From a virus (lineage: Duplodnaviria > Caudoviricetes): a DNA stretch of 24,084 nucleotides. The notes beneath the pieces were generated by a model. It worked only from the letters and a program-made list of their open reading frames with translations, was not told where the DNA came from and did no database searches. Every line of letters begins with the position of its first letter. The first letter of the stretch is position 1. A program made the position numbers and the translations under genes. The DNA is taken from IMG/VR virus record IMGVR_UViG_3300025098_000283, positions 1-24,084 of that record; one strand, 5' to 3'. Of this stretch, positions 1-24,084 are shown one piece after another.

Positions 1-482
1 ATTTCAGTATTCCAAATAATTGTTGATGCTGTTGATACATTACCATTGCTTTTTCTTGCATAAACAAGAATAGGACTTGACACCCCAGTACCACCATTAG
101 CAACTGGCAATACACCAGTAACCTTAGATGTAAGGTCTATTGTGCTATTGTTTATCTTTGCATTTGTTACTGCACTATCTGCTATCTTGGCTGTGCTTAC
201 AGAGCCGTCAGGTGGAGTTACAGTTTGAACTGCTAGACCTATATACTGGACGTAGCAACTATCTGTGTTTGCTATGGCCTCACTTAAGGTCAATGTAGTA
301 CCTGAGGCTGTAAAGGCCTTACCTGAGCCACCCTCTTGTTTTACGTTATTAATGTAAAGTAGTATGTCGTTTTCGTTACTTACAGGGTGGCTGAGTGTAT
401 AACTTGTACCACCATTACCTGTAATGTCTTGCTTTACCATTGCCGAGTAAGCCGTTTGTGATTGATTACCTATGTAACTCAT
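1..482 (-). CDS. Virion/tail fibre-like protein, N-terminal part (runs off the left edge; not in ORF track)
   Basis: ATG at 482 after TAGGAG. Frame is open to the edge: MSYIGNQSQTAYSAMVKQDITGNGGTSYTLSHPVSNENDILLYINNVKQE...VTPPDGSVSTAKIAD...VTGVLPVANGGTG. The MSYIG start, DGSVSTAKIAD and LPVANGGTG motifs are typical of marine phage fibre/structural proteins. Confidence 0.75.
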   Translation of the reverse strand, partial: MSYIGNQSQTAYSAMVKQDITGNGGTSYTLSHPVSNENDILLYINNVKQEGGSGKAFTASGTTLTLSEAIANTDSCYVQYIGLAVQTVTPPDGSVSTAKIADSAVTNAKINNSTIDLTSKVTGVLPVANGGTGVSSPILVYARKSNGNVSTASTIIWNTE

Positions 483-490
483 GGCAGCTC

Positions 491-829
491 CTATGTACTT
501 ATTTCTTGGACATAGCTGACTGCTACATCCATTGAACTACCGACTGAGCTTTTGAAGTATAGACGGTCACCACTTTCGACTATTAACTTGGAGTTAATTG
601 CCAGTGATCCACCACTTGGGATGGGTGCATCCTTAACGATATAAAATGTCACCACTGATCCACTTATTGTCTTCTTAAGGTAGCAACTACCTGTGATGGC
701 ATTCGTGGTTATGTTTGCCATGTTAATACCGATAATGGTGTTGTAGTGTGAGAAGTCAGCTCCGTCAGGTGCATCAGCCTCTGCTGTACCTACGGCACTG
801 AGTAGTAGTCGTCTAAAGTTTTGAGCCAT
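491..829 (-). CDS. Small virion structural protein (112 aa), partner of the upstream fibre-like gene
   Basis: ORF with AAGGA RBS. The YIVKDAPIPSGGSL...KLIVESGD...SMDVAVSY pattern is of a type commonly found right after genes ending in GFAIAMA-AL in marine phages. Confidence 0.6.
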   Translation of the reverse strand: MAQNFRRLLLSAVGTAEADAPDGADFSHYNTIIGINMANITTNAITGSCYLKKTISGSVVTFYIVKDAPIPSGGSLAINSKLIVESGDRLYFKSSVGSSMDVAVSYVQEIST

Positions 830-842
830 TGTTTATTCCTTT

Positions 843-1760
843 TTACAGAGCTGCAGCCATTGCTATGGCAAAGCCTTCAGAGGCACTGTTTGCACTTGCC
901 TCTATAGCTACCCATGAACTGCCATTGTAGTATTTTAGTTTTGAAACTGTATTGTTGAAGAAAATGTCACCTGAAGTGTGACCTGAAGATGGATCTGAAG
1001 ACCCTGATCCAAGGTAAACGGCTTGGAATGATGTAAGTGAACCCTGTGCATTAGATGCTGCAGACTGAGCTGCCTCGGCATAGTACTTAGCTGAGTAAAC
1101 ACCACCTGCGACTGCTGTTGATGTAGTAAATCCTGAGCCTCCACCCAATGCCCAGTTCTTAGCAGAACCAGTAGCCAGTGAACCACCTATTGCATATGTC
1201 TTGGATGAATACTCTGATCCGTCTACAGTAGCACTGTCAGCCTTAGTCGCCCAAGACTTAGCAGAACCACCACCTGAGGTATCGACTATTGTATTAGTTG
1301 CCCAAGCCTTAGCTGAGTAGTCTGAGGTAGTTGGCACTACGGCATCGACCTTTACTGCATAGTGACCTGCCGTCACTGCTGAGGCAGCAGAGGCTGTCGC
1401 TGATCCACTTGCATTGCCTTCACTAGTGGATGCTGCTGACTGACTTGCTGCAGCGAGTGTCTGATAGTGTAATGCCGAGTATAAGCCTGAGGTTCCACCG
1501 TTAGTGGATGTGAGTGTAAAACTTGAGTTAGCTGCATTTACTGCATACTTACCTGCATCTAACCTGTGATCAGAGGATATTGTAGCTTGGTTAGTGGCAG
1601 TTGAGTTAGCTGATTCAGCATCTGTTTTAGCTTGCTGTGCTAACGCCTGAGCTGCTTCTGCTGCAACTTGAGCTGCTTGAGCTGCCTCCACTGAGGCTGT
1701 AAAGGTAGTCTGAAGGGTAGAGCTAGTACCTGACGAGCTGAAAAAGGATGTTGATGCCAT
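843..1760 (-). CDS. Tail fibre-like protein (305 aa, Ala/Ser-rich)
   Basis: Ala-rich coiled-coil-like N-terminus, repeated (Y)SAK-x-W/Y-A motifs, GDIFFN...KLKYYNGSSW motif, C-terminal GFAIAMAAAL. Lies directly after the adaptor gene. Confidence 0.65.
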   Translation of the reverse strand: MASTSFFSSSGTSSTLQTTFTASVEAAQAAQVAAEAAQALAQQAKTDAESANSTATNQATISSDHRLDAGKYAVNAANSSFTLTSTNGGTSGLYSALHYQTLAAASQSAASTSEGNASGSATASAASAVTAGHYAVKVDAVVPTTSDYSAKAWATNTIVDTSGGGSAKSWATKADSATVDGSEYSSKTYAIGGSLATGSAKNWALGGGSGFTTSTAVAGGVYSAKYYAEAAQSAASNAQGSLTSFQAVYLGSGSSDPSSGHTSGDIFFNNTVSKLKYYNGSSWVAIEASANSASEGFAIAMAAAL

Positions 1761-1768
1761 GGTATACC

Positions 1769-2410
1769 TTATGAAGTTGTATTACTGGAGTAGGTGTCTT
1801 GGTAGTCAGTAAATGTGTATGTTGGTTGTATCGACTGGACACCACCATTAGTCTCTTGATCATTAGCTTGCTCTTGAACTTCTAATAGAAACTGATTGAA
1901 CTTAGTCTCAAAGATATCTGAACGAGTATCTAGGTAGTAGTCGGCTGCATAGGTTAGAGCTGCATAGATCAAAAGATCAGGAGCTACCTTAGCCAGTGCA
2001 TTTTCGTCACTGTCAGCAGACATAGGGTTAAACTCAGAGTAGTAGTATAGGTATAAAGTACCTGAGCTAGGCTGTGGGAACAGGTAAACCTTCTCCTGTT
2101 GCCTTGTAAAGTTAGTAGAGTTACCTGAGTAGTTATTGGCATTGAGTGACCTAAACTTACTCATAGGCACTCTAGATAACTCAGTGTTTGCATAGTAGAT
2201 ACTTACGATCTCTATGAAGTCATTGGGTAGAGTAATAAACTCAGTCTGTGACGACAACGTATAGGATGCCACCTTTTCTTGCATAGGTGTTCTTAACTGT
2301 CGTTGTACACGAGCCATACCCTGATCGATAAAGGTAGTTGTTAAAGCTGTGGTGATGTCTGAACGGTTAAGCACGTTATTAAAATGGGTCTTTAAATCAC
2401 CATAGTTCAT
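1769..2410 (-). CDS. Head-tail adaptor / tail tubular protein A-like (213 aa)
   Basis: MNYGDLK...LNRSDIT...FID...R.QRQLR N-terminus and APDLLIYAAL motif match podovirus adaptors. Size and position downstream of the capsid gene fit. Confidence 0.7.
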   Translation of the reverse strand: MNYGDLKTHFNNVLNRSDITTALTTTFIDQGMARVQRQLRTPMQEKVASYTLSSQTEFITLPNDFIEIVSIYYANTELSRVPMSKFRSLNANNYSGNSTNFTRQQEKVYLFPQPSSGTLYLYYYSEFNPMSADSDENALAKVAPDLLIYAALTYAADYYLDTRSDIFETKFNQFLLEVQEQANDQETNGGVQSIQPTYTFTDYQDTYSSNTTS

Positions 2411-2413
2411 ATC

Positions 2414-2554
2414 TTATCCTTTTTTAGTTTTCTTTTTAGTCTTAGGGAAACCTGCCTTCATGTTGCTATAGGCTTTACTTGATATTGTTGACTTTGACTT
2501 AGGTCTAGAATTACCTGCCTTTTTACGTTTGTTAATATTTTCATATAGTGACAT
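2414..2554 (-). CDS. Small, highly basic protein (46 aa; not in ORF track)
   Basis: ATG immediately follows the upstream TAA. MSLYENINKRKKAGNSRPKSKSTISSKAYSNMKAGFPKTKKKTKKG*. It fills the gap to the adaptor gene exactly, and that gene's AAGGA RBS lies in the last codons. Confidence 0.75.
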   Translation of the reverse strand: MSLYENINKRKKAGNSRPKSKSTISSKAYSNMKAGFPKTKKKTKKG

Positions 2555-2881
2555 TTATAAACTCTTCTCTGTTGTTAAGAATGCATCTAAGTTTTCACTC
2601 TTAAGTTTGTTGACTATTTGTTTAGCTGTGATGTTTTTGTCGGTCATAATGTTAAAACCTTCTCGCATCCACTTCTCGATAACTGCTGTAGGTATTGAGG
2701 CAACCTTCATCATCTCACCCTCTTTTTGTTGGGTGCTGACGTTACGTTGTTCTTTAAGGTTATCTAAATGCCACTGGGGTATCTCTTGTGTATGCCTTCT
2801 AGCTTCTTCACCGACATTGTTAAAAAACTCAGTGTTAACATTAATAATGTTGTTACCTTTTTGGTCTTTATCGTAAATCAT
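2555..2881 (-). CDS. Conserved hypothetical phage protein downstream of the capsid gene (108 aa; start revised from 2938)
   Basis: CAAGGAG RBS precedes the ATG at 2881 (MIYDKDQ...). The track's 19-codon extension runs through a hairpin. VASIPxxVxxxW motif present. Confidence 0.7.
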   Translation of the reverse strand: MIYDKDQKGNNIINVNTEFFNNVGEEARRHTQEIPQWHLDNLKEQRNVSTQQKEGEMMKVASIPTAVIEKWMREGFNIMTDKNITAKQIVNKLKSENLDAFLTTEKSL

Positions 2882-2893
2882 ATTCACTCCTTG

Positions 2894-2951
2894 AATAGAA
2901 ATGCATGAGGGTTTGTAGCCAAGGAGAGCAAAAACCACTTACCCTCATGCA
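2894..2951 (-). terminator. Stem-loop after the capsid gene; possible leaky intrinsic terminator or translational operator
   Basis: Perfect 11-bp inverted repeat TGCATGAGGGT (2902-2912) / ACCCTCATGCA (2941-2951), followed on the minus strand by UUUCUAUU. Confidence 0.55.
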
Positions 2952-2959
2952 ATTAGTTA

Positions 2960-3179
2960 TTAGGACAAGCCTGTGATCATATGGCTGTCGCCAAAGTTCA
3001 TGTGCTTTAATCCTACTTCCATGACAACAGCATGTTTGTCACTGTCACCTGTCTTAGCAAGTAGAGTTCTGCTAACAGGACGTAGTACAGTTTGTCTAAA
3101 CATTGCAGGGTCAATTAAGAATGCATGTGTAGATAACTGGTGTCGGTTAAGTACAATCTTGTACTCACCAAATGGCGAT
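2960..3179 (-). CDS. Major capsid protein, exon 2 (C-terminal 72 aa)
   Basis: After the intron's terminal G the frame reads (V)SPFGEYKIVLNRHQLSTHAFLIDPAMFRQTVLRPVSRTLLAKTGDSDKHAVVMEVGLKHMNFGDSHMITGLS*. LAKTGDS and YxSxFG are hallmarks of DUF5309/SU10-type capsids. There is no start or RBS of its own. Confidence 0.93.
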
Positions 3180-3464
3180 CATTTTATATTCAATTAAAGT
3201 CGTTAATTTTAATCGGCTTATTAAGCTCCTGCATCTTTCGTATGCAGATTAGACTATATCATCATCCTCTTTTTGAGGAGCTAGGCACTTCCACCCACTT
3301 GGGTGTACGGACTTCATCTTCTCAAATTAATGAGATGGTATGTCCTAGTCGTTGAACCTTCCAAGAGATCACTCTCTTAGCTTGGCTGCTGATTGTCATA
3401 TCCTTTCGGACTTAGATTTCCCAGTCAATTCACCTAGTTTTATTTACGCTATGCCACTTCTTTA
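3180..3464 (-). ncRNA. Group I self-splicing intron, IA2-like, 285 nt, no homing endonuclease ORF
   Basis: Minus-strand core elements: P AAUUGACUGGGAAA (3430-3417), Q CAAUCAGCAGCCAAG (3395-3381), R AAGGUUCAACGACUAG (3360-3345), S GAUGAUAUAGUCU (3263-3251). P1 pairs exon UUUACGU with IGS GCGUAAA (U.G at the splice site). P3 is CUAGGU/GCCUAG, and P7.1, P7.2, P8 and P9 hairpins are present. Terminal G at 3180. Removal restores the reading frame. Confidence 0.95.
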
Positions 3465-4132
3465 ACGTAAAGGTCAACCACGTTAACTAATGTCTTAGTT
3501 CCATCGTTGAAGTTTCTGTATCTTCCTGAGGCTCCAGTAAACCCTGCAACAATAGTTGCATCTGCAGGTTTAATCATGAAGACATTTGGCTCAGAACCTG
3601 CTGTGTAAGCAGCTTGGGCACCAACTAAGAATTTAGCCTCAGTTAATGCATCAGTAGAGTTAGAACCTGCATCAGTCGAATTAGTAATAATTGCTGAGGC
3701 TGAGGCCATTTCTCTAGCTGCAGAACTTGAACCTGCTGCTGCTGCATTATGCTGTCCAACGTATGCAAATTCTTGATGCTTCTTGAGCAATTTCAAGGTT
3801 TTTCCTAACTGGTAGGCCGTTTCTTTAGCGCGGCCATATGTCTTAATGGCATCGGCAGTTGCTGATACCTGAAAGGCAAGTCCAAGGATTTGAGTTGTAC
3901 CAGTTCTTAGAGTGGTTGCAGATTGAGTTCCGATTGTAAAATCAGCTCCCTCGACAAGTTTATTGTCAGCACCTGCTCCAATGGTATCTTCCTGATAGTC
4001 GTATGTTCTAGCAGAGACTTTCTCTGTTTTGATCATAGTTGTAAAAGGGGTGTCTGTAGGTGAGATGTTTGAGATAATATCTGAAACGTCTTCAGCCTTA
4101 CCGACTTGGTCGTAAGTAGTATATATTGCCAT
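3465..4132 (-). CDS. Major capsid protein, exon 1 (spliced product 295 aa; DUF5309/SU10-like)
   Basis: YDQVGKAEDVSDIISNISPTDTPF, EGAD, TQI...VSATADA...YGRAKETAYQL motifs. Follows the scaffold gene with an AAGGA RBS. The track's terminal KEVA* is intron-derived. Confidence 0.93.
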
Positions 4133-4164
4133 TTTTGATTTTCCTTATAAAAGCAATGTTAAAA

Positions 4165-5196
4165 TTATGCTTCCCAACGAGACATGATCACTGAAGAAAT
4201 ATCATCTAAGTCCACTCCTTGATTACCTAGAGCTGCTGTTGCATCTTTTAGTTTAGATGCTTTTCTGCTTGTAGCTGTAGGAGGAGCCTTTTTGGATCGA
4301 AGGATTTTAGTTGAAGTAGGGTTCTTTTTCTTAGTCGTTGCTACTTTCTTACCTTGGTCATAAAGACGAGCCTTATTGATAAGTTGGATCACCTTAGGAT
4401 CGACATATCTATTAACCTCGTTTTCAGGTAGACCTATGGAAATAGCATACCCACGGATATCATTATAAAGTTGGTTGCTCCAGTTAGGAACTTCTTCCTG
4501 TAAAACCTTTACACACTCTTTAGCTGCAGACTGTAATTGAGTTTGTTGTTGGTTTTGTAGGTCTTTATAATAGACATCAGCTTCTTCGCTTAAGAACTTA
4601 TATTCTTCTTCAACTGCCTTATACTCTTTGCGAAGTTGAGCGAAATCTTCTGTAGACATTGTCTTACTTGCGACCAACATGTCGACTTCTTGATATGGCT
4701 TAAACTTAGCTTGAGCTTTCTCCAACATCTTTTGGAGAACGACACTAGACTTAGAAAGGCTATCTTCAGCATCTTTTCGCTGTTTAGCCACTTCCTGAGA
4801 CTTTCTTGTGAGAGCAGCTTCTTGTCCGTAAAGTCTCTTAAGATCTTTAACAGATGCCTGAACTGTTTCACCGTCAACTTGAATCTCAACTTGAGCATCG
4901 TCACTAAGAACAGGGTTCTTGTCTTCAACATCATCGTCTTCATCCTCATTTTCAGTTTCAGTTTCATCAGGGTCTGTCTCCTCATCTTCTTCGACCTCGT
5001 CTTCGTCTGTCTCTTCCTGTAAATCGCCATTAGTCTCTTCGTCTTCTTCTTCGACGACTTCAGGTTCATCCTCGGTCTCAGGGTCTGATGGCTCTTTTTC
5101 AGCGTCTTCCCATCGTGCAAGAATGGCATCTTCAGCCTCGTCTATTGTTAAGGCTGTTGAATCTTTTTCATTATTTTGGGGTTGTACGTCACTCAT
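4165..5196 (-). CDS. Capsid scaffolding protein (343 aa)
   Basis: Very acidic N-terminus, VDGETVQASVKDLKRLYGQEAALTRKSQEVA motif, coiled coils, basic C-terminal region. Sits directly upstream of the capsid gene. Confidence 0.85.
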   Translation of the reverse strand: MSDVQPQNNEKDSTALTIDEAEDAILARWEDAEKEPSDPETEDEPEVVEEEDEETNGDLQEETDEDEVEEDEETDPDETETENEDEDDDVEDKNPVLSDDAQVEIQVDGETVQASVKDLKRLYGQEAALTRKSQEVAKQRKDAEDSLSKSSVVLQKMLEKAQAKFKPYQEVDMLVASKTMSTEDFAQLRKEYKAVEEEYKFLSEEADVYYKDLQNQQQTQLQSAAKECVKVLQEEVPNWSNQLYNDIRGYAISIGLPENEVNRYVDPKVIQLINKARLYDQGKKVATTKKKNPTSTKILRSKKAPPTATSRKASKLKDATAALGNQGVDLDDISSVIMSRWEA

Positions 5197-5203
5197 GATA
5201 ATA

Positions 5204-5473
5204 CTATTCCTCTTGACTGTTGTTGTCTTTTTCGTTCTTCGCTAGGATCTCGTCTCTGACCTGAACGTCTTGTCTCAGGGTGTTAACGATGTCTACCAAA
5301 GCTCGATAATGGTCATAGGATTTGTCTCGTGCTTTTGTATCTTCAGGCTTTGAATTTACAAATGCTTGGAAACTTCCTTCCACCATTCTGTTAATTGTCC
5401 TGTTAAAAACTTCATTATTAACAAGGTCATCAGCATCGTTTCCAAAGCTGATTAGGGTCTCTTCTTTAGTCAT
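5204..5473 (-). CDS. Conserved small protein between portal and scaffold (89 aa)
   Basis: TAGGAGAG RBS. Helical protein at a position commonly occupied by such a gene in P22/SU10-like head modules. Confidence 0.7.
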   Translation of the reverse strand: MTKEETLISFGNDADDLVNNEVFNRTINRMVEGSFQAFVNSKPEDTKARDKSYDHYRALVDIVNTLRQDVQVRDEILAKNEKDNNSQEE

Positions 5474-5546
5474 TTTACTCTCCTAAAATGGTTGTTAAAC
5501 GTGATTTAAGCCTCACTGAGCTATGGTAAAATCTTGGTATATGATA

Positions 5547-7583
5547 TTACCCTGTAGGCGAGGCTATTCCTCGTACATCTTCTGCTGCTTTTAGAACCTC
5601 TAATTCAGCTTCATCTATGTACTTCTTGTGAGCGAATTGCTCCTCTTTTAGATCTTGATTGTCGGAGGATAGAGCATGTGAACTCTCGGCCTTCATCTTA
5701 TCAAGCTCCAATTTCATTTGGGTCATTTGACCATCCATCTGTGCTTTCATCTCAGCTAACTGCTGTTGACGTTCCTGTAACTCAAGTTGTTTCTGAGCCA
5801 TTTGAGTTTGCATTTGTTGCATTGGATCAGGTTGAGGTTCAGGTAATTGATCAGGTGGTGTTAAGAACTCTTCGACATTTAATATGCCTTGTTTCTGTAA
5901 TGCCTCTTTCATCATGTTAAATCTATTAGGCATTTGATACATAGGTTGTAAGTTTGGATCCTGAGAGAATAGGGTATGGAGTTGCATAAACTTAGCTGCA
6001 TCTCTTTCTTGTTCACCGTAGCCGAGCTTAAGCTCAACCATTACATCTCTTTTTTCTTTCCAACTTGTAGGGTCTATTTCTACAAAGTTACCTGCAATAT
6101 CGACAACCTTTTCATACTGTTCATTCTCGACAACAAGCCTGTAAACTTCATGGAATAATGGCTTAAGAAACTGGTTAGCAAAGTTACGAGCTATTATCTT
6201 CTGCCTTTGCTGTGACATTGTAGCTAACTGCTCAACCATTGCTGCTGAGTTTTGTTTGCTTATGGCATCTTTGTTTAGGCCTTGTGATAACTTTGATACA
6301 CCTGTTGTATCTTCTTTATCTTCATCAAGCATCTGTAATGTCTGAAAGATAAATGGGTTTAGAGGTGCCTGAGGCATAGGTGATATTGCATCAGGTCTTG
6401 ATACGTTTACCAAGCCACCAACACGGTTATCTATAAGTTCTCTTGGGTTAGTTAAGCCACCCTTAACAACCATATACCTTGGATTGTTAGTGATAACTGC
6501 ATGGTCTAGAATTGATCTAGTTAATATAGTCCTAGCATTTTGAGTTGCTATAACCTTAGATGCAAAGTTAGAACCGTAAAAGGCATGGGGTATAGGTAGT
6601 GGTGTGAATACAATAAATGGCTTTCTATCGACTTCTACACACTCAAGTATAACATTACCTGCTTTACAGACTTTATACAGATAGGCAATACCAGTGCCTT
6701 CTTTGTCTAGCATCATGTAACATTCGTAAACCATGATATCACGGACTTGGTCTTGGTAGCCTTTAGTATCAAAGCCACGACTAGCACCGATACTTTCAAA
6801 CCTTGCGAGTATCTCAGGGTCTGTCTCTACTTCGACATCCTCATGGTCTGATCCTATATCTTTGAGTAATTCTTCTGAGTAACCCATTTCTCTTAACTCA
6901 GTTAAGGTCTTACGAGTTCTATGAGCTACAAAGTTTACGTCATCTAATGACTTAGCCTGTGGTTCGATTAGGAACTCCTCAGGAGCTATTGACTGGATGG
7001 CAACTTGTGATGCATCTCTAGCCATTACAATAGTACCTGATATCAAGCCAACTTCGTTGGTTGTGCTATCGCCTAACTCAACGCCATCCTGTGCAAGCAA
7101 CATGTCTAGCTCATCTTGGTTTACATCGGTAAATTCTTCTTCAATGATTTCTTCTTTCTCATCCCAAAAGACTTTAGCGACACCAACTCTAGCTGTTAAT
7201 CCATCGTGTATAGCTGAGTTCATGACTTCAAAGGAATCATTCTGCCTGAACATTACATAGTCGGTATACTTACTACAAACTTCGGCTGTCTCTACATCGT
7301 CAGCATTCTGAGGTGCAAACTTAACTATGTTATTACCTGCAGCAAAGGTCTCTAATAGAGCTGCCTTTAATGCCTCGACACTGTCATAAACATCCTGTGA
7401 TACGAACTTAGAATTACCATCGTGGGCAGGTCGTGGAAGTGTGGCATTGTAATACTCAGTGACTTTCTTACGTTCTTTAGAAATCTCACTGTCATAATAT
7501 CCAACAGAAGTCTTAATGTTGTTTTCAACCATTACGACAATGTCACTGTCTTCTAGTTTTGAATATTCTTCAATTTTAGCCAT
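5547..7583 (-). CDS. Portal protein (678 aa)
   Basis: SKFVSQDVYDSVE, HDGL...GVAKVFWD, IAPEEFLI and PIPHAFYG motifs, plus a Q-rich coiled-coil C-terminal barrel (P22/phiEco32 type). Follows TerL. Confidence 0.92.
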   Translation of the reverse strand: MAKIEEYSKLEDSDIVVMVENNIKTSVGYYDSEISKERKKVTEYYNATLPRPAHDGNSKFVSQDVYDSVEALKAALLETFAAGNNIVKFAPQNADDVETAEVCSKYTDYVMFRQNDSFEVMNSAIHDGLTARVGVAKVFWDEKEEIIEEEFTDVNQDELDMLLAQDGVELGDSTTNEVGLISGTIVMARDASQVAIQSIAPEEFLIEPQAKSLDDVNFVAHRTRKTLTELREMGYSEELLKDIGSDHEDVEVETDPEILARFESIGASRGFDTKGYQDQVRDIMVYECYMMLDKEGTGIAYLYKVCKAGNVILECVEVDRKPFIVFTPLPIPHAFYGSNFASKVIATQNARTILTRSILDHAVITNNPRYMVVKGGLTNPRELIDNRVGGLVNVSRPDAISPMPQAPLNPFIFQTLQMLDEDKEDTTGVSKLSQGLNKDAISKQNSAAMVEQLATMSQQRQKIIARNFANQFLKPLFHEVYRLVVENEQYEKVVDIAGNFVEIDPTSWKEKRDVMVELKLGYGEQERDAAKFMQLHTLFSQDPNLQPMYQMPNRFNMMKEALQKQGILNVEEFLTPPDQLPEPQPDPMQQMQTQMAQKQLELQERQQQLAEMKAQMDGQMTQMKLELDKMKAESSHALSSDNQDLKEEQFAHKKYIDEAELEVLKAAEDVRGIASPTG

Positions 7584-7585
7584 GT

Positions 7586-9157
7586 TTATACCATTTCCAT
7601 ATAAAATTCATTCCCACTTTCGACAGGATCCCAAGCTCCTTCATGCACATAGTTTGCAAGAGCAAGTGACATAACACAGTCATCAAAACATCCATGTTCG
7701 GCCTCCATAGCACCACTTTCAGTGACTATGTAGGTAAGCATTTCTCTTATTGTGACTTTGTCATTAAGTTCCAACTCATCTTCTCTCATAGAGGCTCTGA
7801 GTTGATCGATGATTAAGGGTTTAGTTTTAACAGTAGTTGTAAAACCAAGTTTCACAGTTTCTCTGTCAGTTATCTTATCGTGTTGCACTTCAGTGTAGAA
7901 GTTGGGGTAGGCTAAGTCTTTACCTAACCTTGTACAAGTCAATATACCGTGTGAGTTATTCTCTACACAGATAAATGCATCGTTGTAGTAGGTTCCCAAG
8001 TGAAACAGTACTGTTGCGAAGTAGTCAGGGTGGACATGGCCTCGCCACGTTGCAACCTGTCTTTTTTTACTATCGAGTACGATGGCCACGGAGTAGTCTC
8101 CGTTCCGTATTCCCATAGATACATCTGCACCAATGACATACTGTTCTCCACTATCGTGTTTGATAAATGTAGTTAATTCACCACGACTATGGTTGACCCA
8201 TTCATCTGTTTCCAGTGCAAGTCTTTCCTCTACGTCTTTAGTGTCAGGTAATAATTTCTGAAGTTGATCAGGGTTAAATACAGGACGACCAGTAGTGAGA
8301 AAGGCCTCATCAGGGTATGATGGGTACTCCTGTTTAAATAAGTCTATACCGTTCTGAGCAATCTTACGTCTACGAAACATAAGCTGTTCATTGTCTAGTT
8401 TAAACTTTTTAACAAGATCCTTTTCATCAGGTGTTCTTTTAAAGTTTTTAGGTACGTCTTCACGATACTCAGGGTCAGTGAACCAAGGAATAAACACTGG
8501 TACATAACCGTTTTTGCCTTCGACTGCACCCTTCCACAGGTCATAAAATATCCCTGAAACACCGTTTGCAGTAGATTCAATGAATATAGACGTATTAGCT
8601 GTGTTCGGTACTGCCTGTGCAAGACCATTCCAAATATCAGTGGCTGAACTCTTAGGCCAAAAAGCAATCTCTGAAGCGTGGCAATTCGTAATCGTCTCGC
8701 CTCTTCCAACGCTATCTCCACCTGCTGTGGCGACCACGAATGAGCTGTCGAGGATGTCAAAACTCAGTTCCCTTCTACTTGAATACTTTGTGTGTGGCTT
8801 AAGTATCTCAGGGCAGTTCTCATGATATCTTTTTGTCATGTCAAACAATGCCCTAGTACTGTCAGCATGATGGGTTATCACCATAGCCTTTCTAGCTTTG
8901 TTTTGTGACACAGAGAAGTATAGGTGACCACCGACATAGGTTGATAAACCCTGTTGTCTAGCCTTAAGAATTATGATCCTTATCTTACCTTCTGTTTTTT
9001 GTTGTTTATCTACTGCCTTCTGAAGTATTTCTTGGGCAGGGTTCAAAGCAAGTGGAGCAATATCACCTGACTTTGTTCTTATCTTTAATGCAGACTTTGA
9101 GTAAAAAGGAAATTCATAAAGAAGTCGTTCTCTAATCTTCTTTAGTTGTGGATCCAT
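7586..9157 (-). CDS. terL: Terminase large subunit (523 aa)
   Basis: LNPAQ Q-motif, Walker A ILKARQQGLST, Walker B CHASE, coupling motif ESTANG, nuclease motifs IGADVS and DDCVMS. Confidence 0.95.
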   Translation of the reverse strand: MDPQLKKIRERLLYEFPFYSKSALKIRTKSGDIAPLALNPAQEILQKAVDKQQKTEGKIRIIILKARQQGLSTYVGGHLYFSVSQNKARKAMVITHHADSTRALFDMTKRYHENCPEILKPHTKYSSRRELSFDILDSSFVVATAGGDSVGRGETITNCHASEIAFWPKSSATDIWNGLAQAVPNTANTSIFIESTANGVSGIFYDLWKGAVEGKNGYVPVFIPWFTDPEYREDVPKNFKRTPDEKDLVKKFKLDNEQLMFRRRKIAQNGIDLFKQEYPSYPDEAFLTTGRPVFNPDQLQKLLPDTKDVEERLALETDEWVNHSRGELTTFIKHDSGEQYVIGADVSMGIRNGDYSVAIVLDSKKRQVATWRGHVHPDYFATVLFHLGTYYNDAFICVENNSHGILTCTRLGKDLAYPNFYTEVQHDKITDRETVKLGFTTTVKTKPLIIDQLRASMREDELELNDKVTIREMLTYIVTESGAMEAEHGCFDDCVMSLALANYVHEGAWDPVESGNEFYMEMV

Positions 9158-9614
9158 CTGTGTCCGTTACAAGAGATGCTAAGAAGTCTTCAGCTTTAGT
9201 TAATGCTACTTCATTCTTTGATGCAGGTTTCTGTTTAGTAAAGTCTAATACTAATCTTGCTGCAGCTAGTCTCTCTCTTGTTTCTCCGACAACATTCATA
9301 ACTTCGACTGCTGTCACTAATGCTTTCTTTGCATATTCGTCTTCAATGTTAAACTTTTCAGCCATAATATTAACTAACCTCTCTGCTTTCCTTTTTTCTC
9401 TTGCTCGTATGGGTTCTATTTGCTCTTTTCTATAGCCGTCAGGAACCCCTCTTGGACGGCCACCGTTAATCTTCTTCTTGTTAGACCACGACTTTCGTAA
9501 TGCTCTACCTTCTTCAGTTTCCATCAATGTTGAAAAGTAGTTTTTCTTAGGAGCCTTCTGTGGAAATCTAGTTTTTGATGGTGACTTGGCTCTAAACTTT
9601 CTAAGATCAGGCAC
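9132..9614 (-). CDS. Probable terminase small subunit (160 aa, GTG start)
   Basis: Basic N-terminus with GGRPRG and a helical RLAAARLVLD segment. Overlaps the terL start. GGAG lies 6 nt before the GTG. Confidence 0.6.
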   Translation of the reverse strand: MPDLRKFRAKSPSKTRFPQKAPKKNYFSTLMETEEGRALRKSWSNKKKINGGRPRGVPDGYRKEQIEPIRAREKRKAERLVNIMAEKFNIEDEYAKKALVTAVEVMNVVGETRERLAAARLVLDFTKQKPASKNEVALTKAEDFLASLVTDTDGSTTKED

Positions 9615-12600
9615 TTAAGGCTCCCTGACCAAGCTGTAAGGCTCCTTCAGGTAGTTGTTCTTCCTCACGGTCATCTAATGCTAAAGCCGACATGATAACT
9701 GCTAATATAGTACCTAATGGTGATGCATAGAATTTAACAAAATCAGATGATGGTTTGTTATTCATATGATCTTTAACAAACTGATAAGTTTTAGGAAACT
9801 TTACTTTAGTTGTCTGAGGATCAATCATACATGCAGTTATAGCATCAGCAATTAACTCAGTTAAACTGTGTTCATACATTTTAGTTTTAGTGTACCAATC
9901 ATTATAGGATTTTAAAAGTGCAGGATCAGAAGACTTATCAATACCGTCAGTTTTACCTGACATAACTGCTTGATATACACTGTCCTTAACTACAGTTTCA
10001 AATCTTGGTATAATTCTTTTACCTGTATTTGTATTAAAACCTGAAATTTGAATATTAACCATCTCCTGTGCTAAATCCTGACCGTATTTAGAATCAGCTT
10101 TATTTGACCCATGTATACGATTGAAAATAACAGCTAAGTCAGCCTCGGTGCTACCTCGATAAGATATAGATTTTATAGGTGTAACTCTAGAAGAACCATA
10201 ACCGTCTTCTTCAACTCGTGTATCAGTTCCACCACTCATAGCTAAACCATGTCCTACTTCATGGAACTTAGTGTAAATTTCTCCTGTTTCTTCTCTTTTA
10301 AGTTTACGTTTCATATAAACTATTTTTCTTGGTTTTTGTTTACCATCTTTTAAGTATGTTGTTTGAAAGCCTAACAATTCTTCCTTTGCATCTAATTTAC
10401 CACCACCTGATAATTTAAATTGTCTAGCCATTTGTGTTCTATTAGCAGTTTCAATAATAGCATAACCCATAGCTTTACCGATTGATAAAGCCTCAGTTTC
10501 ATTTATTCCATTTTCGTGAGGACTACCCTTTTTACCAATTTCAAATGCTTTTTTTATTGTTGGTAAACTTTGGTTTATTTGAGTAGGGGTGGGTTGTAAG
10601 GTCTGCTGTCTTTGTTCATAGACTCCCCTTTGATTGAGGTCGTCCTGTCCAATGTCAAAGATGGAGACTGGGTTTCCTGTGCTGCTTTTTTGGATAAGTT
10701 GTTTTTCTCCATCAATTCCACTAATCCCTGAACGAAGTCGTCCATCTTGTCCGATGGTACCTGATCCAGTACTGATTCCACTTCCGTCTGTATTGGCGAG
10801 TGTTTCTTCGATTTGGTCATTTGTTAATCCTTCCCTAGCTGCTGTAAGTTTAGCTGCATCTAAATAGTCGATGTCATCACCTTGGCCTTTTTGTATACCA
10901 AGTTTTTCAGCTAGTTGTTTTTCAGGAAACCATTGTAATGCCTGAAAATCTGCTGTCTTAATGTTATAACCTTTTTCAGCTAATAACTCAATAGCTCTAG
11001 CAGTTACTGACCTCATGTAAGACCGTTCAGGTGCATCTAAAGGTGTGTCCTGTAAGCTATCGTTTATATTACCTACATGAGTTGATACCTTTTGAAATAA
11101 AGGTGTTTTAACAGGGTTTTTCTTGTTGTTCTCTTTTTGATACCTTTTGAAATAACTGTTCCAATTCTTTTCTAGCTTTGTAATAAAAGCATCAAACTTG
11201 TCTGTGTCTTTGTATAAACCTGTTCTTTTAAAACCAAGATCTTTTAATGTTTTCTTTATAAGTTGTTTTTCTACAGTTGTAGCATTAGGGTTTTTCATTA
11301 AACCTTCTATTGCTTTCCTATTCTTAGGATTAGTCTTAGAATCAACAGCAGCAAGTGGTCTCCCAACTAAACGGTTCCAATGTCTCATCCACCATATATC
11401 CATGGTAAGAGGGTCATAGTTACCTCTTAAGTTTTGATAGAAACCTTGTCCTATTTTAGCTCCAAGAATATAACTACCTTTAAGATTTTCATCTAAGCCT
11501 TCTTGGGGTGAAACTATTATATCAGTTCCATTCTTTTCATTAAAACTTTTAAAATAATCTTCTAAGCTTCTTCTAGTAAAATCTTGATCTAAAAACATTT
11601 CAATAGGTACATTAGCTCTTGATCTGTTGTAGGCATTATAAAACTTAAAAGCTGTTTGCATTGCAGGTGTTCGTTTACCACCTTTATCAAACTTTTCATT
11701 CATTAACCCTGTGTCCATAAAGTCTCTGAATACTTCTAAGGCATAGTTCAAGTTTTGATCTACAGCTATACCGTTTGATGTAACAGCTAAGATAAAATCA
11801 AAAGCTCCTTCATTACCTTCTAGTCTAGGTTCAATTACTTTTATTAATGATTTAGCTGCTTTTAACTTTCTGTCATACCATCCAATAGCATTGTTATCTT
11901 TTTTAATGTTTTGTAATGCTTCGTGTGCCATTAACCTAGATAATATATCAATATTTTCAGGTGTGTTTTCAAATGGTGTAGTTCTTCCTGTGGCTTGTTC
12001 CCATAGTTTCTGAACACCTTTATAAGCATCAACTTTAGATTGTTTTTTCTCAGGTTTAAATGTACCGTCCTTCATTTGTTGTAACTCAAGATCAGTAGGT
12101 CTAATGCCATCACTGGTAATACCTATCATATCACCTAAACCAAATGGATCTAACTCAGAATCTAAGATAGGTGCATTTTCATCAAAAGTAGGTGTATTAA
12201 CAACCATGTTTTTGCTAATAATCTCTGTACCTTCTTCAGGTACTACGTTTTGCTGATTAGGTTGTTGTTGTGTAACTCGTTCTAGATAAGGTACGACATA
12301 TTGCTGAATGGCCTCAGGGTTTTTAAGTCTTGCTCCTAAGTCTTCTATAATTTTAGTACCTGTTTCAATAGGGTTAGAACCTAAGTTCTTTTTAAGATTC
12401 AATAGTGCCTGAGTTAATAATGGTTTATCGACAACATTAAGAGTTGTGTCGTTGTTGACGGCCTCTATAAGCTCATCTGCAAAGGCACGGTTGTCGTCTA
12501 TACCTCGTTGGTAGTTAGGACTGTTTTGGTAACTAGGACGGCCACCACCTTGCTGATTTTGTTGCATCATGCTTTGGTTTTGTGGGTTAGTTCTTTCGAT

Positions 12601-14592
12601 ACCGTTTGCATCTACTGCTGTATTTATAAATCTTATTAAAGGTGTTAAACCTCCTTCAGATATCCTACCACCTATACGAACTGAATCACGATATTGATTT
12701 ATGTATTTTTGAAGTTCAGGATTAATATTAGGTTGTTGTTCAAGTAGTTGTAACACTTGCTCAACCTGTTCTTTGGTTAAGCCTGTAGCATCTTCTACTG
12801 TGGCTTGAGGTGAACTAGGTGCAGGTGCTGCATTTTGATCATCTAACTGTGCATTAAGAGCCTCACGGTCTTGTTGCTCTTGTAACTTCTGTCGTTCTGC
12901 AAGTATTGCCTCTTGTTCAGCTAGTTTAGCTTTGTTTATGGCATCTTGTCTAAGACTTGGGTTGTTACCAAGGTCAATACCGTCACCGTCTTTGTTGTCT
13001 TGGATGTATTGATCGACAACACTCTTATTAACACCTCTTATCTTGTCTATGGCTCGTCCACCTGCAACAATACCAAGCTGTCCGAGTAATGATGCTCCAC
13101 CAGTACTTAAAGCTGCTCCACCTGAGGCTATAGGACGTAATACCTTCTCAGTATTAATAGCACCTTTATCATAACCAATACCTCCACCAATAGGTGAGAA
13201 GTTGTCAGTTATTTTTGATAGGCCTTGTTGATACCCACCGTTATGTAACTCGGTTAATTCATTCATCTGTCTCATAAGAGACAACATTTTCTGACCTTCT
13301 AGTGTGTCACCAGTTAATCTTTCAATGGCTTCAAATTCTTGATTACCAACAGTGTTTTTAGTTTTGTTTCTAGCCTCTCTTTGACCTGCCTGTGCTAATA
13401 CTTTGTCAATAACGACTGATAGCTCGTCAGTAGGTGATATCTGTAGTCTTTCTTTTAGGTCTTTACCTAACTGCTTTAATTCTTCAGTAACTTGTACATG
13501 TGCCTTGTCTACTGTTTCTCTTGCACCCTTAGTAGACATCTTATCTAAGTCTTGAAGGTTGTAGTCGTTAGCTGTTGCTATTGTATTAAGCCTGTTTGCT
13601 AATTCTGTAGCACCTTCAGGGTCTGAGGCCTCGTTTGTCTTCTTATCAAATATAGATGTAACACCGTCTTTTACTTTTCTAGCTGTGTTTACACCACCTG
13701 TGACTGCATCAGTACCGACAGATACACCTGAACCCATAGAAGTACCAATAACGGCACTGTCTATAAGTCTGTCTTTAACTTCTTTACCTGTATAGTCTCC
13801 ACCTGAGGCTGCTGAGGCTCCGATTGATAGACTTTCTTGCCCTGCTTCGGTTAAACCCTCATAACCACCTTTTTTAAGTGTTCTCTTTATGAGTTCTTTA
13901 GATGCCTGTTTGTAACCTGACTTATGTAACTTAGCTGCCATCTGTTTAACGGTCATTTTAGCTAGTTGATCCTTAGGTATAACCTTACCTGCACCAAACT
14001 TATCTAAGAAACCAATAACAGCTCCAACTCCTACAGCTACTTTAGGGTCATAACTACCTGTCTTGTCTTCTATTTCACTTGCAACTTCACCTGTACCTAA
14101 AACAGCACTTCCAACAAGGGTACCAACACCTAAAACTGCAGCTACAGGAGCTGAGAATAATGCTGAAACGGCTGTTGCACCTGCACCAACTAATGATGCA
14201 CCTGTAGTGACTGAGTTTTCAGCTACTTTTTCACCTATCCACTCAAAGGCAGCTCCTACACCCTGTTCATCGAAGGTATCTGAGAATGATTTGTTATACT
14301 TAGGCTTGTAACCACCTGCAGCAATGTCTTTTTCCTGTTGTTTGACTACACCTGTACCGTAATCCTCAACACCCTTAAAGCCTGTAAGCCTTCCAAGAGC
14401 TTCTATACCTTTACCACCGAGTTTCTGAGCTTGGTCAACACTAAATTCAAAGGCATTGTCATTACCCTGTTGTTGGTTGTTGTTTTGGTTAGCCATACCT
14501 AGTGTAATTTGGTTAATTATGTCGGTAACAGTTGCTTGAGGTGTGCCATCAGGGATTTCGTAGACATCATTGCCTATTTGATACTGTGCCAT
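9607..14592 (-). CDS. Large internal virion (ejection) protein, 1661 aa, with HhH-GPD-like and HExxH metallopeptidase-like domains
   Basis: Third and largest of three coupled genes after the nozzle. Gly/Ala-rich hydrophobic stretches in the N-terminal third. GAKIG..FYQNL..LTMDIWWMR..QALQW block and FHEVGH motif. Confidence 0.7.
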   Translation of the reverse strand: MAQYQIGNDVYEIPDGTPQATVTDIINQITLGMANQNNNQQQGNDNAFEFSVDQAQKLGGKGIEALGRLTGFKGVEDYGTGVVKQQEKDIAAGGYKPKYNKSFSDTFDEQGVGAAFEWIGEKVAENSVTTGASLVGAGATAVSALFSAPVAAVLGVGTLVGSAVLGTGEVASEIEDKTGSYDPKVAVGVGAVIGFLDKFGAGKVIPKDQLAKMTVKQMAAKLHKSGYKQASKELIKRTLKKGGYEGLTEAGQESLSIGASAASGGDYTGKEVKDRLIDSAVIGTSMGSGVSVGTDAVTGGVNTARKVKDGVTSIFDKKTNEASDPEGATELANRLNTIATANDYNLQDLDKMSTKGARETVDKAHVQVTEELKQLGKDLKERLQISPTDELSVVIDKVLAQAGQREARNKTKNTVGNQEFEAIERLTGDTLEGQKMLSLMRQMNELTELHNGGYQQGLSKITDNFSPIGGGIGYDKGAINTEKVLRPIASGGAALSTGGASLLGQLGIVAGGRAIDKIRGVNKSVVDQYIQDNKDGDGIDLGNNPSLRQDAINKAKLAEQEAILAERQKLQEQQDREALNAQLDDQNAAPAPSSPQATVEDATGLTKEQVEQVLQLLEQQPNINPELQKYINQYRDSVRIGGRISEGGLTPLIRFINTAVDANGIERTNPQNQSMMQQNQQGGGRPSYQNSPNYQRGIDDNRAFADELIEAVNNDTTLNVVDKPLLTQALLNLKKNLGSNPIETGTKIIEDLGARLKNPEAIQQYVVPYLERVTQQQPNQQNVVPEEGTEIISKNMVVNTPTFDENAPILDSELDPFGLGDMIGITSDGIRPTDLELQQMKDGTFKPEKKQSKVDAYKGVQKLWEQATGRTTPFENTPENIDILSRLMAHEALQNIKKDNNAIGWYDRKLKAAKSLIKVIEPRLEGNEGAFDFILAVTSNGIAVDQNLNYALEVFRDFMDTGLMNEKFDKGGKRTPAMQTAFKFYNAYNRSRANVPIEMFLDQDFTRRSLEDYFKSFNEKNGTDIIVSPQEGLDENLKGSYILGAKIGQGFYQNLRGNYDPLTMDIWWMRHWNRLVGRPLAAVDSKTNPKNRKAIEGLMKNPNATTVEKQLIKKTLKDLGFKRTGLYKDTDKFDAFITKLEKNWNSYFKRYQKENNKKNPVKTPLFQKVSTHVGNINDSLQDTPLDAPERSYMRSVTARAIELLAEKGYNIKTADFQALQWFPEKQLAEKLGIQKGQGDDIDYLDAAKLTAAREGLTNDQIEETLANTDGSGISTGSGTIGQDGRLRSGISGIDGEKQLIQKSSTGNPVSIFDIGQDDLNQRGVYEQRQQTLQPTPTQINQSLPTIKKAFEIGKKGSPHENGINETEALSIGKAMGYAIIETANRTQMARQFKLSGGGKLDAKEELLGFQTTYLKDGKQKPRKIVYMKRKLKREETGEIYTKFHEVGHGLAMSGGTDTRVEEDGYGSSRVTPIKSISYRGSTEADLAVIFNRIHGSNKADSKYGQDLAQEMVNIQISGFNTNTGKRIIPRFETVVKDSVYQAVMSGKTDGIDKSSDPALLKSYNDWYTKTKMYEHSLTELIADAITACMIDPQTTKVKFPKTYQFVKDHMNNKPSSDFVKFYASPLGTILAVIMSALALDDREEEQLPEGALQLGQGALSA

Positions 14593-16127
14593 TAAGGTGT
14601 TAACTTTCTAACTTGTATACCGTTAAATATTTGTGACTGTGAGGCCTGTTGATCATCCACAACCTGCATATTGCCTGTAAGTCTTGCCTTAATACGTTGA
14701 AGGGCAACTTTTCTATCGTTAATCCATCTTTCCCATATTTCTTCTTGGTCAAAACCTACTGAAGGAGCAGGTGACATAAATAAGTCCATCTCCTTGTTAG
14801 AGATTGCACCTTTAGTCTGGGCAATACGAAGTAGTGTGTCGTCAACTTTAAGTTTTTTAAGAAGTAGTCTTGTTGTGGCTTTAGGGTTACCTGTCATTGA
14901 ATCAATGAAAGAACCCACAGTTCCATCCCATAAACCTGTAACACCACCCTTAGAAAGACCGACTAACGCTTTATCCATATCAGCAAGTGACTGGTCTATA
15001 TTACCTAAGTAATCTTGGTCAGCTCTTGCCTGTTTAGCTGTCTTCTTGGCATTAGCCATATCAACTTTATACTTAGCTAAGGCCTGACCTCTGTTGTAAT
15101 CCATTATGTTGCCATACATAGCTGTGGCATCTGCAATCTGTCTGTTACCACCTAACTGTGAGTTAGCTAGACCTGCACCACCTATACGGATTAGCATTTC
15201 ATTTAAGTCTATGTCCTCAGGGTATCTGACACCCTTAGATAGGTCTTGCCTGTCTCTACGTTTCTCAGTAGCTGCAGGTCGTGATAGGAAGTCGGAATTT
15301 AATACACCGTTATTGTTGTTATTATTTAAAGTCGATGCTTGTGCTGAAATTAAACTATTGTCTGTGTTATTATTAAGACCTGCTTTATATTGCATATCGT
15401 TATCACCATTAATATCAGTAGCTAGGATACCATCATCAACACCATTTGATCTTGCTATTTGATAAGCAAGTACAGGGTCATTCTTTATTCCATTTCTTTC
15501 ATTAAATATTCTTTTTGCATTTAAGTATTCATCATTGTTACCTAAAATGTTTTCTTGCTGTACTGGGTCATAATATTTGTAAGCATTTGGATTAGCATAG
15601 TTAAACATACCATTAGTTCCTTCTTGGTTGTCATTACTGACTTCTGCAATTTCTTGGTTAATCTTTTCTAGGCTGTATTGTTCAGGGTTGTTCTGTATGT
15701 AACCCATGGCTCTTTTTAGATAGGCCTTAGTTTCATTGGGTAGGTCTTCTAACCTTCTGCCATTCTTTATCCAGTCACTTGTAGCCTTGGCACCCATGTT
15801 GTAACCGATCAATGTGTCAGCTACGTTTTTAAATCCGTAGTGATCCGAATAACCCTTTATAAACTTACCTGCAATGTCTCTAGATTTAATAGGGTCTAAA
15901 GCATCTTTAACAGTGTAAGGAGGTAATTTGTAACCTAAATTATGAAGGTGTTTGCCTCGCAACTGATAAGAACCAAAAGCATCTTTTGAAGACCTAGACT
16001 TAATAGGATCAGACCTGTCTGTTATTGATAAATGACCTGTTTCATTCTGCCTAAACAAGTCTAATAAAGGTGGAGTTACAGCATTACTGTATTGAGACAG
16101 ATAGCCATAACCGTATGGATCTATCAT
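14592..16127 (-). CDS. Internal virion protein with N-terminal lytic transglycosylase (SLT-like) domain (511 aa)
   Basis: QNETG (catalytic Glu), AFGSYQL, GYNMG and LPNETKAYL follow the SLT motif order. C-terminal KGAISNKEM motif is typical of ejection proteins. Confidence 0.75.
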   Translation of the reverse strand: MIDPYGYGYLSQYSNAVTPPLLDLFRQNETGHLSITDRSDPIKSRSSKDAFGSYQLRGKHLHNLGYKLPPYTVKDALDPIKSRDIAGKFIKGYSDHYGFKNVADTLIGYNMGAKATSDWIKNGRRLEDLPNETKAYLKRAMGYIQNNPEQYSLEKINQEIAEVSNDNQEGTNGMFNYANPNAYKYYDPVQQENILGNNDEYLNAKRIFNERNGIKNDPVLAYQIARSNGVDDGILATDINGDNDMQYKAGLNNNTDNSLISAQASTLNNNNNNGVLNSDFLSRPAATEKRRDRQDLSKGVRYPEDIDLNEMLIRIGGAGLANSQLGGNRQIADATAMYGNIMDYNRGQALAKYKVDMANAKKTAKQARADQDYLGNIDQSLADMDKALVGLSKGGVTGLWDGTVGSFIDSMTGNPKATTRLLLKKLKVDDTLLRIAQTKGAISNKEMDLFMSPAPSVGFDQEEIWERWINDRKVALQRIKARLTGNMQVVDDQQASQSQIFNGIQVRKLTP

Positions 16128-17182
16128 TAGGTAAACATGTTATAGTTACTAGTAGAACCACCTGTGCCACCTGTGCTGTAATAGCTCAATGGATTACCAC
16201 TGGCACCATAATTAGTACCTCCACCTGAGCCACCACCAAAGGCATTAGCAATCTTACCACCCATACCAAATCCCTGTACGGCACCCATAAGTCCTGACAT
16301 ATTAGGGTTGTATAAGTTAGGTGTAACCTGTCCAGTTGTTCTAGGTGCCTGACCTAAAATGCCTGACATGTATTTGTTGTACTGGTCTAGTTGAAAGTCT
16401 CTATCGTTTTCAAACTGTGCCTTGTCAGCATTTATTTGGTTTTGTGCATCTCTTTGGAAGGCATTACCTGCACCTGTCATCATACCACCAATTTGATTAC
16501 CCATACCAAAGCCAGTGTTATATAAGTTACCTAAGCCAGTGTTTGCATTCATCTGATTTGTAAACTGGTTTTGATTTTGTGTAAGGTATCTATTGGCAAG
16601 TGTGTTCTGTGTATCTGCCGTTACATCAGCCATACGATCATCATAAGACCTACGAGCAATAGCTTCAGCAACTCCTGTTCTACTGGAGTTAGTGTTGCCA
16701 GTACCTGCTGCACCAATGTTAATATTTGGGAGAGTTTGTTCGTTAAGCTGCCTAGTGCTGTCTCGCATCCTCGCAGTAACGAGAGGATCTGAGTTATTAA
16801 TCGCATAAGCATTTGCATCACCAATCGCATCCTGACCTGCTTGATTGTATAGGTTAGTTAAGTTGTTACCAAAGGCTGCACCATTGTTCATGAAGTTCTG
16901 AGCGTTACCCTGCTGACCCATGCCAAAGTTATTCATAAAGTTATAACCTGCCGTGGACATGTCATTCATGTTGGCATAGGTGTCACCTGAATAGGCACCC
17001 TTGTCTAGGGAGTAGTTAAGGCCTTCTTGACCACCTTTATAACCTGCCTCTACATATGGTTTAGCTAGGTTAAACCCTGCCATTTGAGCCTGTGTAGCTG
17101 CATCTGCTGCTCTTCTGTTGTCTTTAGCTGCACTCTTGTTCATCATGCCACCAATGACGGCACCTGCTATTTGACCCCACAT
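16127..17182 (-). CDS. Internal virion / DNA pilot protein (351 aa)
   Basis: MWGQIAGAVIGG N-terminus, G/N/Q/A-rich composition, NTNSSRTGVAE motif. Located after the tail nozzle. GGAAGGA RBS. Confidence 0.7.
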   Translation of the reverse strand: MWGQIAGAVIGGMMNKSAAKDNRRAADAATQAQMAGFNLAKPYVEAGYKGGQEGLNYSLDKGAYSGDTYANMNDMSTAGYNFMNNFGMGQQGNAQNFMNNGAAFGNNLTNLYNQAGQDAIGDANAYAINNSDPLVTARMRDSTRQLNEQTLPNINIGAAGTGNTNSSRTGVAEAIARRSYDDRMADVTADTQNTLANRYLTQNQNQFTNQMNANTGLGNLYNTGFGMGNQIGGMMTGAGNAFQRDAQNQINADKAQFENDRDFQLDQYNKYMSGILGQAPRTTGQVTPNLYNPNMSGLMGAVQGFGMGGKIANAFGGGSGGGTNYGASGNPLSYYSTGGTGGSTSNYNMFT

Positions 17183-17200
17183 ATTATATTCCTTCCATAA

Positions 17201-17479
17201 TTAAACGGCTGCCCAAGCATTACCGTTATAAACAACTAAGCCACTAAAGTTATTTGATAGTGGGTTCCATGGTGATACAGCGTATCTAACCATGCCTTTG
17301 ATTGGGTTCTCAGGCTCTACATCAGCAACAACTATTGATGCCACCTGTAACTGCCTAATTGCATTTTCTATCCTTTGTAATTCCTCTTGTAGGTATCTCC
17401 TCATACCCTCTTCAAACACAGGGTATTGAGACCTTGTGTAGCCGTTAACTACGACATTCGTTTTACTATCTACTGCCAT
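17201..17479 (-). CDS. Small tail-associated protein (92 aa)
   Basis: YLQEELQRIENAI coiled coil and GMVRYA...WNP...GLVVYNGNAW motif. Coupled to the nozzle gene by TAATG. Confidence 0.6.
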   Translation of the reverse strand: MAVDSKTNVVVNGYTRSQYPVFEEGMRRYLQEELQRIENAIRQLQVASIVVADVEPENPIKGMVRYAVSPWNPLSNNFSGLVVYNGNAWAAV

Positions 17480-19095
17480 TATCTTGAACCAGTAGCTGAT
17501 ATGTCGATGTCAAAACCTGAGACCTCAAAGTCTTTATTATCCGAGACAAGTATCTTGTAACTCAGGTATCTACCTGCAGAACGACTATCAATTTTATAGT
17601 CAGTGCCTGTGTTAAATACTGTTGAGTTGCCATAGGTAGGCTCAGAGTTAGGGATGTCTGAGGCACCGAAGGTAAAGGTTATATCCTTGTCAGAGTTTGT
17701 AGTTGTCGCCTGAGGGTATATTGCATTGACAACCTTGTAGCCACTTAACGGTACCTTAGTCTCATCTAAGTCAATGCCAACTCTTTCGACACTGGCAGGT
17801 TTAATAGCCTCAGTGTCTAACTGAAAGGCAATACGTCCTACATCGGATAAATCCAGTGCATACAGCTTGTCTGAGGTTATGCCGTCAGTTGACTTAGATT
17901 CACCTACCATAAGTGTGTGTCGGTCGAATGAATCTTCCTGAGCGTAGTAGGTACCACCTGTTAAGGCATATGTTAAACCAGTGGCTGTTGCATAGGTAAC
18001 AATAGAGTTTACGTTAGCCACGGTTCCTGAAGACACGTTAGGTAAATCCATGAATGACCATGTGTCGTTTCTGTAGTTGTAAACAGCAGCTCTGTTACAC
18101 CTGTTTGCATTCGGAAAGCTGACTAAGCTGTCACCTGATAGGTAGCAGAAGTATATCTCATTAAGCGTTGGGTTATGCTGTACAAAGAAGGTTTCTTTAG
18201 CTGTGTTGTTTAAGCCGTTGTAGATAAAGTTCCTTACCTTCTCATCACATATAGACTGCTTGGATGTACCATCGTGTACATAGATGTCAAAGGCACCAAA
18301 GGCATAGTGTTTACCGTCAACCTCGACAACACAGTTCTGATTGATAAGACCTGCATCTGTAAATAACTTTCTAAAGTTAAATATAAACGTACCACCTACA
18401 AACTCCATCAACCAAACTTGGTCACTTGAGTATACAATAAAGTTACTACCTAAAGGCATACCATCGATAATACCTGTCTGCATTTCACCTAAGTCATTAA
18501 AACCTGCAGACTTAGTTGTGTCGGTTTCATCCCAACTATCAGGCACGGCATCGGCTGTGGCAATGTTCGACCACCTAACACGAGTAGGGAAGTTACTTGA
18601 TCCCTCGGTTGTGTTTAGTGCCAGTAGAAAGTCATTGTATGACCTAAGGGATGCACATCGATATGTCGAAGGCCAGTTGGTTAAGTCTGCAAAGTTAGTA
18701 CCTGCAGAGGTTCTGAAGATAGGCACACGGTCTTGCCTGTTGATATAAGTTACGGAAGACAGAGTAGTTCCTGTATATGGTCGTGGATCTGAACTGCCAC
18801 TGATTGAACCACTTCTGTCTGATACGGTACCTGAGTTATACTCCTTGATAACATAGGCATCGGAAAACATTAGTACACTGTCATAGCCTGTGGAAGGCAC
18901 GACACCATAAGTGAAACGAGGGGAGAATCCCAGTGATCCTTTTACGCTTCTGAAGATTGGTGACCTACGGACTTTTCCCTCGTCAAATCGAACATTCAAG
19001 GCTTCGCTGAATGCATTAACTGGTATGTTGTATGAGCTTTTATCAGATATAACTCCAACAGATCCTAAGTCTCTAATTGGAAAGTTATTGCCCAT
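17479..19095 (-). CDS. Tail nozzle / DNA stabilization protein (P22 gp10 / tubular B-like, 538 aa)
   Basis: Beta-propeller-like composition with ALNVRF, RVRWS, EIYFCY, AVYNYRNDTWS and C-terminal GRYLSYK motifs. Position before the ejection proteins fits. Confidence 0.75.
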   Translation of the reverse strand: MGNNFPIRDLGSVGVISDKSSYNIPVNAFSEALNVRFDEGKVRRSPIFRSVKGSLGFSPRFTYGVVPSTGYDSVLMFSDAYVIKEYNSGTVSDRSGSISGSSDPRPYTGTTLSSVTYINRQDRVPIFRTSAGTNFADLTNWPSTYRCASLRSYNDFLLALNTTEGSSNFPTRVRWSNIATADAVPDSWDETDTTKSAGFNDLGEMQTGIIDGMPLGSNFIVYSSDQVWLMEFVGGTFIFNFRKLFTDAGLINQNCVVEVDGKHYAFGAFDIYVHDGTSKQSICDEKVRNFIYNGLNNTAKETFFVQHNPTLNEIYFCYLSGDSLVSFPNANRCNRAAVYNYRNDTWSFMDLPNVSSGTVANVNSIVTYATATGLTYALTGGTYYAQEDSFDRHTLMVGESKSTDGITSDKLYALDLSDVGRIAFQLDTEAIKPASVERVGIDLDETKVPLSGYKVVNAIYPQATTTNSDKDITFTFGASDIPNSEPTYGNSTVFNTGTDYKIDSRSAGRYLSYKILVSDNKDFEVSGFDIDISATGSR

Positions 19096-19110
19096 ATTTA
19101 ATTGCTTTCT

Positions 19111-19734
19111 TTAAATTGAATTAGTCGCTGAGTAGAAGTCATTCAAGTCTATGGTACCTGAGGTCGGTACATTGGCATTAGATCCAACAGTTACCGTTCT
19201 CGTACTGTAGCTATTACCACCAAAGTTAAATGAGTTGTTAGACCAACCATTACTCGATCCACTAAAGGATCCTGAGATAGTGTCACCTGCAGTGGCAGAG
19301 CATGATCCGTTGTAGTAGGATGTACTGTCGTTAGAGACTAAGCCTTGGTTTAAAACATTACTTCCGTTCTTAGCTATAACGATTGTAGCTGTATTGGGAT
19401 TGCCTGATCCACCGTAATAATAAGCAAACCTGTAGTGATAAGTACCAGTTTTGTTAACCGTAAAAGACCATGACTGTACATTGGCTGCTCCGTTGTCTGA
19501 CCATAGTGAATACTTAAATAGGTTACCACTGTTAAACTGAAAGCCTTGGTCTACACCACCACGACCTGAGTTATTACTGGAAGCTGAGGTAGAACCTGCA
19601 GTCGCTGTGTCCGACAGACTAGAGGGAACGATACTACCACCACGATAGCATTCACTCAAGGCTATGGAACCAGTGTCACCAAACTCTGTCCTGATGTCAT
19701 CCATTGATATGGTACCACTAGACTGGATAGCCAT
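19111..19734 (-). CDS. Fibre-tip adhesin-like protein (207 aa; start revised to MAIQSSG)
   Basis: MAIQSSGTISMDDIRTEFG...IALSECYRGG at the N-terminus and VPTSGTIDLNDFY at the C-terminus. This motif family typically follows S74-chaperoned fibres. Confidence 0.6.
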   Translation of the reverse strand: MAIQSSGTISMDDIRTEFGDTGSIALSECYRGGSIVPSSLSDTATAGSTSASSNNSGRGGVDQGFQFNSGNLFKYSLWSDNGAANVQSWSFTVNKTGTYHYRFAYYYGGSGNPNTATIVIAKNGSNVLNQGLVSNDSTSYYNGSCSATAGDTISGSFSGSSNGWSNNSFNFGGNSYSTRTVTVGSNANVPTSGTIDLNDFYSATNSI

Positions 19735-20509
19735 TGCAACTGCATCCCTGTACATGTGTGTCTAGTTGTTTCTTAAGATCCTTAATGGCCTCGATAAGTA
19801 ATGGTGCTAGTTTCTCATAGTGTACCGTCATATACTCAGGGTCGATAGGAGCCTCAGCTATTATCTCAGGCATGATAGCTTCTACGTCCTGAGCAGAGAC
19901 CCCTACCTCCACCTTATCTTCATAACCGTAATCTTGAGCTATCGCATTAGGTCTGAAGTAAAACCCATTGAGTGTCATTACCTTGTCTAAGGCTCCTTCA
20001 ATGGGTTGGATGTCGGTCTTAAGTCTCATGTCTGAATAGTAGGCTGTCACGTTACCAGTGGATCTTACCTCGGCAAACGTCACCGTGTCTGAGGTTGCCA
20101 CGGCTTGGCCTATAGATACTGTAGGGGTTGCACCCTCGGATCCTGAGTTGGCTACTGTAACGCCAGTACCACCAGTTATACCTGCCACATAGTTACCTGA
20201 GGTATGGGTACCCAAAGTCAAGCCTGATCCACTCAAGGATATGTCACCTGATATCGCAAGGTTACCAGTCACCGAGGCACCTGTAGTACTGGTAGCCACA
20301 CGAGTGGCACCGTTAGAGTCCAGTAGGGATGTAGGGTCTTGGTTTAACTGGGTGTGGGTCGCTGTGACGGCACCAGTTACATTAGGGAACGTAGCTTTAA
20401 TGGTAGTCTTGATTAGACGAAGGTGGTCGTCTGCCTGTGCTAGGGCATCGGTGGACGTTGGGTTAGTAGACACTAATCCATTGATATAGGTTGCACTTTC
20501 TAAGGCCAT
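19718..20509 (-). CDS. Short tail fibre with C-terminal intramolecular chaperone (peptidase S74), 263 aa
   Basis: N-terminal anchor MALESATYI...NP...DDHLRLIK...FPN. TAYYSDMRLKTDI autocleavage motif, GVSAQDVEAIMPE, and YEKLAPLLIEAIKDL coiled coil. Confidence 0.85.
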   Translation of the reverse strand: MALESATYINGLVSTNPTSTDALAQADDHLRLIKTTIKATFPNVTGAVTATHTQLNQDPTSLLDSNGATRVATSTTGASVTGNLAISGDISLSGSGLTLGTHTSGNYVAGITGGTGVTVANSGSEGATPTVSIGQAVATSDTVTFAEVRSTGNVTAYYSDMRLKTDIQPIEGALDKVMTLNGFYFRPNAIAQDYGYEDKVEVGVSAQDVEAIMPEIIAEAPIDPEYMTVHYEKLAPLLIEAIKDLKKQLDTHVQGCSCNGYPV

Positions 20510-21075
20510 GGGATTTTCCTTCTCTCATCTAAAAGGTCGAACAACAATAACAACAACAAGAAGGCTTTAACGACTTTTTGAAATTGATTGTATTATTAAG
20601 GGTATGGGGGTCTAAAATCTGAGGTATGGTACCAAAATTAAACGACAATACATGCTAAGTACTTGATATCTATAGTTATCTTAGGTCAACAGACTAGTTA
20701 TCTGATTACGATATAGTACCTATGTATCTTAAGACATTAGACATTAAGTGAAATTTATTCGTAAGGGGTATATTTAAGGTCGTTGAAAATAGGGATCTCA
20801 CTTACTTATTCCCTATAGTTTTATCTCTAGTTAACCCATGTATCACCACTGATACACACACATATCCCTCATTCACTCCTGATCTCTCCTAAGGGTGGAC
20901 ACAGAGATTGCTTAAGTTAACTAAAGGATCAATTAGTGTCTAGTGACACGACATTAGTGACCCCTTGATAACCTGTTACAATAGTATACATTAGTACATG
21001 TGAACTGTTAGAGATAGCCTGTGTTGCCTTGATGTAACAACTTGTAGTTGGCATTCTGACAGTTCACACCTTTAC
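20510..21075. promoter_or_regulatory. Long non-coding control region between the nucleotide-metabolism and virion modules
   Basis: The only large gap in an otherwise tightly packed genome. Contains several inverted repeats, an (AAC)n-like tract at 20541-20559 and GGGTATGGGGG at 20600-20610. Confidence 0.55.
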
Positions 21076-21312
21076 TTAAGTGTCTGATAGAACCCTTATG
21101 TTATCGTCACTGGATGCTTTAGTATCACCCAAGAGTTCTATCTCAGCCTGTAACCTTCTCTTAGGTATCACCTGATAGACTAAGGCCTGTCGTTCCTGTG
21201 TCTCCATCTGTGACCATCTACTGATCTCAAATGTAGTCCTATAACAGGCTGAACACCAGTCTCTCTTGGTGTCCAGTCTGCATACGTTTTTACATGGTGA
21301 TAGCATAGTCAT
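21076..21312 (-). CDS. DUF1289-family Cys-rich protein (78 aa)
   Basis: SPCxxVC...WCxxCYRTxxEIxxW signature. ATGA overlap with the RNR stop. Confidence 0.8.
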   Translation of the reverse strand: MTMLSPCKNVCRLDTKRDWCSACYRTTFEISRWSQMETQERQALVYQVIPKRRLQAEIELLGDTKASSDDNIRVLSDT

Positions 21313-23231
21313 ACGATCTCACAGGCTCCACCGACACAGGCTAACTCCTGTGATCCTATGGTGTTGTCCTGTTGTTCATACTCACTTAGCTTAGACCAGT
21401 CGATGTCCTTAGGCATAGCCTGAGACATGATGTCATACTCAGACTGGTCACAGTCCTGATAGGGTGCCTGTTGGTATGTATGGTCACTGAAGGGTAGGAA
21501 CGACACACCTGACATGTAATCGAAGTTGTCGTATACCCAAGCACCTACATCCAACCACTCATGCTCCTTCACTGACACAGTGACTGATGGCTTGTGTTCA
21601 CACCAGTTCTTCTGATACATGAGCCACAACTCTAGCTGTTCTATAGCTGTCTTATCCGTCCTGAAGACTGCATTACTTGGTGCCTCCATAGGAAAGCTAA
21701 AGACTGTAGTATTGTCAGGGTTCATCACATCGTCCTCAGCAGGTATGCCTTGGTCAACCATCAGCTTAGTCAGTGGATCCTTCTTATCACCTCTGACTGT
21801 TCTTATGTAGTAGGGGTTGTGCCTAGCGTGAATACCTGAGGCAGCATCAACCAACTGACTAACAGTACCTGATGGCTTAACACATGTAATGGCTACTGAC
21901 TGTGGTATGCCTATATCCTTAGCAAACTCAGCGTTAGTCTTTACAGCCTCTTCCTTCAGCTCCTGTAACAATAGGTCAAGTCCTGACTTGTTACCGTTAG
22001 TCAAGTCGTTATCCATGATACCAGTTAACGACACACCAAGCAGTCTTTCCTCTTCACAGTTCTTTCTCCATTCACTGGAGACATACCTGAAGTTAGTCAG
22101 TGACGACTGTATTGTACCTATGATGGTAGCCAGTCGTACCTTGTTTAGTAGTGTCTCTTTTGTATCATGAGGACGTATAACTACCTCACTTAAGTTACAG
22201 AACTCACGGTCTCTTAATATGATCTCAGAGCAGGGGTTAGTTCCAAACTCGTGGTTGTCGATCACTCTGCGACCTGAGGCCTCAGCCATGTTGTTAGCTG
22301 ACTGTCTGTTGAAGATACCACGTTCACCTGACTTAGATTCATACAAGGACTTCCACTCATCCATGAAGATACCTATGTCAGGCTTCTCAGTGTAGACTGC
22401 TGAGTTGTTAGCTAAGGCTCGCTGCTTGTTAGCATTCCACCATTCACCTGACTTAGCGTGTCTCATTCTGTCGTCAGATAGGTTAGACAAGCTGATCAGT
22501 GCTGACCTTCTAACACCACCAACAACCACTACTTCGGCTATCTTACATACAATGTCATGGCACTCCACTGAGTTTAACTTACGACCTGCAGCATTCTTAA
22601 TTACCTGTACAGTAAAGTTAAACAAGTTCTCCAGTGGTGCAGCTCCTGATGCCCTGCCACCGAATGTCTTTAATGGTGAACCTGCAGGTCTAACAAGACT
22701 GGTGTTCCACTCAGGTATCTGACCTATGTATAACAGTCCTATAAGCTCCTTGTAGGCCTTTGCCCAACCTAGCTTACTATCCTTAACTGTTATGACTGTA
22801 TCGCTGTTGTAGAAGCTCTCAGCAACAACTGGTAGCTTGTTTACATTCTGTCTTTCGACACTAAAGCCGACACCAGTTCCATTCATTAATACATACAGTA
22901 TTTCATCGAATGCACCCAGTCTATTTACAGCTACATAGCTACAGTTGTAACCTGCTATGTTTTCCTTCTTAAGTGCCTCACCTGCTGTCATTAGACACCT
23001 CATTGATGGCATAACACTTAAGTTCATAACGGCCTCATGAAGCTCTTGCATAATAGAAGGAGGCACGGAAAAACTATGCTGCTCCATGAGGTGTTCTTTA
23101 AAGAAGTTGAAGTACCTGTCTACTGTCTCACCCCAGTTCTCCCTACGTTGTTCCTCAGGTAACCACCGTGAGTAACGTGATAGATGTATGAACTGCTGAT
23201 ACAGTGACGGTAAGTAATTATCTAATTGCAT
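21309..23231 (-). CDS. nrdJ: Class II adenosylcobalamin-dependent ribonucleotide reductase (640 aa)
   Basis: YNCSY, GGVRRSA, GTNPCSEI (thiyl radical Cys), TCVKPSGTVSQL, WCEHKPS and the C-terminal CVGGAC redox pair. No small-subunit gene is adjacent. Confidence 0.92.
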   Translation of the reverse strand: MQLDNYLPSLYQQFIHLSRYSRWLPEEQRRENWGETVDRYFNFFKEHLMEQHSFSVPPSIMQELHEAVMNLSVMPSMRCLMTAGEALKKENIAGYNCSYVAVNRLGAFDEILYVLMNGTGVGFSVERQNVNKLPVVAESFYNSDTVITVKDSKLGWAKAYKELIGLLYIGQIPEWNTSLVRPAGSPLKTFGGRASGAAPLENLFNFTVQVIKNAAGRKLNSVECHDIVCKIAEVVVVGGVRRSALISLSNLSDDRMRHAKSGEWWNANKQRALANNSAVYTEKPDIGIFMDEWKSLYESKSGERGIFNRQSANNMAEASGRRVIDNHEFGTNPCSEIILRDREFCNLSEVVIRPHDTKETLLNKVRLATIIGTIQSSLTNFRYVSSEWRKNCEEERLLGVSLTGIMDNDLTNGNKSGLDLLLQELKEEAVKTNAEFAKDIGIPQSVAITCVKPSGTVSQLVDAASGIHARHNPYYIRTVRGDKKDPLTKLMVDQGIPAEDDVMNPDNTTVFSFPMEAPSNAVFRTDKTAIEQLELWLMYQKNWCEHKPSVTVSVKEHEWLDVGAWVYDNFDYMSGVSFLPFSDHTYQQAPYQDCDQSEYDIMSQAMPKDIDWSKLSEYEQQDNTIGSQELACVGGACEIV

Positions 23232-23502
23232 TTGGTTCTTTTCCCTCTAGCTGATTGATCCTCATTTCGCAGTACCTGACTGCCTTTTGTAGATCTGTTA
23301 TTTCTGATTGTGTTTCGTCTTGGTTGTCATAGGTCTTAAGACCTGCCCTCATGACGTACTTAATGATGTTGCCCTTCCAAAAGGACAGACCGTTCTTCAT
23401 GATGAAGCTGACTGGTTCTATCTTGAAGACCTCGTAATGAGGTGGTTTGGTGATTATCTTTTCCTGTTTAGCCATGGCTTTCATGAACTCCATATGTCTC
23501 AT
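23218..23502 (-). CDS. DUF3310 protein (T7 gp1.7-related, putative nucleotide kinase)
   Basis: KPPHY...IEP...GNIIKYVMRAG.K...DLQKA..Y signature. Confidence 0.85.
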   Translation of the reverse strand: MRHMEFMKAMAKQEKIITKPPHYEVFKIEPVSFIMKNGLSFWKGNIIKYVMRAGLKTYDNQDETQSEITDLQKAVRYCEMRINQLEGKEPNAIR

Positions 23503-23630
23503 AGCCGTCTCATTCCATCACGCTGTTGTTTGCGATGGCTTAGTCGGCAGTATTGGTTGTAATAGTGGGTGGATATCGTGTTGAAGAACTTGAATAACTT
23601 GAAGTTGATGTTGATAATTAAGGAGTCCAT
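23499..23630 (-). CDS. Hypothetical 43-aa protein (not in ORF track)
   Basis: AAGGAGGAGG RBS. MDSLIININFKLFKFFNTISTHYYNQYCRLSHRKQQRDGMRRL*. Its start overlaps the exonuclease end, and its stop forms ATGA with the DUF3310 start. Confidence 0.7.
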   Translation of the reverse strand: MDSLIININFKLFKFFNTISTHYYNQYCRLSHRKQQRDGMRRL

Positions 23631-24084
23631 AACTTGACCTCCTCCTTATCGTAATCCCAGTCACTCGACCTTAAGATCCTAGCTAACCTAGCCTGTGTTA
23701 AGGCTTCTTCCTTGGTGTAACCTGCCTTGACGTATGCATCCTCAACAGCTCCCCAATGTGGCCTAGAACCTAGTATGGCCTCGGCCTTCTTTATGCCAAC
23801 TCCTGACAGGCCTTTATATCCGTCAGTTGAATCACCAGTTAAAGCCTGAGTTAAGAAGTTCTTGTCTGCCTCTTGCTGAGTAATATCTAGGAACTCATTA
23901 GACATAGGACGGTATATCTTAGTCGGTATCGTCTTCATGTCCTTGTCGTCACTGATAATCATTGTAGTGGAGTTAGACTTGATACCCATGACATCGTCAG
24001 CCTCTAGCGTAGGCATTGTCACTGTCCTGTAGTTATCCCTACACCAATCAATCATGTATGAGTAGCCGACAGGCTTTCTTATCT
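23618..24084 (-). CDS. 5'-3' exonuclease (T7 gp6-like), C-terminal part; start lies beyond the right edge
   Basis: LEADDVMGI, SDDKDMKTIP, GDSTDGYKGLSGVGIKKA (H3TH) and QARLARILR motifs. The frame stays open upstream of the track's Met (IRKPVGYSYM). Confidence 0.9.
   Translation of the reverse strand, partial: IRKPVGYSYMIDWCRDNYRTVTMPTLEADDVMGIKSNSTTMIISDDKDMKTIPTKIYRPMSNEFLDITQQEADKNFLTQALTGDSTDGYKGLSGVGIKKAEAILGSRPHWGAVEDAYVKAGYTKEEALTQARLARILRSSDWDYDKEEVKLWTP

What the first reader, a model, noticed from the sequence alone, without database searches (positions are those of the whole stretch)
3180..3464. ORF-less group I intron splitting the major capsid protein gene
Seen in sequence: the capsid ORF stops after VDLYV-KEVA, and its missing C-terminus (SPFGEYKIVLNRH...LAKTGDSDK...) resumes 285 nt later. 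The gap carries canonical P, Q, R and S elements. P1 pairs exon UUUACGU (3471-3465) with GCGUAAA (3449-3443) with a U.G wobble at the splice site. Other helices: P3 CUAGGU/GCCUAG, P5 hairpin UCC-GAAA-GGA, P6a CUAAGAGA/UCUCUUGG, P7 GACUA/UAGUC, P7.1 GGAC..GUCC, P7.2 CACCC-AAGU-GGGUG, P8 UCCUC/GAGGA, P9 CUGCAU/AUGCAG, and a possible P10 (UGGC/GCCA). The intron ends in G at 3180. Joining GU to A gives GUA (Val) and the motif DLYVSPFG, 295 aa in total. Established: P7.1 plus P7.2 mark subgroup IA2, and the classic phage group I introns sit mostly in DNA-metabolism genes (td, nrdB, nrdD, DNA pol), with some in psbA, lysin or terminase genes. Inference: an intron in the most abundantly required virion gene of a small podovirus is unusual, and automated annotation would miscall the gene as truncated.
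Basis: partly seen in the sequence, partly recalled or inferred. Interest (0 to 1): 0.92.

Follow-up and report, generated by a model that had tools for sequence, protein, structure and literature searches.

The report
Self-splicing intron in marine phage capsid
A 285-base group I intron with no gene of its own splits the capsid gene of a marine phage and is likely removed by self-splicing; capsid-gene introns are already known, but here dozens of related gene-less introns occupy nine sites of the same gene and appear to move between phages with no endonuclease found to carry them.

Summary
Window 3464-3180 (minus strand) is a group I intron (RF00028, 75 bits) with IA2 anatomy. Both exons match consecutive parts of the SU10 capsid profile, intron-less alleles at 96-98% identity encode the uninterrupted 295-aa protein, and one low-depth seawater RNA contig skips exactly these 285 bases.

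The claim that this is unusual is overstated. Capsid-gene introns are in print (Tuc2009, LittleE, crAss-like phages), and this scan has noted several, one probably of this same family.

What I add is the population picture. The same capsid gene carries 75 introns (51 distinct, 232-302 nt, all ORF-less) at nine sites, up to four per gene. In eight intron-bearing genomes, 10 of 10 RF00028 hits lie in this gene. Guide sequences co-vary with the exons. Introns 92-100% identical sit in genes 63-78% identical, with short patches of foreign flank. No HNH endonuclease was found in ten genomes.

Best reading: an efficient ribozyme, spread by short-patch DNA recombination; an unseen homing nuclease is the main rival. 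Verdict: new member of a known kind, with a testable mobility puzzle.

The parts
3465..4132 (-). Major capsid protein exon 1 (codons 1-222 plus two bases of Val223); ends in U
   Evidence: Pfam SU10_MCP profile 3-219/292, E 8.8e-44; phrog_1328; PDB 7z45 and 9ny2
3180..3464 (-). ORF-less group I intron, 285 nt, IA2-type, ends in G
   Evidence: RF00028 75.2 bits; boundaries; RNA contig joint 3179/3465
3443..3471 (-). P1: exon 3471-3465 paired with guide 3449-3443, U.G at the 5' splice site. An in-frame TAG (3451-3449) ends exon-1 read-through five codons into the intron
   Evidence: all 77 cells form standard pairs in 11 aligned introns, one position changes U-A to G-C
3451..3456 (-). 5' part of the internal guide that pairs with exon 2 bases 3179-3173 (P10)
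   Evidence: duplex -7.4 kcal/mol; guide and 3' exon co-vary across 13 distinct pairs, 0 of 20000 permutations as low
3281..3437 (-). P3 (3437-3432 with 3286-3281), enclosing P4, P5 and P6 (about 3427-3356)
   Evidence: P3 paired in 66 of 66 cells with compensatory changes
3252..3350 (-). P7 (3350-3346 with 3256-3252), the guanosine-binding helix; P8 at 3279-3265
   Evidence: P7 invariant in 11 of 11 aligned introns; role of P7 from PMC3984707
3292..3345 (-). P7.1 (3345-3309, with an extra inner hairpin) and P7.2 (3305-3292)
   Evidence: P7.2 paired in 55 of 55 cells with compensatory changes
3191..3247 (-). P9 (3247-3229), P9.1 (3226-3216), P9.2 (3215-3191)
   Evidence: minimum-free-energy and centroid folds
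2960..3179 (-). Major capsid protein exon 2 (last base of Val223, 72 codons, stop); no start codon in frame at its 5' end
   Evidence: Pfam SU10_MCP profile 221-291/292, E 7.4e-17; PDB 7z45 residues 276-337
4165..9157 (-). Upstream head module: terminase large subunit, SU10-type portal, scaffold
1769..2881 (-). Downstream 108-aa gene (phrog_3982, unknown function) and SU10 adaptor; neither matches a nuclease family

Best explanation
[quoted passage not shown] Steps: (1) shown in sequence: ribosomes on unspliced RNA meet a stop five codons into the intron; (2) inferred from established group I chemistry: P1 sets the U.G 5' site, a guanosine bound in P7 cuts there, P10 aligns exon 2 and the exons join at the terminal G; (3) weakly shown: one RNA contig holds the exact joined form; (4) shown: the intron is a presence/absence polymorphism, one of nine occupied sites in this gene across the clade; (5) inferred, about 50% likely: having no endonuclease, it spreads and is lost by short-patch homologous recombination between co-infecting or resident phages, carrying 10-100 nt of exon flank, and persists because splicing is efficient enough to be nearly neutral.
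For: RF00028 75.2 bits. The exons match profile 3-219 and 221-291 of 292. Intron-less alleles L006, L008 and L010 give an unbroken 295 aa at 96-98% identity. RNA run X2 has a contig joining 3179 to 3465 with no letters between and 0 other letters on its 43-nt exon-2 side, where the intron-less allele differs at three or more places, plus a second contig inside the intron. 7 of 7 DNA stretches with this exon-2 start carry the intron (6 distinct contigs, one probably the window's own). 40 of 40 stretches found by a P1 motif are 241-285-nt inserts at this site with U and G ends. Compensatory changes occur in P1, P3, P6a, P7.1, P7.2 and P8. P10 co-varies at site 223 (0 of 20000) and site 19 (2 of 20000). 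For spread: site-223 presence needs 11 changes on the capsid tree, at least 7 forced (quick tree). Introns 92-100% identical lie in genes 63-78% identical. In 13 intron/empty pairs, differences are 11.5% at -24..-8 and 8.1% at +8..+24, outside the pairing windows, against 4.0% beyond 48 nt. L110 and L092 differ at six bases, all within -8..+16 of the site.
Against: The spliced form rests on one contig of depth 2.7 in 1 of 4 runs laid. It has 8 other letters in exon 1 whose places were not shown and a 12-letter loose end, and RNA libraries can hold DNA. The other three runs showed the intron-less allele. Empty alleles with intron-type flanks exist at other sites (L035 against L051, 0 differences within 12 nt; L101 against L077, 1), so a precisely intron-less DNA allele with the window's flanks is not excluded. 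P10 co-variation was not seen at site 107 (7934 of 20000; the exon there is nearly invariant). P5, P8 and P9 columns were partly misaligned. The window's intron has a bulged A in P4 and is only 60-68% identical to other site-223 introns. No in vitro splicing was run. The flank test treats bases as independent, the 13 pairs were hand-picked one per lineage, and the +25..+48 bin shows no excess (1.6%). Direction (gain or loss) is not shown.
Confidence: 0.9

Rival explanations
1. The intron is real, but its spread is ordinary homing: a free-standing or intron-borne endonuclease, rare or now lost, cuts empty alleles, and repair copies the intron with its flanks (collaborative or trans homing).
For: Flank patches and near-identical introns in divergent genes are what homing leaves. 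Collaborative homing is described in PMC3984707. G001 has a 123-aa T5orf172/GIY-YIG-like ORF. About 18 kb of the window's own genome is missing.
Against: HNH (PF01844) and HNH_3 (PF13392) matched 0 of 10 genomes; T5orf172 matched 0 of 5 further genomes. The G001 ORF lies about 8 kb from the capsid gene, beside the integrase. All 27 gaps in the exon-2 scan are 241-308 nt. 1 of 37 site-107 introns has an ORF, and it matches no nuclease family. Nine sites would need several specificities. No comparable depletion of matching codons was seen at sites 19 and 107.
Confidence: 0.3
2. New sites arise by reverse splicing into the very abundant capsid mRNA, followed by reverse transcription and recombination. 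This would explain why only the capsid gene is hit.
For: 10 of 10 RF00028 hits in eight intron-bearing genomes lie in the capsid gene, and the window's RNR, terminase and portal genes have none. The L075 intron at Ile23 re-uses the 5-nt target and guide of the Ile19 introns four codons away and groups with them. Introns at different sites are related and sites are not monophyletic. Two near-clean gains or losses exist (L077/L101, L051/L035).
Against: Reverse splicing predicts no exon co-conversion (PMC2504315), yet most pairs show flank patches. [quoted passage not shown] No reverse transcriptase appeared among 99 ORFs scanned from four genomes. The genomes were reached through capsid introns, so the capsid bias is partly ascertainment, and RF00028 can miss ORF-split introns.
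Confidence: 0.15
3. [quoted passage not shown]
For: It sits in the most needed virion gene. In all 51 distinct introns an in-frame stop comes within 13 codons, in 34 within 5. Carriers such as L096 and L110 tolerate four introns.
Against: Early stops are a general folding aid (PMC3984707). Near-identical intron-less alleles are the majority (106 of 119 stretches lack the site-223 intron). Scattered sites and patchy presence fit drift or selfish spread better.
Confidence: 0.07
4. The insert is not removed: the gene is dead, the 227-aa product suffices, or the contig is an artefact.
For: No experiment on this molecule; a bulge in P4.
Against: The same intron (0-1 differences) lies in at least five other contigs. 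Exon 2 is intact and matches the last quarter of the profile and solved capsids. Homologues run to about 290-305 codons. Compensatory covariation and the joined RNA contig.
Confidence: 0.02

Closest known systems
Group I intron in the major head gene of Lactococcus phage Tuc2009 (orf37/orf39, AF109874)
   Same: Splits a major capsid gene; GenBank note says the parts are linked after excision; its 3' core is 73% identical over 123 nt to this intron.
   Different: Carries a 933-nt ORF (orf38); Gram-positive host; different insertion position (after about 55 codons).
Cluster J mycobacteriophage introns: LittleE capsid (819 bp) and BAKA/Optimus tail (265 bp, ORF-less) (PMC3706429; abstract and passages seen)
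   Same: Intron in a major capsid gene, U and G ends, splicing shown by RT-PCR and protein sequence; a short ORF-less relative in another virion gene.
   Different: The LittleE intron encodes a putative homing endonuclease; single introns in a few genomes, not nine sites of one gene.
Capsid-gene introns of crAss-like phages, Delta and Zeta groups (PMC7886860; passages)
   Same: Several group I introns in one capsid gene of uncultured phages.
   Different: Found through intron-encoded protein domains, mostly endonucleases; large gut phages with introns in many core genes.
Staphylococcus phage Twort orf142 introns (PMC10136302, PMC3073962; passages)
   Same: Three group I introns in one gene, two highly similar and IA2.
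   Different: One large myovirus; exon skipping was shown there and not tested here. That these introns lack ORFs is recalled, not seen in the passages.
Bacillus cereus prophage IA2 introns at two sites of the tape-measure gene (PMC2504315; passages)
   Same: Related IA2 introns at different sites of one virion gene, with P1 re-tuned to each site.
   Different: Two main sites in prophages of a Gram-positive host.

Membership tests
Group I intron | Covariance-model match to the P3-P9 core above the curated cut-off | tested here: met
   RF00028 75.2 bits, cut-off 50
Group I intron | 5' exon ends in U paired with G in P1 | tested here: met
   U3465.G3449; 11 of 11 aligned introns
Group I intron | Terminal G, and removal restores the host reading frame | tested here: met
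   G3180; 295 aa, same length as intron-less alleles
Group I intron | P3-P7 pseudoknot with conserved P7 and covarying helices | tested here: met
Group I intron | Excision from RNA in vivo | tested here: inconclusive
   one exact joined contig, depth 2.7, in 1 of 4 RNA runs; DNA origin not excluded
Group I intron | Guanosine-dependent self-splicing without protein | not testable with these tools
   needs an in vitro assay
Subgroup IA2 | Two hairpins P7.1 and P7.2 between P7 and P3 | tested here: met
   feature from PMC4227781; window; two hairpins in 39 of 51 distinct introns, three in 1, 11 unparsed
Subgroup IA2 | Extended P9 domain (P9.0, P9.1, P9.2) | tested here: met
   P9, P9.1 and P9.2 hairpins in the fold; P9.0 not assigned separately
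Subgroup IA2 | Best score to an IA2 model among subgroup models (GISSD) | not testable with these tools
   no subgroup models held; PMC11878797 calls IA2 heterogeneous
Mobile (homing) group I intron | Encodes a homing endonuclease in a loop | tested here: not met
   285 nt, stops in all three sense frames; longest stop-free stretch in 73 introns is 86 aa
Collaborative or trans homing system | Free-standing endonuclease that cuts the empty site | tested here: inconclusive
   no HNH in 0 of 10 genomes; one GIY-YIG-like ORF in G001; the window's genome is incomplete; EDxHD and LAGLIDADG were not searched genome-wide
SU10-type major capsid protein (PF17236) | Profile match over the whole length, in a portal-scaffold-capsid-adaptor module | tested here: met

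The most novel reading that the evidence does not exclude
Marine T7-like temperate podoviruses with SU10-type heads host a self-sustaining guild of endonuclease-free group I introns that targets only the capsid gene, colonises new sites through guide-matching (reverse-splicing-like) hops, swaps cores between sites, and moves between phages 30-40% apart in DNA with no homing nuclease at all. It would be a natural, sampled-in-progress case of ORF-less intron mobility.
Probability: 0.3. Interest if true: 0.72.

Novelty: new member of a known kind. Interest (0 to 1): 0.42.

Why it matters
As a single element it is a correct but ordinary find: it fixes the annotation of a capsid gene used as a marker, and shows that ORF callers break about a quarter of these genes (18 of 74). 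The wider set matters more. How introns without an endonuclease spread is an open question; PMC3984707 says the reverse-splicing route has no direct evidence. This clade offers matched intron-plus and empty alleles that differ by 1-6 bases, nine sites in one 0.9-kb gene, and compact 232-302-nt ribozymes whose guides are re-tuned to each exon, so homing, neutral recombination and reverse splicing can be set against each other directly. I found no paper on introns in this clade (searches; open-access library only). This scan's own notes hold what is probably the same family.

Tried and rejected
Alternative junctions: a one-base shift gives the same protein but ends the intron in A, and the RNA joint fits 3179/3465 only; rejected.

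Search for an endonuclease-bearing version of the intron: none among 40 site-223 stretches (the motif would miss an ORF in L1), 27 gaps in the exon-2 scan (the scan covered 39 of 64 parts of the collection), 25 site-19 stretches where the capsid resumes (of 119 hits, most unrelated chance matches or too short to judge) or 37 site-107 stretches. Seven site-107 stretches first looked long but are short introns in distant capsids.

The Endonuclease VII search rang nowhere, controls included, so it is uninformative.

The RNA joints in X3 and X4 and the loose end in X1 are the intron-less allele, not splicing. The places of the 8 exon-1 differences in the X2 contig remain unknown.

The structure model of an intron-less capsid never finished and is not used. 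Pair counts come from my script on an 11-row alignment, without shuffle controls. The capsid tree is the quick tree; the careful search did not finish. L075 and L082 and partial genes were left out of the codon alignment (86 of 101 genes used).

Host and taxonomy were not resolved: the best cultured capsid matches are under 37% identical; RNR is 62-65% identical to HMO-2011 and Roseobacter phages. PMC10580990 and PMC12350094, passages only, did not bear on this clade. No supplements were read; intron tables in them could list members of this clade.

Full report
**Observation.** The minus strand carries a head module: terminase, SU10-type portal, scaffold, capsid, a 108-aa gene and an SU10 adaptor. 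The capsid ORF stops at 227 codons. Residues 5-222 match Pfam SU10_MCP positions 3-219, and a start-less frame at 3178-2963 matches 221-291 of 292. Both also match solved capsids 7z45 and 9ny2. The 285 nt between them give the only Rfam hit of the window, RF00028 at 75.2 bits. The fold adds P9.1 and P9.2 and beats 100 of 100 shuffles. P7.1 with P7.2 and an extended P9 are the IA2 features given in PMC4227781 (passages). Subgroup models were not available.

**Splice sites.** Among the in-frame joins scanned, U3465/G3180 is the one that gives 295 aa with U and G ends, and it scored best in the identical locus L005. Intron-less alleles at 96-98% amino-acid identity (L006, L008, L010) are unbroken at 295 codons.

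**RNA.** In 1 of 4 RNA runs laid, a 255-nt contig of depth 2.7 joins 3179 to 3465 with nothing between. Its 43-nt exon-2 side has no differences from the window, whereas the intron-less allele differs there at three or more bases, and the same run holds a contig inside the intron. The other three runs show the intron-less allele; one of them also has an unspliced exon-2/intron contig. All 7 DNA stretches with the window's exon-2 start carry the intron (6 distinct contigs, one probably the window's own). This is supportive but thin: one contig, 8 unplaced differences in exon 1, and a possible DNA origin.

**Selection for splicing.** In 11 aligned site-223 introns P7 and P6 are invariant, and P1, P3, P6a, P7.1, P7.2 and P8 show compensatory changes; P5, P8 and P9 columns were partly misaligned. 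The guide segment pairs better with its own 3' exon than with swapped ones: -5.86 against -3.94 kcal/mol over 13 distinct pairs, 0 of 20000 permutations. Site 19 gave 2 of 20000; site 107 was not significant. Related sequences are not independent, so these counts overstate the odds.

**The clade.** A protein scan gave 66 loci and a P1 motif scan 40 stretches, all 241-285-nt inserts at Val223. In 101 genes I mapped 75 introns (73 by script, 2 by hand), 51 distinct, 232-302 nt, at nine sites: codons 18, 19, 23, 26, 51, 56, 87, 107 and 223. L096 and L110 carry four each. The junction script required a U followed by a stop and a terminal G, so those features are not independent findings for the script-mapped introns. 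RF00028 was run on 20 loci and hit 15 places in 13 of them; the 7 without a hit are unbroken genes. An exon-2 motif scan blind to introns found the site-223 intron in 13 of 119 stretches (9 of 114 judged by script, plus 4 of 5 short ones) and at least one insertion in 18 of 74 full genes. These are redundant contigs, not species. The site-107 intron also occurs in capsids 30-38% identical and, with a related P1, in GenBank phage C72C1, annotated as two pieces. Four near-complete relatives encode T7-like RNA polymerase, integrase, primase-helicase, polA and RNR: about 40-kb temperate podoviruses. The runs that hold the stretch are marine; the host is unknown. In eight intron-bearing genomes all 10 RF00028 hits lie in the capsid gene; the genomes were reached through capsid introns, so this is partly ascertainment.

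**Movement.** Presence at site 223 needs 11 changes on the capsid tree, at least 7 forced by well-supported branches (quick tree, 73 rows), and the sample is enriched for carriers. Introns 92-94% identical lie in genes 63-72% identical (L079/L040, L071/L084, L080/L096). The window's intron is identical in L021, whose gene is 78% identical and switches to the window type within 20 nt upstream of the intron. Against its nearest empty allele L006, the window has no difference in the 110 nt before -9 or after +88, but 11 in between. Over 13 hand-picked pairs, differences are 24% at -7..-1, 13% at +1..+7, 11.5% at -24..-8, 8.1% at +8..+24 and 1.6% at +25..+48, against 4.0% beyond 48 nt. Part of this is forced by P1 and P10; the excess outside them suggests short DNA conversion patches. 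Sites are not monophyletic in the intron tree, and the window's intron falls outside the other site-223 introns, which suggests core exchange or re-invasion.

**No engine found.** HNH and HNH_3 matched 0 of 10 genomes while controls rang. One genome has a T5orf172/GIY-YIG-like ORF far from the capsid gene; five others do not. One of 37 site-107 introns carries an ORF, which matches no family over cut-off. About 18 kb of the window's genome is missing, and EDxHD and LAGLIDADG families were not searched genome-wide.

**Mechanism.** Self-splicing by the standard two-step group I route is about 95% likely; the chemistry is established knowledge (PMC3984707, passages and section 11) and was not tested here. 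For spread I favour short-patch recombination of a nearly neutral insert (about 50%). These phages encode a gp2.5-like annealing protein, and some an endonuclease I; their role here is inference. Unseen or lost homing follows (about 30%), helped by the depletion of the matching TAC codon in empty site-223 alleles (3 of 17 against 67 of 114). Reverse splicing (about 15%) best explains new sites such as the Ile19-to-Ile23 hop and the capsid bias, but predicts no flank conversion (PMC2504315, passages).

**Comparison.** Capsid-gene introns are known: Tuc2009, LittleE with splicing shown and an ORF-less 265-bp relative in a tail gene (PMC3706429, abstract and passages), crAss-like phages (PMC7886860, passages). 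Several related IA2 introns in one gene are known from Twort (PMC10136302, passages) and B. cereus prophages. In Bastillevirinae 32 of 45 introns carry nucleases and most sit in DNA polymerase genes (PMC11878797, passages), which contrasts with this clade. Six searches listed no paper on introns in these marine phages; only listings were seen for most hits. Earlier notes of this scan report capsid genes with 10-16 introns and a 248-nt ORF-less marine capsid intron with five sites (unchecked AI notes, and the LittleE lead came from one). Nothing was on record for this genome or this protein.

**Verdict.** Interest 0.42, carried by the clade-wide, endonuclease-free mobility pattern.

Noticed in passing
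L275:2092-2370 (minus): A site-107 intron of about 519 nt holds a 93-aa ORF in the P8 region that begins with a hydrophobic, signal-peptide-like stretch; no Pfam or PHROG match over cut-off. It is the only ORF-bearing intron seen, and looks like cargo, not a nuclease.
   Followed up: partly
L249, site-107 intron (about 320 nt): It contains a copy of about 17 nt of site-223 exon and the 5' part of a site-223 intron inside it: an inter-intron chimera, or an assembly error (the stretch has NN).
   Followed up: no
L075:1654-1908 (reading strand), capsid codon 23: The intron re-uses the 5-nt exon target and guide of the Ile19 introns four codons downstream; a candidate guide-directed hop.
   Followed up: partly
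L021, capsid gene: Recombinant gene: one lineage upstream, the window's lineage from within 20 nt before the intron and for over 1.1 kb downstream.
   Followed up: partly
L002:2380-2629 (phage C72C1, OQ984150): Unannotated ORF-less group I intron at the Tyr107-equivalent site; the GenBank record splits the capsid and calls spurious ORFs on the opposite strand. If C72C1 is cultured, it could serve for RT-PCR; its record gives no host.
   Followed up: partly
L250, L251, L256, L274, L278, L281, L282: The same site-107 guide occurs in capsids only 30-38% identical to the window's; L274 has a second intron near the Val223-equivalent region.
   Followed up: partly
L082 site-26 intron: Very long branch (1.3) in the intron tree and a different 5' start; possibly another subgroup at a shared site.
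   Followed up: no
L119:2445-2813 (G001): 123-aa T5orf172/GIY-YIG-like ORF just upstream of the integrase.
   Followed up: partly
L122:11094-11336 and L120:2088-2315: Small basic DUF6321-like ORF between the capsid-adjacent gene and the adaptor in some relatives; none of 50 aa or more at that place in the window.
   Followed up: no
window 20510-21075: A 565-nt AT-rich gap without ORFs of 50 aa between the RNR block and the virion genes; no Rfam hit.
   Followed up: no
window 21309-23231 against L119, L121, L123: The window's RNR resembles class II, B12-dependent enzymes, while three relatives carry shorter RNRs (550-589 aa) with a different Pfam profile, suggesting RNR replacement in the clade.
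   Followed up: no
L003, L004, H43-H48: Related introns, apparently unannotated, in polA of Kuravirus VTCCBPA_211 and the primase-helicase of Erwinia phage VL73 (with an HNH ORF), and matches in several Vibrio and Pseudomonas phages.
   Followed up: no
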